The notes under the pieces: generated by a model | Database searches by the model: none | The model's input: the letters and a program-made list of their open reading frames with translations, nothing else | What the model was told of the DNA's origin: nothing | In this document: one piece after another, positions 1 to 64,000 of the stretch | Layout: each line of letters starts with the position of its first letter | Position numbering within the stretch: position 1 is the stretch's first letter | Program-made: the position numbers and the translations under genes | Assembly: GCF_024700885.2 (NCBI RefSeq) | Contig: NZ_CP117014.1 | DNA length: 64,000 nt | Direction: 5' to 3' (one strand) | Source of the DNA: Escherichia coli | GTDB taxonomy: Bacteria > Pseudomonadota > Gammaproteobacteria > Enterobacterales > Enterobacteriaceae

Positions 1-861
1 ATGGATAAGTCATTTATCTCTGATATTCTTTATGCTGACATTGAAAGCAAGGCTAAAGAATTAACAGTTAATTCGAACAATACTGTTCAACCTGTCGCAC
101 TTATGCGGCTTGGTGTTTTCGTCCCTAAACCAACTAAAAAACAGGGTGAAAACAACGAGATAGATGCATCATCTGTTTTTTCCAAATTGGAAATAGCTCA
201 AGCAGAAGGCTACGACAACATCAAGATCACTGGCCCTCGCTTGGACATGGATACTGATTTCAAAGTCTGGATTGGGGTAATCTACTCATTTAGCAAGTAT
301 GGCTTATCATCGAATACAATTCGCCTTTCTTTTCAAGAATTTGCAAAGGCGTGCGGATTTCCATCTAAGCGACTTGATGGGAAATTAAGAAACACGATCC
401 ACGATTCTTTAGGTCGGTTACGCAACAAAGGCATCTCATTCAAAAGAGGGAAAAGTGCTCGTGGAAGCTACAATACTGGCCTGCTTAAAACGGGATATTT
501 TGACTTTGAAACAGATGTCGTTGAACTGGAGGCTGATTCCAAGTTATGGGAAATCTTCCAGCTAGACTATCGGGTGCTTCTACAGCAACACGCACTTCGC
601 GCTTTACCTAAAAAAGAAGCAGCCCAGGCCATATATACCTTTATAGAAAGCCTCCCGGCACGTCCAATACCTATTTCATTTGCCAGAATACGTGAAAGAT
701 TAGCCTTGATGTCATCGGTAAGTGAGCAAAACAGAACGATAAAAAAAGCTATAGACCAGTTAAAAACAATAGGTTATCTCGATTGCACCATTGAAAAGCA
801 AGGTCGTGAAAACTTCATTATCGTTCACTCTCGGAATCCGAAACTTAAACCAACAGATTAA
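1..861 (+). CDS. repA: P1-type plasmid replication initiator RepA
   Basis: 286-aa ORF. From memory it is collinear with phage P1 RepA (..SFISDILYADIESKAKELTVNSNNTVQPVALMRLGVFVPKP...IVHSRNPKLK). An iteron array follows directly, as with P1 incA. Confidence 0.9.
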   Translation: MDKSFISDILYADIESKAKELTVNSNNTVQPVALMRLGVFVPKPTKKQGENNEIDASSVFSKLEIAQAEGYDNIKITGPRLDMDTDFKVWIGVIYSFSKYGLSSNTIRLSFQEFAKACGFPSKRLDGKLRNTIHDSLGRLRNKGISFKRGKSARGSYNTGLLKTGYFDFETDVVELEADSKLWEIFQLDYRVLLQQHALRALPKKEAAQAIYTFIESLPARPIPISFARIRERLALMSSVSEQNRTIKKAIDQLKTIGYLDCTIEKQGRENFIIVHSRNPKLKPTD

Positions 862-1085
862 ATGTGTGCTGAAGGGATAGTTTCATGTCTGGATGTGTGG
901 TGGAGGGAATTTCAGAGGATTGCTTATTTCAGATGTGTGCTGGAGGGATAAATGACGCTCTTTACATGCGAAATTCCCCTCCAGCACACATGTTGCCATT
1001 ACCATTCCCTCTACAACACATCTTGAGCAATGGGGTTTCCCGGCAGCACACATTTAACGTAAACCTTTCCCTACAGCACACATAA
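861..1085. repeat. incA: incA-like iteron array (copy-number control), seven ~19-bp RepA-type iterons
   Basis: Core ATGTGTGCTGGAGGGA-like repeats. Three are direct (862-879, 893-910, 933-950) and four inverted (973-992, 1004-1022, 1036-1053, 1066-1083). The core matches the P1 iteron consensus GATGTGTGCTGGAGGGAAA as I remember it. Confidence 0.8.
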
Positions 1086-1095
1086 TTAAAGCATT

Positions 1096-1803
1096 TCAGA
1101 ATTTGATCACTCCACTGATAGCCCCCTTTAACGCACTTGTAGCCATGCCAGCGGCACCGTTGACCAAGGCAGAAACACCTGAGCCTGCAGATGTGTATTT
1201 CTGGAAAGTGATTGGGTATGACAAGAACTCTGACACCTGATCACGTGAGCGAGTGATTTCCCCAAGTTGTGTAGGAAATACGCGCATTTCTTCTTCCAGT
1301 TCTTTTCCGCCGTCCTGAGTTACCCGGTAGACACGGATTTTCATCAGATATTCCGGAGGAAGGTTTATTGTTCCATCAGGATTTGTTACACGAGAACGAC
1401 GCTCTTTGAACCAGTCCATGATCTTGCCATCTTCGGTATCCCTCACGGTCATAGTGACCGGTCCAGCGCTAACATAGGTTGGCTTGCTGAATTCTACGCT
1501 GCCGATCACCTTGCTTTCTGTCTCAATGTTTCCACTGCTGTAGGTGATATCCTTCACGAACATATCGAAGCCGTTCAGGCCATCCACTTCAACGGTCCAC
1601 TGCCACCCCTGGGCGTAACGGATACGCATAGCGGCAGCAACAATATTTTTCCCGTAGGCAATATCGCTACTGTAATTCCCGCTTACCCCGCCGCCTGATA
1701 TGGCTTTATCAAGAATGTCGCTAATGAGGTTGCTGGTGAATGATTTCGTGTTAAATGACAATGCGGTGGTCAACGTTCTACCAACGCTGCTGAAAATACT
1801 CAC
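1096..1803 (-). CDS. hypothetical virion/tail-associated protein
   Basis: 235-aa ORF. It is the last gene of a tightly packed minus-strand operon with the tube, sheath and capsid genes. No motif recognised. Confidence 0.4.
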   Translation of the reverse strand: MSIFSSVGRTLTTALSFNTKSFTSNLISDILDKAISGGGVSGNYSSDIAYGKNIVAAAMRIRYAQGWQWTVEVDGLNGFDMFVKDITYSSGNIETESKVIGSVEFSKPTYVSAGPVTMTVRDTEDGKIMDWFKERRSRVTNPDGTINLPPEYLMKIRVYRVTQDGGKELEEEMRVFPTQLGEITRSRDQVSEFLSYPITFQKYTSAGSGVSALVNGAAGMATSALKGAISGVIKF

Positions 1804-1818
1804 TCTGCGCCTCCAGCG

Positions 1819-2370
1819 TTAAAAAATGGTAGCCCCCGGAATAATGGCCCGGTTTGAGGACATTTTTTCCTCAATCTCCTGCACGCGGGCATATAGCGTG
1901 GCTTCATCGGGCAGATCGGAGTAGTCAAATTTCCCGTCGATGGACGCTCTACGCTGCCGGGCGACATTTCTTACATTGATAAGCGCCTCCAGATATTCCT
2001 CCAGCATTCCAATGATTGCAGGAGGCACTTGCCATTCATCCAGCTTTCTGTCGCGTAGATTAACCAGATACAGCATTCGAAAAGGCCAGCGTTCTGAACC
2101 TGTTAGCTCTAATTCAATAAATCCGGATAATTCATCCGAATAGACCAACAGGCCATTGTTGTCGGTAACATGAACCAGAGAGAGATAATCTTCTGGTAAT
2201 GGGATTGCAGTACCACCAGCTTTTTCAAGTTTTAACGTTTTCACTACCCCTGCCCTGTCCTGATACGTGGTCAGAGCTTTGATCAGGAAGGCTTTCAGCG
2301 TTTCTTCTTCACGCACAAGCAGTGGATTAAATCGTACTTTAACGCTTTCTAATAATTCGGTTGGTGTCAT
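1819..2370 (-). CDS. hypothetical virion protein
   Basis: 183-aa ORF in the same late operon. The gap to the downstream gene is 15 nt. Confidence 0.4.
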   Translation of the reverse strand: MTPTELLESVKVRFNPLLVREEETLKAFLIKALTTYQDRAGVVKTLKLEKAGGTAIPLPEDYLSLVHVTDNNGLLVYSDELSGFIELELTGSERWPFRMLYLVNLRDRKLDEWQVPPAIIGMLEEYLEALINVRNVARQRRASIDGKFDYSDLPDEATLYARVQEIEEKMSSNRAIIPGATIF

Positions 2371-2422
2371 CGTACCTACAACTCAAATACAAGGAGTTCC
2401 CGCCACAAGGGCGGGAAAGAGA

Positions 2423-2914
2423 TCACTCTACCCAGTTGTAAACAATACGCAGGGAAGGCTTAACGACTGCTGTTACGTCTTCGGTGGAGAAGTCCACTGC
2501 GTCGGAATACACTTTGCAGTGATAATATGTGCGGATCAGACCTTTATGGTTACCGCTATTGGATTCAGCCGCTGCCTGTAAGGTAATTTCCAGATATTCT
2601 TTGCCATATACCATTTGTTTTACGGCGGCCAGAACATCCCCTTCGATGGTTTCAGAGCAGGTAACCTGGAATTCACCTGAGTTACGCAATGGCCCGTGCT
2701 GGTTGATCTTCATGCCGCCAGGACCATAGTCTTCCACGTCTTCGCGAGTCATTTCCGGCAACTGAGTGGTACGAACAAGTACAGATAGTTTTTCGTAACC
2801 TTTAATAGTCATCCAGAATTCTGAACCAATAAGTTTTTCGCCCGCTGCCAGGTTTTTGTTCAACCGGGATTTCAGAAAAGCGATATCGGCTTTTGTATTT
2901 GCAAAACCGGACAT
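2423..2914 (-). CDS. putative tail tube protein
   Basis: 163-aa ORF downstream of the sheath gene. Size and position fit a contractile-tail tube, and the synteny resembles the P1 21/22/23 cluster next to rep. No diagnostic motif. Confidence 0.4.
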   Translation of the reverse strand: MSGFANTKADIAFLKSRLNKNLAAGEKLIGSEFWMTIKGYEKLSVLVRTTQLPEMTREDVEDYGPGGMKINQHGPLRNSGEFQVTCSETIEGDVLAAVKQMVYGKEYLEITLQAAAESNSGNHKGLIRTYYHCKVYSDAVDFSTEDVTAVVKPSLRIVYNWVE

Positions 2915-2922
2915 AAATACTC

Positions 2923-3513
2923 CTACACAAAAACAGATGATATGTTGCTACGGTTAATCGAGGTGTTTCCGCTGCATTGCAGGGTTACCGTGTTATGAGT
3001 GAAATAGCCTTCCGGTGTGCGTGGGGCGTCCAGTTGGTAACTCACGCTTTTGATAACAACGTCGGTAAGGGCTATGTTCCTACCTATGTTTAACGTTACT
3101 GTCTCCGGGCGACGACCGAATGGCGCTACATTGTTCAGTTCCGGCGATTCCATCTTCAGCAATGCTGTAATGGCTGCGTTTACTTCAAGTTGCGCGTTCG
3201 TTGTCGCCATGAAATCAATTACCAGATTAAATTCAGGCGGTTGCTGACCTTCCCAAACAAGCATTGAGTTGAAGAGGGTTTTTGTTGTTACGCCGGTTGC
3301 GGTCTGAAGCGTATCTGCAAGAGAGCCAGCCGCAGCGCTAATACCACCAAGCAAACCTCCTACTGACTGGTTTTCAAATGGTGATTGCCACATTGATGAC
3401 AGTTCTGCGGTAGATCCTTCACCGATATAACCGACGACCATATCCTCTGAAGAGAGGATATAAACCTTCATTAACGGACTTATTCCGTCAGGCATTATCG
3501 CGCCGCAAATCAA
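2923..3513 (-). CDS. hypothetical virion protein
   Basis: 196-aa ORF located between the acidic protein gene and the tube gene. Confidence 0.35.
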   Translation of the reverse strand: MICGAIMPDGISPLMKVYILSSEDMVVGYIGEGSTAELSSMWQSPFENQSVGGLLGGISAAAGSLADTLQTATGVTTKTLFNSMLVWEGQQPPEFNLVIDFMATTNAQLEVNAAITALLKMESPELNNVAPFGRRPETVTLNIGRNIALTDVVIKSVSYQLDAPRTPEGYFTHNTVTLQCSGNTSINRSNISSVFV

Positions 3514-3562
3514 ACGCTATTTCTCCCAGGTAGAGGCCACCTTTGCAGACGGCCTATGTCAC

Positions 3563-4303
3563 TTACAAACCGCGTTTTTTGCGAATGCGCATTGATTTTT
3601 TGCGGTTGATATTCGCTACGGATGTATGTGCTTTGCGGCGTGCTTTTTTCAGCGCCTGTTTTTGCAATGACGTCATGCGGCGAGGACGCGGGCGTTTACG
3701 GATGATGGTTACCTTGCCATCACGAACCACTTTTTTACGTACCGCTTCCAGCATTGCGCTATCACCACCAGCAACGGTGTAAATGGCAATAGCTGTTTCC
3801 ATCATGTCGGTGTCGCTTTCGGAAAGAGCGTCATAAACACGTTCGGCAGCTGAGTCATCTTCATCGTCGATCATTTCGGTTACATCATCCTGATCAGCGC
3901 CAAGCGCAACAGCTGCATCAGCAAGAGCTGCGAGTGCATCGTTATAAGCATCGATTTGCTCATCGGTGAAATCGGTGTCTTCATCGATATCAGCCAGGCC
4001 AGCCATAGTGATTGCTAATGCATCAAATGAGTCAGCCTCCGGATCACCATCTTCAACCCAACCAGCAAGCATGGAAGCTGCCAGGCTGCGCATATCACCT
4101 TGTGCACGGGATTCAACCGCTTCCATCATCGCGGTTTCAATGTCGTCTTTGGGCTTTGGTTGAGTGTCCTTTCCTTTCTGTCCTGCGCTTTCCAGCATGG
4201 CGTTATCATTATTGTCCTGCGTGGATTTATCACCGCTTTCAAAGCAGCCAGAACCGAAAATCGCACGCATAAAAGGATCAGCAGTATAATTTTTCATATT
4301 CAA
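3563..4303 (-). CDS. hypothetical acidic protein with strongly basic C-terminal tail
   Basis: 246-aa ORF. The N-terminal two thirds are D/E-rich. The C terminus reads RKRPRPRRMTSLQKQALKKARRKAH..RKKSMRIRKKRGL. Confidence 0.35.
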   Translation of the reverse strand: MNMKNYTADPFMRAIFGSGCFESGDKSTQDNNDNAMLESAGQKGKDTQPKPKDDIETAMMEAVESRAQGDMRSLAASMLAGWVEDGDPEADSFDALAITMAGLADIDEDTDFTDEQIDAYNDALAALADAAVALGADQDDVTEMIDDEDDSAAERVYDALSESDTDMMETAIAIYTVAGGDSAMLEAVRKKVVRDGKVTIIRKRPRPRRMTSLQKQALKKARRKAHTSVANINRKKSMRIRKKRGL

Positions 4304-4340
4304 ACCTCTCTCCCCCGCATCATTTAGCGGGGGTTATAAA

Positions 4341-5999
4341 TCAGCGCATCAGAATTGGCTTACCGACGATTCGGCGAGCTGTACCGGTCGGACAAACAGA
4401 CCAGGACACTTCCCACAGATCGATGTCCTTTTGGACAACCTGAACAACGTATGGATCTTCACCCTGGGACTTGTCACGTGGAGTAACCAGCGCACCGGCT
4501 GCAACGTAACGGTCAAGCAATTCAGTCATTGCTTTCATTAGCGTTTCTTTGGTAATGCCATCCGGTTCGTGCTTAATCGCCTGAGCTACTTCATAGAAAT
4601 CTCTGGCGATGGCGTTCATCAAGGAAGACACATGCTGGAATCGCAGATAGTTGTTTTTGCTGTAAGTTGTTAAAGAGTCGTCAATGTAAACGGACCCGTC
4701 AGCAGCAACTGAAACTGGATTAATGCGCGCAAGAACGAACGCTTCACGATCAACTGCACCGATATTTGGAATTCGGGCAATGTTCTGTCGATCAATAATC
4801 GCGCGTGATATACCTGCCGGTGCGTAATGCCAACCACCAACATCCGGTACCAGCGCCACTCCTTTTGCCTTCGCTACGAATGCGTCGCAGCTAATGCCAT
4901 AGACGACATTCATTCCAGTGAAAGTATCTCGGCAGGAGAGTGGGAAGTAGTAACGGCTTGGTTGATGTGAGCCGCCAAAACTATGGCTTTTCGCTTCTGA
5001 AATAGCGTTTTCAGGTGTCTGGTTGCCCTTCAGGTCATAGAACATGTCTACGCGAACATCTTCAGCCAGCTTTTTGATTGCGGCTAAGGCGGATGCGTCA
5101 TAACAACCCAATGACAGCAATGCGGTGTAATTAACCTCTGAAGCTTCGAGAACCTTTAATGCTTCCAGATAGTCTGCAGCGTTAATTTCGGACAGATTTC
5201 CATCAGTACCACCTTCAAAAGCTACATCCTCAAAAATGAGTTGAGCAGCGGATGCTTCTGCATTATCTGCCAGTACGGCACCAATGCGAGAGGACTGGCT
5301 TTCAAGCAGTGTCGGAATCCATGCTGGTTGGCCCATGTCGTTGGTGCCTTCTGGATTGAAAGACACTTGGTGGCTTTCCAGCACCTCAATGGACCCATCG
5401 GTTTGTTTTTCTTTCAGCGTCAGCGTAAAGAGTTCGCTTTCTTCATCATCGCGAGTTAGTGATAACGTACGATTTTGAGATGCATCACCATCTTTGATGA
5501 AGAATAATGCCTTCTCTCCACCTTTAATCTGGGGCGTCTCTTTGGGTGTGAAGGTCACTGATTGAGTCGTTGCAGTTGAAGCAACACCAACGCTTAATGT
5601 GTCACCTGGATTTACTGTGGTTTCAGTAGGTTCAACGGAAAGTTCTTTGCTCGCCTTTGCCGCTTTTGCTTTGCCCACAACGGAAACAGAAATACCCGGC
5701 ACCTTCATGTCTTTAGCGCAAACTCGAACGACATATCCAGAGCCGCCTTTTACTGCACGCTCCACGTGGCGATATGGTTCAAATGCCGCGCCCTGGCGAG
5801 GGTGAATCGGTGAACCTAATACGCTTTGATAAGTCGTATCGTCAACTTTCAGTACCTTACCCGGTGCGCCACGACGCGATATTACAAGCCCAGCAAAGAC
5901 GGATGCGCCACCGCTGGTATTGGTGAGGGTAGCGTCAGCATTTACTGACATTACAGCAACGCCAGCTGCCTGCCCTACCGAAAAACTAATCTTATTCAT
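4341..5999 (-). CDS. putative contractile tail sheath protein
   Basis: 552-aa ORF. Size, position upstream of the tube candidate, and the character of the C-terminal region (..INPVSV..DDSLTT..LRFQHVSSLMNAIARD..) fit the sheath family. Not verified by search. Confidence 0.55.
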   Translation of the reverse strand: MNKISFSVGQAAGVAVMSVNADATLTNTSGGASVFAGLVISRRGAPGKVLKVDDTTYQSVLGSPIHPRQGAAFEPYRHVERAVKGGSGYVVRVCAKDMKVPGISVSVVGKAKAAKASKELSVEPTETTVNPGDTLSVGVASTATTQSVTFTPKETPQIKGGEKALFFIKDGDASQNRTLSLTRDDEESELFTLTLKEKQTDGSIEVLESHQVSFNPEGTNDMGQPAWIPTLLESQSSRIGAVLADNAEASAAQLIFEDVAFEGGTDGNLSEINAADYLEALKVLEASEVNYTALLSLGCYDASALAAIKKLAEDVRVDMFYDLKGNQTPENAISEAKSHSFGGSHQPSRYYFPLSCRDTFTGMNVVYGISCDAFVAKAKGVALVPDVGGWHYAPAGISRAIIDRQNIARIPNIGAVDREAFVLARINPVSVAADGSVYIDDSLTTYSKNNYLRFQHVSSLMNAIARDFYEVAQAIKHEPDGITKETLMKAMTELLDRYVAAGALVTPRDKSQGEDPYVVQVVQKDIDLWEVSWSVCPTGTARRIVGKPILMR

Positions 6000-6066
6000 G
6001 CTGGTTCTTATCCTCTAAAGCGAGAGAACGAGGCAAGGCTACCCACGGTTAATGGGCAGCCTCTGA

Positions 6067-6345
6067 TCAGGATTGGCTTACCGTGAAGTTATCGCCTACG
6101 GTTACTTCTTTCGTAGTTGGTTCAACACTGACGGTGCTTACGCTTTTATGTGCCTCCCTAACAGTGACTGTGCACTGTGCGGTTTTATTGCCGTCATTTG
6201 TTTTGATTGTCAGCACTGCCTGCCCGACCTTAAGAGCGGTACATGTAGTGCCATCAACCCGGACAATATCAGGGTGATCTGACTCAACAGTGAAAGATTT
6301 GTCTGTTGCGTCAGATGGCGTGATAGTTACTTGAATGTTTGCCAT
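6067..6345 (-). CDS. Ig-like (Big_2-type) domain protein, possible head/tail decoration
   Basis: 92 aa. It shows a beta-rich Big_2-like pattern (VTITPSDATDKSFTVESDHPDIVRVDG..LTIKTNDGNKTAQCTVTV) plus the start of a second repeat (VSVEPTTKEVTVGDNFTV). RBS is caggag. Confidence 0.5.
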   Translation of the reverse strand: MANIQVTITPSDATDKSFTVESDHPDIVRVDGTTCTALKVGQAVLTIKTNDGNKTAQCTVTVREAHKSVSTVSVEPTTKEVTVGDNFTVSQS

Positions 6346-6492
6346 TTTTTTCTCCTGAACGCCCCTTAATCAGGGGCGTGTTTTTGCCTTACTTCTGCTT
6401 TGTTTTTTTCTGTGCCTTTGAAGTGTTCGCGGCGATAGTTTCACCTTCATCTACGTCAAGTGACGTTGGTGATACCGACACGTTCGCCACCA

Positions 6493-8190
6493 TCACTTTT
6501 TTTCGTTAACCTTGCCTGTCAGCATGTCGATAGCACCTTCTTTGGCGCGAGTCAGACGCAGGCGGGTGAAGTAGTTTTCACCGTTGCGAGGATGTACTTC
6601 GTTGATGGCACTGCCCCAGAGAGTGGTACGGTTAACGAGAGACGGATTGGTTTCGTGCACGTAAGGGATTGCTGGGACTGCATCACCAGCAATCAGACCG
6701 GCTTTACCGATGCCTTCGCCACGCCCATAGAAGAAGATGTCATCCAGCCCGAAGTCATATCCCTGTGCCTGGAATTGCTCACAGACAGGTTGCGGCACTT
6801 CGTAAATACGAATCGTGCCAAACAGGGTGCCGATGTACTGTACATACGGCGACTGAACGTAACCTGGTGCGATCTGGAAGTGCTGTGGAGGCAGAGAGCG
6901 CAGGAAGTTCGCGGCGTCACCACCAGCAAAGCCGCCACGAATACCCGTTGTCAGGGTACGATTTGCCATTTCTTGAGACAGAGCGTTTACTACGTGACGC
7001 AGGAGGCCGACCCAGGACTCATAGTTTTGAGCTTCCGGCAGAGCCACATCAAATTCACGACCATAAACGGTATGGAATACCAGGGTGCGCAGACGCATGA
7101 TGTCGGTTTCATGGGAGATCCAGTTACGCATCGCGGAGAACTGAAGTGCCGCTAATTCAAGGCCGTGCTCACGGCTTAAATCGGATGCGGACATTACCGT
7201 GTGTTCGGAAGCAATTACGTACTGGGATGGACGAACTTCGTACTTACGCATAGCCTGGTTGATCACAGGAATCAGGCTTGGATTGCGCTCGATGTTAATT
7301 TCGACCTGAACAGCAATTTCAGTACCTTCTGGCGGAGCCTGGGTAAATGTAATGTCAATGACACCAGTGTCATAGGCAACTTTGGCAGTCGCTGAGAAAG
7401 CTTTACCTTTGCTGTCTTTAGCATTGAAATAAAGGTTGCCATCGCCGTCGTCAACTTTGGACGGTTTGCGGTTGATCAGCAGTTTGTTATAACCAGCGCG
7501 AAGCGGGCAGGATTGTCCCTCAAAATTTTGGATGTCGAACTGGAAGGTTTTGGTGCTGCCATCCCCTTTAGTGGAAAGGGTATACAGGCGCTTCATTTGA
7601 GAATAAACACCAGCTGACTGCATATTCAGTTCGTCACCTTGTTTGAAGGTGCCGAATTTTGTGCCTGCTACGTTGACCAGTTCATAAATATTTGACTCGT
7701 CACGATCACAAGGAACAAAAGTACAGGCATCACTGGTAGCAGCGCCCAGAGAGGCAGGCAGAATTAGAGCAGCATATTGAGCAACTTTCATTACGCCGTC
7801 AGAGCTACGCATTGATTGCGCGACAGACTCAAACATTGCCTTACCCGTGCCTTCGTGGGTATCACTGGCACATTCAGTCATCAGGCGCTCAAGAGCCATG
7901 TGTGCGTTCGCCAGGATGTCACTTGCCGGGTAATGACCATGTTGACGTTTATACTCATGCAGAGACATAGCCCACCCACCAGTGATCTGACGAGCGACCT
8001 CTGGATTTACGCCTTCAAACATAGGCACTTTCTGGATTGCTTTATCCAGGTTTTCCATCATTACTGCCTGGTCAGCAATCATGTTGCCTGCTGCATCGGT
8101 GGTCGGATCGACGGTCATAGCCATGACGCTTGCCGCCCGATTCATAATCTCGCGCTCGCGATCACGAGCTGGCTGAATGTTTTTATTCAC
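6493..8190 (-). CDS. putative major capsid protein (P1 gp23 position)
   Basis: 565-aa ORF and first gene of the late operon. Size and synteny (capsid-sheath-tube next to rep) match P1 gene 23. Ends in a GAA AAA AAG TGA slippery run. Confidence 0.55.
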   Translation of the reverse strand: MNKNIQPARDREREIMNRAASVMAMTVDPTTDAAGNMIADQAVMMENLDKAIQKVPMFEGVNPEVARQITGGWAMSLHEYKRQHGHYPASDILANAHMALERLMTECASDTHEGTGKAMFESVAQSMRSSDGVMKVAQYAALILPASLGAATSDACTFVPCDRDESNIYELVNVAGTKFGTFKQGDELNMQSAGVYSQMKRLYTLSTKGDGSTKTFQFDIQNFEGQSCPLRAGYNKLLINRKPSKVDDGDGNLYFNAKDSKGKAFSATAKVAYDTGVIDITFTQAPPEGTEIAVQVEINIERNPSLIPVINQAMRKYEVRPSQYVIASEHTVMSASDLSREHGLELAALQFSAMRNWISHETDIMRLRTLVFHTVYGREFDVALPEAQNYESWVGLLRHVVNALSQEMANRTLTTGIRGGFAGGDAANFLRSLPPQHFQIAPGYVQSPYVQYIGTLFGTIRIYEVPQPVCEQFQAQGYDFGLDDIFFYGRGEGIGKAGLIAGDAVPAIPYVHETNPSLVNRTTLWGSAINEVHPRNGENYFTRLRLTRAKEGAIDMLTGKVNEKK

Positions 8191-8348
8191 GGTTAAGCCC
8201 TAAATTCGGGCGCGGCGTGAAGGTTCTTTTGACGGGATAACAATACCTACTTTGTGATTTAGTCAATAGGTTTAGTAAAATAAAATCTATTAACACTCAT
8301 GTTGTTATGTGATTTAATTTTAGTTTTCTAACACAAATCATTAGAGTT

Positions 8349-8741
8349 ATGGCGTATCGAATCTTTGTTTCGTATAAAAATGGCGCTAAGAGCCACTCTC
8401 TGAACACAACAAGTCGCTTTCTTGTTGAGGCGCAGTTGGCATCAATTCTTGCCGAAAGTGAGATACTCTCGCTCGCTGAACGGATCGTTATCCAGTTTTC
8501 TGGTAGAGATATACTCAATGTCCCCGCTCTCACCCCGGCCTCCGAAGTTATGGAATCAATTAAATGGCCTGTATGCGGATGTCCTGCCAGGGTTGAAGAA
8601 CCGGTAACTGCAACGCTCTACATGCCGAAAGCTGTAAGAGATTGGCTTGCTATGGTTGGCAATGGGAAAGTCAGTGCTGGACTTCGCAAGTTAATTGAAA
8701 TGGCAGATATTCCTGAGTTAAAAAATGCATGGCGACAATGA
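8349..8741 (+). CDS. hypothetical protein with C-terminal ribbon-helix-helix-like segment
   Basis: 130 aa. The C terminus (TATLYMPKAVRDWLAMVGNGKVSAGLRKLIEMA) looks like an Arc/CopG strand-helix-helix. An operator-like TTAGTTTTCTAACA box lies 15 nt upstream. Confidence 0.4.
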   Translation: MAYRIFVSYKNGAKSHSLNTTSRFLVEAQLASILAESEILSLAERIVIQFSGRDILNVPALTPASEVMESIKWPVCGCPARVEEPVTATLYMPKAVRDWLAMVGNGKVSAGLRKLIEMADIPELKNAWRQ

Positions 8742-8757
8742 GTAAACAAGGGACAAA

Positions 8758-9216
8758 ATGAGTCACGTTAACCCATCAAAAACACAATATCGCTTAATGC
8801 TGGCGATCGCGTCAGCTATACCAACCAGCCTGAATCCCCCGGCAGGCTATCCCACTGTTGTTGATGATTGTTTTCAGTATTACGGAGAAGACATCCTGAG
8901 CCAGTCAAAAGCGCTCAAGCAGTTATGTAAGGCAGGTATTCTTCACTGTATCGGAGATCCGGACGATTTTGTTGTTATGCTGGCGGATCGTGACTCTTTT
9001 CTACTGTCCTGGAAAGCTGGTGCGCGCGAAGCACGTTTGGGGAATGGTATTGGTTACATAGACTATAGCGATTGTCCGCTGGCATTTGCTGGTGGATATA
9101 TGCATTGGCATGAGCGAAATAGGGGCCGTCAGCGTCAGTATCGTTTGAGTGACTTTAACGTCTGTCACGGTTTCGAAGAAGCTGACAGCCAGGACATCTG
9201 GCTTCAGGAGCCTTGA
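8758..9216 (+). CDS. hypothetical protein
   Basis: 152-aa ORF, 16 nt after the previous plus-strand gene. No motif recognised. Confidence 0.4.
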   Translation: MSHVNPSKTQYRLMLAIASAIPTSLNPPAGYPTVVDDCFQYYGEDILSQSKALKQLCKAGILHCIGDPDDFVVMLADRDSFLLSWKAGAREARLGNGIGYIDYSDCPLAFAGGYMHWHERNRGRQRQYRLSDFNVCHGFEEADSQDIWLQEP

Positions 9217-9536
9217 TCCCCCTTCCCTTCCCAAATCTCCCTGTTTCTTTGGTTATTCAGTGCGTTTCGTTGGTTGCATTCGTCGATCGTGCTGAATAAC
9301 TGTTCAGCGTATGTCGGATACTTGTTTAACAGCACTGGCGTGTCTTCTGGCACTAAACAAGGGGAGTAATCAATCAGATTTGCCTGCGGCTTGCTGGTGG
9401 CTTCTACGGTAATTTTCACTGGCACGCTGGTTGATGGCTTTTGCCCGTTCCCGCTGCATCCTGATAACGTCATCAGGCACACGCACATCGTTAATCCCAG
9501 CACGGCGTAACGCATTTTCAAGGCGAGTGATTTCAT
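9204..9536 (-). CDS. o-spanin (outer-membrane lipoprotein, Rz1-like), overlapped architecture
   Basis: Signal peptide with a lipobox (..LTMCVCLMTLSGC). It starts inside the i-spanin ORF in another frame and extends beyond it. Confidence 0.6.
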   Translation of the reverse strand: MKSLALKMRYAVLGLTMCVCLMTLSGCSGNGQKPSTSVPVKITVEATSKPQANLIDYSPCLVPEDTPVLLNKYPTYAEQLFSTIDECNQRNALNNQRNREIWEGKGDQGS

Positions 9537-9843
9537 TATGGCTTTCCTCCCGTTGTTTGATTAGGTTGGCATTCAGTTCTGCTGTTTTGCGCTGGTACTC
9601 CTTTTCCAGTGCTTTAATTCTTTCGTTTTCGGTCAGCATGGCTGAGCGAGCGTTCTCACTTAACTGTAATGCGGTAGAAAGCGTGTTGTTCGTGCTTTCC
9701 AGTTGTGATTTTGAGTCTTCAAGCGATCGGACATACCTGATGTGTTCGATAACTGCCGTCGTTGTTCGGTAAATTCCAGAAATGGCTAAAACCGCAATTA
9801 CAATCAAAATTATCTTTTTCAAAACCATCCTCTTCAGGTTCAT
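9370..9843 (-). CDS. i-spanin (Rz-like)
   Basis: 157 aa. An N-terminal TM helix (KKIILIVIAVLAISGIY) is followed by a long coiled-coil-like region. It overlaps the lipoprotein ORF. Confidence 0.6.
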   Translation of the reverse strand: MNLKRMVLKKIILIVIAVLAISGIYRTTTAVIEHIRYVRSLEDSKSQLESTNNTLSTALQLSENARSAMLTENERIKALEKEYQRKTAELNANLIKQREESHNEITRLENALRRAGINDVRVPDDVIRMQRERAKAINQRASENYRRSHQQAAGKSD

Positions 9844-9898
9844 TTTTGGTGTTAAACATGTACCAATTCACATCCTTTTGTGTTCCTAAGTGGTGTTG

Positions 9899-10705
9899 CT
9901 ATTGTTCCTTTTTGGTGTTCTTTTGGAGCGCATCGATAACGCCTTGTGGCATGATTAAACTGATTGCCGGACTCATTACTGCATCATCCAGTAGAGAACC
10001 AGTTAACGTGATGGCGACAGCGTTTTCTAAACCTTTGGTTGCCTGAGTGGTTGACGTTTTAATGCGACCTGTAAGGGCTACGACACTCTCACTTGCTGAG
10101 TTAATTTCGGAGAGTAAAACTTCGGCGGCTGTCACTGCTTCCCGTAAAGCATCAATTTCATCCTGAGTAATGACTGGAGCCTGAGCGCCCCCAGTACCAC
10201 CCTGTCCACCATTGCTATCACCACCACCAGCACTTCCGGCAGCTTCTATTTTTGCGTTAATGGCGTTCATGGCGGTTTTCAGAGCATCAAGTTTTAGCGC
10301 CGTCAATGCGTCCGTTAGAGATTGCGGAATGGAAACATTCCCCATCCCCTCAACAAGGGCGAAAGCAGGTATGGGGGTCAGCTCGTTACCTTTTACGTAG
10401 CATTCCCAGCCAATCTTCATCTGTAACAGCTCTGATGGCTTGGTGTATGGGGAAAGAGAATCAGCCAGTAATGAAGACGCTTTGCTGGCCTCATTTAGCT
10501 GTTCAGAAAAGCCAAGCAATTGAGTAGTCCAGGCCGAAACAGAATCAGGATAGGTTTTATCGGCGTGAACTATTCCCTGTATGGCGCTGGCGAGTGATGA
10601 GGCTTTTACAGACGCTGCCCGGCTTATGGTTATAGATTCTGGTGTAGAGATACCGGCATCTGACAGAATTTTGAAGGCTTTAACTTCACCTATTGAATCA
10701 AGCAT
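9899..10705 (-). CDS. hypothetical protein downstream of PAAR gene
   Basis: The likely start is MLDSIGEV at 10705, where TAATG overlaps the PAAR stop codon. The longer 301-aa track ORF would overlap PAAR. A Gly-rich linker (GSAGGGDSNGGQGGTGG) is present. Confidence 0.45.
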   Translation of the reverse strand: MLDSIGEVKAFKILSDAGISTPESITISRAASVKASSLASAIQGIVHADKTYPDSVSAWTTQLLGFSEQLNEASKASSLLADSLSPYTKPSELLQMKIGWECYVKGNELTPIPAFALVEGMGNVSIPQSLTDALTALKLDALKTAMNAINAKIEAAGSAGGGDSNGGQGGTGGAQAPVITQDEIDALREAVTAAEVLLSEINSASESVVALTGRIKTSTTQATKGLENAVAITLTGSLLDDAVMSPAISLIMPQGVIDALQKNTKKEQ

Positions 10706-10989
10706 TATGCAACCTGAAAAATATCCTCGCCGTTGGCGATAACAGAACCACAAGAAAGCGGATCGCCTACACAGACAACTCCCTTTCCACCTATCGAAAA
10801 CCATACTCGCGTCGATACAGCTGCCCCTGGATGTGCACTGTTACCGTCAGTGTGACTGGGAAACATGGCACCATCTACAACAATTGGCTTACCGTTAACG
10901 GTGAACCAGGGAACAGTTTCAGCTACCAGTCGCGGCGGAAATCCTCCGTGACCAGAACAAAGGGTGTCGCTGGTGGCTATTGCGCTCAT
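10705..10989 (-). CDS. PAAR-like spike-tip protein
   Basis: 94 aa. Shows a PAAR-repeat-like pattern (CSGHGGFP.., HPGAAVS, VCVGDPLSCGSVIANG). Confidence 0.55.
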   Translation of the reverse strand: MSAIATSDTLCSGHGGFPPRLVAETVPWFTVNGKPIVVDGAMFPSHTDGNSAHPGAAVSTRVWFSIGGKGVVCVGDPLSCGSVIANGEDIFQVA

Positions 10990-11077
10990 TCTTCACCTCC
11001 TGGTTATCCTCCTATTGTCATCACTTTGTTATTTCGTCATTCAAACTGAGAGTAAAATTTCGGAATATTTTTGTATT

Positions 11078-11239
11078 CTCAATTCATCCTCAAATAAATC
11101 TCACTGTCAGACCATCATTCATTGGGTGATTAAGATATTCTCAAAATGAACTCAATAATCACTCTTTATTATCTCTTTTGGTGTGGATTTTTGGGTGCTT
11201 CTCTTTTAAAATTGCATTTTGATTCTCAAATGTGTCTCA
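11078..11239. repeat. parC: parC-like centromere: CTCA/CTCT-core iterons phased at 11 bp
   Basis: CTCA/CTCT cores lie at 11078, 11089, 11100; 11140, 11151, 11162, 11173; and 11225, 11236. Spacing within each cluster is exactly 11 nt, directly upstream of parM. This matches the R1 parC architecture. Confidence 0.55.
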
Positions 11240-11255
11240 GAAGTGGAGCAAGAAG

Positions 11256-12212
11256 ATGCGCATTTTTATCGATGATGGTTCAACCAATATCAAAATGCTG
11301 TGGGAGCACGACGGGGAAACTCGCACTCACATCAGCCCTAACAGCTTTAAGCGCGGATGGTCAGCAACATTTTGTGCTGGCAAGCCGTTTAACTATGTCA
11401 TTGACGACGAAAAGTATTCGTATGATTTGATCTCGCCAGATGTTCTGCCGACGAATAACGTGGAATGGCAATACAGCCCGCTTAACGTCCTGGCTGTTCA
11501 CCATGCCCTGCTGACAAGTGGCATTGAGCCGCAGGAAGTAGAAATTGTGGTCACGCTGCCTCTGGCGGAGTTTTACGACGACGACGCGCAATACAATCTC
11601 GATAACATCGAGCGCAAGAAAGCCAGCCTTATGCGCCCCGTCACGCTGAATAAAGGCAATGTGTTCACGATTAAGAAAGTTACGGTACGACCGGAGTCTA
11701 TTCCGGCAGGAATTGGCCTGTGCGACAATCTGAACCCTGCCCATTCTATTCTTATCGTCGATTTGGGTGGAACTACCCTTGATGTTTCAATGGTCGCCGG
11801 GCAAATGACGGCAGTTTCCCGTGTTTTTGGCGATTCGAATCTTGGCGTCTCTCTGGTTACCAGGGAAGTAAGGCAAGCGCTTGCCAGAGCCAATACCGAA
11901 ACGTCAAATTACAATGTTGATCAGCTCATTATTAACCGCCACGATGAAGATTATCTGAATGACAATATCAATGACCCATCAGCGATTGGTGATGTGAAAA
12001 AGGCCATTGCCGCAAGCATTGACCGTCTGCGTACCCGCGTTCTTGATGTGATTGGCGACTTTAAAGGATATACGCATGTCATGGTGATCGGTGGTGGCGC
12101 ACCGCTGGTGGCAGATGCAATTCGCGAGCAAGTTAATATTCGTGATGACCGTTTCTTCGTGGCGGATGACCCGCAACTTGCTCTTGTTCATGGCCTGAAA
12201 GCAATCGGTTAA
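11256..12212 (+). CDS. parM: actin-like plasmid segregation ATPase ParM (R1 type)
   Basis: Starts MRIFIDDGSTNIK with a gtggag RBS. From memory it is collinear with R1 ParM (..HISPNSFK.., IVDLGGTTLDVS, YTHVMVIGGGA). Confidence 0.9.
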   Translation: MRIFIDDGSTNIKMLWEHDGETRTHISPNSFKRGWSATFCAGKPFNYVIDDEKYSYDLISPDVLPTNNVEWQYSPLNVLAVHHALLTSGIEPQEVEIVVTLPLAEFYDDDAQYNLDNIERKKASLMRPVTLNKGNVFTIKKVTVRPESIPAGIGLCDNLNPAHSILIVDLGGTTLDVSMVAGQMTAVSRVFGDSNLGVSLVTREVRQALARANTETSNYNVDQLIINRHDEDYLNDNINDPSAIGDVKKAIAASIDRLRTRVLDVIGDFKGYTHVMVIGGGAPLVADAIREQVNIRDDRFFVADDPQLALVHGLKAIG

Positions 12213-12218
12213 CGAGGT

Positions 12219-12563
12219 ATGTCCATGTCTCAGGAACGTAAGAAAGTGATGATTTATCTTCGCCCAGAGGCTTATGCCAATGAAAAGGCGGCGAGCGAGA
12301 AGATAAAAAAACATAGCGATATGGCAAGAACTGCATTGTTGGCAGGGCTTGCGCTGGGAGAAGTCGATAGCAGGCTTCCAGGATTACTGGCTTCCCTGCT
12401 GACCGAAGACAATAACCCGGAGCTGATCCGAAAAATGCTGGCATCCTTCCTGGAACTACCAGCTGCGGTTGAGGAGCGCCCTGCCTCCATTGAGCCAGTG
12501 AAGGAGCAAGTTGTTGCCAAAAGCGCGTCGGCGCGCAATCTGGCTGACTCTCTACCTGATTGA
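12219..12563 (+). CDS. parR: ParR centromere-binding adaptor
   Basis: The segment RTALLAGLALGEVDSRLPGLLASLLTED resembles R1 ParR RAALTAGLALYRQDPRTPFLLCELLTKE. It lies immediately after parM. Confidence 0.7.
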   Translation: MSMSQERKKVMIYLRPEAYANEKAASEKIKKHSDMARTALLAGLALGEVDSRLPGLLASLLTEDNNPELIRKMLASFLELPAAVEERPASIEPVKEQVVAKSASARNLADSLPD

Positions 12564-12850
12564 CAGAAGATGTGCTGGTTTAAGGCTGCAAATTGCAGCC
12601 TTTTTTGTGCCTTAATGGTGTCTAATTAGTGTTGAACTGGCACCAGTTAGGTGCTGTTATGGTGCAATTTTGTATCTGGTTCCAATTTAGGGCTGATTTC
12701 GTGTTAAATAGGATGCAATATAAGGTGTATTTGGTCTGATTGATGTTATACTTTGCCAAACATTCATGACTCCATTATAGAGCCTGTCCCGCATCAAAAA
12801 GGCTCTTATCTGGAACCGTTTTGATACCAAAATCACACCGAGGAACGGAT

Positions 12851-13492
12851 ATGATTATATTGGTAGTCAGCCAAAAAGGTGGCTGTGGAAAATCAACCAC
12901 AAGCGTAAACATCTGTGCGGAGCTTGCCCGCGCAAATAAGGATGTAGTGTTACTAGATGCAGACAAGCAAGGAACAGCTGCCCGCTGGGCAGCTGACCGT
13001 AACACGGCAGAGGTTTCTCCTGTAATTCATTGTGTCCAGAAGTTTGGTAATATTCGAGAAACACTTCTCGATCTGGATAAGCGTTATGAATTTGTTGTTG
13101 TTGATACAGCCGGGCGCGATAGCAAAGAGATGCGTACAGGCATAACCGCTGCAGATATTGTGTTGGTCCCATTCAGACCATCTCAACCAGATTTAGACAC
13201 GCTGGCACACTTTGTTGAAGTGTTTGAAGAGGCTTTGGACCTGATGCCTAATCCTAGCATTAAGGCGTTCGCAGTCTTAACAATGGCCCCATCCAATCCG
13301 GTTGTGAATGAAACCAATGAGGCCAAAGAGTACCTGGCTGAATATCCGCAACTGAAGTTGCTGAAAACCATCATTCGTGATCGTAAGGTTTACCGCGATT
13401 GCATGGCTGAAGGGAAGGGCGTTGTTGAGATGGACAACGGGAAAGCTAAAGGTGAAATCCAGATGTTGGTTAAGGAGTTATTAAGTGATTAA
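12851..13492 (+). CDS. parA: small Walker-type partition ATPase (ParA/ParF class, type Ib)
   Basis: Starts MIILVVSQKGGCGKSTTS, a deviant Walker A. About 213 aa with no N-terminal HTH. RBS is gaggaa. Confidence 0.8.
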   Translation: MIILVVSQKGGCGKSTTSVNICAELARANKDVVLLDADKQGTAARWAADRNTAEVSPVIHCVQKFGNIRETLLDLDKRYEFVVVDTAGRDSKEMRTGITAADIVLVPFRPSQPDLDTLAHFVEVFEEALDLMPNPSIKAFAVLTMAPSNPVVNETNEAKEYLAEYPQLKLLKTIIRDRKVYRDCMAEGKGVVEMDNGKAKGEIQMLVKELLSD

Positions 13493-13772
13493 GCCTCGTA
13501 AATCGGTAAAAGCCCCCGAAGTAAAAGACCCCGATCTTGAACGCCGAATTGAGGATTTTGCAAGTAAGGCTGATTTGGTGCCGGGTGAGCAACCAGAAGA
13601 CAACAAAGTGCTCGATAAGGACGCTCCACGTGATTTTAAATCTATTCGTGTTGGTTTCAATGAATACGAGTACCAGGTACTTGATGCGTTGAGCAAAAAG
13701 CATAATCGCAGCAAATTGAATATGATCCGCCATGCTATCCTCATGTTAGCGGAGTCTGAGGAAGCAAAATAA
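13485..13772 (+). CDS. ParG/RHH-like partition adaptor
   Basis: 95 aa. GTG start with an aaggag RBS, overlapping the parA stop. The C-terminal segment FKSIRVGFNEYEYQVLDALSKKHNRSKLNMIRHAILML fits a ribbon-helix-helix. Confidence 0.5.
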   Translation: MIKPRKSVKAPEVKDPDLERRIEDFASKADLVPGEQPEDNKVLDKDAPRDFKSIRVGFNEYEYQVLDALSKKHNRSKLNMIRHAILMLAESEEAK

Positions 13773-14040
13773 AGTCTTTCAGGTTGGTTTTAGAACTTAA
13801 AAAGTCTTGAACCAAAGGTGCACCAATACACCACTAATTTGGTGCACCTTTACATCCTTTTTGGTTCCAATTGTGTACCATTTGTCATTAATTTACTTAT
13901 GCGCAAAAGTGGGCTTCATGAAAAAGCTCATTATTGAAATAACGATAGAAAGTAATTTCTAATCAACTAGTGGTTGTCAGCCTATTCGGCTTATAAGATC
14001 ATACGCTGTTATACGTTGTTTACGCTTTGAGGAATCCACA

Positions 14041-15702
14041 ATGAGTGAGGCAGAAGCCCGCCCGACTAACTTTATTCGTCAGATCATCGATGAAGATCTG
14101 GCCAGTGGTAAGCACACCACAGTACATACCCGTTTCCCGCCGGAACCGAATGGCTATCTGCATATTGGTCATGCGAAATCTATCTGCCTGAACTTCGGGA
14201 TCGCCCAGGACTATAAAGGCCAGTGCAACCTGCGTTTCGACGACACTAACCCGGTAAAAGAAGATATCGAGTACGTCGAGTCGATTAAAAACGACGTTGA
14301 ATGGTTAGGTTTTCACTGGTCTGGCAACATCCGTTACTCCTCCGATTATTTTGACAAACTCCATGCCTATGCTGTTGAACTGATCAACAAAGGCCTGGCG
14401 TATGTTGACGAACTGACGCCGGAACAGATCCGCGAATACCGCGGCACCCTGACGCAGCCGGGTAAAAACAGCCCGTACCGCGACCGCAGCGTTGAAGAGA
14501 ACCTGGCGCTGTTCGAAAAAATGCGTGCCGGTGGTTTTGAAGAAGGTAAAGCCTGCCTGCGTGCGAAAATCGACATGGCTTCGCCGTTTATCGTGATGCG
14601 CGACCCGGTGCTGTACCGCATTAAGTTTGCTGAACATCACCAGACTGGCAACAAGTGGTGCATCTACCCGATGTACGACTTCACCCACTGCATCAGCGAT
14701 GCGCTGGAAGGTATTACGCACTCTCTGTGTACGCTTGAGTTCCAGGACAACCGTCGTCTGTATGACTGGGTACTGGACAACATCACCATTCCTGTTCACC
14801 CGCGCCAGTACGAATTTTCGCGCCTGAATCTGGAATACACTGTGATGTCCAAGCGTAAGCTGAACCTGCTGGTGACCGACAAGCACGTTGAAGGCTGGGA
14901 TGACCCGCGTATGCCGACCATTTCCGGTCTGCGTCGTCGTGGTTACACTGCGGCTTCTATTCGTGAGTTCTGCAAACGCATCGGCGTGACCAAGCAGGAC
15001 AACACCATTGAGATGGCGTCGCTGGAATCCTGCATCCGTGAAGATCTCAACGAAAATGCGCCGCGCGCAATGGCGGTTATCGATCCGGTGAAACTGGTTA
15101 TCGAAAACTACCAGGGCGAAGGCGAAATGGTCACCATGCCGAACCATCCAAACAAACCGGAAATGGGTAGCCGTCAGGTGCCGTTTAGCGGTGAGATTTG
15201 GATCGACCGCGCCGATTTCCGCGAAGAAGCTAACAAGCAGTACAAACGTCTGGTGCTGGGTAAAGAAGTGCGTCTGCGTAATGCTTACGTCATTAAGGCT
15301 GAACGCGTGGAGAAAGATGCCGAAGGCAATATCACCACCATCTTCTGTACTTATGACGCCGACACCTTAAGCAAAGATCCGGCAGATGGTCGTAAAGTGA
15401 AAGGCGTTATTCACTGGGTGAGCGCGGCACATGCGCTGCCGGTTGAAATCCGCCTGTACGATCGTCTGTTCAGCGTGCCGAACCCAGGTGCTGCGGATGA
15501 TTTCCTGTCGGTGATTAACCCGGAATCGCTGGTGATCAAACAGGGTTTTGCTGAACCGTCGCTGAAAGAAGCGGTAGCGGGTAAAGCATTCCAGTTTGAG
15601 CGTGAAGGTTATTTCTGCCTCGACAGCCGCCATTCTACGGCGGAAAAACCGGTATTTAACCGCACCGTTGGGCTGCGTGATACCTGGGCGAAGTTAGGTT
15701 AA
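14041..15702 (+). CDS. glnS: glutaminyl-tRNA synthetase, full length, host-like
   Basis: 553 aa with class I HIGH (HIGH) and KMSKS-type (VMSKR) motifs. From memory it differs from E. coli GlnRS at only a handful of positions and at the last residues (..TWAKLG). Confidence 0.95.
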
Positions 15703-15730
15703 TAGGTATTTCGCCACATAAAAAAGTAAA

Positions 15731-15752
15731 CGCCGCTACTGCGGCGTTTTTT
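15731..15752. terminator. bidirectional rho-independent terminator between glnS and dmt
   Basis: CGCCGC-tact-GCGGCG stem flanked by an A-run and a T-run, sitting between convergent genes. Confidence 0.6.
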
Positions 15753-17907
15753 ACTTCATTATTGCAATTATATCGTTAGCAACTACACGTGTTGACGCCT
15801 TGCAGGACACCGACCGTCTGGCTGCCATATGATGTACTTTAAACCCGTTTCGTTCATATAGTTCACGGATGTTTGGCGCACCACTATTTGTTATCACTAC
15901 CTTAGCGCCGCGCTGGTGGGCTTCCACCAATAGAGATACCAGCCGTTTCTGTTCGTCGAAACGGAAGCTATTTCCTGAATAACTGGTAAACCCTTCTGTA
16001 TCCGGCAGCGGTTCATACGGCGGATCGCAAAAAATCACATCGCCTTCACCAGCCGCCTCGATGACGCCAGCAAAGTCACCTGATACAAAGGACGTGTTTT
16101 TGAGTACGTCATCAGCCAAAAATGCCTCCATCTCTGCATGTGGGAAGTAGGGCGCTTTGTATTTGCCATACCCCACGTTGAACTCGCCATTTTGGTTGTA
16201 CCGCGTTACGCCATTAAAACAGTGCCGATTAAGGTACAAAAAGGCGGCAGCATGATGTAGCTGGTCATACTTTCCTCTGTTAAATGCCTCGCGCACTTCG
16301 AGGTAAGCGTCAGCGTTGTTGTAATTTTTGAAAAAACTATATGCCAGCGTGACGAGCGAATGTCCCTCTCGCTGCAATGTCTGATAGAAGTTAATCAGGT
16401 CACCGTTAATATCATTAAGCAGGTTGTGGCGAAATCCTGCATTCGTAAATACGGAACCGCCACCAACGAATGGTTCTATTAACCGCTTGCCGTGTGGTAG
16501 ATGCTCAAGCACTGTAGGCAACTCTGAGAATTTACCGCCTACCCATTTGAATATTGGGCGTTCATATTCATCCGGAGTCCGGAGTTTTCTTGTGTAGGTA
16601 ATGGTATTTATTGTTTTTTGCTGTTTATCCGCTACGGTCGCAAGAATGCGACACCCTATCCATTGCATAACAGGAACTGCCATGCTGTTGCCGATCGCTT
16701 TGTAACGCGGTCCGTCAGCTGCAAGCATCGCGGCCTCTTCTTCGCTTAAATCTGGATAGTGATTGCGAAGGTATGCCAGTTCATCTGAAGAAACTTTTTT
16801 ACGCTTTTCCGTAGGGATCAACGTGTGCCCGTCAGGAAAGCCCTGCAGGCGTTCGCACTCGACAGGCGTTAAGCGACGTACTGCCACTCCGACGTTCGCA
16901 CTGTCAAAAACAGCCAGGTCGGTTGCATCCTTAAAATCTCTGGCCTTGACCGTGGAAGCCGCCTCATCATCCGCATACTCACCAAATGCTACCATCCGGT
17001 AAGCACCGACAAGCCCACTTCCGCGCTGTGAAAAAATCTCCTGGTTGCTTGCACCCGTCCCGCCGGTATTGTGCGATCGGGCAAGTGTCGGGTGAGGATT
17101 TACAGGGTTATCCCAATGGCTCCCGCTTTTAATGCCATTTCCAACATTTCCGGCAACTTCCTTCCCCTCGCCTCTGCTCGGCGCAATATCCCGGCGCACG
17201 CCTTCGAACTCAAAAAGTACCGTTGCGGGATCGAGGTCTGTTCGAGCACTTGCGACAACAAACACGCGTCGGCGTCGTTGTGCCACTCCGAAGTATTGGG
17301 CATCAAGTATTCTCCAGGCCACCTTTCGCTGCGGTCCATAAATACAACCACACTGCGGCCACTTTGGAGCATGGCAACCGGTTTTGCCATCCCACCGCCA
17401 GAACGCGTTACTTTTTCCTGATTCAGGTCGATCACCTGGTTCAAATGGTGCATCTTCTCCAGCCAATCCGGCAAGGAAACATCCGAAGGCGTTATCTGCC
17501 GATGACAGGACTCCTGGGACATTTTCCCAGACGATAACTGTCGGTTTGAGGAAGGACTCAGACCGTTTGTCGTCAATTGCATTTGCAAGCTCCACATACT
17601 TCAAAGTTAGCGCGCCGCGCTCATCATCAAGCCCACCACGTAATCCCGCGATACTGAATGCCTGACAAGGTGTTCCCCCGACGAGCACATCAGGGGATTC
17701 GATTTCCCCAGCCAGGACTTTTTTGGCAAGTTTTGTCATATCGCCAAGGTTGGCGATATGAGGCCAGCGGTGCGCAAGAACGGCAGATGGAAAAGGCTCA
17801 ATTTCAGCAAACCACGCCGGACGCATACCCAACGGTTCCCAGGCAATGCTCGCGGCTTCAATTCCACTGCAAACTGAACCATATCGAAGGTTAACGTTCT
17901 GCTTCAC
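15751..17907 (-). CDS. dmt: bifunctional DNA methyltransferase (N-terminal C5-cytosine, C-terminal Dam-like N6-adenine)
   Basis: C5 motifs are present: [35 protein letters not shown]. Dam motifs follow: [13 protein letters not shown]. The likely start is GTG at 17907 after a GGAGG RBS. The track ORF extends to 17979, overlapping rdgC. Confidence 0.85.
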
Positions 17908-18796
17908 CGCCAATGGCCTCCACCAGCGCGTTAAACAGTGCAGATAATTCGCCCGTAAAGAGCACGAAATCAGCATCAAATCGTTGTGCTACATCCTCCC
18001 GGTCGATATCGTCATTCTGGTCATAGAGATCATCACAGAATGTCAGGGCTTTGATACTCATATCATCGTTGACTCTGAACGACGCGCGTTCCATCCAGTT
18101 AATTGCAACGGTCGTAGCTACTTTCCCCGCCTCAATGTGAGACATAATCTCGTCGGACTGTAGATCAACTTTGTTGCAGCGAACGGCACCACCATTATCG
18201 AGCAGACCCTTTAATGTGGCGTCTTCACCTGCTGTAAATCCGGCAGGGAAGCCGCTTTTAAACCACTCGGTCATTGTAATTTCCAGCGGTTCGCGTGGTG
18301 TGAATGGAATGACAGGCAGGCTGCCGAGCGATTTTCGCAATAAAGCCAGCTGGTCCTCTGCCTTTTTGGCGCTGCTTGCCTCAACGAATACCAGATGGTT
18401 GCTGCGGTCGATCAGGATTTTGGCAAGTGATTTTCTCGTGAACGCGCGAGGCAAAAGTGAATGCAGGACTTCATCTTTAAGACTGTCTCTTTCCGTTTTC
18501 TTCAGCTTGCGGGCTTGCTCTTCTTCGAGTTTCAGGACTTTTTTCTGCAACTCTTCCTTGAGCACCTGCGAGGGGAGAATTTTTTCTTCTCGCTTATGCT
18601 GTATTAGCAGAAAACCCTGGTATTCATGTGTGAGGTTGTCACCAAGAACGGAGGTCCAACCAGCTTTAGCCATATCCTGAGAACCGCATGGGGTAAACAC
18701 AAACTTGCTAAGGGCTGCATTTACTTCTGCAGTATCCCAGCTAACTTCGCGTGAAAGACGATAGATGAAGATATTTTTGAAAGCGACTGATCTCAT
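17891..18796 (-). CDS. rdgC: RdgC-family recombination-associated protein
   Basis: 301 aa. From memory it is collinear with E. coli RdgC ([77 protein letters not shown]). Confidence 0.85.
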
Positions 18797-18803
18797 TTCT
18801 CAC

Positions 18804-18845
18804 CATTTGTGTTAGAAAATACGCGTTAATTATCTAACACAAATG
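18804..18845. promoter_or_regulatory. operator-like dyad GTTAGA-N16-TCTAAC upstream of rdgC-dmt
   Basis: A perfect 13-bp inverted repeat, CATTTGTGTTAGA (18804-18816) / TCTAACACAAATG (18833-18845), in the intergenic region. Confidence 0.5.
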
Positions 18846-18855
18846 GGTGCATTTT

Positions 18856-19509
18856 CTATCCTTTCTTGAAATCGAAGTTGCCAGCAGTGGCCTGAAAGGT
18901 TCCCCCTGCCTTGAAAGCTATGTCCCCGTTAGCGGTGACAGCAATATTTTCCCCATTAACATTGATGTTGTTGGCTGATTTGACGTTAACACTCCCTCCT
19001 GCATTCACGATTACATCAGCCGGACCAATGATATATATCTGCCCGGACTCATTCATGCCAATCCTTGAGCCTGCTGCCGTATTGGCAATTTCATAGCCGC
19101 CACCAGCAGTTCGTACTTCAAGAATATTGTTGCGGTGAATAACGAAGTCTTTCGTTGCTGAGATTTGGGGGCGGGGAGGTGCTCCATCTACTTCCGGCGG
19201 CGTCCAGCCGTTGCCTTTGCCAGATGCTTCTGGTGCAACGTTTGGAATTCCTCCCGGTGCATCCTGAGCGGCACCAACTATCATTGGGCGTCTGGTGTCT
19301 ATTCGACCGTTAACATCTAAATAAGGAAACTCTACCCAGACCAGGTCACCTTTGACTGTGGGTACAAAAGCGTTTCCGATGGGTAACAGGTATTCCGCCC
19401 AGGGTAGATCGTCATCAGGAACGCCATTCCAGTCAGGTAAAACACGGACTTGAGCACGCATAAGCCCTGCCGGGTGCACAGTTCCAACAATTTGCGCTCT
19501 ACGCTTCAT
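18856..19509 (-). CDS. baseplate central spike protein (gpV/gp5 OB-fold plus beta-helix type)
   Basis: The N-terminal pattern is Phage_base_V-like (GTVHP..RAQVRVLPDW..LPWAEYL..VKGDLVWVEF). The C-terminal region is repetitive, G/N/V-rich and beta-helix-like. Confidence 0.55.
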   Translation of the reverse strand: MKRRAQIVGTVHPAGLMRAQVRVLPDWNGVPDDDLPWAEYLLPIGNAFVPTVKGDLVWVEFPYLDVNGRIDTRRPMIVGAAQDAPGGIPNVAPEASGKGNGWTPPEVDGAPPRPQISATKDFVIHRNNILEVRTAGGGYEIANTAAGSRIGMNESGQIYIIGPADVIVNAGGSVNVKSANNINVNGENIAVTANGDIAFKAGGTFQATAGNFDFKKG

Positions 19510-20486
19510 TTGTTCGGCACTCCTAATATCATTCGTGTTGTGTAGCCTACGCGGTCCTCAAAGTGCGCAACATTTTTTACTATCAGCTTACGGGGCATTG
19601 ATTCATCAATGCGGTTTTCCTGGTCATAGCGGTATACGATAATCTCTATTACCATCCCCGGTTTTATATCAGGATTGCCTGCGACTTCTATATCCATTTT
19701 GGGGACGAGAGACAGCTGCATATTGCGAAGAGTTTCCATATCAGAGTCGGATATATAACGCACTGGGAGTGAGCTATCGCCATATTCGACGTAGCCATCG
19801 GTCATGGAATACCCAACAAAACGATATTGATTCTTTGCTGTTGTCGCATGTTCCTGTTGGAGTAGGCGCATTTTGGACAAAGTGTATTCTGCTTTAGGGT
19901 TATTCCCCTCGTAGGTAAATGATGGCGTTTGCTTCATCAGATCAGCCAGGGTGTAAAAGTTCAATTCCCCCCGGCATACCCAACATAATGCACCTTTGTC
20001 TCGCGCTATCTCCGAAAGCATTTTTGACGGTTTGTCACCGGCATTCAGATGATATGTAACTGCGCGTTTTAGCACGCTGCTGGTAATTTTAAGCTTGCCG
20101 GAATATGCCTTGAATATAGCGTCTGGTGTTTTGTTGGTATGTAAATTTGTGCGCGGGGAGGGGATCTTAAACCTGCGCACGTCTTCACTGACAGCAATAA
20201 CGGTAACAACATCACCAGCCAGCATTGCAGACGTAACAAAGAAATCTGTTTTAAAAGTGCCTGCATTACCGTTTGGATCGCCCATTTCAGCCACCAGCGA
20301 TGCACCGTATTTGGCTTTCCAGTCATCAATTACGGTGCCGGTAGCGTCATGAATTTCCAGTTTTAGCAAAGGGGCTTTGAGGCTGGTTTTTTCTACATAT
20401 ACTGCGGTAAAAATCCAGTCTCGAGGCACTTTGTTATCGTTAATGAGCACTGACTGTAGAAAATATTGTTGTAACTCCTGGGCCAC
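19506..20486 (-). CDS. putative baseplate hub protein
   Basis: 326 aa, overlapping the start of the spike gene. The call rests on position and size only. Confidence 0.4.
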   Translation of the reverse strand: MAQELQQYFLQSVLINDNKVPRDWIFTAVYVEKTSLKAPLLKLEIHDATGTVIDDWKAKYGASLVAEMGDPNGNAGTFKTDFFVTSAMLAGDVVTVIAVSEDVRRFKIPSPRTNLHTNKTPDAIFKAYSGKLKITSSVLKRAVTYHLNAGDKPSKMLSEIARDKGALCWVCRGELNFYTLADLMKQTPSFTYEGNNPKAEYTLSKMRLLQQEHATTAKNQYRFVGYSMTDGYVEYGDSSLPVRYISDSDMETLRNMQLSLVPKMDIEVAGNPDIKPGMVIEIIVYRYDQENRIDESMPRKLIVKNVAHFEDRVGYTTRMILGVPNK

Positions 20487-20489
20487 TTA

Positions 20490-21257
20490 TCACCCCATAG
20501 ATATCGAGGTTTCGGTAATAATACGTTTTGCGTCCAACTCCCATGCTGTGATCACGTCTGTAATCACACTTATCGGCGCTTGTGTGGCATAAATACGCTC
20601 TTCTCCAATTGGTGCTGAAACATCCGTAAAGCCGACTTCTTTGGCATCCTGTATCGAGCAAATCAGCGGGACCGGGACACGAACAAGGTGAGTGGTTGCT
20701 TCAAATTGTGTACCTGTCATCAGGCGAAGCCGTGCGCCCAGCGAATTACACATCAGACTCATGGTCGCTTTATCAGTTGCCATTAACGTAACGTCATACG
20801 TCAGAATGGCCTGGGTGTATTCCAGTTCTGCTAAAGGCATTCCGGTATCCGGTTCGCAAAAACTGGCTACTTTTTTGCGGTCAATCTGCTGATCATCGTT
20901 GATATAATTGATATCCATAGTGCGTGAGATATTGACCAGGGGGAGAGCATCCCGGTTAATGTTCTGGTTTTCAGGTTTTCTCCCTTGCCCGGCATTTGCG
21001 CGACGAACTGCTTTAAGAAACTCGATCGCATTGTCGAAACGGGCCACATAGACACGCTCTGCTGGTGGACGATTCAGGAATGACGCAAAGCGTTTTTCTT
21101 CCGGCGCGGGGGCCACCAGTAAGATATCAGAAAAGATATTGCTGATTAGCGTAGCAAACGCGTTATCCACGTTTTCAAAGCCCGTGGTCTGGAATTTCCC
21201 TGTGCGTGAGGTTTGCCATTCACCTGTTCGCGCCAGGAGGGTTTTATTTGAAGTCAT
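20490..21257 (-). CDS. hypothetical baseplate/tail protein
   Basis: 255-aa ORF in the same operon. Confidence 0.35.
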   Translation of the reverse strand: MTSNKTLLARTGEWQTSRTGKFQTTGFENVDNAFATLISNIFSDILLVAPAPEEKRFASFLNRPPAERVYVARFDNAIEFLKAVRRANAGQGRKPENQNINRDALPLVNISRTMDINYINDDQQIDRKKVASFCEPDTGMPLAELEYTQAILTYDVTLMATDKATMSLMCNSLGARLRLMTGTQFEATTHLVRVPVPLICSIQDAKEVGFTDVSAPIGEERIYATQAPISVITDVITAWELDAKRIITETSISMG

Positions 21258-22087
21258 TCGATCACTCCGTTTTGAGTCGTATCAAAATTTCTGGCAGGTA
21301 TGCAGTAGTAAAGCGAACCAACATGTTGTGTGCCGTAGCTAAAAATACGGTGCACGTACCACCAGCGGCGGGCTACGCCGTTTACCATCTCTTCATTCCA
21401 TTCAAGAATTGATCCGACGGGGACGTTATTTGCTGCAATACGCAGAATCAGAACATCATCGGTTAAGCCATCCTGCTCACCGTCTGCGTCAATCGCATGG
21501 AAAGAGTCACGCCCGTCAGGGTTATCCAGCACATAAACGATTTCAGGTTCCTGGTAAGTCAGTTCGCGTTGGTTGTTATCCAGTTCAGTGAATGACTCTT
21601 CTCCTGTTTCGTCGCTGACTACCCCATATGTGCCAACATCTGGTCGATATAAGAGAGCCTGAAACGCGTCTGGGCTGGATTCAATAATCAGCATCCAGTC
21701 TGCGCGGATTTGGTCGTTAAAGGCTTTATGCCCGTTATAGCGTGCTTTTAGCTGTGGCGTCGGTTCTCTGCCAGCCAAGGAAGGTGGAAGTATGGCTATA
21801 TCTGATTCGCCAGCGTCCGGAGTAAGGCCACCGTTGCTATCAGCAAAATTATCATGGCTATCAGCTTCGGCGGTGGATTGCTCTTCCAGAATGCTGAATG
21901 AATCCGGTCCGGCATTGCCATGTTCCGGCGCGCTTCCTGCATCCGCTTCAACCGTCGCTGGCGTTTCTCTCTGCGTGCTGTCATGTTCTGACTCCTTACT
22001 TGCCAGGTTTGCATCGTCAGCAAACCATTCGTCAAAACGGCCCATAAGCATCCTCAAAGGTCGATTTATCAGGTATCGAGGGTGCAT
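21254..22087 (-). CDS. hypothetical virion protein with acidic N-terminal half
   Basis: 277-aa ORF and first gene of this minus-strand operon. Confidence 0.35.
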   Translation of the reverse strand: MHPRYLINRPLRMLMGRFDEWFADDANLASKESEHDSTQRETPATVEADAGSAPEHGNAGPDSFSILEEQSTAEADSHDNFADSNGGLTPDAGESDIAILPPSLAGREPTPQLKARYNGHKAFNDQIRADWMLIIESSPDAFQALLYRPDVGTYGVVSDETGEESFTELDNNQRELTYQEPEIVYVLDNPDGRDSFHAIDADGEQDGLTDDVLILRIAANNVPVGSILEWNEEMVNGVARRWWYVHRIFSYGTQHVGSLYYCIPARNFDTTQNGVIE

Positions 22088-22190
22088 TGTCTGGAGATTG
22101 TGATTTCAATTCATATCCCAGCATGGGACTAAAGTGCTTTACATTGTCCCATATTGGAACTACTATACTTTCAGTGAGAAGGAATCTGTG

Positions 22191-22493
22191 ATGAAAATAA
22201 TTTCGGTAAAAACACTAAGGGATTTTTGGGCGAAGAATCCCGATGCAGAACAGCCTTTAAAGGCATGGGTTGATGAAGCAACAAAGGCTGACTGGAAAAA
22301 TCCGGCTGAGATCAAAGAACAGTACCGGACAGCCAGCATCCTTAAAAACAGGCGCGTGGTGTTCAATATTAAGGGAAATGATTACAGGTTAATTGTCGCA
22401 ATTGCTTATCAGCGAGGATGGATGTTCGTTAAGTTTATTGGAACACACAAGGAATACGATGCCATTGACGCGGATACAATAGAACTGGAGTAA
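22191..22493 (+). CDS. higB: HigB-family type II toxin (ribosome-dependent mRNA interferase)
   Basis: MKIISVKTLRDFWAKNPDAEQPLKAWVDEA..ASILKNRRVVFNIKGNDYRLIV..FIGTHKEYD matches the HigB_toxin family pattern. The ATG at 22191 has a gagaagga RBS. Confidence 0.8.
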   Translation: MKIISVKTLRDFWAKNPDAEQPLKAWVDEATKADWKNPAEIKEQYRTASILKNRRVVFNIKGNDYRLIVAIAYQRGWMFVKFIGTHKEYDAIDADTIELE

Positions 22494-22496
22494 ATC

Positions 22497-22856
22497 ATGA
22501 ACATTAAACCTATCCGTACAGAACAAGATTATGAGGCCGCACTGCGTGCGGTCGAACCGATGTTCGATAACGAACCGGAAATGAACACCCCGGAAGGTGA
22601 TTTCTTTGAGGTCATGTGTCTTCTCATTGAGGAGTACGAGAAAAAACATTACCCAATTGAGCCACCATCACCTATTGAAGCCATTAAATTCCGCATGGAA
22701 CAGCAAGGGCTGACCGTGAAGGATCTGGAACCGGCAATTGGTAAGTCAAACCGTGTTTACGAAGTGCTTAATGGGACACGAAATTTGACGTTACCTATGA
22801 TTCGTCGTTTACATGCCCAGTTTGGTATTCCACTGGAAAGTCTGGTTGGTGTTTAA
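22497..22856 (+). CDS. higA: HigA-family antitoxin (HTH)
   Basis: Lies 3 nt after higB. The C-terminal Xre-type HTH reads LTVKDLEPAIGKSNRVYEVLNGTRNLTLPMIRRLHAQFGIP. Confidence 0.8.
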   Translation: MNIKPIRTEQDYEAALRAVEPMFDNEPEMNTPEGDFFEVMCLLIEEYEKKHYPIEPPSPIEAIKFRMEQQGLTVKDLEPAIGKSNRVYEVLNGTRNLTLPMIRRLHAQFGIPLESLVGV

Positions 22857-22916
22857 GTTTTGCGGTCTGGATGACCGCTTTTACATAAAATCAATGTTTA
22901 AATATTTGGTAATTAT

Positions 22917-23648
22917 ATGAGCGCTGATTCATCAATAGAAAAGGAAAACCCCTCTACCAAAAATCTGTTAGAAGACGCTGTAAAAGATAAGTTGTTTAAT
23001 AAGGTTTTTGCCTATATTTTTATTTCATTTTTAATTTCTAACTGGCAAGAAATATTGATTTTGTTTAAATCAAAATATGATATATACACAACACTATCTA
23101 TAGTATGGATTGGTGACAAATATCAAGTCCCTTATTTGGGAACCTTCATTGTACCTCCGTTTTTAGCTCACTTTGTTATGCCGTTTATATATGGCACTGT
23201 TGCGTCCATAGTAATGCCTTATATTACTATGCGTATATCAAAACTAACTGGTAGAAATTATGCGCAAATAAGACATATTGACCGTGAATTTGACTCAAAA
23301 GAGCAAGCAAGATTAGATGAGTTACAGAAAGAAATAGAACAAAAAAAAGATGAGCGTTTAAGTCTAGAAAAGAAAATAGAAGATCAACGTAAATCATTGG
23401 CTAAAATTGAAGGTGAAAAGAAAGAAGTTGAGGACGCTAGAATATCCCTGTTTTATGGGATAAAGGCAATAGTTGATATATATGAAACCAAAGGCGAAAG
23501 CATTTCCACCCAAGAGGATTTTGCTGATTTACTAAAGGCAGTCGAACAAACTGATTTTTATAAAGATACAGGTTTATACGGTATTAATAAATTGGTAGAT
23601 GATGTAAAAAGAATATACGAACATCAATCTATCTTAAATGATAAGTAA
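22917..23648 (+). CDS. membrane protein with C-terminal coiled coil (unknown function)
   Basis: 243 aa in visibly AT-rich DNA. Hydrophobic helices (FAYIFISFLISNW, LGTFIVPPFLAHFVMPFIYGTVASIVMPYI) are followed by a K/E-rich coiled coil. Confidence 0.5.
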   Translation: MSADSSIEKENPSTKNLLEDAVKDKLFNKVFAYIFISFLISNWQEILILFKSKYDIYTTLSIVWIGDKYQVPYLGTFIVPPFLAHFVMPFIYGTVASIVMPYITMRISKLTGRNYAQIRHIDREFDSKEQARLDELQKEIEQKKDERLSLEKKIEDQRKSLAKIEGEKKEVEDARISLFYGIKAIVDIYETKGESISTQEDFADLLKAVEQTDFYKDTGLYGINKLVDDVKRIYEHQSILNDK

Positions 23649-23678
23649 TAACATAGGCGGGATAACCGCCTATGTTAT
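23648..23678. terminator. hairpin between convergent genes (no U-tract)
   Basis: ATAACATAGGCGG-gataa-CCGCCTATGTTAT, a 13-bp stem. Confidence 0.4.
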
Positions 23679-23681
23679 CAA

Positions 23682-24878
23682 TCAAGAACCTTTCTTCACA
23701 TACTCCATGAACATTTTTTCAGCCTGCTCAGGTGACGTTCCTGCCATGACAAGCGCATCAATGAACGCCTGCTTCTTCAGTGCGAACTGATCGGCAAGGC
23801 GTTGCTGAAGCTCCTTGTTTTTCTGTTTCTCACGTTGCAAGGCCGCTTCTTTTGCTGCCGCCCGTTTTTTCTGTGCGTCTGACAACTTTCTGGCTTTGGT
23901 CAATTGGTCACGTAGCTTGTCAATTTTGCCGTTGTCCTTTGCCAGTTTTGTGCTTAAAGCGGCCTGGCGCTTCTGATAGAGCCTCCATTCGCGCTTGGCA
24001 GCGTCAACGTTTGTTTTACTGTTGCGATTGCGATTAAACTCCCTCTCGTCTTCTTTTGAGAAGTGTTTGGTTGTACGGCGGCGATCGTCACCAAATGCAA
24101 TTTGCGTTGCGGCCTTTTGTAACGCACGAGCAATACTCATTTGCCAACTGGCGGACTGTAACCGCGTCATTGAGTGGATCACGTGTTTACAGGCGACGCC
24201 TTGTAGCTTAGGGTTACGAACTTTTGGATAGGCGTATTCTTTTGGCGGGGCCAGGGCAAAGTTACCTGCAGTAGCGATGTAACGATACCAGTATTGATGA
24301 CGACCACAGTCACAATCGAAAGACACCCGCCCAGCGCACAGTGATTTAGTGATTTTCAGAGCTGATTTATCGTCTTCTGCGATGTCATCGACCATCTGAT
24401 CCCATTCTTCAAAGCGTATCCGGACGATATGGTGCTGGTGGACGGATATATCCGATGCTTCTACGCGGATATTAATCACGTTGTGGCGAAGAGATACGGG
24501 TGTAGCTCTTTTGATACCAGATCCGTCATCCACGGCGTTATTTGCACGCTTAATATCGATTGCCTGGCTGGATGCCACCAGCTGGGCGTATGTGATGCCA
24601 GCCGTCTTGCTGTCATATTTTTCGCGTGTTTTACTCCGTAGCTTTTCGAAACCTTTCAGGTCGTCTCGCGTGAAGAACGTGCCGCCTTTTTTCTTCCCTA
24701 ACTTGAGAATATCTTCGGCGGATTTGTTCCTCAGTCTACCTGGCGTCAGCGTCCGGTGAGCTTGTCGGCGCTTACGGGTTTGTTCTTTCCTGATAAGGTC
24801 GAATAAACGCGTGAAGTCCTTAGAGGACAGGCCGTCAGTGATATAGCGCCCGTCCTGGTTTTTCAGGAAATCAGGCAT
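23682..24878 (-). CDS. SWIM zinc-finger protein with basic coiled C-terminal region
   Basis: 398 aa with a CxC...CxH pattern (FDCDCGRHQYW...GVACKHVIH). Confidence 0.45.
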   Translation of the reverse strand: MPDFLKNQDGRYITDGLSSKDFTRLFDLIRKEQTRKRRQAHRTLTPGRLRNKSAEDILKLGKKKGGTFFTRDDLKGFEKLRSKTREKYDSKTAGITYAQLVASSQAIDIKRANNAVDDGSGIKRATPVSLRHNVINIRVEASDISVHQHHIVRIRFEEWDQMVDDIAEDDKSALKITKSLCAGRVSFDCDCGRHQYWYRYIATAGNFALAPPKEYAYPKVRNPKLQGVACKHVIHSMTRLQSASWQMSIARALQKAATQIAFGDDRRRTTKHFSKEDEREFNRNRNSKTNVDAAKREWRLYQKRQAALSTKLAKDNGKIDKLRDQLTKARKLSDAQKKRAAAKEAALQREKQKNKELQQRLADQFALKKQAFIDALVMAGTSPEQAEKMFMEYVKKGS

Positions 24879-25200
24879 TTTCTATCTCCGGTTCCGCGCT
24901 CGCGTAATCACGGATCTTGTTCCTCAGCCATGCCACATCAGGAAGAGTTAACGTGGTCCCGGCGGGCATTTCTTCCATTTCTGACTCATGGCCCACCAGC
25001 ACCCGGAATACCCAGCGCAAATCTGCATTGCCATACGCCCGGTAGGCTGCAAGGTCTGAACGATATACTTCATCAATCTTTATCGTGTACTGGAAATTAT
25101 CAGAGTGATACTCCGATACCCGCTTAATCATTTCCTGGTGAAACAGCGCACGAAAAATATCGTCTTCAATGTACCTATCGTCGAGTCTGCTATAGCCCAT
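24871..25200 (-). CDS. hypothetical protein
   Basis: 109-aa ORF overlapping the start of the downstream gene by 8 nt. Confidence 0.4.
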   Translation of the reverse strand: MGYSRLDDRYIEDDIFRALFHQEMIKRVSEYHSDNFQYTIKIDEVYRSDLAAYRAYGNADLRWVFRVLVGHESEMEEMPAGTTLTLPDVAWLRNKIRDYASAEPEIENA

Positions 25201-25373
25201 AACAAAGCCTCTCAGTCATAACCTGGGGGAAACTGTATGCAGGGTGTGAAATGCGAGAAACAGACAGGTCACCATAAATCCCCTCACTGGTGACAAGTGA
25301 CTTTCATTAATCTTTATGCGGGGGCCAGCTTCATTTGCTGGCATTAGATTAAAAATTAAACGGAGTGAATGAC

Positions 25374-25508
25374 ATGGATGTTATATTCGAATTATTAATG
25401 CTAATTGATCTGTTTATGAACGCTTCATTGACCACTCAAATACTCGCGTCAATATTTTTGTTACTCTTCTACCTGGTATTGAGGGAGTTAACAAAGCTAC
25501 TAATGTGA
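25374..25508 (+). CDS. small hydrophobic peptide (44 aa), possible membrane toxin/holin-like
   Basis: Not in the track because it is under 60 aa. RBS cggagtg lies 6 nt upstream of the ATG. Translation: MDVIFELLMLIDLFMNASLTTQILASIFLLLFYLVLRELTKLLM. Confidence 0.3.
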   Translation: MDVIFELLMLIDLFMNASLTTQILASIFLLLFYLVLRELTKLLM

Positions 25509-26162
25509 TCAAAGTATCACGGTATCTTCATCAACTTCTTTCCCAGCCAGTGACTTTGGCTGGGAGGTGCCTGCTTTAACTTTTTCATGCCCAATAATGG
25601 ACAGGAACGAAGCGAGTATGCCTGTTTTTTGCTCTTTCTCGACTGTACCGGTCATCTGCTCTACATAATCTGCACTGGCAACGTTGTGGTATACGGTCGC
25701 GTAGCAACACAGGATCATCAAAATATGCTCCGGCCTGATATCCTGCCAGTTCACCCTGTAGACTTCTTCTCCGTTACCGTTGTATTCGGTATCAACGATA
25801 GAGTCGGGGATTTCGAAAGCACCTTTGTTATTTTGCGGCAGGGATAATAGTTTCTGGAGTTTTAACTCTCTGTATCTTTCCATCCCAACGATGATTGCTG
25901 CTCTACCATCGGCATGACGGGTCTTGAGAGTCACCTGGCTTGCTCCGGTGCCAGCGGAGATCGTTGGCGTAATTTCGTCTACTAGAACCTTAAATTTGCT
26001 TTTCCGCAGGGCTGCTATAGCTGGAGGAATTTTTTGCTTTTGCTCCAATGCTGACGCGGGAAGGGGTTTTACTTCGTTAATAATGAGAGCACCGTCTTTC
26101 AGTATTGCAGTGAGCATTTGAGGCTTGCTGGTGGTCAGGCTGAATATTGCGATCTTTTCCAT
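25509..26162 (-). CDS. hypothetical protein
   Basis: The likely start is MEKIAIFS at 26162, after a GGAGGAAGG RBS. No motif recognised. Confidence 0.45.
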   Translation of the reverse strand: MEKIAIFSLTTSKPQMLTAILKDGALIINEVKPLPASALEQKQKIPPAIAALRKSKFKVLVDEITPTISAGTGASQVTLKTRHADGRAAIIVGMERYRELKLQKLLSLPQNNKGAFEIPDSIVDTEYNGNGEEVYRVNWQDIRPEHILMILCCYATVYHNVASADYVEQMTGTVEKEQKTGILASFLSIIGHEKVKAGTSQPKSLAGKEVDEDTVIL

Positions 26163-26430
26163 TTTCCTTCCTCCACGGATGACGGATACAAAAAAAGGCC
26201 GCACATGGCGGCCTGCTTTGGCGTTATGACTCCCTACCGCGCTTCGGCTGAAAGTTAATCGTCAAAAGAACCTTCAACGGGAGCCGTTAGCGCGATGGAT
26301 TATGTGCAGTTTGTGATTTCCAAAATAGTGTCAACCACTTTTTGTGGATTTTATTTTTTGACCGAAATTTGGCCTAAATCATGTTGATGTAGTTAATTGT
26401 TTTTATAACATAAAACTTCATTTTGTTTAC

Positions 26431-27054
26431 ATGAAGGATGGTGTAGTGAAGTTAAGGGTTTTAGGGGCCGCGCTCGCGGCTATGTTGGGATGCGTATCTG
26501 CTAATACTGCCAATGCAACTGCGTTACCTGCACAATTCAGGGCAGGGCAGCAGGTTATGAATAATGCTGGTGGGGATCATTCACAAGCGGCCATTATGGA
26601 CTTTTGCAAGAGGGAGGGCATTCCATTACGGCCTGTTGGAACTCAGTTTATTGGTAAAACTGACTTTTGCGTTTTTGCATATACAGCATATCTGACGGAC
26701 AAAGCTATAACAAAAACAGGTTATTCAACCAAAGATACTCTTTCCAGATTAAGTCAGGGATGGCAGCAATTCGAAGTGTATCGCCAGCAAGGATTAGGTG
26801 AGTTATTGCAACCACTTTTTATGCTTGCGTTGGTGCCCGAGGGGCAGCAATTTTTGGTTAAAAAGGGAATGCTTCGCCAAAGTGATATTGCCGGGTTCGA
26901 TAGCATGATGGCTTATGAGCGCAAACTAACCGAGCAGCGAAATAAAAAACCATCTGCTTCATGTGTGCAAAGTAAAACAGCAGAATACAGTGCAGTAGCC
27001 GGGCCTTTAGCCAAACAAATGGCAGAGCAATGGTGTAAAAAATACGGGCAATAA
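26431..27054 (+). CDS. predicted secreted protein
   Basis: N-terminal signal-like segment (LRVLGAALAAMLGCVSANTANA). Confidence 0.4.
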   Translation: MKDGVVKLRVLGAALAAMLGCVSANTANATALPAQFRAGQQVMNNAGGDHSQAAIMDFCKREGIPLRPVGTQFIGKTDFCVFAYTAYLTDKAITKTGYSTKDTLSRLSQGWQQFEVYRQQGLGELLQPLFMLALVPEGQQFLVKKGMLRQSDIAGFDSMMAYERKLTEQRNKKPSASCVQSKTAEYSAVAGPLAKQMAEQWCKKYGQ

Positions 27055-27074
27055 GTTACGCAGCGGAGGCAGAA

Positions 27075-27467
27075 TTGAAAAGATTGACAATTGCTTTACT
27101 GGCGTCTTTCCCTTTGATCGCGAGCGCCGGAAATTTACAAGTTAAGTGCGGTCGGTTTGATATAAAAATCTATCCAGATGCCATATTTCTGAATGGGAAT
27201 AAGGTTGATAACGTACACCGAAAAACTGAATCTGACGTAATGAGCTATGTGTTCCAGGAGTATGCGGAGATGGGGGGAACTTACACGCTGTACTCGCTGG
27301 ATGTTCCTTCTCGCGGTGATATGACATTATCCCATCAATGGCAGAACGCCGATGGCGAAGCTCTGCGCGAAGTTAAAACAGAAAAATGTGGCACTTTCCA
27401 TTCTTTTAAAGGGAAAGTGCCAAATGTTAAATCTGTGCTTGAAAAACAGCGCGCAGGTGATTTTTAA
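27075..27467 (+). CDS. predicted secreted protein
   Basis: Signal peptide MKRLTIALLASFPLIASA. A hairpin plus T-run terminator follows (GCGACAAC..GTTGTCGC, then tgtatgttttt). Confidence 0.4.
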   Translation: MKRLTIALLASFPLIASAGNLQVKCGRFDIKIYPDAIFLNGNKVDNVHRKTESDVMSYVFQEYAEMGGTYTLYSLDVPSRGDMTLSHQWQNADGEALREVKTEKCGTFHSFKGKVPNVKSVLEKQRAGDF

Positions 27468-27555
27468 ACTGTGTTAGCACTTTGAACATGGCGACAACAC
27501 ATCTTGGTGGCTGCGTTGTCGCTGTATGTTTTTATAATATAAAGCATTAAAGTTT

Positions 27556-28173
27556 TCATTTTTGTCGGATCTTTTCCAGCATATTTAATTCATTATCACT
27601 TTCTGCTGCTGAGACGGTTGGCCTCACATTTCCGAAATATTTCCTGTGAGACTCATGACTTATGTATTCACCGACAGTTTCATTCTTGAATATACGAATT
27701 TGACATATGCGAGATCCAACAATAAGTTCTACAGGGCTATTCCCATGATTAAATAACTCTAAAGATATACAGCCTCTGTACCCTGGTTGTATCATGGTAT
27801 TTAATGAAAGACCAAGCCTTGTATAGCTGCTTCTGGACAATACATCAGCGTAGCAATCTGGTGGCAAACAAACATATTCTAATGTTGTTGCCAGTACCAC
27901 TTGATTCGGGTAAACAATGAACCTATCCCCAAGATCTCTCCTTGTTTCCTGGAAAAATGTTCTGATTGGTTGATGAGTATCATTGTTTTTTGAGGGAATT
28001 AACTCTATTGACGGCTTCCTTGTCATAATAGACACTAAAAAATCGTAACCAAGTCTAAGGTCTATGGTGAAGTTTCCAATTTGGTTTTTATTTAGAAGAG
28101 GTTCAATGAACAACGACTCAGGTTCTTCTGATTCATAATATTGCAGCAATTCAGCTTTGCTTAGGAGATTCAT
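27556..28173 (-). CDS. Dcd-type dCTP deaminase homolog (dUTPase fold)
   Basis: Aligns by eye to E. coli Dcd across four blocks: IDLRLG; VLATTLEYVCLP; SRSSYTRLGL; IQPGYRGCISLELFN (catalytic Glu retained, IDPG changed to IQPG). The ATGA start/stop overlaps the upstream gene. Confidence 0.75.
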   Translation of the reverse strand: MNLLSKAELLQYYESEEPESLFIEPLLNKNQIGNFTIDLRLGYDFLVSIMTRKPSIELIPSKNNDTHQPIRTFFQETRRDLGDRFIVYPNQVVLATTLEYVCLPPDCYADVLSRSSYTRLGLSLNTMIQPGYRGCISLELFNHGNSPVELIVGSRICQIRIFKNETVGEYISHESHRKYFGNVRPTVSAAESDNELNMLEKIRQK

Positions 28174-29243
28174 TGTGCACTCCATTTTTCAAGAATCATT
28201 ACGTTTCGAATCGATTTTTCAACCAAATCATTTATAGTTTTTTCTATGGCTTCTTTTGACAACCCAGACCATATACCCGTAGGTTTTTCCCATTCAGAGC
28301 ATAAGTACTGCCAGCTGCTGTTAATAAAAGCATGCATTTCATTGTGGTCGCGAATAACAAAAGGACGCACATTATCAAAAGCTGATTTCACATCAAGCAA
28401 AGGTGTCGGCAATGTCAAACAAGGAGAAATAATCTGCCCACCCTTATGTAAGGCTGATATCACAGCATTGAACATGCCAACAACTGGATTTTCCACTTTG
28501 TTCAAAAAGTCGCTTACAATTTTAACTCTATCTTCTGTGGATGGGTGAGTATAGCTTGCAGGATGAGAGCCAGCTAATTTGTATAAGAAATCTACCCCAC
28601 TTTTTCCAATAAATTGGGCACTAAATAGATCTGCAAAATATTCTCTGCAATGATTTATCCAAATAACATCAGGTAGATTACTCCATTCTGGTCCTGGAAG
28701 TGTGCCTTTGTCCTTGGAACGATAGTTAAGACAGGCAAGCTCAGAAATACCTTTGCTAATATCAACGAAATGTCCCAATTCGTGATATAAAGGTATAGAG
28801 CATAATGGTCGTCTTCTGTACATTTCAGGTAATGAAATCTGAATTAATTCGACCTCGAATTTGACATTTAAAACTTCATCAAATAAAGAATACAAATTCT
28901 TGTTTACAGACTTAAAATAAAACCCATGCATATCTGGAGATAGGGCTGTGGTTATAAGTGTTTTTTCACTTATCCATTTTTTACAGGCATCATTTAAGCA
29001 ATAAACAATCTCGTAGGGAATTTTCTTTGTAGTACTGCCAGTGAAAAAATTAACTGCATCGGTGATAAAAAAAGTACAATCCGCAATTATTTTATCAGCA
29101 ACATTCACATGGTTTTCATAGAGCTTATCTACCGCTTCTTGTAGAACAGCAAGATATTCATGCATGTCTTTAGAAAAATAGGGAGATTCTGATATCTCCC
29201 TTAGCTTATTTCGAACTAATGTAAGTTGTGTAAATGCAAGCAT
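28170..29243 (-). CDS. soluble M48-like zinc metalloprotease homolog
   Basis: 357 aa with three signatures: YHELGH (HExxH), REYFAD (ExxAD) and THPSTEDRV (THPxxxxR). No TM helix or signal peptide seen. Confidence 0.65.
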   Translation of the reverse strand: MLAFTQLTLVRNKLREISESPYFSKDMHEYLAVLQEAVDKLYENHVNVADKIIADCTFFITDAVNFFTGSTTKKIPYEIVYCLNDACKKWISEKTLITTALSPDMHGFYFKSVNKNLYSLFDEVLNVKFEVELIQISLPEMYRRRPLCSIPLYHELGHFVDISKGISELACLNYRSKDKGTLPGPEWSNLPDVIWINHCREYFADLFSAQFIGKSGVDFLYKLAGSHPASYTHPSTEDRVKIVSDFLNKVENPVVGMFNAVISALHKGGQIISPCLTLPTPLLDVKSAFDNVRPFVIRDHNEMHAFINSSWQYLCSEWEKPTGIWSGLSKEAIEKTINDLVEKSIRNVMILEKWSAQ

Positions 29244-29548
29244 TAAATGTACTCTAATACATTCCGGGCCATTACGGGTTCTAACATATCTTCGCTAGTT
29301 ACTTTGGTTAGCACCTGGGCGAGCGCCTTAGTGTGGCGTATCTCTACCGCGAGCGAGATGGACTCTCTGTGAGAAGGAATCTGTAATTGATCACCTTTAT
29401 CTACACTTAAGTTTGAGGCTTCTCTGATCACCTCATAAACCCGTAACTTTAACTGCTGTGACACTTCTTGTTGAGATGCTATAAGCTGAAGTACAGTCTT
29501 GATTAACTTCAAAGAATCAGAAGCTTGCTGAGGAACCGCATAGAGCAT
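29243..29548 (-). CDS. small helical protein, first gene of the cassette
   Basis: 101 aa. RBS aaggagggg. Its stop overlaps the next start (TAATG). Confidence 0.5.
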   Translation of the reverse strand: MLYAVPQQASDSLKLIKTVLQLIASQQEVSQQLKLRVYEVIREASNLSVDKGDQLQIPSHRESISLAVEIRHTKALAQVLTKVTSEDMLEPVMARNVLEYI

Positions 29549-29630
29549 AACCCCTCCTTTTCCCTTATCTATAACCGCTTTCTTTTTTCTGTGGATGTTA
29601 AAAGTAGAAGCGGTTTTTACCTTTTATAAT

Positions 29631-29667
29631 ATATATAGTGTCTAAAACTAATTTTGGCACTATATAT
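29631..29667. promoter_or_regulatory. 10-bp inverted repeat in the cassette promoter region
   Basis: ATATATAGTG-N17-CACTATATAT, 83 nt upstream of the cassette start codon. Confidence 0.35.
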
Positions 29668-29684
29668 GGCATGATATCTATGTT

Positions 29685-29730
29685 TTAAAGACACAAAAGC
29701 TCTGTTAAAACAGAGCTTTTGTGTCTTTAA
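29685..29730. repeat. perfect 46-bp palindrome
   Basis: TTAAAGACACAAAAGCTCTGTT-aa-AACAGAGCTTTTGTGTCTTTAA, lying between the 95-aa gene and the cassette. Confidence 0.6.
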
Positions 29731-29874
29731 CTTGATCATTTTCTCGCTGAAGTGTATGTCAGGCTTAGCTCATAATCAAGTTGCTTCCAAGCTAAAAATG
29801 AGCTATTTCACTGAAACACCAAGAGCGGGATGTTTCATTTATTTGCGTTGGGCCTGACGGTGTGCAGGTGAGTT

Positions 29875-30162
29875 TTAGCTCATCACACTATAACGACGGG
29901 GAACGGAATTCTCCATCAGGTCACGAATTACTCCCGCCTCATGTAGTTCCTCTGTTTCCCAGTATCTGTTTGTCACCAGATCGAGGCTGGCTATGACCTT
30001 GTGCCGGTCATTAGGCATAGCCAATTTTTCTGCTATAACCATCAGTGAAAACTCTTCATCCAGTAGGATTTGATACCAGACTTTTGACAGCTCCAACTCT
30101 CTAATGAGGGTGAAGCGCCGCTCAAGTGTGGCGGCAGAATAAGTGAAATCTATTTTTTTCAT
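29875..30162 (-). CDS. hypothetical protein
   Basis: 95-aa ORF downstream of the antirepressor-like gene. Confidence 0.4.
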   Translation of the reverse strand: MKKIDFTYSAATLERRFTLIRELELSKVWYQILLDEEFSLMVIAEKLAMPNDRHKVIASLDLVTNRYWETEELHEAGVIRDLMENSVPRRYSVMS

Positions 30163-30221
30163 CGTGCGGATAATCCGATTATTTGGCAGTTAAATCCCCG
30201 GCGTCGCCGGGGATGCAGCAT

Positions 30222-31148
30222 TTAACTAACAATCCAGTCCATAGCAATAACATCCTCTGGAGCTAAATCAATAGCATGGATTTTCCCGTCACGGATGGTG
30301 CGCCAGTGCTTTCGTGATCCACCTTCGGGCCACACCCATATACCTTCAGGCCAGGAAGAACGACGACACACTGTTGCGTATCCAGTCCTGATCTTCTCTC
30401 TGACGGTATGTAGTGACAGATTATCCTTTGGGCTTTCAGGCACAGGATGGTGGATTGCCTGAAACATCCCCATCTTTGGATGATACCAGCGTTTATTGCG
30501 TGGTTCTGCCTCCGACATCACCTGCTTAAAGGCTTTCCGGAAGGGGGCCAGGGCCACAATGGAGCGTCGCGCAAGCAAACCCTCTGGAGTTAAAAACTCA
30601 TGCGTATCGGTGGGAATCCGGAAAGCGTTAACCAGGTTGCGACATTTGGCTTCAGTCAGGCCACATTTCGCCGCCAGCTGGCGGTAGCCAATGTAACCTT
30701 CCGGCATATTGCCTTTCTTGATTTGCTCGAGTGTTTCAGCGACCATCGATACTTGTGCTGATACCTCGGCTACCTGGGCATTTACGGCGTTGATCCGGCG
30801 TTCATGCTCAAGATGCATTTGCGCCATTTCAGCCAGAATTTCGGCTTTTGATTTTAACTGTACCCGGGCATTCTCCAGTTCGCGCCAGCGGTCCACCAGC
30901 CGGGCGGTGAATTCGGGAGAGAGCTGCGCGACGACGACAATACTATCGCGCTTGCCTTGCTCGCCTTCGAAGACGTAATAGCTCGCCGGGCGGCCTGCGG
31001 TGGGCTTTTCCTCAATTTGAGGAAAAGATATTACGCCCCGTTCCGCCAGGTGTTCAATGGTGCGTTTAACGTTATCAGGGCGCTTACCTACCAGTTCCGC
31101 GATCTCAATGCTGGTCATTGTCGCTTTTTGAGAGATGGACAGATTCAT
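30222..31148 (-). CDS. Rha-family regulatory / antirepressor-like protein
   Basis: The N terminus (MTSIEIAELVGKRPDNVKRTIEHLAERGVISF..) fits Phage_pRha. The position corresponds to P1 ant in immI. Confidence 0.6.
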   Translation of the reverse strand: MNLSISQKATMTSIEIAELVGKRPDNVKRTIEHLAERGVISFPQIEEKPTAGRPASYYVFEGEQGKRDSIVVVAQLSPEFTARLVDRWRELENARVQLKSKAEILAEMAQMHLEHERRINAVNAQVAEVSAQVSMVAETLEQIKKGNMPEGYIGYRQLAAKCGLTEAKCRNLVNAFRIPTDTHEFLTPEGLLARRSIVALAPFRKAFKQVMSEAEPRNKRWYHPKMGMFQAIHHPVPESPKDNLSLHTVREKIRTGYATVCRRSSWPEGIWVWPEGGSRKHWRTIRDGKIHAIDLAPEDVIAMDWIVS

Positions 31149-31363
31149 CAGTGCGCCTCCACGCAGTTCATCGGCAGATTCCAGTAATTGAGGATCTCCA
31201 TCGCATCAAGAGTGAAGCGAGCAGCAAAAATGCAGGGTTCTTCGGGAAGGTATGAGCGCGCCTCTGCTTCGGTAGCAGCCATGACGCAGATATACAGGTG
31301 TTTTTGGCAGGAATAGAAACGCCAGATAAATTCAGAATGAGTTGGGGTAGGGATAGTAGCCAT
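31148..31363 (-). CDS. small protein, position-equivalent to P1 icd
   Basis: 71 aa. RBS aaggagg. Its stop overlaps the antirepressor start (ATGA). The assignment is by synteny only. Confidence 0.4.
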   Translation of the reverse strand: MATIPTPTHSEFIWRFYSCQKHLYICVMAATEAEARSYLPEEPCIFAARFTLDAMEILNYWNLPMNCVEAH

Positions 31364-31384
31364 ATTGGCAGCCTCCTTTGACTA

Positions 31385-31500
31385 AGTTAAGGAGCTACCG
31401 CGTGAGGTTCCAATCTCAATGGCGGTAGCACTGACTGGGTTGGAACTACCGGCGTCAAAGGGAACCGGCCTGCCTTTCGGCAGCCCAGCCAGCACTACCA
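31385..31500 (-). ncRNA. candidate c4-like antisense/leader RNA of an immI-type operon
   Basis: Structured leader. An 8-bp stem, GCTACCGC (31394-31401) / GCGGTAGC (31422-31429), presents GGTTCCAAT in its loop. The complementary GTTGGAAC lies at 31439-31446, and a second GGTTCCAAT copy at 31594-31602. Confidence 0.25.
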
Positions 31501-31548
31501 TTGATCTCTGAGCTAAACGCTACGTATGGCTGTGCGATGGCATGACAC

Positions 31549-31569
31549 AAAAAAGACGCTTTCGGCGTC
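31549..31569 (-). terminator. rho-independent terminator (minus strand)
   Basis: On the minus strand: GACGC-cgaaa-GCGTC followed by TTTTTT. Confidence 0.6.
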
Positions 31570-31674
31570 TGTGTCGCCTTTGACATTATCCGGGGTTCCA
31601 ATCCCGGCACCCGTTTTTCTAAGGTGCCGTAGAAATATACCCCACGATAATGCTAGGGCGCAACAGTCAGTATT

Positions 31675-31842
31675 TTATGCTTTGGCGGATTTCTTCCGGG
31701 CTTGCTTGCAGGCGTAGGCCATTGCTTTAACTTTCACTTCATCCAGCTTCCCGGTGATCACTTCTTTTCCGAGAGTGACAAACCAGTCATAGCAACCGCC
31801 AGTGATGTTCTGGATTTGAAAGTTGAGGTAGCGAACAGTCAT
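31675..31842 (-). CDS. small hypothetical protein (55 aa)
   Basis: Not in the track. RBS ggggg. Translation: MTVRYLNFQIQNITGGCYDWFVTLGKEVITGKLDEVKVKAMAYACKQARKKSAKA. Followed by a terminator. Confidence 0.35.
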   Translation of the reverse strand: MTVRYLNFQIQNITGGCYDWFVTLGKEVITGKLDEVKVKAMAYACKQARKKSAKA

Positions 31843-32173
31843 TTTGACACCCCCGACGCGAGTAAAGAATGCAGATTATCGCGTGAGTGGTGGACGACGA
31901 GTGATGGGAAAAGACTGTAGTTGTTCATAGTGTAGTGACTCCTTGCTTTCGGAGCCGCCATCGACTGTTCCACGGTCTGGTGGCGGCGCAATAAAGGCTG
32001 GAACACCGTGAGTCAACGGGGGCTTTTCAGCCACCTATATTGCACCGCCATAGGTATGACGGCGGCAATAATACGAAAAACTAAACAGTTTGTCTCAAAA
32101 AGTTGACCGGTGTGCCAATCGGTAGTGAATGTACATCGGAGAAATTTACAATTCAACTTAAAATGTTAGAAAA

Positions 32174-32752
32174 CTAATTTATCGATTCAATCGCCATCTG
32201 ATACAACGTCATTTCATCGGCATTGTGCCGTATGAAATCTGCTTTTCCGCCTATTTTTCCATCAGCATGAACAGGGACCAGCCAGGGATATTGTTCTCGG
32301 ACCTCGGCTGGCGCTGCGTACTGGTGGTGCCATTTACACAAAGGGAGGACATATTTATGCGCGTTCTCTGCCGTTCTCCCGAAGATATGGTGCAGGGATA
32401 CCACTGGGCTATGTTGCCCGTGAATATGGCAGGCAATGCAGGGGAGAGTACCTATAGCGGTCTGTATCCGGCGTTCATCGGCTGTGAGTGATCTGCCTTT
32501 CAGGCCGCGTGACGTGCGTGTTTTTTTGGGCGGAGCGGATACAGCTTTATCTTTTCTCCGCTGTTCATATTGCTTTGCTTTTTCATTTTTCTTTTGCCGA
32601 TATTCAGGCGATGCGGCCTTTTCTCTCGCTCGCTGCTGCTGGCGTTGAGCTTGTTGAAGGCGCTTTGCCCTTTGTTCCTCTCGCCAGGCCGGGTCAGCCA
32701 ATTTTTGCATGGCTTTTTGTCTCTGTTTCTCCCAATAACTCTGTTTCTGCAT
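32174..32752 (-). CDS. ref: Ref-type recombination enhancement HNH endonuclease
   Basis: Basic disordered N terminus plus LPCIACHIHG..SLHHI..LPLCKWHHQYAAPAEVREQYPWLVPVHADG. From memory this is very close to P1 Ref. Confidence 0.8.
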   Translation of the reverse strand: MQKQSYWEKQRQKAMQKLADPAWREEQRAKRLQQAQRQQQRAREKAASPEYRQKKNEKAKQYEQRRKDKAVSAPPKKTRTSRGLKGRSLTADERRIQTAIGTLPCIACHIHGQHSPVVSLHHIFGRTAENAHKYVLPLCKWHHQYAAPAEVREQYPWLVPVHADGKIGGKADFIRHNADEMTLYQMAIESIN

Positions 32753-32801
32753 GATGGCAGTCTCTTACTTTTCAACGATTTTTCTATGATTGATCAAAAC
32801 G

Positions 32802-32829
32802 GTTAGATATTCAAAATTGATTTTCTAAC
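32802..32829. promoter_or_regulatory. operator-like dyad GTTAGA-N16-TCTAAC overlapping a TTGATT/TAATAT promoter
   Basis: GTTAGA at 32802-32807 and TCTAAC at 32824-32829. A -35-like TTGATT lies at 32817-32822 and a -10-like TAATAT at 32839-32844. It sits at the head of the plus-strand early block. Confidence 0.5.
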
Positions 32830-32869
32830 ACAAAACATTAATATCATCACTGATAAATGTTTGGAGGAC

Positions 32870-33025
32870 ATGATGCTTATAGCTTTAAGTGCGATCCACC
32901 AGCCATCTGTGAATGAGATTGGCCTGTTCTATGTGTTGTTTTTCGGGGCGTTGGCGCTACTTGAGCTTGGTATTGAGCTTTTCGCAGTGCTTATGTTTTG
33001 CGTCACGATTTTGGGGAAATTTTGA
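32870..33025 (+). CDS. small membrane protein (51 aa)
   Basis: Not in the track. RBS ggagg. Hydrophobic sequence (..IGLFYVLFFGALALLELGIELFAVLMFCVTILGKF). Its TGATG overlaps the next gene. Confidence 0.3.
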   Translation: MMLIALSAIHQPSVNEIGLFYVLFFGALALLELGIELFAVLMFCVTILGKF

Positions 33026-33636
33026 TGGTGAAACGTGTTTTGAAAATTTACATCGCGGGGCCGATGACTGGTTATCCAGATTACAACCGTGCTGCGTTTA
33101 ATGCGAAAGCGAGCGAGCTGATGGCTGAAGGGCATATCGTTCTGAATCCAGCTGTGTTACCTGGTGGCCTTTGTCAGAGTGAATACATGGATATTTGCCT
33201 GGCAATGGTGCGTTCTGCTGATGCGATCTACTTGCTCAATCGATGGGAGGAATCGATTGGTGCTCGTGCAGAGCACGCGCTGGCTGAAAAGCTGGGGCTG
33301 ACTGTAATTTATGAGTCACCAACCAACATTGAATGCCAGGTTGCTCCGCATATTTACCGGGAACTGGTCAATGCACTGCGTGATATCGCTGCTGTATATC
33401 ACGGCACAGAACAGCTTCGTGAGCGTTTAGCCCATACCATTTCCTATTACCTGTCTTTATCTCATGAGCACAAGCTCCGCCAGAAGGTAATGATCAAATT
33501 TATCATGAGGTTATCGAAATCCCTGGCAAACGCCGATCCAAAGAATCCATTACCGAAAGAGGCAATGAATTACCTGAAGTCCTGCAACGTTGTTTCTGAA
33601 GATGGCGTTCTTTTGGTTAGAAGGAGTTCTGCGTGA
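33025..33636 (+). CDS. DUF4406 / nucleoside 2-deoxyribosyltransferase-like protein with C-terminal extension
   Basis: MVKRVLKIYIAGPMTGYPDYNRAAFNAKASELMAEGHIVLNPA..ADAIYLLNRWEESIGARAEHALAEKLGL fits the DUF4406 pattern. Confidence 0.55.
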   Translation: MVKRVLKIYIAGPMTGYPDYNRAAFNAKASELMAEGHIVLNPAVLPGGLCQSEYMDICLAMVRSADAIYLLNRWEESIGARAEHALAEKLGLTVIYESPTNIECQVAPHIYRELVNALRDIAAVYHGTEQLRERLAHTISYYLSLSHEHKLRQKVMIKFIMRLSKSLANADPKNPLPKEAMNYLKSCNVVSEDGVLLVRRSSA

Positions 33637-33950
33637 GCTGGCGGGGATGGGGAAGGGCAGAAATCATGATACTCCGCCAGTGCGCCGGAACTATGACGGT
33701 CGAGAGTATTGGGAAGCTGATCGGTCGTACCGGTGATGCCGTCAGGACTAAAGCGCGGGAGTTGGGGATCAGCATGATTCTGAAAGGAGACTTTCATCCG
33801 TCAGCCAAATTCCGGCAGAGCGATATAGAACTGGCGCGGCAGCTTCATCAGTGTGGTGTTCCCCGCCGTGAGATCGCGGAAAAACTCGAAATGCCCCTGG
33901 GCATGATTAATCAGTACGTTTATTTCGAAAGGAGAGTACATGAAGTCTGA
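33633..33950 (+). CDS. putative HTH DNA-binding protein
   Basis: 105 aa with two HTH-like segments (VESIGKLIGRTGDAVRTKAREL; RREIAEKLEMPLGMINQYV). Confidence 0.4.
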   Translation: MSWRGWGRAEIMILRQCAGTMTVESIGKLIGRTGDAVRTKARELGISMILKGDFHPSAKFRQSDIELARQLHQCGVPRREIAEKLEMPLGMINQYVYFERRVHEV

Positions 33951-34443
33951 AGGTTTAACGCCAGCACAACTGGCAGAGCGTAACGCTGAGTATGTAACGG
34001 AAATTTCCCGACTTGAGAAAGCGTGTGCTGCGCTGGCGGCGGAGAATGCGAGACTGAATGCGATATGTGAGGATCGCCGCACGTTCATTATGAATGGCGT
34101 GCAGCTTGGCTTTATCAAGGTGCCAACAGTGGAAATAGATCCAGCTCTCGAAACAATTCGTCTCGCCCTATCACCACAAAAAACCACTCCTGCGACCGAC
34201 ACTTTCCTGGATGAAGTGAAGACTGAAGCACGCAAGGAGGGCGCTTACTTTGTGGCGAACAGGATGCTGGCTGCTTGGGAAGCTGGTTTTATTGATGATA
34301 CTGCGAAGAACGCCGCGGATATTGCCCGGATGATTCTTACCTCTACTGAGTTTATGGCTAATGCGCGGGAAGGCGATTTTGACCGCTCATTCTCTGATGG
34401 CGTTCTCGAAGATATCGCCGAACAGCTTAGAAAAGGAAGGTAA
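33940..34443 (+). CDS. Ea22-like mosaic early protein
   Basis: Shares the AALAAEN coiled segment and the ATDTFLDEVKTEARKEG..GFI module with the 37652-38374 product. Confidence 0.45.
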   Translation: MKSEGLTPAQLAERNAEYVTEISRLEKACAALAAENARLNAICEDRRTFIMNGVQLGFIKVPTVEIDPALETIRLALSPQKTTPATDTFLDEVKTEARKEGAYFVANRMLAAWEAGFIDDTAKNAADIARMILTSTEFMANAREGDFDRSFSDGVLEDIAEQLRKGR

Positions 34444-34446
34444 ACA

Positions 34447-34695
34447 GTGAGTAATACCGCACGACTACAGCTTGGTTTTTCACCGCTATCAAAAACCATC
34501 GTGTTGGCAAAAATGCGTGACTTAGGGGATGGAACAAAACGTCGTGTTGGCAATGATCGCGGTCGTGATGTAACCAACGAGGCCGCTCAACTCCTCTGGC
34601 ATCTGGTCATGGCAGAAGGCGGTGAAATTAATTGGGAGCTGGATGATGGTTCTCGCATGGTATTGAAGGCAGAAAAGCAGGAACCACCACAGTGA
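34447..34695 (+). CDS. hypothetical protein
   Basis: 82-aa ORF in the tightly packed plus-strand operon. Confidence 0.35.
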   Translation: MSNTARLQLGFSPLSKTIVLAKMRDLGDGTKRRVGNDRGRDVTNEAAQLLWHLVMAEGGEINWELDDGSRMVLKAEKQEPPQ

Positions 34696-34967
34696 ATATC
34701 GACACCACGATAACGCTCGATACGGCCCTAAATACCGGTCTGGCACTTCTTGGTTGGCTTTACATCATGTCCCGTACCTGGCGATGGCTGGGTTCCATTT
34801 TCCTAAAAGAGTGGAAAAAACGGCGCAAACAGGAACTACGCCAGAAGGCATTAGAAGCGTTCTATGACGCATTTGAACTTAGCCGCATTGAACCAGGCAC
34901 AACAGCCAGAATAGCGACAAAAGGCGACCTGATGATAGTGATGTTCAGACAGGAGAAAACCAAATGA
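34692..34967 (+). CDS. hypothetical membrane protein
   Basis: 91 aa with a TM-like segment (LNTGLALLGWLYIM). It has 4-nt overlaps with both neighbours. Confidence 0.35.
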   Translation: MNIDTTITLDTALNTGLALLGWLYIMSRTWRWLGSIFLKEWKKRRKQELRQKALEAFYDAFELSRIEPGTTARIATKGDLMIVMFRQEKTK

Positions 34968-35188
34968 CAGAACAGACGATGACAAATCGCGAACTTGTTG
35001 ATGCCGCGATTGAACTTGCTGGCGATTTTTATTCCATGATGGGGTACACGCATCGCCCAGGCTTCAAATATTGGGAGTCTCCGCACCCGCAAGAGCAACG
35101 GGTATTTCAAATGGCCTGCCGCGCTTTTGAAGTTATTCGCGGTTCTGATGTGATGGACGCGGTTGCTGATTTGGAGGATGAAGAGTGA
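34964..35188 (+). CDS. hypothetical protein
   Basis: 74-aa ORF with overlapping stop/start junctions. Confidence 0.35.
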   Translation: MTEQTMTNRELVDAAIELAGDFYSMMGYTHRPGFKYWESPHPQEQRVFQMACRAFEVIRGSDVMDAVADLEDEE

Positions 35189-35496
35189 ACACAATTAAAG
35201 AAATGCCGGTAGAACGTGATGAATATGGCTGCTGGACACATCCGGAGTATGAGAAGTTTTGCGCAGGTCGTGAATATATTTCCACTGAGGAATTTGACGC
35301 CTGGATGAAGGAAAATAATCTTCAGTGGACTATTCGCAGTATGGATGAAGATGATTTTGATCTGGACGCAGCTGGTCCCGATATTGCCGCCTGGGAACCG
35401 GAGCGACCAGAGGGTGAAGGCTGGTTTGTTGGCTCTATTCATGACACTGAAGATGGTCCGGTTTGTATCTGGCTGCGTGAGAAGGTTGCCGCATGA
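35185..35496 (+). CDS. hypothetical acidic protein
   Basis: 103-aa ORF with an overlapping stop/start junction. Confidence 0.35.
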   Translation: MNTIKEMPVERDEYGCWTHPEYEKFCAGREYISTEEFDAWMKENNLQWTIRSMDEDDFDLDAAGPDIAAWEPERPEGEGWFVGSIHDTEDGPVCIWLREKVAA

Positions 35497-35653
35497 CCCA
35501 GGCTCTGCATGAAGTGAATTTATATAGCCGTATTGATGGTTCTGGCTATAGAAACTAGACACGGGCGCGGTTTTTAGCGGAAATCTGACGCTAATGCAGG
35601 TGAAGGGAGGGCAGCTTAAAGTCTGATCAAATCATTTACGCACTCAAAATCAC

Positions 35654-35683
35654 GTTAGAACATTGATTTTAGTTTTCTAACAT
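35654..35683. promoter_or_regulatory. operator-like dyad GTTAGA-N16-TCTAAC containing the TTAGTTTTCTAACA box
   Basis: GTTAGA at 35654-35659 and TCTAAC at 35676-35681. It lies in the intergenic region before the 35725 gene. Confidence 0.5.
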
Positions 35684-35724
35684 ATTATTTTACCGATCGG
35701 AACAAAACAGAGTCGGTATGCATT

Positions 35725-36720
35725 ATGAGTGCAATAATCACCCCATATGTCGTAAATGAAACTGGTGTGGCTGTCTTTCCTGTAGATAAGCCCACCAGCA
35801 ATTACATCGGCGCAGGACGCCGTTTTCTTATATCCCCATTGCCGCGTGAACAGGCTGAAAACACCCCTGATGGTGTCGTTGACCTGAATTATTCACTGGT
35901 TGCCAACCAGTCACTGGCACCCTTTTTTCAAAGTGAGCGCGTATTTAACGCGTTAGGTGGTGAGGATTCTCTCGTTCACTGGGTTAGCACCAACATTCAC
36001 GATTGCCAGGTGCATGATAAGCGCGATTGCAGCCACCAGCTAACCACCCATTTCTATAACGGTTCTGCCGTTCGCCTGTGCTGGAAGCATGATGCGGAAT
36101 ACATGATGAAGGGATACGGCAAGCTGGAAGACCAACTGTCACTGAATCGCGCCAACTGGATTATGAACTGGGCTGCCAGCGAGTTAAAACTTCCGCCAGA
36201 TCGCGATCTGAGCATGGTTGAACTCACCTTTTGGGCCATTCGCCGGAATCTTAAAGACGAACTGCCTGATGAAGCTGGTCGCATTGCATTTTGTCAGCCA
36301 AAAACTGAAATCCCTACCGGCACTCTGAAAGAGTCGGATATTACTTGGGAGCATAGTACCCGCGAGCTGGTGGATATTTCCGCAGAGCAGATCGTCAATC
36401 TGTCCGTCGATGAAGATTCTGGCCTCCTATATATGCGCCGTCCAAAAACCTTACTCGGAAAAAGCCCGGCTTATCTCCGGTTTGTGGTGTCTCGCCCGTG
36501 TGTAGGCTGCGGCGGCAAGGTTAATCACCCATTCATGTACCGCGCCCGCTCGTTAAACGAACACGACCGCTGGACTGTTCCTCTTTGCGATGACTGCGCC
36601 AGAAGCGCAGAAAACGATGTCCGGGCATGGGAAAAAGCACATGGCATACGCCTTTACGTAGCCGCTAACCAGCTTTTCGACTTCGCCATTGAGCGCGGAG
36701 TGATCACGTTCAATAACTGA
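35725..36720 (+). CDS. hypothetical protein with C-terminal Cys-rich (HNH/DUF968-like?) segment
   Basis: 331 aa. The C terminus reads RPCVGCGGKVNHPF..DRWTVPLCDDCARS. Confidence 0.4.
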   Translation: MSAIITPYVVNETGVAVFPVDKPTSNYIGAGRRFLISPLPREQAENTPDGVVDLNYSLVANQSLAPFFQSERVFNALGGEDSLVHWVSTNIHDCQVHDKRDCSHQLTTHFYNGSAVRLCWKHDAEYMMKGYGKLEDQLSLNRANWIMNWAASELKLPPDRDLSMVELTFWAIRRNLKDELPDEAGRIAFCQPKTEIPTGTLKESDITWEHSTRELVDISAEQIVNLSVDEDSGLLYMRRPKTLLGKSPAYLRFVVSRPCVGCGGKVNHPFMYRARSLNEHDRWTVPLCDDCARSAENDVRAWEKAHGIRLYVAANQLFDFAIERGVITFNN

Positions 36721-36733
36721 TGGGAGCAATGCA

Positions 36734-37027
36734 ATGAGTCAAGGTAATGGTGACGGAGCTGCAAAGTGCAGAATCTCCACTTGTTTGATTAATGACAAAA
36801 AAATAGAACCGTGCGCGGCGTTGGCACAATCTCTGGAGAAGGATGCTGAATACACGACGCGGAAAGGTCTGCTGAAATACAAAATCTATAACCATGAATT
36901 AATTCATTCACAAGACCTGATCATGCTGCGGTCTGGTGAATTTTCTAAATCGCCTATTCGAGTTTCATTTTGCCCATTCTGTGGTGAAAGTCTGAAAACG
37001 TGGGAAGCGGAGGCAACCAGTGAATAA
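36734..37027 (+). CDS. hypothetical zinc-ribbon protein
   Basis: 97 aa with a CxxC element (FCPFCGESL). Confidence 0.35.
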   Translation: MSQGNGDGAAKCRISTCLINDKKIEPCAALAQSLEKDAEYTTRKGLLKYKIYNHELIHSQDLIMLRSGEFSKSPIRVSFCPFCGESLKTWEAEATSE

Positions 37028-37664
37028 CCGCTTTTACATGATGTGCTTGCGTGAAACTGTGGGTAATAACGCCTCATTCCATTGCCATAACGGCAATGGT
37101 TACAGTTCTGATATCGATCGCGCTCATATTTACACGCTGGAAGAAGCCCAAAAAGCCTGGAATTGTGGGCGAGATATCGATCAGCCTGTTTGTGCCGATA
37201 GTGTGGATGCAATGGCTGTGTGGCACGTTGATTGCCAGTACATCCCTACAGAAAGCCTGATTGAGTCAGATTGCACTGAGTATGTGGCCTACAAAAAAGG
37301 TAGCTGGAACGGCAACGATGTTTACTGGCTTCAACACGGTGGATTGCCAACAGATGACTTCAGTAAAGCGACCATCTTTAGCTTCGCCAACAAAAACGAA
37401 CCAGGAATAGTTTGGTTGCCATTTTCCATTGCTGATGCAGCAAAGCGCCGGACGTTCAATATCAATAACTTTAACCGCAGAACAATGGTTCAGGGCGCAG
37501 GTTTGGTCATGCCTGACTGGTTGAAAGAGCAGAACAGAAGAAAGAAGTCGCGAAGCGGGAAGGTGCGTTGGAATTGTCCGCATTGCGGAAAAATAACCTG
37601 GCAGTACAGCCCATATGATTTTGAAGGCTGTCGTGATTACAACTGTGAAGGATGGCGAGAATGA
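37020..37664 (+). CDS. hypothetical protein with C-terminal Cys cluster
   Basis: 214 aa containing WNCPHCGKITW..CRDYNCEGW. Confidence 0.4.
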   Translation: MNNRFYMMCLRETVGNNASFHCHNGNGYSSDIDRAHIYTLEEAQKAWNCGRDIDQPVCADSVDAMAVWHVDCQYIPTESLIESDCTEYVAYKKGSWNGNDVYWLQHGGLPTDDFSKATIFSFANKNEPGIVWLPFSIADAAKRRTFNINNFNRRTMVQGAGLVMPDWLKEQNRRKKSRSGKVRWNCPHCGKITWQYSPYDFEGCRDYNCEGWRE

Positions 37665-38374
37665 CAATTGACTATCAGGTACTGCGTGAGGCGGCAGAAA
37701 AGGCAACACCAGACGAATGGGTCGCATTTATTTCGACGGATACTGGTACTTATGCGGTGCACACGCCCGGTGATGAACGATGTGAAGACGTTATCAAATG
37801 GACCGGCTTTGATGGACAGAAAAATGCAGAGAACAACGCTCGTTATGTTGCCGCGTTCAACCCAAAGGTTGCACTGGAGCTTCTTGGTGAAATTAAGCGC
37901 CTGGAGGACACAAATATTGATGCTATGTGTCGAATTGCAGAGCTTGAGACTAATCTCGCGGCGCTGGCGGCGGAGAATGAACTGGCTCGTAAGGCAGTTC
38001 AGGCATTCTGCGATGTTGTTGGCGACAACACCGAGGTTATCGCTGAGGAGGTTGGGCGAGATGGCGTTCTGGTTATTTTGGAGGCCATGAAGGCAACAGG
38101 AAATATGCCAGCCACCGATGCTTTTCTGGCTGAAATTCGTGCGGAAGCACGCAACGAGGGAGTTAACTATACCGCCAGCCGTCTTGCTGCTGCGTTCAAT
38201 CACGGATTTATCAATAAGTCTTTGCGTGAAGTTTTCGACGTTACACGCATGATTTTGTCAGCGAAAGAAGAGTTGGCTAATGAAGCGCATCCGATTGATG
38301 GCCTGTCTGGTGAATATGCGGAGAAATCCCTTGAAGAATGGGCGGAACAGATTCGCAAAGGAGCTGACAAGTGA
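37652..38374 (+). CDS. Ead/Ea22-like family protein
   Basis: The N-terminal YQVLREAAEKATPDEW..AAFNPKVALELLGEIKRLE is the pattern I associate with ead/Ea22-like proteins. Confidence 0.5.
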   Translation: MARMTIDYQVLREAAEKATPDEWVAFISTDTGTYAVHTPGDERCEDVIKWTGFDGQKNAENNARYVAAFNPKVALELLGEIKRLEDTNIDAMCRIAELETNLAALAAENELARKAVQAFCDVVGDNTEVIAEEVGRDGVLVILEAMKATGNMPATDAFLAEIRAEARNEGVNYTASRLAAAFNHGFINKSLREVFDVTRMILSAKEELANEAHPIDGLSGEYAEKSLEEWAEQIRKGADK

Positions 38375-38781
38375 AGAAGATGATTTTTATCGCGGCATTG
38401 TTGGTGAATATCCAACAAGTGCATGCTTCAGCAGCTATTGTAGCCTCTACCGCCGCGACTACGGCTGCTGTAGCTGCTGCGAACTCTGCGAATATCGCAA
38501 ACCAACAGGCACAGCGTGCTGCTAATGCATCAGCCAGCGTTCACTCAATCACCATTAAGAGCAGTAAGCAAAATCTGGGATTCATAACGTGCGGCACGCG
38601 TTCTAATGAAGCTGTAGGTTCACTTGGATGTACGGTATATGGGGGTAGTGAGAATAGAGAAATTCCATGGAAAACGTGGCCCGGATACGTTCTTGGCTCG
38701 AAGCTCCCGGCCAGTTATGAAGTAAACGCCGTATCGTTTGATCACTATAACGGCGTGGCAACGGTCTATTTTGCATATTGA
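38371..38781 (+). CDS. predicted secreted protein with Ala/Thr-rich N-terminal region
   Basis: Signal-like MKKMIFIAALLVNIQQVHA, followed by a low-complexity AATTAAVAAANSAN stretch. Confidence 0.4.
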   Translation: MKKMIFIAALLVNIQQVHASAAIVASTAATTAAVAAANSANIANQQAQRAANASASVHSITIKSSKQNLGFITCGTRSNEAVGSLGCTVYGGSENREIPWKTWPGYVLGSKLPASYEVNAVSFDHYNGVATVYFAY

Positions 38782-38788
38782 GGCCCGC

Positions 38789-39322
38789 ATGAAATTCTCC
38801 AAATTTTCTGAGTTGGTGAATCGTATTTTGTTGAATCGTATTTTGTCCAACAACCACAGCCATCGTCGCGATATGGATGTAACGATCGTTGTTCATTCGC
38901 CTGGCAGCATTGGTTCAACACCCTCAGTTGAGGTTCAGTCAATTCACGCTGGTTTTGATTGGGATTCCGGGAAAGTGCTGATTTTCCCAGCACAGCCACT
39001 GACCACTCTAACACCAGAACAGATTACTGATATTACTGATAGTGTGCGCAAAGGTCAGTCCTGGCACGCATATCAGGAATACAAGAAGCATAAAGAGCAG
39101 TTGGAAAAATTATCGATTGAACTTGATACCGCAAAACAGCGCATTGCAGAGCTGGAGAGCAATCGCGCGGCGCTGGCGGCGGAGCATGGTATTCAGATTG
39201 CAATAAATGAACTGCTTGCTCTGGCCCCGCGTCTGGATAAACGAGCGGTGGATGCACTCTCTGTGGCTGTGGAGCACCTGTGTAAACTGATTAAGAAGGA
39301 GGCAGTCAGTGAGCAAAATTAA
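38789..39322 (+). CDS. hypothetical protein with Ea22-like coiled segment
   Basis: Starts MKFSKF at 38789 after a TGAGG RBS. Shares the IAELESNRAALAAEH module with the 37652 gene. Confidence 0.4.
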   Translation: MKFSKFSELVNRILLNRILSNNHSHRRDMDVTIVVHSPGSIGSTPSVEVQSIHAGFDWDSGKVLIFPAQPLTTLTPEQITDITDSVRKGQSWHAYQEYKKHKEQLEKLSIELDTAKQRIAELESNRAALAAEHGIQIAINELLALAPRLDKRAVDALSVAVEHLCKLIKKEAVSEQN

Positions 39323-40064
39323 TTACCAGGCACTGCGTGAGGCGGCAGAGAAAGCAACGTGGGGAGACTGGGACTCATATAAACCACACCGTGGCGCACG
39401 TGGTTATAAGGTCCGACTAAGTGGTCAGGCCATTGCGCAACACGTTCTGAAAAACAACGCTGAATTTATTGCTGCCTTTAATCCAAAGGTTGCTTTGGCA
39501 TTACTGGATGAACTGGAAAGAAACCAGCAATACATCAAACGCCGCGACCAGAAGAACGAGGATATTGCTCTTACGGTTGGGAAGCTGAGAGTTGAGCTTG
39601 AGGAAGTAAAACAACACGCTGAAGAATTATCCGAAACCAAGGCTGTTCGTAACCAATGGCGGCCAGATATTTGCCCAATAACCGGACGTGCATTTTTCAT
39701 GTGGATTGAGCATCCAACATTGGGAAATGTGCCGACATATGGTGGCCCATTAGATAGTTACACCATTCCAACAAAGGACGGTGACGGTGAGTTTTCATGT
39801 GAGCGTTACGATCATGATTTTGGCGGTTGGGTAGAAAGCGAATGTCTTGGGTTATATCTGATTGATGATAGAGAACAATGCAGGGTCTACGAACTGGAGG
39901 AGCGCGTTAAGGAACTGGATGCTCGGGAAATATCGCTCCCGGAACGTAGCAGCATGCTTCATCGAACAGATTTTCACGATGATTACCAAACGGTAATGGC
40001 ATACAAAGTTTCTGAAGTCATCGATGCAATCCGCGCTACTGGCATTCGCATCAAAGGAGAGTGA
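39309..40064 (+). CDS. Ead/Ea22-like family protein
   Basis: SKINYQALREAAEKATWGDW..AAFNPKVALALLDELERNQ; the start codon is GTG. Confidence 0.5.
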   Translation: MSKINYQALREAAEKATWGDWDSYKPHRGARGYKVRLSGQAIAQHVLKNNAEFIAAFNPKVALALLDELERNQQYIKRRDQKNEDIALTVGKLRVELEEVKQHAEELSETKAVRNQWRPDICPITGRAFFMWIEHPTLGNVPTYGGPLDSYTIPTKDGDGEFSCERYDHDFGGWVESECLGLYLIDDREQCRVYELEERVKELDAREISLPERSSMLHRTDFHDDYQTVMAYKVSEVIDAIRATGIRIKGE

Positions 40065-40065
40065 G

Positions 40066-40476
40066 ATGAACGCTATAACCAAAGAACGTATCAAATTATT
40101 CATTAAAAATCCGCTTGATAACGGACTTACTCGTGGCGAACAAATGGAACTGGCACGAATTGCTCTGGCATCGCTGGAAGCAGAGGCAGTTATGTTCTGT
40201 ATATCAGGACAAAATGTAGATTCAGAAGAACATGTATCAACCAGCAAAGCGGTTGTTGATGCCTGGGTTGAAGAATGGAATCAGGTTGACGGAAGTCCTG
40301 GCGAACCACTGTACAAAACTATGCCACTCTACTATCACGCTGCCTTGCCAGCGCCGGTAGTGCCGGATGAAATGTATTGGCAGGATGCGCCAGTTGAAGG
40401 CAGCAGCAAAGCGGCTGCATACGCTACAGGCTGGAACGCCTGCCGCGCCGCTATGCTTCATGGGAAAGGAGAGTGA
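40066..40476 (+). CDS. short paralog of the 506-aa early protein
   Basis: MNAITKERIKLFIKNPLDNGLTRGEQMELARIALASLEAE is nearly identical to the N terminus of the 40752 gene. The LPAPVVPDE and WNACRAAML modules are also shared. Confidence 0.5.
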   Translation: MNAITKERIKLFIKNPLDNGLTRGEQMELARIALASLEAEAVMFCISGQNVDSEEHVSTSKAVVDAWVEEWNQVDGSPGEPLYKTMPLYYHAALPAPVVPDEMYWQDAPVEGSSKAAAYATGWNACRAAMLHGKGE

Positions 40477-40477
40477 T

Positions 40478-40741
40478 ATGGCAACTTTAACAAAAAAAGA
40501 ACGGGCATGGTTGAACGAATTACAGGACGTTCTTGATCGCTGTCCATCACCGAAAAAAATTGGTTTTTACACCATTGGCGATAAAAGCATTTACCTGTAT
40601 GACCTGCGCCGCATGGATGAAATCATGGAGACTCTTGATAATCGTTCGTCGATGGATTGGTGTGTTGCTGTTCATGATATGAATGCAGGGTTTGATGAAA
40701 AGATTTTGTTCCCCTCATCAGTTGAAAGCACTGCGGGTTAA
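40478..40741 (+). CDS. hypothetical protein
   Basis: The likely start is MATLTKKERAW at 40478 after an aaaggagag RBS. The track ORF starts upstream, inside the previous gene. Confidence 0.4.
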   Translation: MATLTKKERAWLNELQDVLDRCPSPKKIGFYTIGDKSIYLYDLRRMDEIMETLDNRSSMDWCVAVHDMNAGFDEKILFPSSVESTAG

Positions 40742-40751
40742 GGAGTAACAC

Positions 40752-42272
40752 ATGACCACTATTACCAAAGAACGTATTGAATTGTTCATTAAAAATCCGC
40801 TTGAAAACGGGCTTACCCGTGGTGAACAAATGGAACTGGCACGGATTGCGCTGGCATCGCTGGAAGCAGATCCAGTTAAACGAGTTAACTCAGATCAGAT
40901 GCGCCGAGTCTGCTTAGAAGCTAATCGCCATTTAGATAAATATGACGCGATGGCGAAAGAGGTAAATAAGTTGCTTGGACGCATCGCCCCGCCAGCGCCG
41001 GTAGTGCCGGAAGAAGCAACTCCGGAAAACGTAGAAATGCTCTCTGGCTATGTTTCCACGTACAAATTAACCGATAGCGAGCGCGATATTGCTGCCGAAA
41101 TATGGAACGCCTGCCGCACCGCCATGCTTCAGTCCGGAAACTTTCGGGAAAGCAAGAATTCGTCAACCAATAATTTTCGGGAAATCGCGGAAACGTCAAC
41201 CAACTATCCGGTAATTCCTAGTGAGGTGTTGTCAGCAATCCTGAAGTTTGCCAGAGTTCGTGCCGATTTCGATGATTTTGACGGTGACAGGCGAGGTATC
41301 GGTGATTGTCTGGATGAGGCCGAGCAAGAGCTTATCGTTACCATTAACAAATATGCCAGTCAGTTGGCAGCAGAACCGATAGCGACTAATGACGTTCGAG
41401 AGCAAACAGCCGTTCCGCCAATACAGGCTGATGTCGCGCAAGCAATTGAAAATCTCAAGCAGAAGTTAGTGGAATGCAATCGCTATAACTACTGCGCAGA
41501 TGCAGTTAAAGGCGTAGAGGATGCCAGCCGCGTCTTGGCACTCCAAAATCAAAATATGTCAGCACCGGTAACGCCGGAGGCCATTGAAAACGCAATTGAA
41601 TATATCCGCAGTATCGCTTTTCACATCGATGAAGACGATTACCACGGCAAGCATATTGCGTATTTCATGCGACAAGCATTGGCCTGGCTGGAAGGGCATT
41701 CATGCAGCGACGACAGGCTGGGTAAGGCCGACAATCAACCCGCATCTGGTAACCAGTCTGCCGAATCCAATCGCGGTAATGAGTGGACCGGCAATCCTGA
41801 TATTGATAACGCCATCATCATGCTCGACCGCATAGATACGGCGGAAAGTTGCGATGATGACCGTATTGAGGCCGTTAAGGCTGTGTTGCGTAGACTGGCA
41901 GGCAACTATCCGGATATTCCGGATAGTTCGGTGCCAGCGCCAGGAAAGGGCGTCACCGGTGAACGTATCCGCATTAAGCCGCATGTTTATCGCGAACTGG
42001 TTAACCGTCTCCACGATACAGCGATCAAGTGTGCTGGCACCCAGCAATTACGAGAAAGAATTAGCCGTGTTTTGGGCGACGTTATTACACCAGATCATCA
42101 TAAACAAGCCGAGAAAAGTGGCCTGGAAAGGTGTCGCCTTGAGGCGGCATTAAACATTAAGCCGGGGCATACGCTTGGCATTATTGATGCACTATTGGTT
42201 CATAAGATGGCCAGGGCTTTATTGCCGCTGGTGGCTGAAAAGCATGAGGTGGACCATGCCAACGAAAGCTGA
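40752..42272 (+). CDS. large mosaic early protein
   Basis: 506 aa. The N terminus is paralogous to the 40066 gene. Its C-terminal KPHVYRELVNRLHDTAIKCAGTQQLRERISRVL resembles the segment APHIYRELVNALRDIAAVYHGTEQLRERLAHTI of the 33025 product. Confidence 0.5.
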   Translation: MTTITKERIELFIKNPLENGLTRGEQMELARIALASLEADPVKRVNSDQMRRVCLEANRHLDKYDAMAKEVNKLLGRIAPPAPVVPEEATPENVEMLSGYVSTYKLTDSERDIAAEIWNACRTAMLQSGNFRESKNSSTNNFREIAETSTNYPVIPSEVLSAILKFARVRADFDDFDGDRRGIGDCLDEAEQELIVTINKYASQLAAEPIATNDVREQTAVPPIQADVAQAIENLKQKLVECNRYNYCADAVKGVEDASRVLALQNQNMSAPVTPEAIENAIEYIRSIAFHIDEDDYHGKHIAYFMRQALAWLEGHSCSDDRLGKADNQPASGNQSAESNRGNEWTGNPDIDNAIIMLDRIDTAESCDDDRIEAVKAVLRRLAGNYPDIPDSSVPAPGKGVTGERIRIKPHVYRELVNRLHDTAIKCAGTQQLRERISRVLGDVITPDHHKQAEKSGLERCRLEAALNIKPGHTLGIIDALLVHKMARALLPLVAEKHEVDHANES

Positions 42273-42540
42273 ATTACAGGTGCGCGTAGATGAGCTTGAA
42301 AAAGAGAACGCGAGCCTCAAAAAAATGCTGTCGCGGGCGGAAAGGGAATTATCAGGCAAATTATTGCCAGAAGAACTGCCACCAGCAGATATACCTGATC
42401 GAGTGTCCTGGTGGATGAAGTATTTCCGTGCACCGTGGGAGGCGTTTTGGTGCTACGACCATCGCAGATGGTGTGATGAGCTTGATAGCAGTTTCCCCTA
42501 TTTTGCAGAAGGGAACTCTTGCCCTGAATGTAGGCGTTAA
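42256..42540 (+). CDS. hypothetical coiled-coil/Cys-His protein (tandem paralog 1)
   Basis: Starts MPTKAELQ after a gaggtgg RBS. The C-terminal module is PWEAFWCYDHRRWCDELDSSFPYFAEGNSCPECRR. Confidence 0.45.
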   Translation: MPTKAELQVRVDELEKENASLKKMLSRAERELSGKLLPEELPPADIPDRVSWWMKYFRAPWEAFWCYDHRRWCDELDSSFPYFAEGNSCPECRR

Positions 42541-42845
42541 TGATGACCGGCGAGCTTTATTTTAAAATGGCACGGGAGCGGCGTGTGCATCTGGATCGGA
42601 TATTTCATCTCCAGAAGAGAGTAGAAGAACTGGAACGTCGTCTGAACTGTTATCCTGTTGATATGGTGTCTGCAATACCGCCGATTCCAATAGAAATGCA
42701 GATCCGCCTATGGATGGAAGAATATGGAATGCCGTGGGAGATATTTTTCTGCTTCGACCATAAACAGTGGGTAGATGAGCTGGATAATAGTTTCCCATAT
42801 TTCACAGAGAACACATGCCCAGTATGCAGGAAGAACGGAATATGA
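42540..42845 (+). CDS. hypothetical coiled-coil/Cys-His protein (tandem paralog 2)
   Basis: The C-terminal module PWEIFFCFDHKQWVDELDNSFPYFTENTCPVCRK is paralogous to that of the previous gene. Confidence 0.45.
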   Translation: MMTGELYFKMARERRVHLDRIFHLQKRVEELERRLNCYPVDMVSAIPPIPIEMQIRLWMEEYGMPWEIFFCFDHKQWVDELDNSFPYFTENTCPVCRKNGI

Positions 42846-43366
42846 CAAAATTTGGAAAGCTGGAAGCTCATTTGCTAACTCGCAACTACCGCCATGATAT
42901 ACACCCATATAGACAGTGGATCGATGAAAGCGAAGGAGTAGTTACATTCCCTCTCTACAGGTTTGATGGGATGTTGGCTGGGTATCAGACATATAGACCA
43001 GGTGCACCTAAGCAGCATAGCAATCCGAAGATGGCCCGGTATTTCACGCGATCACACGGCAGACAGTTACTTTGGGGAACCTATCTTCCTTTAAAAGATG
43101 GCCCAATATGGATAACTGAGTCTATTTTTAAGAGCGCAGCTGTACACAACGCGGGCGGCAATTCGTGGGCGCTGTTAGGTTCAACTTTCTCCGCAGGATT
43201 ACGCCGTCAACTTGCGATGCTGCCGTATGACTTTCGCGTAATAGGTGACAATGATGCGGCTGGTGAATCACTTGTGAAGTCTTTCGGAAAAGGTTTTGTG
43301 GCCCCGGATCTTGACGAGCTACAACCACATGAAGTGTCTCATTTGATTTTTAGCCATAGCCAATAA
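42842..43366 (+). CDS. Toprim-domain protein (primase-like fragment)
   Basis: The ATGA overlaps the previous stop. Toprim-like acidic motifs are present (WITESIFKSAA ... VIGDNDAAGE). Confidence 0.5.
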   Translation: MTKFGKLEAHLLTRNYRHDIHPYRQWIDESEGVVTFPLYRFDGMLAGYQTYRPGAPKQHSNPKMARYFTRSHGRQLLWGTYLPLKDGPIWITESIFKSAAVHNAGGNSWALLGSTFSAGLRRQLAMLPYDFRVIGDNDAAGESLVKSFGKGFVAPDLDELQPHEVSHLIFSHSQ

Positions 43367-43574
43367 GCATCTCTCCCCTTTGAGGTCACAATTAGTGGCC
43401 TTAAACAATGTGTTTTCTACCTCGATTTAGCCTTTATTATCGTTTTGCATTTCTCTAATCCGGGCAACGAGGTTACGCTGATTCGTTGGTGATGAATAGT
43501 AGCAAAGCGCACAAAATCATCTGCGGTGGTTGATGTACGTAACGCGTTTGCACCAAATGTGTCTCTTTAATGTA

Positions 43575-43594
43575 TACTGTATAAATGAACAGTA
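43575..43594. promoter_or_regulatory. LexA (SOS) box upstream of humD
   Basis: TACTGTATAAATGAACAGTA fits CTG-N10-CAG, 20 nt upstream of the humD ATG. Confidence 0.7.
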
Positions 43595-43613
43595 TTATTG
43601 AGGTGAAAACGCT

Positions 43614-44003
43614 ATGGGCTTCCCTTCTCCTGCGGCGGACTATGTTGAAAGCCGAATTTCTCTTGATCAGCAACTAATCAGGCATCCATCAGCGACATAC
43701 TTCATGCGGGCGGCAGACAGCCATCACCGTGAGGGAATATTGCAGGGTGCTTTGCTGGTGGTTGATTCTTCGCTTACTCCAGTTGATGGTTCGCTGCTTG
43801 TGTGCGCTATGGAGGGAGAATATCGCGTAAAAAGATACCGGAAGTATCCGCGCCAGCACCTGGAGGATTTAAGCACCGGGAAGAAAGAGGCGTTACCAGT
43901 AGATGACGATGGTTACACGGGTAGTAATGCTGTTTTTGGTGTGATCACCCACATTATCAATGACGCCAGGGGCGGTGAATTTGATGATAGTCCTGCTATA
44001 TGA
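43614..44003 (+). CDS. humD: UmuD'-like protein HumD
   Basis: MGFPSPAADYVESRISLDQQLI..GALLVVDSSLT..GSLLVCA.EGE.R.KRYR. From memory it is close to P1 HumD. It lacks the UmuD N-terminal cleaved peptide. Confidence 0.85.
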   Translation: MGFPSPAADYVESRISLDQQLIRHPSATYFMRAADSHHREGILQGALLVVDSSLTPVDGSLLVCAMEGEYRVKRYRKYPRQHLEDLSTGKKEALPVDDDGYTGSNAVFGVITHIINDARGGEFDDSPAI

Positions 44004-44137
44004 TTTGTTTTCAGAGAAACCATAGAGAGGCATGACTGGATCTATATCGCCCTGGCCATTTAAATGATTCCTCCCATTAGACGCGGTTACTCACTTGAAG
44101 ATAAGATGAGGTTATAATTCTCTTTTTAGGTACGCGA

Positions 44138-44560
44138 ATGAGTTCGTCTGCTTTTGTCACTGTTGTCACTGGAGTAAGCGTTTTTGTCCTAGGTCGACTC
44201 ATCATCAAGGGGGTTGAGTCTTACATTTCATTCAAGGAACAGTTGGGGGAAATATCGCATCTGTTATTGTCTAACCAAGCAAAGCTATCGAATCCCCGCT
44301 CTGACTTAAAACAAGAAATCATCCATGATTTGAAAGATGCGGCAGCACAGTTACGGGTGAAGTACGAACTATTACCTTTCTATATCAAAATGTTACACAT
44401 CGGTTTTCGCCTTGTTCCATCAGAAACTGAAATTCGTAAAGCGGCGCAAGAATTGAATCTGATAGCCTCGATACATGATGGTAAAACCGGAGAGCTGCCA
44501 TATGAGCACATAGCCAAGATTGGATTACTGCTCAGAATTCCAACCACTTATTCTGCTTAA
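44138..44560 (+). CDS. hypothetical membrane-anchored protein
   Basis: 140 aa with an N-terminal TM segment (SAFVTVVTGVSVFVLGRLII). Confidence 0.4.
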   Translation: MSSSAFVTVVTGVSVFVLGRLIIKGVESYISFKEQLGEISHLLLSNQAKLSNPRSDLKQEIIHDLKDAAAQLRVKYELLPFYIKMLHIGFRLVPSETEIRKAAQELNLIASIHDGKTGELPYEHIAKIGLLLRIPTTYSA

Positions 44561-44668
44561 TCCCAGCAATTGCAAGACTGCATCTCGAGGATTTAAGGCA
44601 CCAAGAAGTGGTATTCAGCATCATTAAAACCTATAATTGCGTACACATAACGAGCACACGAGGTGTTT

Positions 44669-44890
44669 ATGCAATCCATTAACTTCCGTACCGCGCGCGG
44701 CAACCTTTCTGAAGTGCTCAACAATGTTGAAGCCGGGGAAGAGGTTGAAATCACCCGCAGAGGCCGTGAGCCAGCAGTAATTGTCAGCAAGGCTACTTTT
44801 GAAGCCTACAAAAAAGCGGCGCTGGATGCCGAATTTGCATCCCTGTTTGACACCCTGGACTCCACCAACAAGGAACTGGTTAACCGATAA
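44669..44890 (+). CDS. phd: Phd antitoxin
   Basis: [73 protein letters not shown] matches P1 Phd as I remember it. Confidence 0.95.
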
Positions 44891-45270
44891 TGAGGCATAT
44901 ATCACCGGAAGAACTTATTGCGCTTCATGATGCGAATATAAGCCGCTACGGCGGCCTGCCGGGAATGTCAGATCCGGGTAGGGCAGAGGCCATTATCGGG
45001 AGAGTTCAGGCCAGAGTTGCCTACGAAGAGATCACCGACCTTTTCGAAGTCTCCGCCACCTACCTGGTGGCTACGGCGAGAGGGCATATATTCAATGATG
45101 CCAATAAGCGTACCGCGCTAAACAGTGCGCTGCTATTTCTACGCCGTAACGGTATACAGGTATATGATGATCCCGTGCTGGTGGAGCTTGCAGTGGGGGC
45201 TGCAACTGGTGAAATCCCCGTATCTTCAGTAGCGAAAAAACTACGTGAACTATATGGTTCCAATATTTGA
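44890..45270 (+). CDS. doc: Doc toxin (Fic-fold kinase)
   Basis: [34 protein letters not shown] contains the Fic-type motif H-x-F-x-D-A-N-K-R. From memory it matches P1 Doc. Confidence 0.95.
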
Positions 45271-45271
45271 A

Positions 45272-45301
45272 AAGAAGCCCGCTCAACCAGGCGGGCTTCT
45301 T
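45272..45301. terminator. bidirectional hairpin terminator after doc
   Basis: AAGAAGCCCGC-tcaaccag-GCGGGCTTCTT (11-bp stem), sitting between convergent genes. Confidence 0.6.
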
Positions 45302-45305
45302 ACTA

Positions 45306-46400
45306 TCACTCAATGATTTTTTCTGCTGTCAGCCAGCTAATTTCTTGCCTGTCTTTCGGCGGTTTTAGCATGTGGGCGTATTCAGCGACATTCTCCCACG
45401 GAATTGTTTTTGCCCACTCAACGATAGCATTGTGATCTGCAGTGAAGAGTGGAATGGTGTGCGATTTCAACCATTCTAATGTCGTGACGCCATGTTTTTT
45501 GGCGTGGTGCTGCGCATGATGCCGGGCTATCACTCGTAATGGTATTGTCCATTCACTACCATCAGGCATCGAAAAGCGCATTGTCTTCGGCATATCTGAT
45601 TCAAGAACAGCCTCCCTAATACCAGGGAACTCACCAAGAATCATACGACGATAGTCATCACTATTTCGCCCGCCATACCTTTCGGCAAAATGATCAAGAT
45701 ATTCTTGGGTAATAAATGGTGAATCCTCCGCACTCAGCTTAATGGCTTTATATACACCACTCGGATTATCTTCAGCTAAAGCACGTCCATGATGTGAATC
45801 ATAAAAAAAGCCTATTTCCTCTGGTGACGGAATTGAAGTGAGCAATATGCGTGAATCACCACTAGTCATGCTTGCCCACACAATGCTGTATGCCCGATCG
45901 CTGATATGTGCGGAATCCACAATAATGAATAAAAGATGGTCGGCGTAGTGACCTGCAATGCTATCTTCATAGTTAAGGCGGAAGTTACAAAAGCACATTC
46001 CCCAAAATTCATTGAACATCAGACCGCTATCACCGACCTTAAAATACTCAATGATAAAAGGTTGTTTTTTCAGCAATGCCTCCCAACATTGCCACACATA
46101 TGCAACAATTCCTCTTTTGCAAACATTTGATTTTGGATAAACAATTACTGTCCGGGAATCAGGATACATAATCGTATAAAGGGTACTAATAACAGCAAGC
46201 ACTTGCGGTCGTCCGATCCCATACGGAGTGGTGACAGTAGCTTTTGCATTATTGGGCTGTATAGCTTCAACAATTTGTTGTTGCTGGTGGCTTAAATCAA
46301 TATCAAACAATTCTTTTGCTGCCAGTACCCAATTGTCTTTATATTTCTCCACCAGCGACAGCCAGCGCGGATCTTTATAAATATTGCTCTTAGTCGCCAT
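45306..46400 (-). CDS. terminase large-subunit (PacB) ATPase-domain paralog with degenerate Walker motifs, no nuclease domain
   Basis: The likely start is MATKSNIY at 46400 (RBS aaggaag). It aligns to the PacB-like protein of this window (DPRW, SHQQQQI, FYDSHH, SPF.T, GEFP). Walker A GHGTGKSS is replaced by PYGIGRPQ, and Walker B LILDEAS by IIVDSAH. Confidence 0.6.
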   Translation of the reverse strand: MATKSNIYKDPRWLSLVEKYKDNWVLAAKELFDIDLSHQQQQIVEAIQPNNAKATVTTPYGIGRPQVLAVISTLYTIMYPDSRTVIVYPKSNVCKRGIVAYVWQCWEALLKKQPFIIEYFKVGDSGLMFNEFWGMCFCNFRLNYEDSIAGHYADHLLFIIVDSAHISDRAYSIVWASMTSGDSRILLTSIPSPEEIGFFYDSHHGRALAEDNPSGVYKAIKLSAEDSPFITQEYLDHFAERYGGRNSDDYRRMILGEFPGIREAVLESDMPKTMRFSMPDGSEWTIPLRVIARHHAQHHAKKHGVTTLEWLKSHTIPLFTADHNAIVEWAKTIPWENVAEYAHMLKPPKDRQEISWLTAEKIIE

Positions 46401-47157
46401 CTGCCACTTCCTTAACTTCTTCTTTGGCCTGTTCTGCAATCGCCGCACGGCATTTCGCCCTGGCTGTAGCGATTGCTTCAGCTCGCACATCGTCTGGAAT
46501 CGTTGACGTGATATACATATCCAGTTCTTCGGCACGGAATACTGTTTGGTCCAGATATTCGCGTAGCATCCAGGTAAATTCGAAATCACACGCGATAATC
46601 TCTGCGCTACCTTCTGCACCATTTGGGAAATGAATAAATGCCTGTTTAGCCAAACCGATAACACGACATGCGGTTGCCAAAACAGCGACAACTAGGTTTA
46701 CATTTTCACACGCTACGGGCTGGTTAACGCCGGAGATTACTCCATTTAACTGTCGGTTATATGGAAGGTAGTTTGAGATGCGTTCTACGCGCCATGTGCC
46801 AGTCAGGCTGCCATTTTTAAATATAATTGGTGTAACGGATAGCCCAAGCTCGCGTATAAGTCGTTGCGCTATAGCAGGATCATTAAACAGGTCTAATGCT
46901 ACACATTCGAAAGACTGCGCAAGGGCAAACAGTTCTTCCAGAGAGTAGTCTTTGCCCCTGGCGGTGATGTAACGACGAACGCCGCTGTCTGCATCACTCC
47001 ATATAGCTACGCCATGCTCTTCATTCAGCTCTTCATTAAAGCCGAGATACGTCATGATAGTGCGTTCAATCGTGTCAAACGGCAGTGACATGTCGGCGTT
47101 AACAGCCACCAGCAGGCCATTACGCAAGCGGTATTGAATTGTTTTAGTGCTTTCCAT
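46390..47157 (-). CDS. hypothetical protein
   Basis: 255-aa ORF overlapping the downstream start by 11 nt. Confidence 0.4.
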   Translation of the reverse strand: MESTKTIQYRLRNGLLVAVNADMSLPFDTIERTIMTYLGFNEELNEEHGVAIWSDADSGVRRYITARGKDYSLEELFALAQSFECVALDLFNDPAIAQRLIRELGLSVTPIIFKNGSLTGTWRVERISNYLPYNRQLNGVISGVNQPVACENVNLVVAVLATACRVIGLAKQAFIHFPNGAEGSAEIIACDFEFTWMLREYLDQTVFRAEELDMYITSTIPDDVRAEAIATARAKCRAAIAEQAKEEVKEVADGD

Positions 47158-47163
47158 GTCAAA

Positions 47164-47604
47164 TCACTCCACAACAAACCAGTCACAGGCCAGCAGGTCG
47201 CCAACTGAAGGCACCCACGGAACAACTACACCTTGTGCATTTTTTAAGGCGAAATAAGCACCATACGGAACGAGGTCGCCGGGGAAATATCCCTTAATGG
47301 CTTCCATTCGTGCCGGGTACTGTCCTTCAGGAACCAGCCAGCAGAATTGGTTTTCGCCGTTCCACCCGCGTCGAGCAACTTTCTTGCCTTCCTTCAGCCA
47401 CATCAGCGCGTCTGAAAAGTCGGCTGCTTCAAGGTCGATTTCTTCTTGCTGGGTGGTGATGCCACCAGCAGAAATAGTTACGCTCCCGGTAAGATTAATC
47501 ATCACGCCGTTGTCATCCGTAATGATGACCGTGGTTCCATTTTTTTTGTGAGCTTTGTATTTGGGACGGAACTTAAAAAGCTCTTTCGTTGCCATGTTAT
47601 TCAT
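47164..47604 (-). CDS. DUF2829-domain protein (Tad2-family-like) with N-terminal extension
   Basis: The C-terminal FSDALMWLKEGKKVARRGWNGENQFCWLV...YFALKNAQGVVVPWVPSVGDLLACDWFVVE fits the DUF2829 pattern (F..AL..lK.GkkvaR.gWng ... W.ps..DllA.DW). Confidence 0.6.
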   Translation of the reverse strand: MNNMATKELFKFRPKYKAHKKNGTTVIITDDNGVMINLTGSVTISAGGITTQQEEIDLEAADFSDALMWLKEGKKVARRGWNGENQFCWLVPEGQYPARMEAIKGYFPGDLVPYGAYFALKNAQGVVVPWVPSVGDLLACDWFVVE

Positions 47605-47618
47605 AGTCTTTTCTCTGC

Positions 47619-48113
47619 TTATAACTTTTCGTACTGAAGCGGTGAACGCTTAATTTCAAAGTGGCCTTCCGATGTGCTACCAAAGCCACCAGCACCACGC
47701 TCCGTTTCGTTGAGTTCCTCAACCTCGACTAGTGAGACTTGTTCAACACGCTCAAAAATTCCTTGCATGACAGCCATTCCAGGCTTGAGACAAACGCCTT
47801 CCCCGCCGGGATCAGTAATCAGTTTTGCCATGATTTCGCCGCGATAATCGGAGTCGATAATTCCTACGCAGTTAGCCAGGCGAGTATGTTTTTTGCAGCC
47901 CAATCCTGATCGCGGATAGAGTTTCAGACACCAGCCGGGCGGGATCTCCATAGCCAGTCCGGTATACACCCACCAGCTTGAGGAAATTGCACCATTGCTA
48001 TCGACGCATGGTTTTATTTCAACAGCCTCAAAATCCATCGCCGCCGATCCGGAGGTGGCATAAGCTGGAAGTTTTGCTGCCGGATGTAGGCGTTTCACTT
48101 TTACGTAAATCAT
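47619..48113 (-). CDS. dut: trimeric dUTPase
   Basis: Motifs present: SAAMDF, PRSGL, GIIDSDYRGEI, RGAGGFGST. Confidence 0.85.
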   Translation of the reverse strand: MIYVKVKRLHPAAKLPAYATSGSAAMDFEAVEIKPCVDSNGAISSSWWVYTGLAMEIPPGWCLKLYPRSGLGCKKHTRLANCVGIIDSDYRGEIMAKLITDPGGEGVCLKPGMAVMQGIFERVEQVSLVEVEELNETERGAGGFGSTSEGHFEIKRSPLQYEKL

Positions 48114-48592
48114 TGTTTTTTAGCTCTCTGCGTGAAGGTGTAAACCCGACGTTTGATATGTGGAACGGTAGGAACAGGAAGACAGGAACTTTCAATAACT
48201 CCTTGCTCATCCAGCGATCGCACCGCCCGCAAGAACTGCGACGTGTCGCCGCCAAACTGGCGGGCATAGGTGCTGCCGTTATGAAGTATTTGAGCTATTA
48301 CCCGAGTTTTTGTCTGGCTGTCACGATATGCGAATAGCCGCACGGCCTCTTCTGGCGCAATCGCTAACTGATAGCCTTTCCCGGCACGGTGTCGAATGAA
48401 TCCATGCGCCAGTAGGTTTTTGAGTTCGTTACGAGTGCGAACAGATCCGTAACCCAGGAAGTGTGGATTGATAACGACTGGCTTAAACCATTCCGTAGGT
48501 GCTTTAGCTAATAGAGCTAACAGCTTCCCGGATAATTCTGGATAGGAAGACGGGTAACAATTCAGAGATGGGTAATAAGTTTTCACCGACAC
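48110..48592 (-). CDS. hypothetical protein
   Basis: 160-aa ORF with a 4-nt overlap with dut. Confidence 0.4.
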   Translation of the reverse strand: MSVKTYYPSLNCYPSSYPELSGKLLALLAKAPTEWFKPVVINPHFLGYGSVRTRNELKNLLAHGFIRHRAGKGYQLAIAPEEAVRLFAYRDSQTKTRVIAQILHNGSTYARQFGGDTSQFLRAVRSLDEQGVIESSCLPVPTVPHIKRRVYTFTQRAKKQ

Positions 48593-48927
48593 CCCCTTGC
48601 AGGATATCGACCGGCATTAGTATCCGGTGCAATAAAGCCGGTAGTGGGGCGAGTGAAAGCGAGATTAATCTTCTCGACCATAGTGCGATAATTTTCCTGA
48701 TAGTGGGCCAGGAGTTTTTCGGCGGCAATGATGGTTACTTTCCGGACGTAGCTTTCTGCTTCCTCCAGATTTCGCCAGTTTTTTTCGAGGGTAAACACAG
48801 GGACGGCCTCAAGCCCGGTCATGATGCCGAACACAACGACAGCATGACTGTTCTTAACACCAGCGGCGAAGGTTACGGTGTAACCATCCACCTTGAAGCG
48901 TCTTGATTCCGTGATTTGACTCTGCAA
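48583..48927 (-). CDS. hypothetical protein (first gene of the dut operon)
   Basis: 114 aa. TTG start after a taggaggg RBS. An operator-like box GTGTTAGAAATTT lies at 48985-48997 upstream. Confidence 0.4.
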   Translation of the reverse strand: MQSQITESRRFKVDGYTVTFAAGVKNSHAVVVFGIMTGLEAVPVFTLEKNWRNLEEAESYVRKVTIIAAEKLLAHYQENYRTMVEKINLAFTRPTTGFIAPDTNAGRYPARGCR

Positions 48928-49000
48928 AGCACCCTCCTAAATAGGCGAGGGTACTTTACAGCAAAGGCGTTAATCTAAAAAGATGTGTTAGAAATTTAAT

Positions 49001-50029
49001 TTACGAATCCATCAGGCGGCTATTAGCCCCCACAGACACGCCGCCACGGCGAAGATACCGCATAAGTGTTTCCGGTTTCTTCCAGGTTCCTTCCTGCATG
49101 ATCTCCACCATAGACACCTGCTTTTCAGCCATATCAATAGCGGCCCCGACGCGTGCACTATGCCCGGTCCACGTCCGGTATCTTCCTTTGTTTGGCGTAG
49201 CATCTCTTTTATTCAGCAACACCCAGGCGTCGCTGAATATTTTCTCCATTGCAGGTGCAGTAAGGGGCGTTGTCGTGATCCTGGCCTTATTGCTACGGTG
49301 TATCGGCGGGAACAGCACTGCGTCAGGATGTTCGCGAAGCCCGGAAACATCCAGCCAGTCATTCAGCACAGCGGTAGTGCGACGGGAAAGCACCTTATCA
49401 AGCCCGGCGGCGGTCGTTATTGTCTTCGTGTGTGAAATATGTAGCGTGACAGTGTCACCTGTTTGATCCAGATCTCCTACACGAATACGCGAGATTTCCG
49501 ACATACGCATCAGCGTATTGTATGCAACAAAGAGAAAAGCCCGGTTGCGCAGGTCCACCAGCCGTTCTGACCTGGACAACAGGACGTCGAGCAGTTTCAG
49601 ATCGTCCCACCGAAGCGGTATAGCCTGGCCTGTTCGTTCGCCTTTTTCAGTTGCCGCTTCGCGCCGGATGCGCCGCATAGCCAGAGAAACACTTTTATCA
49701 TCCGAAAGTGGCGGAAGGCCACAATGCGAAAGCAGCATATTCAGCATGGCGTAGTGCTTATCAATGGTGGTCGAAGCCAGATCGGCATCATGCAGCTGAA
49801 GAAAATACTCGCGGGCCATTTCTGGTGAGATCGGAAACCAGGCAAGCTGGCGAGCGTGACACCAGCGCGCCCATGAATGAAACACCAACCGGAGGTCGCG
49901 CAGAGTATTCGGCGCATAAGCCCCCTGGTCATTCATGAACCGCATAAAGTTTTCTGCAGCCTCCTGGTACTCTTTGCCAATGTTGCGCAGAAAACCACCG
50001 GAGCTGCCAGAGATAATTAATTCACTCAT
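49001..50029 (-). CDS. dre: Dre tyrosine site-specific recombinase (Cre family)
   Basis: 342 aa. MSELIISGSSGGFLRNIGKEYQEAAENFMRFMNDQGAYAPNTLRDL... matches my memory of phage D6 Dre. The cognate rox site lies upstream. Confidence 0.9.
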   Translation of the reverse strand: MSELIISGSSGGFLRNIGKEYQEAAENFMRFMNDQGAYAPNTLRDLRLVFHSWARWCHARQLAWFPISPEMAREYFLQLHDADLASTTIDKHYAMLNMLLSHCGLPPLSDDKSVSLAMRRIRREAATEKGERTGQAIPLRWDDLKLLDVLLSRSERLVDLRNRAFLFVAYNTLMRMSEISRIRVGDLDQTGDTVTLHISHTKTITTAAGLDKVLSRRTTAVLNDWLDVSGLREHPDAVLFPPIHRSNKARITTTPLTAPAMEKIFSDAWVLLNKRDATPNKGRYRTWTGHSARVGAAIDMAEKQVSMVEIMQEGTWKKPETLMRYLRRGGVSVGANSRLMDS

Positions 50030-50181
50030 GAAACTATTTAACCTCTATATACAGATAACGCTACGCGAAAAATATAAAAATGACAGGGTAGCTATAAGTT
50101 AATTTTCAAGATTCAAGCCTTTGATTCGAGGCGCGTATTTTCAGTGATGTCAATACTGATCATCTACCCATAATTATAGCC

Positions 50182-50213
50182 TAACTTTAAATAATGCCAA
50201 TTATTTAAAGTTA
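50182..50213. other. rox: rox recombination site
   Basis: Exact TAACTTTAAATAAT-GCCA-ATTATTTAAAGTTA: 14-bp inverted arms around a 4-bp spacer. Confidence 0.9.
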
Positions 50214-50423
50214 TAAAATGCCGATTTTTTTTAATCCATCATAGATTGATGATGACCAGTAACACGTTGCCTTCATGGTCTTTAATTTGCGAAGTGTGGT
50301 TTCTACGGTTGGTTTTCTAAAATTGATGACAAAAAATCACAGTTCGATCCTTTACTCACTCTGTTATTCGACATAAATTTGTCATAGTAATTTTATGTTA
50401 GAAAACTAAATCGAGTAGGAATA

Positions 50424-51461
50424 ATGAGTAAGAAGTCGATCGAGAAAGAGTACAAACGGTTCCTGCAAACCGCTGAACGGTGGAAAGAGCTGGTGGTCGC
50501 AAACTCTGTTTTCCATGATACCAGTTATGCTGGCGAGGAATTCCGCCATGTTGCATTAACGCATGACCAAAACATATTAGAAGAAGCTGAAAAATGTCTT
50601 GCTGAATGGAAAGCCTTCGTTGACATGTGCCGCGATGCCGACGGCAAAGCGTCGAACATTGTTGAGTCTGTATATTCTCCGATCCCATTCATCATTGAGG
50701 ACACCAATCAAAGCACGCATGTCGTTGTGCAAAGCGCTACAACAACACGTACATTTACACGTGAACAATTGCTAAAAAAATACGACAAAATCATAAAGAA
50801 AAGCCTTAAAAATAGGGTTTTTTCTCAAATCGTAGGTGATCTTGAAGAAGAACAGCGCTTCTTTGAAGCTGAGCCTGAAGGCGAGATCTACCGGGCGCGT
50901 AAAGAGGCATATACAGATGTTGTGCTGACAACAAACATCGAAGGCAGCAATGCCCTTTCTCGCTTTAGAGTTGGCGCACATGGTGCATTGGTTTTCGCAA
51001 GACTACCGAAGACAACGATCCCCGTTGTCAATAATGTTGGTGAACGCCGGAGCATTACAATTTATTCTGGCGTCGAATCGGTACCTTGCAGCCTTCTCGG
51101 CGATTTTAACTTATATCGTGTTCGTGACCTGGAAAAACACCAGCCAAGCTATGTTGCGAAGTCGTACATCTTAAGGAACATCGATATTCGCAATGAAAGC
51201 CTTAAGCAGAAATCCGCTAAGATGCTGGAGGATGCCGATCCGGCTATTCGCCATATCATTGAGCGTAAGATACGTACATCACGTGAAGCAATGGCAAGGC
51301 TGGATAAAATGGATCTGGAATTGTTAGACGTAATGATGGCCTCTGGAGACGACCTGACCGGCATTAAACTGAATGAAGCTCGTAAAAAATACGGCAAAGC
51401 AATCGAAGAACGTTACGGATACACATTCCCCCAAACGCAGTACGCCGCGAAGCTCTGGTAA
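50424..51461 (+). CDS. hypothetical protein at the position of P1 c1 (candidate master repressor)
   Basis: 345-aa ORF convergent with pacB, as c1 is in P1. The operator-like box ATGTTAGAAAACTA (50395-50408) lies just upstream. I saw no sequence similarity to P1 C1. Confidence 0.45.
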   Translation: MSKKSIEKEYKRFLQTAERWKELVVANSVFHDTSYAGEEFRHVALTHDQNILEEAEKCLAEWKAFVDMCRDADGKASNIVESVYSPIPFIIEDTNQSTHVVVQSATTTRTFTREQLLKKYDKIIKKSLKNRVFSQIVGDLEEEQRFFEAEPEGEIYRARKEAYTDVVLTTNIEGSNALSRFRVGAHGALVFARLPKTTIPVVNNVGERRSITIYSGVESVPCSLLGDFNLYRVRDLEKHQPSYVAKSYILRNIDIRNESLKQKSAKMLEDADPAIRHIIERKIRTSREAMARLDKMDLELLDVMMASGDDLTGIKLNEARKKYGKAIEERYGYTFPQTQYAAKLW

Positions 51462-51470
51462 TCACAACCG

Positions 51471-51490
51471 GCCCCGCATCGCGGGGCTTT
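51471..51490 (+). terminator. rho-independent terminator
   Basis: GCCCCGC-atc-GCGGGGC followed by TTT. Confidence 0.55.
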
Positions 51491-52997
51491 ATATATCCAG
51501 ATCCGGCATTTCGATATCCGCCAGAACCTGATCTCGGAAAGTTGCCATTTCGGCACCAATATCTTCATTAGCAGGCACATAGTCCACCAGCATAGTGAAG
51601 CAGTAGGTATCCCATCGGTCAGGCGATTTGATGTTTAGCTTTTGCCGCATGTGCTCTTTGCGCATCATCGCCATTTTCCCTTCTTCATTCAGTAAAAAGG
51701 GGATTTTTGACGCTTGCTCTGCCGTTTTAGGGTCACTGTCTATCCGCATACGCCCTGACTTTATGGCATCACGCGCCATAATGTTTGCGTAGGCACGCTG
51801 ATTAACAAATCGCTCCCTGTCTTTGTTCGCAAACATGGGTTTTCCCCACCGAATACGTACCGGGTTCGCACCACGACGCACCAACTGCGCACACGTATCA
51901 GAACCAAAACCATCAGCATCAACCGCGATTGTTATATTCGGGTATTTTTCCGGCGTACATTCGTTATATATGAAGTCAGCAAAGGCCAATGGGTCCATAG
52001 TGCCAGGCATCTCCATTACCTTAAAGTTAACAACGCGCCGCTTATCCCTGTGACCTGATACCTTGCAGATGTTGAGGACCGACTTATCTCGCCCATTACC
52101 AACGTCAGCCGTTGCCACCCATCCCCAGTTTTTCTCCAACAACACCTTGCGGCGAGCAGAGCGATCGCATTCATCACGACCAAGCAAATAGCCGTTAATT
52201 TCTCGTGGGAACTGACCAAGCACCTTGACCATGTACTCAATAGAATCGCGCCCACCATATTCCAGAAGCTTCTCCTTGATGAATTGTGGTGTGACGAACG
52301 GTGATTCTTCCGAGTTAAGAACAATTGCTGTCCAGATCCCTTTCGGGTTGTCTGGGGTTTTTGCTCGAGAATGGTGCGAATCGTAGAAATAACCACTTGG
52401 CCTTGTTGGCTGGGATAGCATCAACATCCGGTTATCTTCTTCAGTAAGAGCACCGGTCATTACGCCGATCGCCTTATCAGATATACCAGATGCTTCATCC
52501 AGAATTAGAAGCAAATGTGCCGCGTGTTCCCCCGCCAGCGCTTCTTCGTTGCCGAGTCGATAACCTTTGCAGAGAACTTCCCAAATCCCCTTACGGGAGC
52601 GCTCATAAAACATGGTGTCAGAGAGGACAAAATAGGTCTGCAACCACCCATGACGCTTAACTGCATTCGCCCAATACTGTTTAACGTATTTGAATACGCC
52701 TGTTTTTACCTGGCCTATCTTGTTAGCAACAATGATGACACGGGCATCGGGGAACAGGATCATAAAAATCAACAGCAACATCGCGGTAAGGGACGACTTC
52801 CCCGTTCCGTGTCCGGACGTGACGGTCGTCCTACTCCCCGTTTCCTGCACTGACTGAATGATCTGCTGCTGCTGGTGGGAGGGGAACATCCCAAAAATAT
52901 CGACTACAGCCTGGGTAAAGTTGTAGCGGTATTTGATTACCATATCGCGCCAGCGTGGATCGCTGGTGACGCATTTAATCTTGCGCCCGCCAGCCAT
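51489..52997 (-). CDS. pacB: terminase large subunit (PacB type)
   Basis: 502 aa with Walker A SGHGTGKSS and Walker B LLLILDEAS plus a C-terminal nuclease-sized domain. It overlaps the pacA stop. Confidence 0.85.
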   Translation of the reverse strand: MAGGRKIKCVTSDPRWRDMVIKYRYNFTQAVVDIFGMFPSHQQQQIIQSVQETGSRTTVTSGHGTGKSSLTAMLLLIFMILFPDARVIIVANKIGQVKTGVFKYVKQYWANAVKRHGWLQTYFVLSDTMFYERSRKGIWEVLCKGYRLGNEEALAGEHAAHLLLILDEASGISDKAIGVMTGALTEEDNRMLMLSQPTRPSGYFYDSHHSRAKTPDNPKGIWTAIVLNSEESPFVTPQFIKEKLLEYGGRDSIEYMVKVLGQFPREINGYLLGRDECDRSARRKVLLEKNWGWVATADVGNGRDKSVLNICKVSGHRDKRRVVNFKVMEMPGTMDPLAFADFIYNECTPEKYPNITIAVDADGFGSDTCAQLVRRGANPVRIRWGKPMFANKDRERFVNQRAYANIMARDAIKSGRMRIDSDPKTAEQASKIPFLLNEEGKMAMMRKEHMRQKLNIKSPDRWDTYCFTMLVDYVPANEDIGAEMATFRDQVLADIEMPDLDI

Positions 52998-54361
52998 TAA
53001 TCATCCTCCGGCGGTTCTATCGCGATATCATCATCTCCGGCGTCATACCCTGCATCAGATGCATCATAATCACCGTAAATTTCAGCCGTTGCCGAAGGGT
53101 CAATATCCAGCTCTTCGTCGTTGGCCTCGAATTCTCCAGCTTTACGCTCGCCATTGCGGTCGTAATCTCCGCACCCCAATTCTTCAACAATGGTTGCCAC
53201 ATCCGCCCGGCGCTCTGCCAGCCATTGCGGATGGTTAGCCTGAAGCGTTGCAAACTCCCTTGCCTCTTTGTCCAGCTGTTCATCATCAACATCATTGACG
53301 TCAGAAACAGGTGGTTCGAGAAGAGTGATAGCTTTCGCCGCGCGCGCCGCGAGGATAGCCGGGACGCTGACACCCTGGCGCTCGATGTATTCAGCAACAC
53401 CGATATCATCCAGTTCCTCGCGCTCACGCATACGTATAGCGGCGGCGATAACTCTGGCTGCGCGTGCGTCAGCGCCAATGCGATATTCAATCTCTTTGCC
53501 ACGCTGTTCGGCCTGTAGGCGTGCTAATTCGAGTTTTTCTCTGGCCTCAGCCTCTTTGAATGCTTGCTGGCGAGCGCTCTGACGAAGCTTTTCATCCCCC
53601 TGTCGCAGCTTTTGTTCGGACTGATATATAGCTGCCAACCTACTGATAAAATCATTCATGTAGTAGGCCGCGTCACTGATTAGACCGAGAAGGCGCTGCC
53701 CAGGGTGCATTCCTTCTGGCTCTTTATCGCCCAAGGCGTCTATTTCCGCCTGTAGACGTTCGGCCTCCTGATCAACAATGCTTTGATACTGAAGTGCGCG
53801 CTCTTGCGCCATTTGAATTGCTAACCGCAGGTGTTCTTCTGCGCCGTTCTTCATCATATCGCGAGCCACATTCGTAGTTGGCAATGTGGCACGCTGCACA
53901 GCACCGTCAGGGATCATTGCAGAAGATCCCTCAATTTTTGGGGCGTTTTTATCTTCTTCGGGGATCATTTTCGCCATTTTTTCGCGCAATGATCTCCTGA
54001 CAGATTCTTTTATCTCATTGTTATTATTTGAATTATTTTCATGATCCGAAGTTTTCTTTCTCGGCATACTTCGGAAAGAACCTGCGCCCTGCGAATTGTC
54101 AATTTCTGTAAATTTTGTTTTTTCTGCACCCTCTTCCAGCTTTTTTGTTGCTCTTCCCGCCCGTTTTTTTTCAGGTGATTTGGTGCTTTTTTTTGTTGTC
54201 TTTACCTGCGACCGCACCTCATTTTTTTTCATATTGAGATGCTTTCTGGCTGTATTGAAGCTAAGGCCATGCTCCTCACAGTATTCCTTTACAGTGATCC
54301 CTTTTTCTTCACGCAACGCTATAAAGCGGGCGCGGTGCTCCTCCCAATTAACCAGACTCAT
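52997..54361 (-). CDS. pacA: terminase small/recognition subunit (PacA type)
   Basis: 454 aa. It has an N-terminal HTH-like segment (ITVKEYCEEHGLSFNTARKHL), a basic linker, a coiled middle and a highly acidic C terminus. This is the same layout as P1 PacA. Confidence 0.75.
   Translation of the reverse strand: MSLVNWEEHRARFIALREEKGITVKEYCEEHGLSFNTARKHLNMKKNEVRSQVKTTKKSTKSPEKKRAGRATKKLEEGAEKTKFTEIDNSQGAGSFRSMPRKKTSDHENNSNNNNEIKESVRRSLREKMAKMIPEEDKNAPKIEGSSAMIPDGAVQRATLPTTNVARDMMKNGAEEHLRLAIQMAQERALQYQSIVDQEAERLQAEIDALGDKEPEGMHPGQRLLGLISDAAYYMNDFISRLAAIYQSEQKLRQGDEKLRQSARQQAFKEAEAREKLELARLQAEQRGKEIEYRIGADARAARVIAAAIRMREREELDDIGVAEYIERQGVSVPAILAARAAKAITLLEPPVSDVNDVDDEQLDKEAREFATLQANHPQWLAERRADVATIVEELGCGDYDRNGERKAGEFEANDEELDIDPSATAEIYGDYDASDAGYDAGDDDIAIEPPEDD
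53912..54046. other. pac: candidate pac site: cluster of five GATC-containing hexamers inside pacA
   Basis: GATC occurs at 53912, 53925, 53963, 53991 and 54043. In gene sense the hexamers read GGATCA, AGATCA, TGATCC, GGATCT, TGATCC. P1 pac is built from TGATCA/G hexamers within pacA. Confidence 0.4.
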
Positions 54362-54750
54362 AAAGCAACACCACGCTTTTTAACGGCGGCATTCCACAGC
54401 TTATTCGCCATGTCCACCAGCTCTCGTTGCTCTTTTCGCGCCTGTTCGACTGATTTCCTGCTACAGTTTTTAACCAGTAAACTGCCATATTCAGGGGTTC
54501 GCCCACGCACCTTGAACTGATATCCGTTCAGGCCATGCAACCAGTATTTTCGTGGGTAAACACGATCATCAAGCTCACAGATTGCCCTGCTTGAACGAAC
54601 AAAATGACGAATGATGTTAGTTACACTTACTCGTGAAACATGGAGATGAGGGTATTTTTCTTTGGCGAGAGTGGTAATTTCAGTGACTGTCAGATAGCAG
54701 TCAGCCCTGATCATGATATCCGCAATTTCTGCGCTGCTGATTTGTTCCAT
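54358..54750 (-). CDS. hypothetical protein at the position of P1 lpa (late promoter activator)
   Basis: 130 aa. It overlaps the pacA start and is preceded by an operator-like dyad. The assignment is by synteny only. Confidence 0.4.
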   Translation of the reverse strand: MEQISSAEIADIMIRADCYLTVTEITTLAKEKYPHLHVSRVSVTNIIRHFVRSSRAICELDDRVYPRKYWLHGLNGYQFKVRGRTPEYGSLLVKNCSRKSVEQARKEQRELVDMANKLWNAAVKKRGVAL

Positions 54751-54829
54751 TAATCCCCCGGGCAGGAAATGACCGAGGGGATGATAATGAGAATGTTAAA
54801 ACTGTATAGACTGGTAAAAAGATGAATGT

Positions 54830-54857
54830 ATTAGAAAATTAATACTAAATATCTAAT
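54830..54857. promoter_or_regulatory. operator-like dyad variant ATTAGA-N16-TCTAAT
   Basis: It has the same 16-nt spacing as the GTTAGA/TCTAAC dyads and carries a symmetric G-to-A / C-to-T change in the two half-sites. Confidence 0.45.
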
Positions 54858-54858
54858 G

Positions 54859-55251
54859 CTACCAGCTAGACAAACGAACAACATGTTTCACTTTTGCGAT
54901 CCACTGTCCGCGATAACTATTGATTACGGCCTGTGCCAGCTTCAAATTGGCTTCAAAATCAGCCTTACTACCATCAGACTCCACCAGCATTCCTCCATCT
55001 ATTTCTGGTAAACATAGATAATCCTGCTCAACCTGCAGCGGCATTGATGGCTCTCTGAATGGGGTTACTTGCTCTGCTTTCCAGCGAAATCTAACCCTTA
55101 TCCCCCTGGTGGTCATTACTAGATAGCCTGTTATAGTGCTTTTATGGCCCACATCAGTACGCGTGGCATTGCATGACTCGATCTTACAGTTAGCGATAGA
55201 CCACTCCATATTGGTGGCCTGTTGAGTGCTTAATTTGGTAGTCCCGTACAT
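54859..55251 (-). CDS. hypothetical protein
   Basis: 130-aa ORF. Confidence 0.4.
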   Translation of the reverse strand: MYGTTKLSTQQATNMEWSIANCKIESCNATRTDVGHKSTITGYLVMTTRGIRVRFRWKAEQVTPFREPSMPLQVEQDYLCLPEIDGGMLVESDGSKADFEANLKLAQAVINSYRGQWIAKVKHVVRLSSW

Positions 55252-55826
55252 CAGAAAGCCTCCCAGTCAGTCGCGATAATATCCACACCAGTTGCAAACC
55301 AGTCTGTCTGCGCCTGTAAATCCCCATTCATCATTACCAGGCGAGGCATCACCATCACATCGCACCCTTCCACAATATCGAATGCCTCTTCCGGCAAGAA
55401 TTCGAAGAGCTTTTCTTTGCTGCCAATACTGCCACGGAACATCGATATATAGCTCCCTTTGGGCCATGATGTCCGCCGGGCATCAAGCCCTTTCATCATC
55501 CAGTAAAAAGCCGAGGAAAAAGGGATATTCTTTTTGCCAATGATTACATTATTCGCTTCTGTGTATTTCAGGAACTTAACTAACCTTACCATTGACTCGG
55601 ATAACGCAACGTATGGCTCATGATTGATTGCTGACACGCTTACACCGTGCAATCCAACGCTTACCACTGTCATATCGCCGCTCTGTGCGGTTTCGATATT
55701 GACGCCTTTGCGAACTAATGAGGCGTAAATTTCCTCTCGCTTTTGGGTCCAGCGTTCACGCTTCCCTATGAAGTCACTCAAAATGAGATCTTCTTCTGTA
55801 TATGCGTTATCGTTCGCCATTAACAT
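55251..55826 (-). CDS. second DUF2829-like protein with N-terminal extension
   Basis: The C-terminal half (FSSAFYWMMKGLDARRTSWPKGSYISMF...MPRLVMMNGDLQAQTDWFATGVDIIATDWEAF) fits the same F..A...G...R.sW ... W....D..A.DW pattern. Confidence 0.45.
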   Translation of the reverse strand: MLMANDNAYTEEDLILSDFIGKRERWTQKREEIYASLVRKGVNIETAQSGDMTVVSVGLHGVSVSAINHEPYVALSESMVRLVKFLKYTEANNVIIGKKNIPFSSAFYWMMKGLDARRTSWPKGSYISMFRGSIGSKEKLFEFLPEEAFDIVEGCDVMVMPRLVMMNGDLQAQTDWFATGVDIIATDWEAF

Positions 55827-56048
55827 AACGTTTCCTTTTTTACACGCGCGACTATCCCCCGGAAGTACCGGTAGTGATGTCGTAACTTCGTATTAATTAA
55901 GGGGTACAGCCTGAGCGGCTATATGATGAATTGAAAGGAGTTGTGGCGGTGGTGCCTCCACCTGCCAGGTTAGCCACTCCTGGCGACGTCACTTATCAGA
56001 ACGTAGTGAATGAAAATGGCTTCGTCACGAGCGCATAGCCGCAATTAC

Positions 56049-56096
56049 CACAACGGAAACGGCGCTCACGCTAATTAAACGCCTTTTCCTGTTGTG
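56049..56096. repeat. box-hairpin element A
   Basis: CACAACGGAAACGGCG / CGCCTTTTCCTGTTGTG: 15 bp with one bulge and one mismatch, and a 15-nt loop. The left arm is preceded by GCAATTAC. Confidence 0.5.
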
Positions 56097-56280
56097 CGCC
56101 GTGCTCTTCCGGCTGTCACACCGAATCGCCAGGATGGTGAATCCGCAGTCCGACGCTATGAACGGGGCTTGCACATTCCGGCTACCTGGTGTGCCCATGC
56201 AGTGTTAGTAAAAGGTACCTAACAGCTACACCAGACCGCTAACGACGCATGTGCCATACGCCGTGTTACAACCAAATGTG

Positions 56281-56356
56281 GTGGCCCCTACCGGACTTGA
56301 ACCGGTGACCGTGCGATTATGAGTCGCCCGCTCTAACCACTGAGCTAAAGGGCCAG
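56281..56356 (-). tRNA. tRNA-Ile2 (anticodon CAU, lysidine type) or Met
   Basis: GGCCCTTTAGCTCAGTGGTTAGAGCGGGCGACTCATAATCGCACGGTCACCGGTTCAAGTCCGGTAGGGGCCACCA forms a cloverleaf. From memory it is close to E. coli ileX. CCA is encoded. Confidence 0.85.
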
Positions 56357-56785
56357 ATTACTGTTAATTACGCTTACGCTTTTTGCCAGAACCGCGTAAG
56401 GCTTTTGCCGCTTGCTCTACCCCGTATGCAACCACCAGCAGAAACAATAATGTCCACTCCGGGTTTTTATCGGCAAACGCCCAAAAATCCATCACTTGCA
56501 GCCACCTTTTAAGACAAAACGCCATTGCTGTTAGGTTGCGGTGCCGGGCGCCTCCCGGTGACGTTAACCAGTTAACAATTAACGCCGGATCACTTATGGA
56601 TTCTCGTTACGCCAGTAAAAAGACCACCTTTACTGTTTTAACTGTTCCGCGTGCGCTTAGCCGCATTCACCGCAATGGTAAGAGCATTTGGCTGACTGGG
56701 CGGCGATGACGCCTGTACGCATTTGGTGATCCGGTTCTGCTTCCGGCATTCGCTTAATTAGCCAAATACCCTTAATGTTGCACTG

Positions 56786-56872
56786 GCGGAGAGTAATGGA
56801 ATCGAACCATCATCGCTTGCGCAATGGGACGGTTTTCAAGACCGCTTGAGCACCATGCTCCCTACTCTCCCG
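56786..56872 (-). tRNA. tRNA-Ser (anticodon UGA), class II with atypical D arm
   Basis: Acceptor GGAGAGT/ACTCTCC, discriminator G and CCA. Anticodon stem-loop GCGGT-CTTGAAA-ACCGT. Long variable arm and T arm GATGG-TTCGATT-CCATT. The D arm (GAGC-ATGGT-GCTC) lacks the GG. Confidence 0.65.
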
Positions 56873-57002
56873 TTATTGTGGCGACCGGTGCTGATCTCCG
56901 GCTTGCGGTTATTTCAGACTCTCACGGGCGTTTAATTGCCCCGCCGAACAGCTCTTTTCCGCAATAGCTGCAATGTCTTTCGCGCATCAGCCTGCGCATT
57001 CA

Positions 57003-57102
57003 CCACAATGTTGAGAACACTGGTTGTCACGCTGCAACGCAACATTTATTCGTAGATTGGGATATGACCCCGTTACGCCAGTGTTCTCAACGTTGTAGTG
57101 CC
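57003..57102. repeat. box-hairpin element B
   Basis: CACCACAATGTTGAGAACACTGG / CCAGTGTTCTCAACGTTGTAGTG: 23 positions (21 Watson-Crick pairs, 1 GU, 1 mismatch) with a 54-nt loop. Confidence 0.55.
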
Positions 57103-57238
57103 GGTTACGGTTCCGGCCAGACCTCTTCCTCAACGGGGTGTTCTCCATACGGACTACCGTTTATTGGTCGTTCCTGCGGTTTATGTTGTGAAGCCAGATG
57201 CTTATCTTCTGGTTGCTTCAAAGAGCTGCACTTCATCA

Positions 57239-57325
57239 CAACGGTAAGAGCATTTATGGCTCGCATCGCGGGAAAAAGCCCACGGTAGAGAGTCGAACTC
57301 TACAAATGCTCTTACCTGTTGTGTT
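57239..57325. repeat. box-hairpin element C containing a T-arm-like hairpin; abuts the tRNA-Thr 3' end
   Basis: The outer stem is CACAACGGTAAGAGCATTT / AAATGCTCTTACCTGTTGTG (19 bp, 1 bulge). On the minus strand the inner region reads GTAGAG-TTCGACT-CTCTAC, then CGTGGG-CTTTTT-CCCGCG. Confidence 0.55.
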
Positions 57326-57326
57326 G

Positions 57327-57402
57327 GTGCCGGTTAACGGGATCGAACCGCTGACCATTCGCTTACAAAGCGACTGCTCTACCAACTGAGCTAAACCGGC
57401 AA
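57327..57402 (-). tRNA. tRNA-Thr (anticodon UGU)
   Basis: GCCGGTTTAGCTCAGTTGGTAGAGCAGTCGCTTTGTAAGCGAATGGTCAGCGGTTCGATCCCGTTAACCGGCACCA; the anticodon loop is TTTGTAA. Confidence 0.85.
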
Positions 57403-57406
57403 TTTG

Positions 57407-57493
57407 GTGGGGAGTGATGGAGTCGAACCACCCGAGTCGCAATGACAGTAGATTTACAGTCTACCCCGCTACCCCTACGGACTAACTCCCCTA
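57407..57493 (-). tRNA. tRNA-Tyr (anticodon GUA), class II
   Basis: GGGGAGT...GTAGA-CTGTAAA-TCTAC, a long variable arm, T arm GGTGG-TTCGACT-CCATC, acceptor 3' strand ACTCCCC, discriminator A and CCA. Confidence 0.8.
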
Positions 57494-57498
57494 AATTG

Positions 57499-57575
57499 GC
57501 GATGGTGGGTGGATTCGAACCACCTACCGAAAGCTTAGAAGGCTGCTGTTCTATCCTACTGAGCTACACCATCAC
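57499..57575 (-). tRNA. tRNA-Arg (anticodon UCU)
   Basis: Acceptor GATGGTG/CACCATC, discriminator G and CCA. The anticodon loop is CTTCTAA and the T arm GGTGG-TTCGAAT-CCACC. Both the anticodon stem and the D stem contain mismatches. Confidence 0.7.
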
Positions 57576-58036
57576 TTGCCGGGTACGTCTCCGGCGAGGG
57601 CTTCCACCTCCGTATGCTTTTCGGCGCACCGCGCCCTGGCTGCAATTCGGTAACAGGGGATGCACAACCCTGGCTTCCAGCGTGATTAGCGCCTTCAGCA
57701 TGACGGGATATACCCGTTACAAGAAGTTCTCCCAGGATGCCATTAAGCAATGGCTGTTACGCGGGAAGGACGCAACAGGTAAGGGCGCTGACCAGAAAGA
57801 CCTGACCCTTCTCATTCATCTGGTTAATCACACCAGCGCCCTTGCCTGTTATGCCTCCCCGTTCCCTAATACACAGACGGGGACACTCTGCGGTCGATTT
57901 TTTTGACGGGGGACGACTCATACCCCGTGGCGTCTGGCTTCTTAGGCCGCTACCATCATCAGATCATCGTTTGCATTTACTTTAATGGTCAGTTTCTAAA
58001 CCGCCGCAAAGTCGCTAACCATGACGAAAACCCTAA

Positions 58037-58158
58037 AAAAGCCCACCCGAAGATGGGCAAATACGCTACATCTCACACAAGAAAGAAGCCGACTGCCTGA
58101 GCTGGATTCACTTTCAAATGCCCGCTGAAAGGGATCACAAGTCGGCTTCTTTCTTGAT
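58037..58158 (-). ncRNA. candidate small-RNA 3' module: 17-bp hairpin plus rho-independent terminator
   Basis: On the minus strand, CAAGAAAGAAGCCGACT (58158-58142) pairs perfectly with 58096-58080 across a 45-nt loop. GCCCA-tcttcggg-TGGGC plus TTTTTT follows at 58060-58037. Confidence 0.35.
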
Positions 58159-58374
58159 GCGGCACTCTCTCCGCCCGTCACCGCTCTGTCTCGGTTGTCG
58201 CGTTTGCCACGCCAGCCGTAACGAGGTTTAAAGTCTTTACACGTTTCCATCACTCGACTGCCGTCTGTGGCTGTTCGTTGCAGCGGGGGTGCCTCCCCCT
58301 GGGGATATCCCCGGCCTTACCCCATTCTTTCAAGACACAATGCAAGGCCACATCCGCATAGGTGCATTACCGCA

Positions 58375-58439
58375 ACATTAAGGAGACTCAGGGCAAAAGG
58401 TAACCGCCACAAAAATCCCTATGCCTCCTTAATGTTGAA
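58375..58439. repeat. box-hairpin element E
   Basis: CAACATTAAGGAG / CTCCTTAATGTTG: a perfect 13-bp stem with a 39-nt loop. The left arm is preceded by GCATTACCG, as in the other boxes. Confidence 0.5.
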
Positions 58440-58667
58440 GATGTGCATTGATGATTAGATGCAGCATGTACCGTTACTCTCTGCCGGACCATCATCAATG
58501 AACACCTTAAAAAGACCTTCCGTGGCTCAACATGTATTGTCGTTTACTCCGCAAAGTGCTCTCTCTGAAACCACTTTCCGCACTAAACCTGCTGAACTTT
58601 GGCCTGCACGGTGCCAAAGCGTGCTCTTGCATTACTATACATTTCTAACACTTTAATTTGTTAAATG

Positions 58668-58741
58668 CTGGTGGGCGAACAATAACCAATAAGTGACTAT
58701 CAAGCCCAGCAAGCGAAACGTGGGTACCGCCCACCAGCAAG
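58668..58741. repeat. long hairpin
   Basis: TGCTGGTGGGCG / CGCCCACCAGCA: a perfect 12-bp stem with a 50-nt loop. Confidence 0.45.
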
Positions 58742-58808
58742 GAAAATTCTATGTTAAGTTATCTTCACAATCAATACATTCGAATTGTGATTTTAGATTT
58801 CTAACACA

Positions 58809-60017
58809 TTATTTCCCATAAAGATCTTCTACACCCCCATTCTTCTTATCCCATTCGTTCGCCCATACCCGGCAAGCGTCAATGATTTCCTGACGACGAT
58901 CTCCTTGCATGAACGGGATGCTTTCATGGAAACAGCTTGGAATGCAGGCCACACTGAATACAGTATCAAACTCCGTCTGCTTGATTGCCTCCAGCGTCTC
59001 CGGACGCATTTTTAATTCATCGATTGGCGCATCCTTAGAGTCCATAATCCGGCGATATAAGCGCGGAAAATCCGTCTCCAGATACGCCATAATTTTATCT
59101 GCGAGACATTCGTCTATGTCGGTATTCCAGTCCTTTTCGAAGCCCGGCAGGCGATAGTAAAGCGGCGTTCCCCATACCGATGGGATCACATCCATCGTTA
59201 ACAGGCGATTGGTTCTGATTTGTTGATGGTAATTAGCCGTCAGCAGTGCTTCGCCACGCTGCCCAGTTTCCGCAACCAGGCCGTGCGGATACTCATGGAT
59301 GTAGGCAATGGCATCCCTTCCATCATACATAAGTGGAAATGTCTCTGGTCTTTGTCCCATGCCACAAGCACGGTTCAGATCGTGACCAAGCTGTGAGCAC
59401 TCTCGCTTTAATGTTTCGATAATGCTCTGCGCTGTAGCCAACTTTTTACGCAGTGTGACGCCTTCGCCTTGATAATCAATGCATTGCTGATTGAGCTTGG
59501 TTAAACGCTCTTTTAGTTCCCGGCGCTCTCTTTTCAGCGTGCGGTTATCCTTCTCCGCAACATCCAGCCGCTTTGTCAGGCTTGGCGGATAGTCTTTTTT
59601 GTAACGGTTCAAATCGGCTTCGGCAGATTTACGCAGTGTATTTGCCTGTTCAAGACGCGCTTCCAGATTGCCGATCTCATTACGCATATTCGCGGCAAAT
59701 TGATTAACTGCATCACCCAGGCTTTCAACTGTCGCTGATACGCCTGTGACTTGTGAAAAACGGATCAAGCCATCATTAACTGCTTGTTGGTATTCCTCAA
59801 ACTGATCCACCAGCTTATTGTAATCAACTGCCCCATCATCAAGCAGCTTGTTGATTTCCGCCACCAGGTTATCTGTAGTGGCAATGACACTCTCGTGCAG
59901 TCGCTTTGACAGGTCATCACCCGGATTCCGTTTCTGTATAAGAGCGATTTGTGTGCGCAGCGTTTCAATTGCTGTCGAGATAATTTCCAGATTAGAAGTA
60001 TCAGTGTGTTGACTCAT
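58809..60017 (-). CDS. hypothetical protein, N-terminal coiled coil
   Basis: 402-aa ORF. Operator-like boxes lie on both sides (58791-58809 and 60041-60056). Confidence 0.45.
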   Translation of the reverse strand: MSQHTDTSNLEIISTAIETLRTQIALIQKRNPGDDLSKRLHESVIATTDNLVAEINKLLDDGAVDYNKLVDQFEEYQQAVNDGLIRFSQVTGVSATVESLGDAVNQFAANMRNEIGNLEARLEQANTLRKSAEADLNRYKKDYPPSLTKRLDVAEKDNRTLKRERRELKERLTKLNQQCIDYQGEGVTLRKKLATAQSIIETLKRECSQLGHDLNRACGMGQRPETFPLMYDGRDAIAYIHEYPHGLVAETGQRGEALLTANYHQQIRTNRLLTMDVIPSVWGTPLYYRLPGFEKDWNTDIDECLADKIMAYLETDFPRLYRRIMDSKDAPIDELKMRPETLEAIKQTEFDTVFSVACIPSCFHESIPFMQGDRRQEIIDACRVWANEWDKKNGGVEDLYGK

Positions 60018-60096
60018 TGCTATTCCCGTTACTTTGTTAAATTATTTTTCTAACATATTTTATTAGTTTGATGACAGTATCGAAAGATGCAATAAA

Positions 60097-60124
60097 CAAA
60101 AAACCCGCTAATTGGCGGGTTTTT
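60097..60124. terminator. bidirectional rho-independent terminator
   Basis: ACCCGC-taattg-GCGGGT flanked by an A-run and a T-run. Confidence 0.6.
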
Positions 60125-60130
60125 ATGCAA

Positions 60131-60445
60131 TTACTGTGTTGCAGCCTGATAAATAAGATACGCGATAAATACAGGTACGATGGCCCATTGCAGCAATGAA
60201 AGTAGCCTCATTACTGTTATTGGGGTAACTCCATCCACGTATTGTTTCTCTGACATTTTCCCGAACCAACTAACCGACAACAGTGCCGAGTTTTCCCCCA
60301 ATTCCAGCTCTCTGAGAGCTTCACGGATTAACGGCGCTGTCACAGCCTTAACCGGTGTGCTCAACGTGATACTCCGCGTCCTCCCCGCATCGTCAGCGAA
60401 CGCCAGACTCACATAATATTTTTTGCTCAATGTACAAACTCCCAA
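60131..60445 (-). CDS. hypothetical tail-anchored membrane protein
   Basis: 104 aa with a C-terminal TM segment (LLSLLQWAIVPVFIAYLIY). Confidence 0.4.
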   Translation of the reverse strand: MGVCTLSKKYYVSLAFADDAGRTRSITLSTPVKAVTAPLIREALRELELGENSALLSVSWFGKMSEKQYVDGVTPITVMRLLSLLQWAIVPVFIAYLIYQAATQ

Positions 60446-60627
60446 TCATCAGCGCTTGCACTTTCCGGGGTTATGTGAACCTTATCGCCAGTAACAATAT
60501 TGCGAGCTTCAAAACTTCCATTGATACGTTTCGAGATCTCAATACATAGAGCCTGCTGCCATGAGCGACGACGAGCGATAGCATTAGTTCCTGCAGGGAT
60601 AAGTTCTGCCACGTTAAGTAACCGCAA
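60427..60627 (-). CDS. hypothetical protein
   Basis: 66-aa ORF overlapping the downstream start. Confidence 0.3.
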   Translation of the reverse strand: MRLLNVAELIPAGTNAIARRRSWQQALCIEISKRINGSFEARNIVTGDKVHITPESASADDWEFVH

Positions 60628-60641
60628 AACGATTTCTCCGT

Positions 60642-61136
60642 TTAATCAAGACAAACATACTCCGTGATAGCTTTTATGGCTTCAGCGGCACTGCGCGCCT
60701 CAAAGCAGTAGTAACCGGCTTCTGTGAGGCGAGTCATCCAGACGAGTTGTTCGGGAGTCAGGCGATTTCTCCCATGTTTCATCTCAATGCGCATTCCGTG
60801 GTATCCCCCACAAGCAAGGTCTATAGAAAGATCGGGATATCCCTTCTTTTGGCCCTCTGCCACCATTTTTATTGCCGTCCTTATGCCTCGCAGGCCACCG
60901 TTTGGAGTGGCGTGAGTATGCTCATACACATAACGCATATTGCGATACATCCAGTCCAGGACGCGAACCTGCTCGTAATGCTCATGGTTCCTTTTGATTA
61001 GATCTGGGTTTTTCTCCAGTTCTCTAAGAGCTGCGGCATGTGGGGATGTTTCAGAATATTCACTGCGACGCCTTCTCTTTCGCGCTATTTTTCTAACACA
61101 CCCATTGATAGTAAATATGCGAAATAATAACAACAA
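60642..61136 (-). CDS. VRR-NUC domain nuclease
   Basis: ATPNGGLRG..KKGYPDLSIDL..GMRIEMKHGRNRLTPEQLVWMTRLTEAGYYCFEARSAAEA fits VRR-NUC. The true start is probably internal, because an operator-like box (61086-61099) lies within the 5' end of the track ORF. Confidence 0.6.
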   Translation of the reverse strand: MLLLFRIFTINGCVRKIARKRRRRSEYSETSPHAAALRELEKNPDLIKRNHEHYEQVRVLDWMYRNMRYVYEHTHATPNGGLRGIRTAIKMVAEGQKKGYPDLSIDLACGGYHGMRIEMKHGRNRLTPEQLVWMTRLTEAGYYCFEARSAAEAIKAITEYVCLD

Positions 61137-61272
61137 CGTTAGATTTGTAAAACAAGAGAGATACTACTCAAGGATGGTCTATATGCAACAGGTCGGATTT
61201 GCTTTTAGAGTAAAGAGTGACCTTAATCAACAAGGAGGGTAAATCGCATGGCATTTACCCAACCTGTTATTT

Positions 61273-61533
61273 TTAAAGGGTTATTTTATCCTGTTCGGAT
61301 AATTCTTTGATTGTCTTGTCGATTGCGATCAACCAACCTTCATAGGTTAAATCATCAACAAGTTCTACCAACTTATCATCGGTGTGAGGAAAGTATATCC
61401 AGCTCCAGTTCGCAGGGTTTTCTGCTTTTCGCAGCGTAAAAACCTTCTTGTATCGGTGGAACTCAAGGATATACCCCTTCGATATGGAATATTCCTTTAG
61501 GTCTTCGACCGTAAACCTACGATTCTTTCGCAT
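61273..61533 (-). CDS. hypothetical protein
   Basis: 86-aa ORF, 2 nt after the upstream gene. Confidence 0.35.
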   Translation of the reverse strand: MRKNRRFTVEDLKEYSISKGYILEFHRYKKVFTLRKAENPANWSWIYFPHTDDKLVELVDDLTYEGWLIAIDKTIKELSEQDKITL

Positions 61534-61535
61534 GG

Positions 61536-61970
61536 CTACCCCATAATTCGATATTTCTCTATAGACTCGTCGTAACTTGTGTACACGTATGGCTCTGTAT
61601 CATCGGCATAAGGTGCGACTTCCAGAGCATGAACAGGATTGTATACCGCGTCATTTTCCAGGCGATCGCTCGAATACAGATGCCCAGCCAAAACCGTAAG
61701 CGCCGGGCGACTCATTTTGTAGATCTCTGCCACATCACTATCTACAACTTGTCCAAATGATATGTCGCCGCGCTCCAGCAATAACGTTTTAAGCGCAGGC
61801 CACCACGGCCCATAAAGGTGATAAAGCTGTGGATCTCGTTTCAGCCTTTCCACCATGCCATTCAGATATGCATCCAGAAACGCCTCTTCACTCCTGCCAT
61901 TGAGCGCCTGCGGCAAAATGTCCTCAAGGTAGGATTCCGTCGGTTTTACAGTGTCAATTAATGTCGTCAT
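61536..61970 (-). CDS. hypothetical protein
   Basis: 144-aa ORF. Confidence 0.4.
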   Translation of the reverse strand: MTTLIDTVKPTESYLEDILPQALNGRSEEAFLDAYLNGMVERLKRDPQLYHLYGPWWPALKTLLLERGDISFGQVVDSDVAEIYKMSRPALTVLAGHLYSSDRLENDAVYNPVHALEVAPYADDTEPYVYTSYDESIEKYRIMG

Positions 61971-62006
61971 TCAAATTCGGCCCCAGTTGGGGCCGCTCCT
62001 TATCTG

Positions 62007-63962
62007 TTAGGCCGCATCGGCGATTATTTTACGCAGTTCATCTACCGAGTAACGCGTAGATACCATCCATGCAGGACGGTCAAAGTTCACATCAGCAACC
62101 GGGTTTGCTTCAAAATTCCAGAAACGTCCGCCAATCTTCTTAATCGCGTCTTTGGCGTTCCGTATTGTCGAGGAACCTGGTTGGTCGGCAATGAGATAAA
62201 CCGCGCCAACGTCCTCGCTGACGCTCCACCAGCGCCCGCGAACACGCGCCTTAGCGCGAATCGGCTTATCATTAACCACAATGATATAGTCATCATTCGC
62301 CGCTTCATCAGCTCTGGCTTCAGCCACTGCCGCCTGCTCTTCTCTTTTGCTTTCAGCCTGCTCAAGCCTTTCCGCGATCTCTGATTCAGTGGCCCCGCCG
62401 TTTTTCAGCGATACATAGTCCTGCCACGTTGCCGATTTGAGCGTATCCGGCAACTCATTCACATAGTCGCCGTCTTTCAACTCACGGGCGCGGCGGGTAG
62501 CCATTTCTACCAGGCGATTAACAGAAACAGCATCAGCAAAATCGTCCTTACTAATGTGTTTTTCATCAAATGCATTGATGACAGCCCCCACCTTAATCCA
62601 CTGTGCTGCCGGTGATTCCAGGGGGTTATCAGCCTGAACAATGGCGAGTTTCGCTCCATCTACCCCATTATTCGCCAGCTGTTCCAATGCCGCCCATCCA
62701 TCTGCATCACTGAGTGATTTATATTGCTCAAACAATGCATCGCGCCAGGCCACCAGCGCAGAACGTGTTTTTTCGATCTTCGCCTTAATTTTCGCGATCT
62801 TGACCTGATTAAACATCCGTTCAATATCATCGATATTGCTAAAGGCTTTCATCCTGCCCTGGAATAAACGGTATGCCAGCACGGTCCTCCAGAATGATTC
62901 CAGACCTTCTCCGGACGGTTTGCGGAACAAGCTAAGAATATCTTCAGAAGTGACTTTATTAAGCGAACGACCTGACAGACCACGCCCAGCCATCCAGTTT
63001 TCGAACTCATGGGCAACATCATCCATCGTTGCCTGTGCGCCCCATGCCTGCATTCCCTGGGTGTAATCATACCCATACAATGCCTGGAGGAATCCCTCGC
63101 CGTCCACGATATTCAGCGGGTTATCACTGGCTTGTATTTTTGCCACTTCACGCTTCAGCGCCTCGTCGTTGCCATCAGGATATATCCATCGCTCAGGTGC
63201 TATATCCGATGCTCGCCCGATTTTTTGGCCTATCACGCCATCATAGGCCGATGACAGCGCGATCTGACCATCATCTGTGCGATATGCCCAGTATTTAATA
63301 GCTGACCCACCGCCCCATGCATTACCAGGTTTACCAGCAATAACATTCATTACCCCATTGCGAATAGCATCATAGAACTGATCGCGAGTAAGTATTGTTG
63401 ATAGCTGGTGGCACTGAACACCACGCGCAGCCGTTGCGCGCGATTCAGCTACCCCCTCTTCAAAAGTTACCGCTTCAATCACAGAGTCAAACGGCAATGT
63501 AACGATTGACCCCGGTGCTCGAGCGTAACGACTTGCTCTATCCAGCCAGGCGATACGGCAGAGGTATTGTGCTTTTTCACCGTCAATTTTTTCCACCCGG
63601 ACAATCGCTGTTGTTTCGCGATCATCAATGACTGCACGGTAATAACTACCTTTATGCAACAGGATATTCTTGTCAGTGCGCATATATTCCTGTGGGTTCT
63701 GAATAACATCGATACTGATATCCAGCACACCAGACTTAATAGCGCGCTCCACCTCACCACGAGAGCGTTTCATTATGGTATCCGCGTCTTTTGCCCTGGT
63801 GATCGCAAACCGCAGCACCCGCGCACGTTTTCTGTAGCTACTCAACTGCTCAAGCGCGTATTTTTGCCCATTCCTGTTCGTACCCGCTTTTATCAGGTCG
63901 TCAAGATTGCGCTGGTAATACTCTATCTGTTCCATCGCGCTTTTCAGTTCTGTCTCCATCAT
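62007..63962 (-). CDS. large hypothetical protein
   Basis: 651-aa ORF with no motif recognised. The upstream gene runs off the window end. Confidence 0.45.
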   Translation of the reverse strand: MMETELKSAMEQIEYYQRNLDDLIKAGTNRNGQKYALEQLSSYRKRARVLRFAITRAKDADTIMKRSRGEVERAIKSGVLDISIDVIQNPQEYMRTDKNILLHKGSYYRAVIDDRETTAIVRVEKIDGEKAQYLCRIAWLDRASRYARAPGSIVTLPFDSVIEAVTFEEGVAESRATAARGVQCHQLSTILTRDQFYDAIRNGVMNVIAGKPGNAWGGGSAIKYWAYRTDDGQIALSSAYDGVIGQKIGRASDIAPERWIYPDGNDEALKREVAKIQASDNPLNIVDGEGFLQALYGYDYTQGMQAWGAQATMDDVAHEFENWMAGRGLSGRSLNKVTSEDILSLFRKPSGEGLESFWRTVLAYRLFQGRMKAFSNIDDIERMFNQVKIAKIKAKIEKTRSALVAWRDALFEQYKSLSDADGWAALEQLANNGVDGAKLAIVQADNPLESPAAQWIKVGAVINAFDEKHISKDDFADAVSVNRLVEMATRRARELKDGDYVNELPDTLKSATWQDYVSLKNGGATESEIAERLEQAESKREEQAAVAEARADEAANDDYIIVVNDKPIRAKARVRGRWWSVSEDVGAVYLIADQPGSSTIRNAKDAIKKIGGRFWNFEANPVADVNFDRPAWMVSTRYSVDELRKIIADAA

Positions 63963-64000
63963 GCCGATATCTTTTCCGGCGGCGTTTGCCGCTTTCAGGT

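Follow-up and report, generated by a model that had tools for sequence, protein, structure and literature searches.

A conserved −1 slip site at the capsid gene stop of D6-like phage-plasmids and a putative split Ig-like domain

It is established that Ig-like C-terminal extensions are added by frameshifting to the major coat proteins of phage T3 (gene 10), Lactobacillus phage A2 (gp5A/5B), and the Listeria phages A118 and A500 (PMC5009743, citing Fraser et al. 2006). Like the T3/A2 type, the locus described here has a slip site at the 3' terminus of its major capsid gene, and −1 slippage there would provide a minority of the subunits with an Ig-related addition. In both cases, the Ig element is apparently a mobile module that is absent from close relatives. 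By contrast, the frameshifted extensions of those phages encode a whole Ig-like domain, whereas the addition in the present locus comprises ~20 residues (positions 2–21 of the Big_2 profile), and the remainder of the domain is encoded as a separately initiated protein, which carries a second copy of the same fragment.

The slip site itself resembles those of dnaX and IS911, whose heptamer (A_AAA_AAG) is identical and whose host group is the same. A predicted stem-loop that begins 5 nt 3' of the site and, in several lineages, purine-rich stretches upstream of it would be the candidate stimulators by analogy with these systems. In the case of dnaX, however, the shift leads to early termination and yields the gamma subunit, whereas here the stop would be bypassed and the protein lengthened. 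Big_2 or other Ig-like folds are also present on virion proteins such as T4 Hoc, lambda gpV (C-terminal Big_2), and T5 pb10, but in those proteins the domain is complete in one chain and is provided by covalent fusion or attached by a dedicated capsid-binding domain.

Donor-strand complementation and exchange occur in chaperone-usher and type V pili. As would be the case here, the Ig-like fold of the pilus systems is short of an edge strand, which a segment of another polypeptide supplies, and subunits that combine an acceptor groove with a donor segment can form chains. In the present locus, however, the missing part is N-terminal (strand A to mid-strand B) and the donor segment C-terminal, a chaperone or protease is not evident, and complementation is deduced from the encoded sequences alone. 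Literature searches on phage capsids that use donor strands or split Ig domains yielded nothing relevant. In the record of phage D6 (NC_050154; orf50/orf49), the extension is listed as an independent hypothetical gene, and both the frameshift and the split domain are unannotated.

The capsid gene and its slip site

The window, that is, the whole stretch of 64,000 nucleotides of Escherichia coli DNA that was analyzed (contig NZ_CP117014.1), is a D6-like plasmid prophage of the P1 family, and the DNA of the locus is 99.3% identical to that of phage D6 (NC_050154). D6-like phage-plasmids are found widely among E. coli, Salmonella, and Shigella; in PLSDB, 118 plasmids match at least 80% of the 571-bp stretch from the capsid 3' end to the start of the sheath gene. 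A scan of genome contigs for related loci yielded three P1-type loci only. Positions 8190..6493 of the minus strand, with the TGA stop at 6495–6493 counted in, form the major capsid gene. In the zero frame, it encodes a 565-aa homolog of P1 gp23, which is 99.3% identical to the annotated major capsid protein of phage D6, shares 44% amino acid identity with P1 gp23, and matches the solved structure of P1 Gp23 (9ukm) with an E value of 2e-164. The downstream boundary of the module is the tail sheath gene (4341..5999, minus strand), a homolog of P1 gp22 according to the D6 annotation; in P1, the sheath gene directly follows the capsid gene.

A dnaX-type −1 heptamer at the capsid stop had been proposed in an earlier note on this DNA, and direct reading of the minus strand verified both its phase and all coordinates given there. 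The capsid ORF ends with GTT AAC GAA AAA AAG TGA, where GAA occupies positions 6504–6502, AAA 6501–6499, AAG 6498–6496, and TGA 6495–6493. This places A_AAA_AAG (6502–6496, minus strand) in X_XXY_YYZ phase, as GA(A AAA AAG) TGA. The slip site alone is not significant because both the heptamer and an open frame of 35 codons are common by chance: the window contains 27 copies of the heptamer (19.5 ± 4.4 expected), and at least 35 codons are open at 32% of arbitrary window positions. The capsid heptamer is nevertheless unique within the window in terminating a long real gene in the correct phase. Another candidate (20876–20870) proved to be an artefact; its supposed −1 frame is occupied by a real 255-aa gene.

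The significance of the slip site lies in its conservation among relatives, on which the earlier note had made its proposal depend. An in-phase heptamer is present in all 73 related loci that possess an Ig ORF and lack an in-frame fusion, but in none of the 84 related capsid genes without an Ig ORF. The scoring recorded both features in 72 loci (38 distinct haplotypes) and neither in 84 (42 haplotypes); the 73rd carrier (L122) possesses both but was overlooked by the scoring pattern. The carriers represent at least six lineages (capsid identity 62–88%, Ig identity 41–82%), but since the site was probably inherited from one ancestor, these counts are not independent events. The Ig ORF is missing from P1, Leclercia, and others.

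A candidate stimulatory stem-loop is located 5 nt 3' of the heptamer (6429..6490, minus strand; MFE −25.2 kcal/mol, z −2.83). Its outer helix pairs GUGGCGA (6490–6484) with UCGCCGC (6435–6429), and inner helices are formed between 6476–6474 and 6439–6437 and between 6471–6468 and 6445–6442 (all minus strand). Its 14 consensus pairs are kept without exception (14/14) in 10 sequences of the D6 clade, where the changes in the stem comprise three one-sided and zero double compensatory substitutions. The arms of the stem-loop encode conserved VAN and IAA residues, so that constraint on the stem cannot be told apart from constraint on the peptide. Other lineages have different stems downstream (z −0.3 to −3.55), with L122 (z −0.30) and L004 (z −0.69) showing weak structures. 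The stem proposed previously (GUGAU..AUCAC) is present in the window but is not conserved; the relatives read GUAGC... at this position.

The 8-bp GC-rich hairpin that had been described as separating the extension from the Ig-like ORF was recovered as ACGCCCCU GAUUA AGGGGCGU (6359..6379, minus strand). D6-like relatives have a hairpin at the same position, and so do P1-like phages after their capsid gene; in the window, the hairpin is followed by just UU on the gene strand, and a terminator-like score was obtained on the plus strand. A second hairpin (AGGCUGCCCA / UGGGUAGCCU; 6036..6062, minus strand) separates the Ig ORF from the sheath gene and has a counterpart at the same position in relatives. 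A search against Rfam yielded zero family matches.

The two parts of a Big_2 domain

As reported before, the −1 frame contains 35 open codons and terminates with TAA at 6391–6389 (6389..6496, minus strand); its translation reads VMVANVSVSPTSLDVDEGETIAANTSKAQKKTKQK. Codons 1–24 (VMVANVSVSPTSLDVDEGETIAAN; 6496–6425, minus strand) match Big_2 from strand A to mid-strand B, and codons 25–35 (TSKAQKKTKQK; 6424–6392, minus strand) form a basic tail. Six further lineages encode homologous peptides, one of them in frame with the capsid protein, and the peptide always covers this same part of Big_2. Basic tails are present in several lineages (KAQKKTKQK, KPKKRKKNQPR, KATRTKRKEPPQ), and the −1 peptides share the pattern V-x-V-T/A-G/N-V-S-V-...-G-D/E-x-[IFVL]. 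The length of the extension ranges from 24 to 45 aa across lineages, but its Ig-related part comprises only ~20 aa, which agrees with the earlier view that it is too short for a full domain.

The 92-aa Ig-like protein (6345..6067, minus strand; ending in ...VSVEPTTKEVTVGDNFTVSQS) is preceded by a conserved ribosome-binding site, AGGAG (6352..6356, minus strand). Its residues 4–60 (6336–6166) cover Big_2 from mid-strand B to strand G; residues 63–68 represent a linker; and residues 69–92 (VSTVSVEPTTKEVTVGDNFTVSQS; 6141–6070) repeat the segment from strand A to mid-strand B (all minus strand). The gap between the stop of the extension and the ATG of the Ig ORF measures 40, 41, 42, or 46 nt (~22 nt in L123). 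Because the gap varies and the frame relation to the extension is lost, the Ig ORF must start independently. A second recoding event, in which a bypass, a hop, or a +1 shift would fuse the Ig ORF to the extension, was considered and rejected: the gap lengths shift the frame relation, the A7 run within the extension of the window is not kept in relatives, and a zero-frame TGA lies inside the hairpin.

In a profile search, the Ig ORF matches Pfam Big_2 (PF02368) with 33.4 bits (gathering threshold 22.8 bits) but only at profile positions 22–79, whereas the extension alone has no match to this family. Joining the two extends the coverage to positions 2–79 and raises the score by 8.6 bits to 42.0 bits, which supports the previous suggestion that the extension begins like the first strands of a Big_2 domain. 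The Big_2 match begins at profile position 22 or 23 (mid-strand B) in the Ig ORFs of all lineages. In chimeras with the cognate extension, it reaches position 2 in six of seven cases and position 12 in the remaining one (L122), with gains of +0.5 to +8.6 bits, three of which are small (+0.5, +1.0, and +3.3).

The noted resemblance of the extension to the C-terminal end of the 92-aa protein is substantiated by a comparison of the extension family with the Ig-tail family (hhalign probability 96.7%, E 3.5e-10). Every downstream Ig ORF possesses its own C-terminal copy of the segment from strand A to mid-strand B, and the extension ends at the same profile position as the Ig tails (L010, L125, L123). 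Judging from profile coverage, neither the extension nor the Ig protein is a complete Big_2 domain, and the locus represents a conserved split Ig domain that consists of the capsid extension and the separate Ig ORF.

The profile of the 92-aa protein is collinear with tandem Big_2 arrays, running from mid-strand B of one repeat to mid-strand B of the next, and giant tandem-Big_2 proteins dominate the list of matches obtained with the 92-aa family. This collinearity suggests that the 6-residue linker corresponds to the inter-domain linker of a bead-on-string arrangement. Since the N and C termini of the Ig fold are located at opposite poles, the linker should be too short to allow the tail to fold back in cis. 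L123 and L124 encode an additional Big_2 ORF of 68 aa directly after the extension; this ORF has no tail of its own and, for want of a source in cis, requires strands A–B from another chain. Two 138-aa Big_2 homologs (P0018 and P0021) were dismissed as related systems, their contexts being unrelated.

An explanation that combines a capsid tail made by slippage, completion of the Ig fold, and tethering is narrowly favored. During late expression, most ribosomes would stop at TGA and produce the 565-aa capsid protein. Some ribosomes would slip by −1 on A_AAA_AAG, with tRNA-Lys re-pairing from AAA-AAG to AAA-AAA, probably aided by the adjacent stop and, presumably, by the stem-loop 5 nt 3' of the heptamer. 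They would yield a capsid protein of 600 aa that ends with ...NEKK-VMVANVSVSPTSLDVDEGETIAANTSKAQKKTKQK and whose predicted junction is ...NE/KKVMVANVSVSPTSLD (Glu-C/Asp-N fragment). The first ~24 of the added residues would provide Big_2 strands A, A', and the first half of B, and the 92-aa protein, translated from its own ribosome-binding site, would provide the rest (mid-B to G). By inserting into the Ig fold that the 92-aa protein leaves incomplete, a fragment complementation resembling that by donor strands, the capsid tail would tether this protein to the frameshifted subset of capsid subunits. The frameshift product is very probably real and under selection; that it acts by complementing the Ig protein in trans is judged slightly short of an even chance.

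It is possible, albeit less probable, that the frameshift tail is selected but does not complete the Ig fold, and that its contacts are with neighboring capsid subunits or some other partner. In that case, the 92-aa protein would use its own tail, either in cis or in a domain-swapped dimer, and would bind to the capsid, if at all, by other means. This alternative gains from the AlphaFold2 (AF2) model of the Ig protein alone (mean pLDDT 67.7; core pLDDT 75–87, tail of low confidence), where two C-terminal strands (78–82 and 86–91) are possibly packed against the protein's own core, from the AF2 model of the cis chimera of extension and Ig protein (mean pLDDT 51; extension and tail both <45), where the extension was not confidently placed, and from the basic tails of several lineages, which have no role in an Ig fold. 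It is weakened by the tail-less 68-aa ORF of L123 and L124 with its need for strands A–B from another chain, by the identical profile position at which extension and Ig tails end, by the perfect co-occurrence of heptamer and extension with the Ig ORF, and by the correspondence of the 6-residue linker with that of tandem arrays. The best structural matches of the AF2 core are Big_2 domains and the C-terminal domain of lambda gpV (2L04), but the AF2 confidence is too low to choose between cis and trans, and the models lend complementation no support.

A more speculative extension of the complementation mechanism, regarded as rather unlikely, is that the capsid tail primes a non-covalent, self-assembling chain of Ig domains, which would form short 'whiskers'. 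The capsid tail would complete a first 92-aa subunit, and the C-terminal A–B segment of each subunit would complete the next one, head to tail, which resembles donor-strand exchange in pili with the polarity reversed; the number of whiskers would be given by the share of the ~775 capsid subunits (copy number from P1) that is set by frameshifting. In the L123 lineage, the tail-less 68-aa paralog would cap the chain.

Conservation and origin of the extension

The sequence context of the heptamer varies among the carriers. The zero-frame C-termini of the capsid proteins, which end in NEKK, DEEEKKSE, GGDTGKKSE, GEAKKSE, or GDEKK, are otherwise unalignable, and the capsid stop is placed directly after the slip site or two codons further, depending on the lineage. 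The codon preceding the heptamer differs among lineages (GAA, GGA, GCA) but always ends in A, and several lineages have purine-rich, Shine-Dalgarno-like stretches upstream of the heptamer. By contrast, the X_XXY_YYZ phase and the terminal G (AAG as A-site codon) are kept in every carrier lineage. The slip site of the window contains seven consecutive As (GAAAAAAAG), whereas there are only six in three lineages (GGAAAAAAG, GCAAAAAAG), and six As make a short run for the polymerase of E. coli to slip on efficiently. It is therefore improbable that the extended capsid protein stems mainly from slippage of RNA polymerase, with one extra A in the mRNA: neither the kept phase nor the terminal G is needed by the polymerase, and the spacing of the stem-loop is typical for stimulators of ribosomal frameshifting, even if the window has seven consecutive As and bacteria and phages are known to show slippage on A/T runs (PMC5009743).

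Selection on the extension appears to act on the encoded peptide. In comparisons between clades, dN/dS of the extension is 0.22–0.47 in the −1 frame but mostly >1 in the other two frames, and the nucleotide divergence of the extension amounts to 13–20%, compared with a pS of 0.5–0.69 in the neighboring genes. In L146, which like L121, L122, and L125 is represented by one metagenomic contig, the homologous peptide is joined to the capsid protein in frame (ending in ...GTVVEGVTLSPASITVSAGDEITAGNTKKDS at the stop) and the slip site is absent; a separate Ig ORF of 96 aa is still located 3' of this fusion. These data bear on the possibility that translation of the −1 ORF has a regulatory effect, opening the hairpin or allowing reinitiation and thereby coupling Ig synthesis to capsid synthesis, with the peptide itself being unimportant. 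The location of the hairpin between the extension stop and the Ig ATG, which are 40–46 nt apart (~22 nt in L123), would suit such a role, but the Big_2 A–B pattern is kept even where the DNA of the lineages is no longer alignable, and both the dN/dS below 1 and the in-frame peptide of L146 indicate that the peptide matters. Since the Ig ORF also owns a strong AGGAG site, a regulatory role is quite improbable.

Even less probable is that the extension represents a separate small gene, translated by termination and reinitiation at a UGAUG overlap, as implied by the annotation of a 34-aa 'orf50' in the RefSeq record of D6. The TGATG motif is present in the window, but the ATG is confined to the D6 type and is not preceded by a Shine-Dalgarno sequence. 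In L010 and L125, the extension ORF is entirely free of ATG, GTG, and TTG codons, and the earliest possible start in L122 is codon 16, so that the extensions of these three lineages can be expressed by frameshifting only. Also the peptide of L146, being in frame with the capsid protein, is at odds with an independent gene.

The remaining alternative, a chance heptamer followed by the functionless, decaying remnant of an old capsid–Ig frameshift fusion, is just as improbable and already contradicted by the comparative data: although the extension is too short for a domain and both a bare heptamer and a frame of 35 codons are frequent by chance, the heptamer has been kept in phase, and the peptide pattern with it, between D6 clades with a capsid dS of 0.8–1.5 and down to a capsid identity of 62%, and the split is kept also in the in-frame version (L146). 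The earlier note had interpreted the extension as a decayed or rearranged frameshift module and had considered that relatives might possess a longer −1 ORF with an Ig domain; no such ORF exists among the related loci compared, and the combination of a short extension with an N-terminally incomplete Ig ORF is conserved in at least seven lineages. One of the lineages in the split state is the in-frame fusion.

Implications for capsid decoration

According to these results, the major capsid gene of D6-like phage-plasmids very probably contains a programmed frameshift that is missing from current records, in which the extension is listed as a separate hypothetical gene. The coexistence of an in-frame version (L146) with the frameshifted versions constitutes a natural experiment on limited stoichiometry. 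Surface Ig domains have been implicated in binding to mucus and epithelium. If the split-domain reading is true, the locus would be nature's equivalent of engineered split-protein tags, with possible uses in phage display or in adjusting how many Ig domains the surface carries. It would also represent a new mode by which decoration proteins are attached to a capsid, where a domain fragment of ~20 residues is placed on the capsid, its dose is set by frameshifting, and the domain is rebuilt on the particle.

The capsid gene end in D6-like prophages and their relatives

The window carries a plasmid prophage of the P1 family that resembles phage D6; positions 5900-8300 are 99.3% identical to Escherichia phage D6, and 5990-6560 are matched at 100% identity by one E. 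coli plasmid in PLSDB. On the minus strand, the major capsid gene (8190..6493; a homolog of P1 gp23) is followed by a -1 open reading frame (6496..6389; the extension), an 8-bp GC hairpin (6379-6359), an AGGAG ribosome-binding site (6356-6352), an ORF for a 92-aa Ig-like protein (6345..6067; the Ig ORF), a second hairpin (6062-6036), and the tail sheath gene (5999..4341). In P1, only a hairpin separates the capsid gene from the sheath gene, and neither the slippery heptamer nor the Ig ORF is present. The RefSeq record of D6 (NC_050154) labels the Ig ORF "structural protein with Ig domain" and the extension (52273-52377, corresponding to window 6391-6493) as a stand-alone hypothetical protein of 34 aa, orf50, with the ATG in TGATG as its start codon; the PGAP annotations of related plasmids do not flag the capsid gene for ribosomal slippage. 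On the plus (antisense) strand, the hairpin at 6359-6379 scored as similar to an intrinsic terminator because it is followed there by a T-run, which derives from a 6-nt GCAAAA insert exclusive to the D6-type clade; the gene strand has no more than UU after the hairpin.

Re-reading of the sequence showed that all coordinates and translations in the earlier note were correct. Taken alone, the A_AAA_AAG heptamer (6502-6496, minus strand) and the open -1 frame are unremarkable: AAAAAAG occurs 27 times in the window (19.5 +/- 4.4 expected), and at least 35 open codons are found at about one third of arbitrary window positions. The capsid-gene heptamer is the only one of the 27 that sits in phase at the extreme 3' end of a long real gene. 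Another A_AAA_AAG (20870-20876, minus strand; 126 open -1 codons) seems to be in phase with an ORF whose stop comes right behind it, but is an artefact, because a real 255-aa gene (20490..21257) occupies the apparent -1 frame and the "zero frame" is merely a spurious 62-aa ORF.

Among relatives gathered from PLSDB, IMG/VR, JGI metagenomes, and Logan assemblies, the heptamer is present in phase in every locus in which an Ig ORF lies downstream and an in-frame fusion is lacking (72 loci with 38 distinct haplotypes scored automatically, plus locus L122, which was missed by the search pattern), and in none of the 84 related capsid genes (42 haplotypes) without an Ig ORF. The proposed slip site at the capsid stop is thus genuine and conserved, and the extension is not the decayed module that the earlier note had considered. 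The carriers represent at least six lineages (capsid identity 62-88%, Ig identity 41-82%), and capsid dS between D6 clades is 0.8-1.5. Their zero-frame C-termini are diverse (VNEKK, TTDEEEKKSE, NNGGDTGKKSE, GDEGEAKKSE, SDSDGDEKK, QEDDGKKSE); N-N-A AAA AAG is constant across all of them, with GAA, GGA, or GCA as the codon before and the stop either directly after the heptamer or two codons on.

Other variation surrounds the site. In the lineages outside D6 (loci L010, L121, L122, L123, and L125), 9-15 acidic or Gly/Ser-rich residues separate the conserved capsid core from the slip site; these inserts, such as SSASNPGETTDEEE and SESKGDSSDSDGDE, resemble a flexible tether and, at 3-14 nt before the heptamer, yield purine-rich stretches like Shine-Dalgarno sequences. 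In the Salmonella plasmid pSa1423-160k (L009), the capsid ORF is broken and indels are numerous, one of which removes 3 nt of the heptamer; in an IMG/VR locus (L025), an A7 run inside the extension is short by one A, which results in a 41-aa variant tail. Sequencing error or decay of the copy accounts for each case.

Evidence for a transframe product

The frameshift itself is the best-supported part of the proposal, and its product is very probably real and under selection. Across lineages, the -1 ORFs comprise 24-45 codons, always end with TAA, and share a common initial peptide pattern; the extension starts with VMVANVSVSPTSLDVDEGETIAAN in the window, VRVTGLSVLPTSLAVAVGDTIAF in L121, and VRVTGVIAEPAENVEVSVGEKLAT in L122, and reads VGVTGVSVSSDGQELSEGDSFAIE in L010 and VSVTGISVSQATLECSPGDNVLFVD in L123, where it ends. 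Within the D6 clades, nucleotide divergence of the extension is just 13-20%, compared with a pS of 0.5-0.69 in neighboring genes, and its dN/dS in inter-clade comparisons is 0.22-0.47 in the -1 frame and mostly >1 in the other two. In a single metagenome contig (L146; Ga0207713_1000182, about 2190-2346), a homologous peptide ending in LTGQVNGTSGTVVEGVTLSPASITVSAGDEITAGNTKKDS is encoded in frame with the capsid, with no slip site; a hairpin comes next, along with a separate tailed Ig ORF of 96 aa that starts 42 nt past the stop. Such an in-frame homolog is a classical comparative signature of a genuine transframe product.

Slippage of the ribosome is favored over that of the polymerase because the phase and the terminal G are preserved even where a lineage has no more than six As. 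The heptamer is the same as that of E. coli dnaX and IS911, and the slip may be stimulated by the stop codon that adjoins the site or follows two codons later, and by a downstream stem-loop. That of the window starts 5 nt 3' of the heptamer (GUGGCGA, 6490-6484, with UCGCCGC, 6435-6429, plus inner helices; minus strand; -25.2 kcal/mol, z -2.83). Ten D6-clade sequences all keep the 14 consensus pairs; three changes are one-sided, and there is no double compensation. Because the arms of this stem also encode conserved residues, the RNA evidence for a frameshift stimulator is only suggestive. The stems of other lineages differ (z from -0.3 to -3.55), and the GUGAU/AUCAC stem proposed earlier was the wrong one and is not conserved among relatives. 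An independently initiated gene is excluded by the -1 ORFs of L010 and L125, which contain no ATG, GTG, or TTG, and that of L122, where the first start codon is codon 16.

Related capsid genes without the Ig module have low-complexity ends, such as TAKATKPQK, QQTETPAK, ADTPKSAKK, and AAATGTGTGS (L015 4160-4405, L119 3150-3252, L161 around 2359, and L147-L162), followed by a hairpin and the sheath gene in the three loci examined downstream (L015, L119, and L161). Several of these ends (B14 and L161) are lysine-rich, like KAQKKTKQK, the basic stretch that closes the D6 extension; this similarity hints at that basic stretch as the ancestral capsid C-terminus.

An Ig-like domain divided between two open reading frames

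The 92-aa protein matches the Pfam domain Big_2 with 33.4 bits, which exceeds the gathering score, although the match is confined to profile positions 22-79; in every other lineage tested, the Ig ORF is likewise truncated at the N-terminus (start at position 22 or 23). When the extension is joined to the Ig ORF, the match reaches position 2 in six of seven chimeras and position 12 in that of L122, with gains of 0.5 to 8.6 bits over the Ig ORF alone (8.6 bits in the window). The extension is therefore Ig-related, as had been suspected, and corresponds to strands A, A', and the first half of B; the Ig ORF begins in the middle of strand B. The C-terminus of the Ig ORF is a second copy of the segment from A to mid-B (VSTVSVEPTTKEVTVGDNFTVSQS in the window, VEGVSVDSEKQDATVGDTFTVGE in L010). 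A profile-profile comparison of nine extensions with nine Ig tails gave a probability of 96.7% (E 3.5e-10, 24 columns), and both end at the same profile position in L010, L125, and L123. In an exhaustive profile search, giant tandem-Big_2 proteins contained single stretches collinear with the 92-aa unit (profile positions ~4-90), which makes the unit a register-shifted segment that spans one mid-B to the mid-B of the following repeat. A second recoding event that joins the extension to the Ig ORF is argued against by the gap between extension stop and Ig ATG, which varies among relatives (40, 41, 42, and 46 nt), as does the frame relation, so that the Ig ORF must be initiated independently.

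A divergent relative represented by two independent sequencing runs (L123 2238-2444, L124 758-964) encodes an additional 68-aa Big_2 ORF (positions 22-79) without a C-terminal A-B tail. It lies 7 codons past the TAA of the extension in the same frame, has its own AGGAG site, and precedes the usual 91-aa tailed Ig ORF; its product could be a chain cap or the original partner of the capsid tail.

Possible attachment of the Ig protein to the head

The capsid tail may supply in trans the strands absent from the Ig protein, which would thereby be tethered to the frameshifted subset of capsid subunits. Such completion of the Ig fold is a serious but tentative reading of the sequence comparisons, based on the exact complementarity of extension and Ig ORF within one domain profile, the equivalence of the donor segments of capsid and Ig protein, the tail-less acceptor of L123, the persistence of the split even with an in-frame donor (L146), and a 6-residue G-to-A linker like that of bead-on-string arrays. 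In the Ig-fold topology, a linker of 6 residues is too short for folding back in cis. AlphaFold2 modeled the Ig protein alone with a mean pLDDT of 67.7 (core 75-87, tail of low confidence), and the best structural matches were Big_2 domains and the C-terminal domain of lambda gpV. The chimera of extension and Ig protein in cis reached a mean pLDDT of 51, and neither model lends support to complementation in trans. That the frameshift product also seeds a head-to-tail chain of Ig proteins seems rather unlikely.

Ig-like additions that major coat proteins gain by frameshifting are established in T3, Lactobacillus phage A2, and Listeria phages (PMC5009743). The D6-like site would work in a similar way but lacks one defining feature of that group, as its extension is not a domain, only the first ~20 residues of one. 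The closest mechanistic analogy for the proposed attachment would be donor-strand complementation in pili, with opposite polarity and without an evident chaperone in the D6-like case. Searches of the accessible literature for donor-strand or split Ig domains on phage capsids yielded nothing that describes such an arrangement. P1 heads have T=13 symmetry with 775 copies of gp23 and no decoration protein (PDB 9ukm; PMC12810830); if D6 heads resemble them, frameshifting at a few percent would provide tens of tails per head.

Follow-up and report, generated by a model that had tools for sequence, protein, structure and literature searches.

A host-type glutaminyl-tRNA synthetase gene on a D6-type phage-plasmid: origin, history and possible roles

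Introduction

An essential translation enzyme encoded on a temperate phage-plasmid is a rare find, and the locus described here raises the question of where such a gene came from, how it has been maintained beside the copy of the host, and what it might do for its carrier. The locus lies in the window, the 64,000-nucleotide stretch of Escherichia coli DNA (contig NZ_CP117014.1) that was analyzed, and centers on a complete gene for glutaminyl-tRNA synthetase (glnS, product GlnRS). The original prediction for this DNA had described the gene as a recent capture from an enterobacterial chromosome.

Phage D6 and D6-like plasmid prophages were reportedly described by Gilcrease and Casjens in 2018, with glnS as orf62. 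The gene, its position and its junctions in D6 and in D6-like plasmid prophages such as pYU39_89 are those of the window, with no material difference, and the GenBank annotation of D6 reads 'glutaminyl-tRNA synthetase, similar to E. coli GlnS'. Because the annotations of D6 and of about 100 plasmids include glnS, and a 2019 paper discusses it, neither its presence on D6-type elements nor the obvious hypotheses for it are new: the 2019 paper terms D6-like glnS a moron and suggests roles in host fitness or plasmid maintenance, and the ideas of dosage, protection and stabilization are already in print there (PMC6799933). What the present analysis adds to the published D6 work is the empty site of a sister clade, a relic segment of the captured allele, and the mosaic structure of the plasmid gene.

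The features of the locus, in window coordinates, are the following:

12821-13492, plus strand: ParA-type partition ATPase gene of the conserved phage-plasmid backbone, upstream of glnS (open reading frame; Pfam AAA_31, CbiA, MipZ, ParA)
13485-13772, plus strand: small open reading frame after parA, the last backbone gene before the insert (open reading frame)
13771-13953, no strand assigned: spacer with inverted and direct repeats, not derived from glnS (repeat scan)
13954-14040, plus strand: captured promoter and leader of the chromosomal glnS type (homology to chromosomes, promoter scan)
14041-15702, plus strand: glnS coding sequence, 553-residue glutaminyl-tRNA synthetase (open reading frame, TIGR00440, Pfam, structure alignment)
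14127-14409, plus strand: relic segment of the originally captured allele, coding-sequence nucleotides 87-369 (fixed differences)
15728-15749, no strand assigned: predicted bidirectional Rho-independent terminator serving glnS (plus) and dmt (minus) (terminator scan, downstream alignment)
15751-17979, minus strand: dmt, a fused C5-cytosine and Dam-family N6-adenine DNA methyltransferase gene, convergent with glnS (open reading frame; PF00145, PF02086; D6 annotation)

The D6-type element and its distribution

Across parA, glnS and dmt the window is collinear with phage D6 at 98.7% nucleotide identity over 2.9 kb, the two GlnRS proteins are 99.6% identical, and the region matches the E. coli plasmids NZ_CP021537 and NZ_CP035876 at 100%. 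By this collinearity the window is a D6-type, P1-related phage-plasmid, and the relatives examined are typed as rep_cluster_1704 and non-mobilizable. Elements of the D6 family are fairly common: they occur in about 1.7% of complete E. coli genomes and also in Salmonella and Shigella, and the carriers are often isolates of clinical or livestock origin. Phage D6 shows the same arrangement of glnS, as do about 100 plasmids of E. coli, Shigella and Salmonella that were assembled independently. A survey of D6-like plasmids, which the original prediction had called for, returned a mixed answer, in that about 80 of the 93 D6-family plasmids in complete E. coli genomes keep glnS and about 13 are without it; the statement that the gene is present in all D6-like genomes is thus not valid for the wider D6 family.

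That the locus might be an assembly chimera of chromosome and plasmid, a caveat attached to the original prediction, draws on the high identity to chromosomal glnS and on nothing else. This explanation is virtually inconceivable, since the junctions recur in D6 and in the independently assembled plasmids, two of them complete and 100% identical to the window, and are the same even in Salmonella hosts whose own glnS is only 85% identical.

It had also been claimed that an aminoacyl-tRNA synthetase gene combined with five tRNA genes is unusual on a plasmid prophage, and such a synthetase gene is indeed rare in phages. Among 50,697 phage records, GlnRS homologues were confined to D6, two uncultured phage genomes of more than 630 kb, and metagenomic fragments, with no cultured phage besides D6 carrying the gene. 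The homologues of the very large uncultured phages are 50-54% identical and are not recent host copies, whereas the D6-type gene is almost identical to that of the host and belongs to a temperate phage-plasmid of 90 kb.

An intact copy of Escherichia GlnRS

The glnS reading frame is intact. Its 553-residue product scores 1067 bits against the NCBIfam glnS equivalog TIGR00440 (cut-off 425.8) and covers positions 1-524 of the 524 in the profile, and the three Pfam GlnRS/GluRS domains (PF00749, PF03950 and PF20974) all exceed their cut-offs, which gives the class I catalytic domain and the two GlnRS/GluRS anticodon-binding beta-barrel domains. The protein aligns over its full length with solved structures of E. 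coli GlnRS, for example 1o0b, its HIGH and VMSKR motifs are identical to those of the E. coli enzyme, and 548 of its 553 residues (99%) are shared with chromosomal E. coli GlnRS.

Relative to K-12 there are exactly four internal changes (V97I, Q106K, I112V and D510E), and the C-terminus reads ..TWAKLG* instead of ..TWAKVGE*, so that residue 552 is changed and residue 554 is absent. All other positions are as in PDB 1o0b/1gts, and none of the changed ones is among what we take to be the glutamine, ATP and tRNA-Gln contact residues from the 1gts/1qtq literature. The original prediction, which had read the product as nearly residue-for-residue E. coli GlnRS with scattered substitutions and an altered tail, was accurate here down to every protein motif that it quoted. 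The plasmid glnS is a complete copy of the Escherichia glutaminyl-tRNA synthetase gene, and almost certainly an active one.

An autonomous cargo unit

The gene is accompanied by predicted expression signals of its own. A promoter scan located a sigma-70-like promoter, TTGTCA-17-GATCAT, at 13974-14002 (-35 hexamer at 13974-13979, -10 hexamer at 13997-14002), with a GATC Dam site at 13997-14000 inside the -10 hexamer, and a Shine-Dalgarno sequence (GAGGAA) lies at about 14029-14034. Both hexamers, including the GATC, and the Shine-Dalgarno sequence are common to the plasmid and chromosomal genes, and the two promoters differ at three spacer positions and in the sequence just upstream of the -35. 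The chromosomal glnS promoter is repressed by Dam (Plumbridge & Soll 1987, as cited and confirmed in PMC12369378), and glnS expression changes by +1.08 log2 in a dam deletion (PMC12369378).

Nucleotide homology to E. coli chromosomal glnS begins at 13954 or 13973, depending on the strain, in keeping with the predicted left breakpoint. On the right, BLAST homology ends at 15692-15698, but the captured unit extends to about 15750, because the terminator stem is also of the native glnS type. This stem (AAACGCCGC/GCGGCGTTT) matches the terminator that natively follows glnS on several chromosomes of E. coli, Salmonella and Citrobacter, and the tail of the protein differs by in-frame point changes, so a breakpoint within the last codons was rejected. 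The hairpin directly follows the stop codon of dmt on the opposite strand. Thus the separate leader and bidirectional terminator that had been claimed were both located, and the claimed span of 13975-15752 corresponds to the promoter-to-terminator unit.

Unlike chromosomal glnS, the plasmid gene has no REP element between stop codon and terminator, and a search for structured RNA in its leader and 3' region gave only sub-threshold, terminator-like Rfam matches. The GC content is 0.51-0.545 across plasmid glnS versus 0.375-0.47 in the flanks, which makes the gene a GC island; this deviant composition, together with the predicted promoter and terminator, is what characterizes a moron or cargo unit. 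For comparison, chromosomal E. coli glnS (b0680; PDB 1gts, 1qtq and 1o0b) has the same domain order, HIGH/VMSKR motifs, promoter hexamers and terminator stem, but sits between nagE and chiP, whereas the plasmid copy sits between partition and methylase genes.

As for these neighbors, the upstream ATPase gene is annotated in D6 as 'ParA-like partition protein', and the small open reading frame that follows it had no match in a Pfam search; the predicted placement of glnS between parA and dmt therefore stood, but the label 'RHH' (ribbon-helix-helix) given to the small gene did not find a counterpart in Pfam. No homology to chromosomal glnS loci was found in the spacer at 13771-13953, whose repeats are a candidate partition site or operator. 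The element bears two partition systems plus toxin-antitoxin systems, and the five tRNA genes that had been predicted were identified as Met, Ser, Thr, Tyr and Arg, with no tRNA-Gln gene among them.

A single old capture

All 17 plasmid alleles examined have an identical left flank, an identical 3' flank and the KLG* tail. In the sister clade of plasmids that lack glnS, homology to the window stops at 13770 and resumes at 15727-15743, and the two edges are joined in an empty site made up of an RHH-like reading frame, a short spacer and dmt. This site was seen in four plasmids of the sister clade, whose hosts are E. coli, E. marmotae and S. dysenteriae, as is expected for a moron, and its spacer is a different one, 115-137 nt long and with its own repeat set. 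NZ_CP104667 and NZ_CP098907 are examples of this glnS-negative clade. Within the D6 clade the 1.8-kb glnS unit has been kept, although identity in the par module falls as low as 76% through divergence or replacement. The common junctions and the empty site establish that glnS was inserted once, between the small reading frame after parA and dmt, in an ancestor of the D6 clade.

The chromosomal glnS genes of E. coli are 96.4-97.4% identical to the window gene, and none of the 5,427 copies in 5,426 complete genomes is closer; expressed as divergence of the coding sequence, the plasmid gene is 2.6-3.6% away from every chromosomal allele. In the 5' half the plasmid alleles were monophyletic in 100% of bootstraps and fell outside E. 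coli plus E. ruysiae in 82%, at a distance from E. coli of 4.0% (4.4% for E. ruysiae). The relic segment differs by 6.4% from each of the sampled E. coli alleles. Every one of the 18 fixed differences that separate unconverted plasmid alleles from 7 sampled E. coli chromosomal alleles lies there, in coding-sequence nucleotides 87-369, and many of them keep the outgroup state. V97I, Q106K and I112V fall inside this block, which is polymorphic among plasmids, and Ile97 is also the state of Salmonella and Citrobacter; by these comparisons the scattered substitutions of plasmid GlnRS are not new phage-specific changes.

By these distances the donor was a chromosome at the level of Escherichia that has no counterpart in the complete E. 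coli genomes of today. E. ruysiae, at 99% amino acid identity the top species representative among the matches listed, which did not include representatives of E. coli, E. albertii, E. fergusonii or E. marmotae, was rejected as donor since its 95.4% nucleotide identity is below that of E. coli. A foreign origin of the divergent block at coding-sequence nucleotides 270-350 was likewise rejected, as about 80 enterobacterial and gammaproteobacterial glnS loci have at least 12 differences there versus 10 for E. coli.

The donor search proposed with the original prediction was therefore successful as to type, an Escherichia chromosome, and came up empty as to a close match. The inferred host-type, enterobacterial origin is supported. 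On the other hand, 'recent' is not supported for a capture whose junctions and tail are the same in all 17 alleles, which has no chromosomal allele above 97.4% identity, and which leaves both a diverged relic and an empty site in a sister clade. The opposite possibility, of a ubiquitous and ancient gene with a phage-like phylogeny, applies in part: nearly every member of the D6 clade has the gene, which is old there, but its phylogeny is host-like. Taken jointly, the identity of the gene and its evolutionary history are very probably as described here.

Recombination with chromosomal glnS and purifying selection

Outside the relic segment the plasmid gene is pieced together from E. coli chromosomal alleles, a mosaic that implies repeated gene conversion. 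In the 3' half the plasmid alleles are interspersed among the chromosomal ones because of this recombination, and the allele of D6 and pYU07-18 is K-12/O157-like in its 3' half even where the host is Salmonella. The four-gamete test was failed by 936 of 2,628 informative site pairs, and the incompatibility of neighboring sites was 0.197 versus 0.356 in permuted orders, with none of 2,000 permutations as low. pAPEC2016, whose allele is a striking mosaic, was left out of these figures because its recombinant junction occurs in no other record and might be a chimera from assembly or polishing; the test is significant without it. The site-compatibility results thus establish that homologous recombination has passed segments between the plasmid gene and the glnS of resident chromosomes more than once. 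One old capture of which a relic survives, patched again and again with host sequence, may be of modest independent interest as a natural example of an essential gene whose mobile and chromosomal copies evolve in concert.

Variants private to the plasmids, as defined against a chromosome panel of only 8 alleles, number 58 synonymous to 9 nonsynonymous, where 78% nonsynonymous would be expected (p about 1e-28). Among the fixed changes of the relic segment 15 are synonymous and 3 are nonsynonymous and conservative, and dN/dS between plasmid glnS and chromosomal alleles is 0.02-0.05. These substitution patterns establish strong purifying selection on plasmid glnS, although the low dN/dS could come in part from the import of already-selected chromosomal sequence and not from selection on the plasmid copy. 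Truncated or deleted genes were not seen among the D6-clade alleles examined. The frameshifted glnS of pSa1423-90k was rejected as a case of decay and attributed to sequencing error, the record having 78 gap openings and 105 gap positions in 2 kb.

The chromosomal glnS locus with its flanks is kept in 5,419 of 5,426 complete E. coli genomes. Both copies, the chromosomal one at full length, were verified in strain 25403 and in the Ec-050 lineage, and we found no sign of loss or decay of chromosomal glnS in carriers, such as strong dependence on the plasmid gene would be expected to leave.

What the second glnS copy may do

As an overall explanation we lean towards a captured host glnS that is carried by the D6 clade as autonomous cargo and supplies extra GlnRS. 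The unit comprises the native promoter, Shine-Dalgarno sequence, coding sequence and native-type terminator, inserted once into an ancestor of the clade and then subject to repeated exchange with host glnS under purifying selection. With 548 of 553 residues identical and the presumed contact residues unchanged, the plasmid enzyme should have the specificity of host GlnRS, and since the element has no tRNA-Gln of its own, the second copy would simply add activity on host tRNA-Gln. Because the Dam-repressed promoter with GATC in its -10 hexamer has been kept, output would be expected to scale with plasmid copy number and under-methylation, so that a lysogen would receive a modest additional dose and lytic replication of the prophage would raise it. 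Translation support in lytic growth is accordingly the benefit that we rate as most likely, if tentatively, by promoter conservation and analogy. The Dam-family methylase encoded next door could keep the glnS promoter methylated and blunt such derepression. Elements of this type can dispense with the gene, as the sister clade does well without it.

A different role would be the one known for cysS on the Salmonella plasmid pBT1, in which plasmid GlnRS becomes the working enzyme, chromosomal glnS is lowered in trans, and plasmid-free cells grow poorly. The pBT1 gene is needed for growth, and the chromosomal cysS is down-regulated and is restored by curing (PMC6333337); the same role has been proposed for D6-like glnS (PMC6799933) and would suit a gene that directly follows a partition module, shares its element with toxin-antitoxin systems, is kept by most D6-family plasmids, and is found with cysS beside higBA on a Citrobacter conjugative plasmid. 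In both cases the chromosomal gene is intact, and a large, low-copy plasmid of enterobacteria carries a host-type class I synthetase gene in addition. However, pBT1 is not a phage, and its cysS is only 79% (nucleotide) and 89% (protein) identical to the chromosomal gene and encodes an enzymatically weaker, kinetically different protein (PMC6333337), in contrast to the 99% of plasmid GlnRS. Essentiality and chromosomal down-regulation were demonstrated for pBT1 and would be predictions for D6-type glnS. A trans-acting repressor of glnS was not evident, the chromosomal locus is nearly always kept and the carriers that were checked hold both copies, and the element already possesses two partition systems and toxin-antitoxin modules. 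Since the chromosomal gene is intact in the pBT1 case too, sequence data cannot decide the matter, and we consider addiction of this kind rather doubtful. Unlikely, too, is the fuller scenario in which a lysogen draws its GlnRS mainly from the plasmid, the host gene is lowered in trans and plasmid loss thereby carries a cost, the Dam-sensitive promoter beside the phage methylase ties output to prophage replication and methylation, and the elements move glnS alleles between E. coli lineages.

If glnS were instead a neutral passenger, a single hitch-hiker kept intact mainly by gene conversion from the selected chromosomal copy, the pervasive recombination with chromosomal alleles and the persistence of the glnS-less sister clade in the same hosts would both be accounted for. 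This is distinctly improbable in view of the absence of truncated or deleted copies among the alleles examined (the sole frameshift being in the error-ridden record), the excess of synonymous changes both in the unconverted relic and among the plasmid-private variants, and the retention of the whole unit beside a changing par module, since conversion is unable to repair a whole-gene deletion. Resistance or self-immunity copies of other aminoacyl-tRNA synthetase genes occur on plasmids and in biosynthetic clusters, and by analogy the extra GlnRS might buffer the cell or phage against a defense, toxin or inhibitor that hits GlnRS or tRNA-Gln; in other phages, moreover, tRNA genes such as the five of this element can offset tRNA-targeting defenses. 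A resistant paralogue would be clearly divergent with changes near the active site, but the four internal substitutions here are conservative and outside the signature motifs. At 99% identity, with changes that are conservative and polymorphic among plasmids, the enzyme cannot be an insensitive variant and could help by dosage only; no tRNA-Gln gene is present on the element and no GlnRS-targeting toxin was identified, which makes protection very improbable. More improbable still is that 1.75 kb of 96-97% identity are kept as a portable homology arm for recombination with the chromosome (integration, Hfr-like mobilization or allele shuttling). The mosaic alleles prove that plasmid and chromosome recombine at glnS, but none of the 93 D6-family par modules is chromosomal in 5,426 complete E. 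coli genomes, a count on which stable integration at chromosomal glnS was rejected, and the purifying selection on the protein would be left unexplained.

Should the cargo gene indeed stabilize the plasmid or aid lytic growth, cysS on pBT1 would be joined by a second case in which a mobile element turns an essential host gene to its own use, and here the element would be a phage as well.

Other plasmid-borne glnS genes

Full-length glnS genes resembling those of the host genus were also found on Citrobacter cronae p.S175-1.4, where the gene adjoins cysS and higBA, and on Enterobacter ludwigii CM-TZ4 unnamed2. Both are independent captures on unrelated backbones, a conjugative MOBP/MPF_I plasmid and an integrase-flanked island, respectively. 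They are 86% identical to the window gene and are closest to Citrobacter (89.9%) or Enterobacter (95.2%) chromosomes.

The glnS gene and its borders

The gene and its signals, by position:

13974-14002, + strand, sigma-70-like promoter TTGTCA-17-GATCAT (promoter scan)
13997-14000, GATC within the -10 hexamer of the glnS promoter
14041..15702, + strand, glnS CDS, 553 aa (ORF list)
15728-15749, bidirectional hairpin terminator, directly past the stop codon of the convergent dmt
15751-17979, - strand, dmt (fused methyltransferase gene), one 742-aa ORF with a TTG start

The product reaches 1067 bits with the NCBIfam equivalog model for glnS, TIGR00440 (cut-off 425.8 bits). A domain search places in it a class I Glu/Gln catalytic domain together with the two anticodon-binding domains, and the protein aligns over its full length with solved structures of E. 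coli glutaminyl-tRNA synthetase (GlnRS). It shares 548 of 553 residues with the host enzyme, HIGH and VMSKR motifs included, and differs from K-12 GlnRS by four internal substitutions (V97I, Q106K, I112V and D510E) and by a C-terminus of ..WAKLG* versus ..WAKVGE*, which arises by in-frame point changes only (GTA GGC GAG TAA to TTA GGT TAA TAG). The original prediction of a host-derived gene with altered last residues is borne out by this chromosomal-type unit; the peptides quoted there all proved correct on alignment with K-12 GlnRS, the proposed span of 13975-15752 matches the promoter-to-terminator unit, and the claimed bidirectional terminator is the hairpin listed here.

GC content is 0.51-0.545 across glnS versus 0.375-0.47 in the flanks. 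Homology to chromosomal glnS begins at 13954 or 13973, depending on the E. coli lineage, 70-90 bp before the ATG, and spans the promoter hexamers, the -10 GATC, the Shine-Dalgarno sequence and the entire CDS; on the right, BLAST homology ends at the last glnS codons. The stem of the terminator (AAACGCCGC/GCGGCGTTT) is found unchanged in the native glnS terminators of several E. coli, Salmonella and Citrobacter chromosomes, and in modern E. coli a REP-type sequence is inserted between stop codon and terminator. Given the promoter and leader homology, a tail differing by point changes only and the native-type stem, the captured piece is, as judged by sequence comparison, a complete monocistronic glnS transcription unit (~13955-15750).

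The 185 nt from the small ORF that directly follows parA to the left junction are not glnS-derived and are full of repeats; an Rfam scan gave no match above threshold. A nest of inverted and direct repeats at 13784-13867, between small ORF and glnS leader (e.g. AAAGGTGCACCAA / TTGGTGCACCTTT at 13814-13826 / 13839-13851), is a candidate partition site or operator of the ParA module, and glnS-less sister plasmids have another, GGTACCGAATTGG-like, repeat set at this position. In the dmt ORF a C5-cytosine methylase domain (PF00145) is joined to an adenine methylase domain of the D12 Dam family (PF02086); the region is annotated as two ORFs in D6, and holds only a truncated adenine methylase pseudogene in the sister clade.

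A single insertion in the D6 clade

From 13400 to 16300 the window matches E. coli plasmids NZ_CP021537 and NZ_CP035876 at 100% identity and Escherichia phage D6 at 98.7%; the D6 copy is annotated 'glutaminyl-tRNA synthetase, similar to E. coli GlnS'. In PLSDB, glnS has the same context in ~100 plasmids of E. coli, Salmonella and Shigella, which are about 90 kb in size and classed as non-mobilizable. A chromosome-plasmid assembly chimera, raised originally as a refuting possibility, is excluded by this recurrence across independent assemblies, including those of Salmonella hosts whose own glnS is only 85% identical. A 2019 study of D6-like prophages of Salmonella ST213 found glnS in all D6-like genomes, named it a moron and, drawing a parallel with cysS on pBT1, suggested that it serves host fitness or the maintenance of the plasmid (PMC6799933); that paper credits the original observation to Gilcrease & Casjens 2018. 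Since both the D6 annotation and the 2019 paper report glnS, the core finding was already published in 2018-2019 and is not new to science; the evolutionary detail added here and the question of function merit a short follow-up.

All 17 D6-clade alleles examined have 553 codons, the KLG* tail and the same flanks. Four glnS-less relatives (S. dysenteriae NZ_CP026816, E. marmotae NZ_CP099353, and E. coli NZ_CP104667 and NZ_CP098907) are 72-89% identical to the window in the flanking phage genes, and in all four the site is empty: between the small ORF and the dmt 3' end there is only a 115-137-nt spacer, which includes an unrelated GCCCC/GGGGC terminator, so that window 13770 is joined to 15727-15743. 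The arrival of glnS thus reads as one insertion, with the empty site preserved in a sister clade. The D6-family par module occurs in 93 of 5,426 complete E. coli genomes, on plasmids in every case (93/93), yet glnS occupies only about 80 plasmid places in the same genomes; together with the empty sites, this makes glnS a mark of the D6 clade proper and not universal in the wider D6 family.

The ParA/small-ORF module (12821-13772) falls into discrete identity classes among D6-family plasmids (at least 99%, ~94%, 80-84% and ~76%), whereas the glnS beside these varied modules stays at least 97% identical, and one ParA protein accession is found both with and without glnS, which suggests that partition modules have been swapped between D6-family lineages. 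The E. coli AR_0128 plasmid NZ_CP021720.1, at 216 kb more than twice the usual size, carries a 99.6% identical D6-type parA-glnS-dmt region; it may have arisen by fusion of a D6-type phage-plasmid and a second plasmid into a cointegrate.

Age and donor of the plasmid gene

Over the CDS, identity to the window allele ranges from 96.4 to 97.4% in the 5,427 chromosomal copies of 5,426 complete E. coli genomes, none exceeding 97.4%, and E. ruysiae glnS is 95.4% identical. Pairwise differences are 1.0-2.6% among seven sampled chromosomal alleles and up to 4.4% among plasmid alleles. In a tree of CDS nt 1-830, the plasmid alleles that keep the relic of the originally captured sequence (nt 87-369; 'unconverted' alleles) are monophyletic in 100% of bootstraps and E. 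coli chromosomal alleles in 99%, and in 82% the plasmid clade branches outside the group of E. coli and E. ruysiae. Over this region the mean distances are 4.0% between plasmids and E. coli, 4.4% between E. coli and E. ruysiae, and 1.7% among E. coli chromosomes. With no chromosomal copy closer than 97.4% and a plasmid clade of its own, the capture is not recent, contrary to what was originally proposed.

All 18 fixed plasmid-versus-E. coli differences lie within nt 87-369, where local divergence is 6.4%. At many of these sites, Ile97 being an example, the plasmid has the Salmonella, Citrobacter or E. ruysiae state, so V97I is probably an older state that was kept, not a new substitution. For this block, none of the species sampled is a closer match than E. 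coli, and the donor was an Escherichia-level lineage not represented among the complete E. coli genomes compared. Three plasmid alleles (L088, L116 and L118) share a 3' block (CDS nt ~1250-1650) with 16-18 differences from every sampled chromosomal allele, a second divergent segment beside nt 87-369.

Recombination and selection

A variable-site map shows polymorphisms common to plasmid and chromosomal alleles in blocks. Over CDS nt 831-1650 neither set of alleles, plasmid or chromosomal, forms a clade (0% for both); window-type alleles adjoin KOr021/PK8261-type chromosomes and D6/pYU07-18 adjoin the K-12/O157 type. The relic block itself is found in a nested series of intermediates, which have 0, 4, 6 or 10 positions of chromosomal type. 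In the 16 plasmid alleles tested, the four-gamete test is failed by 936 of 2,628 informative site pairs, and neighbouring sites are much more compatible than in permuted orders (0.197 versus 0.356; 0/2,000 permutations as low). The most striking mosaic is pAPEC2016, which shows 0 differences over nt 1-830 when compared with chromosomal alleles; the tract lies inside the homologous region. Its junction is found in no other record and may be an artefact of polishing, and pAPEC2016 was therefore left out of this test. Several independent records have other shared blocks in common, and the D6-type allele is present in a Salmonella host, where mis-polishing with an E. coli allele cannot have happened. 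Salmonella-hosted plasmid copies contain no Salmonella-type patches, as expected from the 85% identity of Salmonella glnS. These patterns indicate ongoing recombination of plasmid glnS with the host gene.

dN/dS is 0.02-0.05, both against chromosomal alleles and among plasmid alleles. Plasmid-private states comprise 58 synonymous and 9 nonsynonymous changes, where 78% would be expected to be nonsynonymous (p about 1e-28), and the fixed changes of the relic segment comprise 15 synonymous and 3 conservative nonsynonymous ones. Low dN/dS, the synonymous excess and the confinement of the sole disruption among the D6-clade alleles examined to an error-ridden record argue that glnS is kept as a protein-coding gene on the plasmid. 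The disrupted copy, in Salmonella pSa1423-90k (NZ_MK356557.1), was rejected as a pseudogene: its frameshift lies in a record with 78 gap openings in 2 kb against the window, which looks like an uncorrected long-read assembly with fragmented annotation.

Possible function

Because it matches host GlnRS so closely, the window enzyme should charge host tRNA-Gln with unchanged specificity. ARAGORN found five tRNA genes (Met, Ser, Thr, Tyr and Arg; 56279-57573, - strand) and no tRNA-Gln gene in the 64-kb window. Asn, Thr, Ser and Met were reported for the published D6-like plasmid pYU39_89, so tRNA cargo differs between members of the group.

Dam methylation of its GATC represses the chromosomal glnS promoter (Plumbridge & Soll 1987, as cited in PMC12369378), which the latter study confirmed with a rise of +1.08 log2 in a dam deletion. 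The plasmid copy keeps the promoter GATC and both hexamers and is convergent to the phage's own Dam-family/C5 methylase gene. We favour a mechanism in which plasmid copy number and methylation state would set an extra GlnRS output that would climb during lytic replication. Addiction in the manner of cysS on pBT1 is possible; the carriers checked and 5,419 of 5,426 genomes keep the chromosomal glnS locus. Both the ratio of synonymous to nonsynonymous plasmid-private states and the lack of deletions among the D6-clade alleles examined speak against a neutral passenger that conversion repairs, and a role as homology arm, which would leave the protein-level constraint unexplained, is not supported, there being no integrated copies (0/93 par modules chromosomal in the 5,426 complete E. 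coli genomes). The idea of a resistant variant fails on a protein essentially the same as the host enzyme.

Other plasmid-borne glnS genes

The arrangement is as unusual as had been supposed: in 50,697 phage records, the only carriers of a GlnRS homologue are D6, two uncultured phages of >630 kb and a few metagenomic fragments, and complete aaRS genes on plasmids are rare (30 in 13,661; PMC6785131). We found two more independent plasmid captures of glnS. On a conjugative MOBP/MPF_I plasmid of Citrobacter cronae (NZ_CP060445.1, 1923-7155), cysS and glnS are adjacent, just downstream of a higB/antitoxin pair (higBA); the closest Citrobacter chromosome sampled matches this glnS at only 89.9% identity, which makes the two genes another old plasmid-borne aaRS pair. 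On an Enterobacter ludwigii plasmid (NZ_CP116349.1, 3788-9002), a third, independently captured plasmid glnS shares 95.2% identity with an Enterobacter chromosome and has two site-specific integrase genes and a dinQ toxin gene at its flanks.

Follow-up and report, generated by a model that had tools for sequence, protein, structure and literature searches.

A dispersed asymmetric motif in a D6-like plasmid prophage of Escherichia coli, predicted to be the operator of its P1-type C1 repressor

We report an asymmetric motif of ~20 nt that recurs between the genes of a 64,000-nucleotide stretch of Escherichia coli DNA (contig NZ_CP117014.1; "the window" denotes this whole stretch), with ~17 sites over 12 loci. 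The recurrence is real and highly non-random. From sequence comparisons, we proposed that this motif serves the D6-type C1 repressor as its operator, with the product of 50424-51461 as the predicted binder, and we put the probability of this reading at roughly 0.85. The system is best explained as the immunity design of P1 with a different operator sequence and pair geometry, and without a recognisable Lxc or Coi.

Megablast and blastn aligned ~50 kb of the window to Escherichia phage D6 (MF356679) at 94-99% identity, with some accessory regions swapped relative to D6; these alignments place the window, as a D6-like member, in the P1 supercluster of circular plasmid prophages. Position 50198 of the window matches the rox site, which is position 1 of D6, and the gap from rox to c1 is only 226 bp. 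The deposited D6 record labels its gene 1 (ORF 50424-51461 of the window) as "prophage repressor, similar to P1 C1" and annotates no operators. The window also carries an immI module made up of a C4 antisense RNA (Rfam match, 77 bits), icd and an antirepressor, as well as five minus-strand tRNA genes found with ARAGORN at 56279-57573 and clustered with tciAB. The repressor gene and the immI-like operon, which includes an isrK-like RNA on the same strand, were placed as follows.
50424-51461, plus strand: c1, encoding the 345-aa D6-type C1, presumed to bind the motif
31418-31505, minus strand: C4 antisense RNA of the immI-like operon
31148-31363, minus strand: icd of the immI-like operon
30222-31148, minus strand: antirepressor gene of the immI-like operon

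The preliminary description of this DNA had pointed to four inverted hexamer pairs with exactly 16 nt between the half-sites, and all four were found again: GTTAGA-N16-TCTAAC occurs exactly at 18811, 32802 and 35654 (0 expected from 100 shuffles), and the variant ATTAGA-N16-TCTAAT at 54830. Among the inverted RTTAGA/TCTAAY pairs no more than 60 nt apart, the N16 spacing was seen four times, and the sole other divergent pair was N52. The fixed N16 spacing points to a structural constraint, for example a protein-protein contact, and the cores of each dyad lie 22 bp apart, about two helical turns, which would therefore place the paired cores on the same face of the DNA. The 14-mer TTAGTTTTCTAACA had likewise been said to occur four times; the count was right, and three of the four positions had been given one base too high (8320-8333, plus; 32164-32177, minus; 35669-35682, plus; 50396-50409, minus). 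With up to two mismatches, 12 copies were present against 0.42 expected. Alignment of the sites gave an asymmetric motif, written AaaTTAgTTTTCTAACAcA / AaaTTAgTTTTCTAACAcAa, in which TCTAA is invariant, the flanking T-run and the C-A are strong, and the upstream ATTA is weaker; the predicted operator unit would span ~17-20 bp, with the near-invariant core TTTCTAACA and the ATTA 5 bp upstream of it. The position weight matrix (PWM) is asymmetric, with information over ~17-19 positions, and 8 of the 12 loci are single-copy, some sites having a partial internal palindrome, TTAG-N4-CTAA. An initial contrast between dyad-symmetric sites here and asymmetric sites in P1 was overstated, since the unit appears asymmetric, most loci are single, and P1 itself has the divalent palindromic Obanab.

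The PWM was held fixed on 16 window sites and scored by leave-one-out; iterative refinement was dropped owing to a drift toward AT-rich coding matches. At a threshold of at least 14 bits, the window contained 17 matches against 0.8 in shuffles and the complete D6 genome 17 against 1.3 expected, and P1 contained 1 against 1.0. The strong sites scored 21-26 bits and the weaker dyad partners 9-14 bits, and weak half-sites of 7-12 bits also appeared at shuffle-level frequency. All strong window sites fall in non-coding DNA, which makes up ~10% of the window and 10.5% of D6, and the D6 matches above 12 bits are all non-coding with one exception, inside pmgM. The intergenic enrichment that the preliminary description had anticipated was thus borne out in the window and in complete D6 (17 matches in each against ~1 expected). 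A model-free screen of intergenic 8-mers also placed words of the motif on top (GTTAGAAA, 9 of 12 copies intergenic, p=2e-7); this screen is validated by its result on P1, where it returns the known C1 operator words, and the P1-type word GCTCTAAT had neither of its two window copies in intergenic DNA. Every window site is present in D6 at the matching position. In the 33 kb of D6 that is absent from the window, the PWM trained on the window only gave exactly two matches, both intergenic.
D6, between repL and the second icd-ant operon: predicted operator upstream of the latter, 28.1 bits, at the P1 Oc4 position
D6, upstream of repL: predicted operator, 17.1 bits, at the P1 OrepL position

The predicted operators of the window are given below with their scores and with their counterparts among the P1 operators, which were taken from the annotated record AF234172.
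18807-18842, both strands (18807-18826 minus, 18823-18842 plus; 14.1 and 21.5 bits): divalent, 11 nt upstream of hrdC(rdgC)-dcm-dam (minus strand, ATG 18796); analogue of P1 Odmt
32798-32833, both strands (10.2 and 24.2 bits): divalent, between ref (minus strand, start 32752) and the plus-strand early block; analogue of P1 Oref, at ref and the divergent early operon
35650-35685, both strands (9.2 and 25.3 bits): divalent, upstream of the pdcB-like (DUF968) gene, ATG 35725
54826-54861, both strands (22.5 and 13.7 bits): divalent, ATTAGA-N16-TCTAAT, upstream of lpa (late-promoter activator, 54358-54750, minus strand); analogue of P1 Olpa
8317-8336, plus strand (26.3 bits): single, between the minus-strand major capsid gene 23 and plus-strand orf52 (ATG 8349); conserved in D6 at 54201
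32161-32180, minus strand (23.9 bits): single, at the head of the immI-like operon; analogue of P1 Oc4
48983-49002, minus strand (26.1 bits): single, between the stop of dre, a Cre-like recombinase gene, and the orf117-orf116-dut-orf114-isaA operon
50393-50412, minus strand (23.5 bits): proximal c1 operator, 11 nt upstream of the c1 start codon; matches, with the next site, the operators upstream of P1 c1
50306-50325, plus strand (7.5 bits only): distal, degenerate c1 operator, TTGGTTTTCTAAAA
58634-58653, plus strand (15.5 bits): single, between pmgS and the minus-strand tRNA/tciAB cluster; matches, with the next site, the Oban-tRNA-tci-ban layout of P1 at the tRNA genes and tciAB
58790-58809, plus strand (25.3 bits): single, abutting the pmgS stop codon
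60039-60058, plus strand (23.8 bits): single, 21 nt upstream of the minus-strand pmgS start at 60017; matches, with the next two sites, P1 OpmgRa/OpmgRb, O26 and Oppp at pmgS and pmgM
61082-61101, plus strand (15.8 bits): at the head of pmgM
61136-61155, plus strand: second operator at the head of pmgM (D6 copy 15.1 bits)

The near-copies first noticed at about 48985, 58643, 58791, 60041 and 61086 were all recovered here as PWM matches. The early description of the sites as lying before early operons is too narrow, because pmgS, pmgM and the tRNA cluster are flanked as well, as in P1. Around 18807-18842, the inverted repeat that had been described as a perfect 13 bp does exist and is longer, with 18-nt arms (18803-18820 and 18829-18846) that are 94% complementary and an outer part of 14 bp that is perfect. 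The orf52 site at 8317 and the pdcB site at 35650-35685 have no annotated P1 counterpart, and the dut-isaA operon with its site at 48983 resembles the Ossb-ssb-isaA arrangement of P1.

Several of these sites lie in or beside candidate promoters. At 32814, 35666 and 48983, the core sits inside the spacer of a weak, sigma-70-like candidate promoter with the same direction as the motif. At 32798-32833, the right half lies inside the spacer of TTGATT(32817)-16-TAATAT(32839), the promoter that had been reported over 32802-32844; its sequence is present as described, with only 8 of 12 consensus positions matched, and it falls short of the threshold of the promoter tool. The dyad at 35650-35685 overlaps TTGATT(35663)-17-TATTTT(35686), the site at 58790-58809 lies just upstream of a minus-strand promoter-like site facing the tRNA cluster (TTGATT(58774)-17-TAGAAT(58751)), and the two pmgM operators flank the minus-strand promoter-like TTTACA(61151)-16-TATTAT(61129). 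The two c1 operators, ~85 bp apart, bracket a TTTACT-17-TAAATT element (50351-50379) that is conserved in relatives. Neither the 32.7-32.9 kb region nor the DNA upstream of c1 yielded a promoter in a strict sigma-70 scan, and a looser scan gave weak candidates only; these promoter overlaps are therefore tentative. At c1, pmgS and pmgM, the motif runs antiparallel to the gene, in the stretch from the likely start point to the ribosome-binding site. All five sites at 58.6-61.2 kb are antiparallel to the genes there, and the orientation of site to gene is inconsistent overall.

In P1, 22 C1 operators with an asymmetric 17-bp consensus have been described (PMC8546580). P1 has more than a dozen asymmetric operators scattered before its operons, the D6 type has more than a dozen predicted, probably asymmetric ones before orthologous operons, and they have in common the 28-bp divalent kind of operator and the TCTAA core. 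The two systems differ in the flanks of this core (TTTCTAACA in the D6 type, TGCTCTAATAAA in P1, where the P1/P7 consensus is ATTGCTCTAATAAATTT). They differ as well in pair geometry, which is divergent N16 with cores 22 bp apart in the D6 type and convergent N6 with cores 12 bp apart in Obanab, the only annotated divalent operator of P1 (28 bp, palindromic). The earlier statement that the sequence is different from that of P1 therefore holds for the flanks and fails for the core, which both contain. Outside TCTAA, we propose no alignment between the operators of D6 and P1, because in a hand comparison alternative registers matched similar numbers of positions. A second PWM, derived from 15 annotated operators of P1, gave 21 matches of at least 14 bits in P1, none in the window and none in D6, which suggests a system of the same kind with its own specificity; since neither PWM finds sites in the genome of the other, the D6 type and P1 are predicted to be heteroimmune. 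We also considered the motif as a late-promoter (Lpa) box and rejected it, as the -22 box of P1, AAGTGACTT, differs and the window has a P1-type box, AAGTGACT, apart from the motif.

We addressed the presumed binder by comparing the 50424-51461 product with P1 C1. The two are remote homologues, with 21% identity over 268 aa (tblastn E=2e-6) and a syntenic position, with c1 adjoining pacB and a lox-type recombination site in both P1 and the D6 type. The protein cluster of this product and its homologues carry the PF27008 (Phage_P7_repressor_C1) domain, and an exhaustive HMMER search of 1.84 billion proteins with a D6-type profile matched only 83 cluster representatives. One profile match, P0082 (E=4e-6), which represents the cluster of P1 C1, is 53% identical to P1 C1. 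Sequence searches with C1 against a Pfam set lacking PF27008, PHROGs and PDB were uninformative. The conserved part of C1 comprises residues ~5-245, and the D6-type protein (345 aa, versus 283 aa in P1) adds ~100 C-terminal helical residues. This extension was considered as an explanation of the dyads and is unsupported in that role, since the C1 proteins of Leclercia and Citrobacter plasmids have the extension and their loci are without N16 dyads. As for the accessory factors of P1, two tblastn queries, P1 Lxc and the 69-aa ORF that precedes P1 c1 and was taken as Coi, gave nothing meaningful in the window or in D6; Lxc is also reported as undetected in a D6-like plasmid (PMC6799933).

The sites were then compared across relatives, where the C1 variants of 148 plasmids fall into discrete identity classes by tblastn. 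In relatives whose C1 is 68%, 51% and 44% identical, TCTAACA / TTTCTAACA is kept at orthologous loci and N16 dyads recur, and the proximal c1 site is conserved in those at 68% and 51%. The Salmonella Typhi plasmid pK91 (C1 68%) carries only a fragment of the phage, with c1, dre and the dut operon, and both sites of this fragment are kept; its c1 site scores 25.6 bits at the same distance from the ATG. Two assembled contigs, L008 (C1 51%) and L009 (C1 44%), contain TTTTCTAACA at several orthologous places, namely upstream of c1, lpa, the dut operon and pmg-region genes in L008, and upstream of c1, lpa, the post-recombinase operon and pdcB in L009, where the DUF968 gene is preceded by an orthologous 28-bit site. 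L008 has an N16 dyad at a different locus, and L009 an offset-16 pair at lpa. At the degenerate distal c1 site, TTTTCTAA is invariant in four relatives and the full TTTTCTAACA is found in L008 and L009; the TCTAA of the lpa operator is likewise invariant across four aligned relatives.

A different candidate operator was seen in the Leclercia and Citrobacter plasmids, whose C1 is only ~30% identical. The top intergenic words there are ATTCTAAG and CCTTAGAA, and the predicted operator is TTCTAAGG, with the consensus ~wATTCTAAGGcttt, at the same loci, including one that precedes c1 and one that separates the recombinase stop from the following operon. At the dut operon, the site is kept in pK91, L008 and L009, and TCTAAGG is found instead in the Leclercia and Citrobacter plasmids; at the post-recombinase locus of six aligned elements, TCTAA is invariant and is followed by CA in the D6 clade or by GG in the other clade. 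Together with P1, these comparisons give three core variants, TCTAACA in the D6 type, TCTAAGG in the Leclercia type and GCTCTAAT in P1, and by these alignments a TCTAA core with differing flanks is common to the three C1 clades. The co-variation of site and C1 is confounded, because whole genomes diverge together; C1 is singled out because the sites precede c1 and match the P1 operator positions. The first suggestion of a scattered master-repressor regulon like that of P1 C1 was well supported by these results: the sites are intergenic and enriched, stand before c1 and the orthologues of P1 operator-bearing genes, are specific to genomes with this C1 type, and change with the C1 clade. Full-text literature searches, which stopped short of the D6 genome paper, returned no relevant account of the motif string or of D6-like operators.

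A structural model of C1 was built with AlphaFold2 from a 61-sequence alignment (pLDDT 94.9, pTM 0.81) and used in place of a model from a 9-sequence alignment (pLDDT 70), which was mostly helical-bundle noise. Foldseek with this model returned four Tus entries as its only significant matches (E 1e-7 to 3e-6, probability 1.0, with moderate TM-scores of 0.39-0.45), the next match having an E of 0.4. Residues ~1-245 of C1 are thus predicted to adopt the Tus-like two-domain alpha/beta DNA-binding fold, followed by the C-terminal helical extension. No sequence similarity between C1 and Tus was detected, and no link between them was found in the literature searched. Monomeric binding to an asymmetric site is known for Tus at Ter and has been described for P1 C1 on its asymmetric 17-bp operators, the sites of Tus and P1 C1 being ~17-23 bp. 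As Tus is a monomer on an asymmetric site, the fold match fits the asymmetric operator unit. C1 differs from the Tus-Ter system as a many-site transcriptional repressor, and nothing suggests replication fork arrest.

Alternative explanations were weighed against the operator reading. The motif might serve another phage regulator, such as a factor associated with the antirepressor, a second repressor or a protein of the Xre/HigA type: several small proteins of DNA-binding type are encoded in the window (HigA-like genes, for example, are annotated in D6), and co-variation with the C1 clade would be expected for any regulator of these genomes. However, the sites stand at promoters that carry C1 operators in P1, and before c1 itself, the motif and the P1 operator have the TCTAA core in common, and the pK91 fragment, reduced to c1, dre and the dut operon, retains both of its sites; among the candidates, Lpa is excluded as the binder by the separate P1-like Lpa box. 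We therefore considered another regulator unlikely. A cis-element that involves no repressor, either a promoter core or spacer or the site of a host nucleoid or architectural protein, appeared less likely still. Its AT-rich sequence and the overlap of several loci with -35-like hexamers (TTGATT, TTAAAT), in the promoter spacer, would suit such an element, but the orientation to genes is mixed, four inverted pairs have a fixed spacing, and some sites (c1, pmgS) lie downstream of the likely start, beside ribosome-binding sites. In addition, P1 replicates in the same host without enrichment of the motif, and the base after TCTAA follows the phage clade, not the host.

That the recurrence is a product of chance or of AT-rich intergenic composition is a negligible prospect. 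Intergenic DNA is indeed AT-rich, and half-sites of 7-12 bits were as frequent in shuffled sequence, but three exact N16 pairs against 0 expected, and 17 matches of at least 14 bits against 0.8, are far from such a background; moreover, the sites are conserved in relatives in which the flanking DNA has diverged, and the out-of-sample prediction in D6 held. The shuffle controls and the cross-genome conservation in effect refute this explanation.

Under the operator reading, C1 is inferred to bind the sites physically, to repress and to act cooperatively, and the promoter assignments are inferred as well. In a lysogen, C1 would occupy the ~17 window sites, overlapping or just downstream of sigma-70 promoters, and would thereby silence lpa, c4-icd-ant, ref and the adjacent early operon, pdcB and hrdC-dcm-dam, as well as the dut operon, the tRNA/tci cluster, pmgS and pmgM. 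The two sites that bracket the c1 promoter would provide autoregulation of c1, and the paired N16 units may let two C1 molecules bind together, giving tighter repression. Specificity would come from the bases flanking TCTAA: C-A in the D6 type, G-G in Leclercia/Citrobacter, and T-A preceded by GC in P1/P7. A similar logic is known from the "stoperators" of mycobacteriophage L5/L1 gp71, where one repressor has many dispersed asymmetric sites, some of them downstream of promoters. The gp71 repressors are of the HTH type and are unrelated to the C1 family. Site sequence and host phylum are also unrelated, and the likeness to the multiple asymmetric operators of phage L1 (PMC1934351) is an analogy only.

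A broader proposal, which we regard as evenly balanced between true and false, draws on the structural model. The C1 proteins of P1-supercluster plasmid prophages might form a small family (~80 clusters at 50% identity) with the Tus fold that clamps asymmetric operators as monomers, with a common TCTAA core and a specificity set by 2-3 bases on each side (GC..T in P1, TT..CA in D6, AT..GG in Leclercia/Citrobacter), the D6 clade having evolved its own divergent N16 divalent geometry. If true, this would be the first structural rationale for the long-known monomeric, asymmetric binding of P1 C1, and it would provide a simple, testable heteroimmunity code among phage-plasmids; the Tus-like prediction already offers a structural hypothesis for DNA recognition by C1.

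The general picture of P1-type immunity is unaltered by these results. D6-like phage-plasmids are frequent in E. coli and Salmonella, and some of the 148 plasmid records with this repressor type bear resistance genes. The operator consensus would enable annotation of the lysogeny regulon, prediction of mutual immunity, and the design of reporter or de-repressible vectors. Taken together, the three-way comparison suggests that immunity in these phage-plasmids shifts when a few bases beside an unchanging TCTAA core are altered.

Rfam matches placed the C4 antisense RNA (RF01695, 77 bits) next to an isrK-like RNA (RF01394, 63 bits) in the window, with icd and the antirepressor gene downstream of both.

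31418-31627, minus strand: C4 antisense RNA and adjacent isrK-like RNA (Rfam)

Given this side-by-side arrangement 5' of icd and the antirepressor gene, the window has immI-type antisense control of the antirepressor.

The predicted operators, that is, the intergenic TCTAA-core motif presumed to be bound by the C1 repressor, also bear on the annotation of pmgM.

60642-61136, minus strand: pmgM, annotated with a TTG start

One predicted operator overlapped the annotated TTG, and another lay within the 5' part of the annotated coding sequence. A more plausible start codon appears to be the GTG near 61062, which follows AGAGAAGG; its use would place both predicted operators upstream of the gene. 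A second word, TGTGATTT, was also enriched in the intergenic DNA of the window, where six of its 10 copies were located.

8253, 8308, 22099, 26312 and 58786, plus strand: intergenic copies of TGTGATTT
50341, minus strand: intergenic copy of TGTGATTT

The copies at 8308 and 58786 adjoined predicted operator sites.

In the 5' leader of the late-promoter activator gene lpa (54751-54795, minus strand), a conserved hairpin, CCCCTCGG-(loop)-CCCGGGGG, was observed directly 5' of the start codon, with compensatory changes among the relatives (e.g., CCTCCGG/CCGGAGG in the assembled contig L008); this hairpin could mask the ribosome-binding site from which the late activator is translated. A tRNA cluster was also found.

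56279-57573, minus strand: five tRNA genes, Met, Ser, Thr, Tyr and Arg (ARAGORN)

In contrast to these five minus-strand genes, the corresponding region of the phage D6 record has three annotated tRNAs, on the plus strand.

Among the relatives, the phage-plasmids Leclercia pE1_003 and Citrobacter pCfr13-1, with C1 proteins of approximately 30% identity, carried their own intergenic motif, wATTCTAAGGcttt, at orthologous positions; a third immunity type presumably uses this motif as its operator. In the relative L009, a Logan contig (SRR12267734), the intergenic DNA was enriched in another word, AAGTGTGA/CTTCACAC (5/5 copies intergenic), possibly a variant form of the late-promoter box. Salmonella Typhi pK91 (NZ_CP029965), a conjugative IncFIB multiresistance plasmid, contained a D6-like prophage reduced to a fragment, comprising c1, dre, the dut operon and phd-doc; its C1 was 68% identical to that of the window, and both predicted operators within the fragment were intact. 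A repressor gene persisting on a resistance plasmid could provide immunity to related phage-plasmids.
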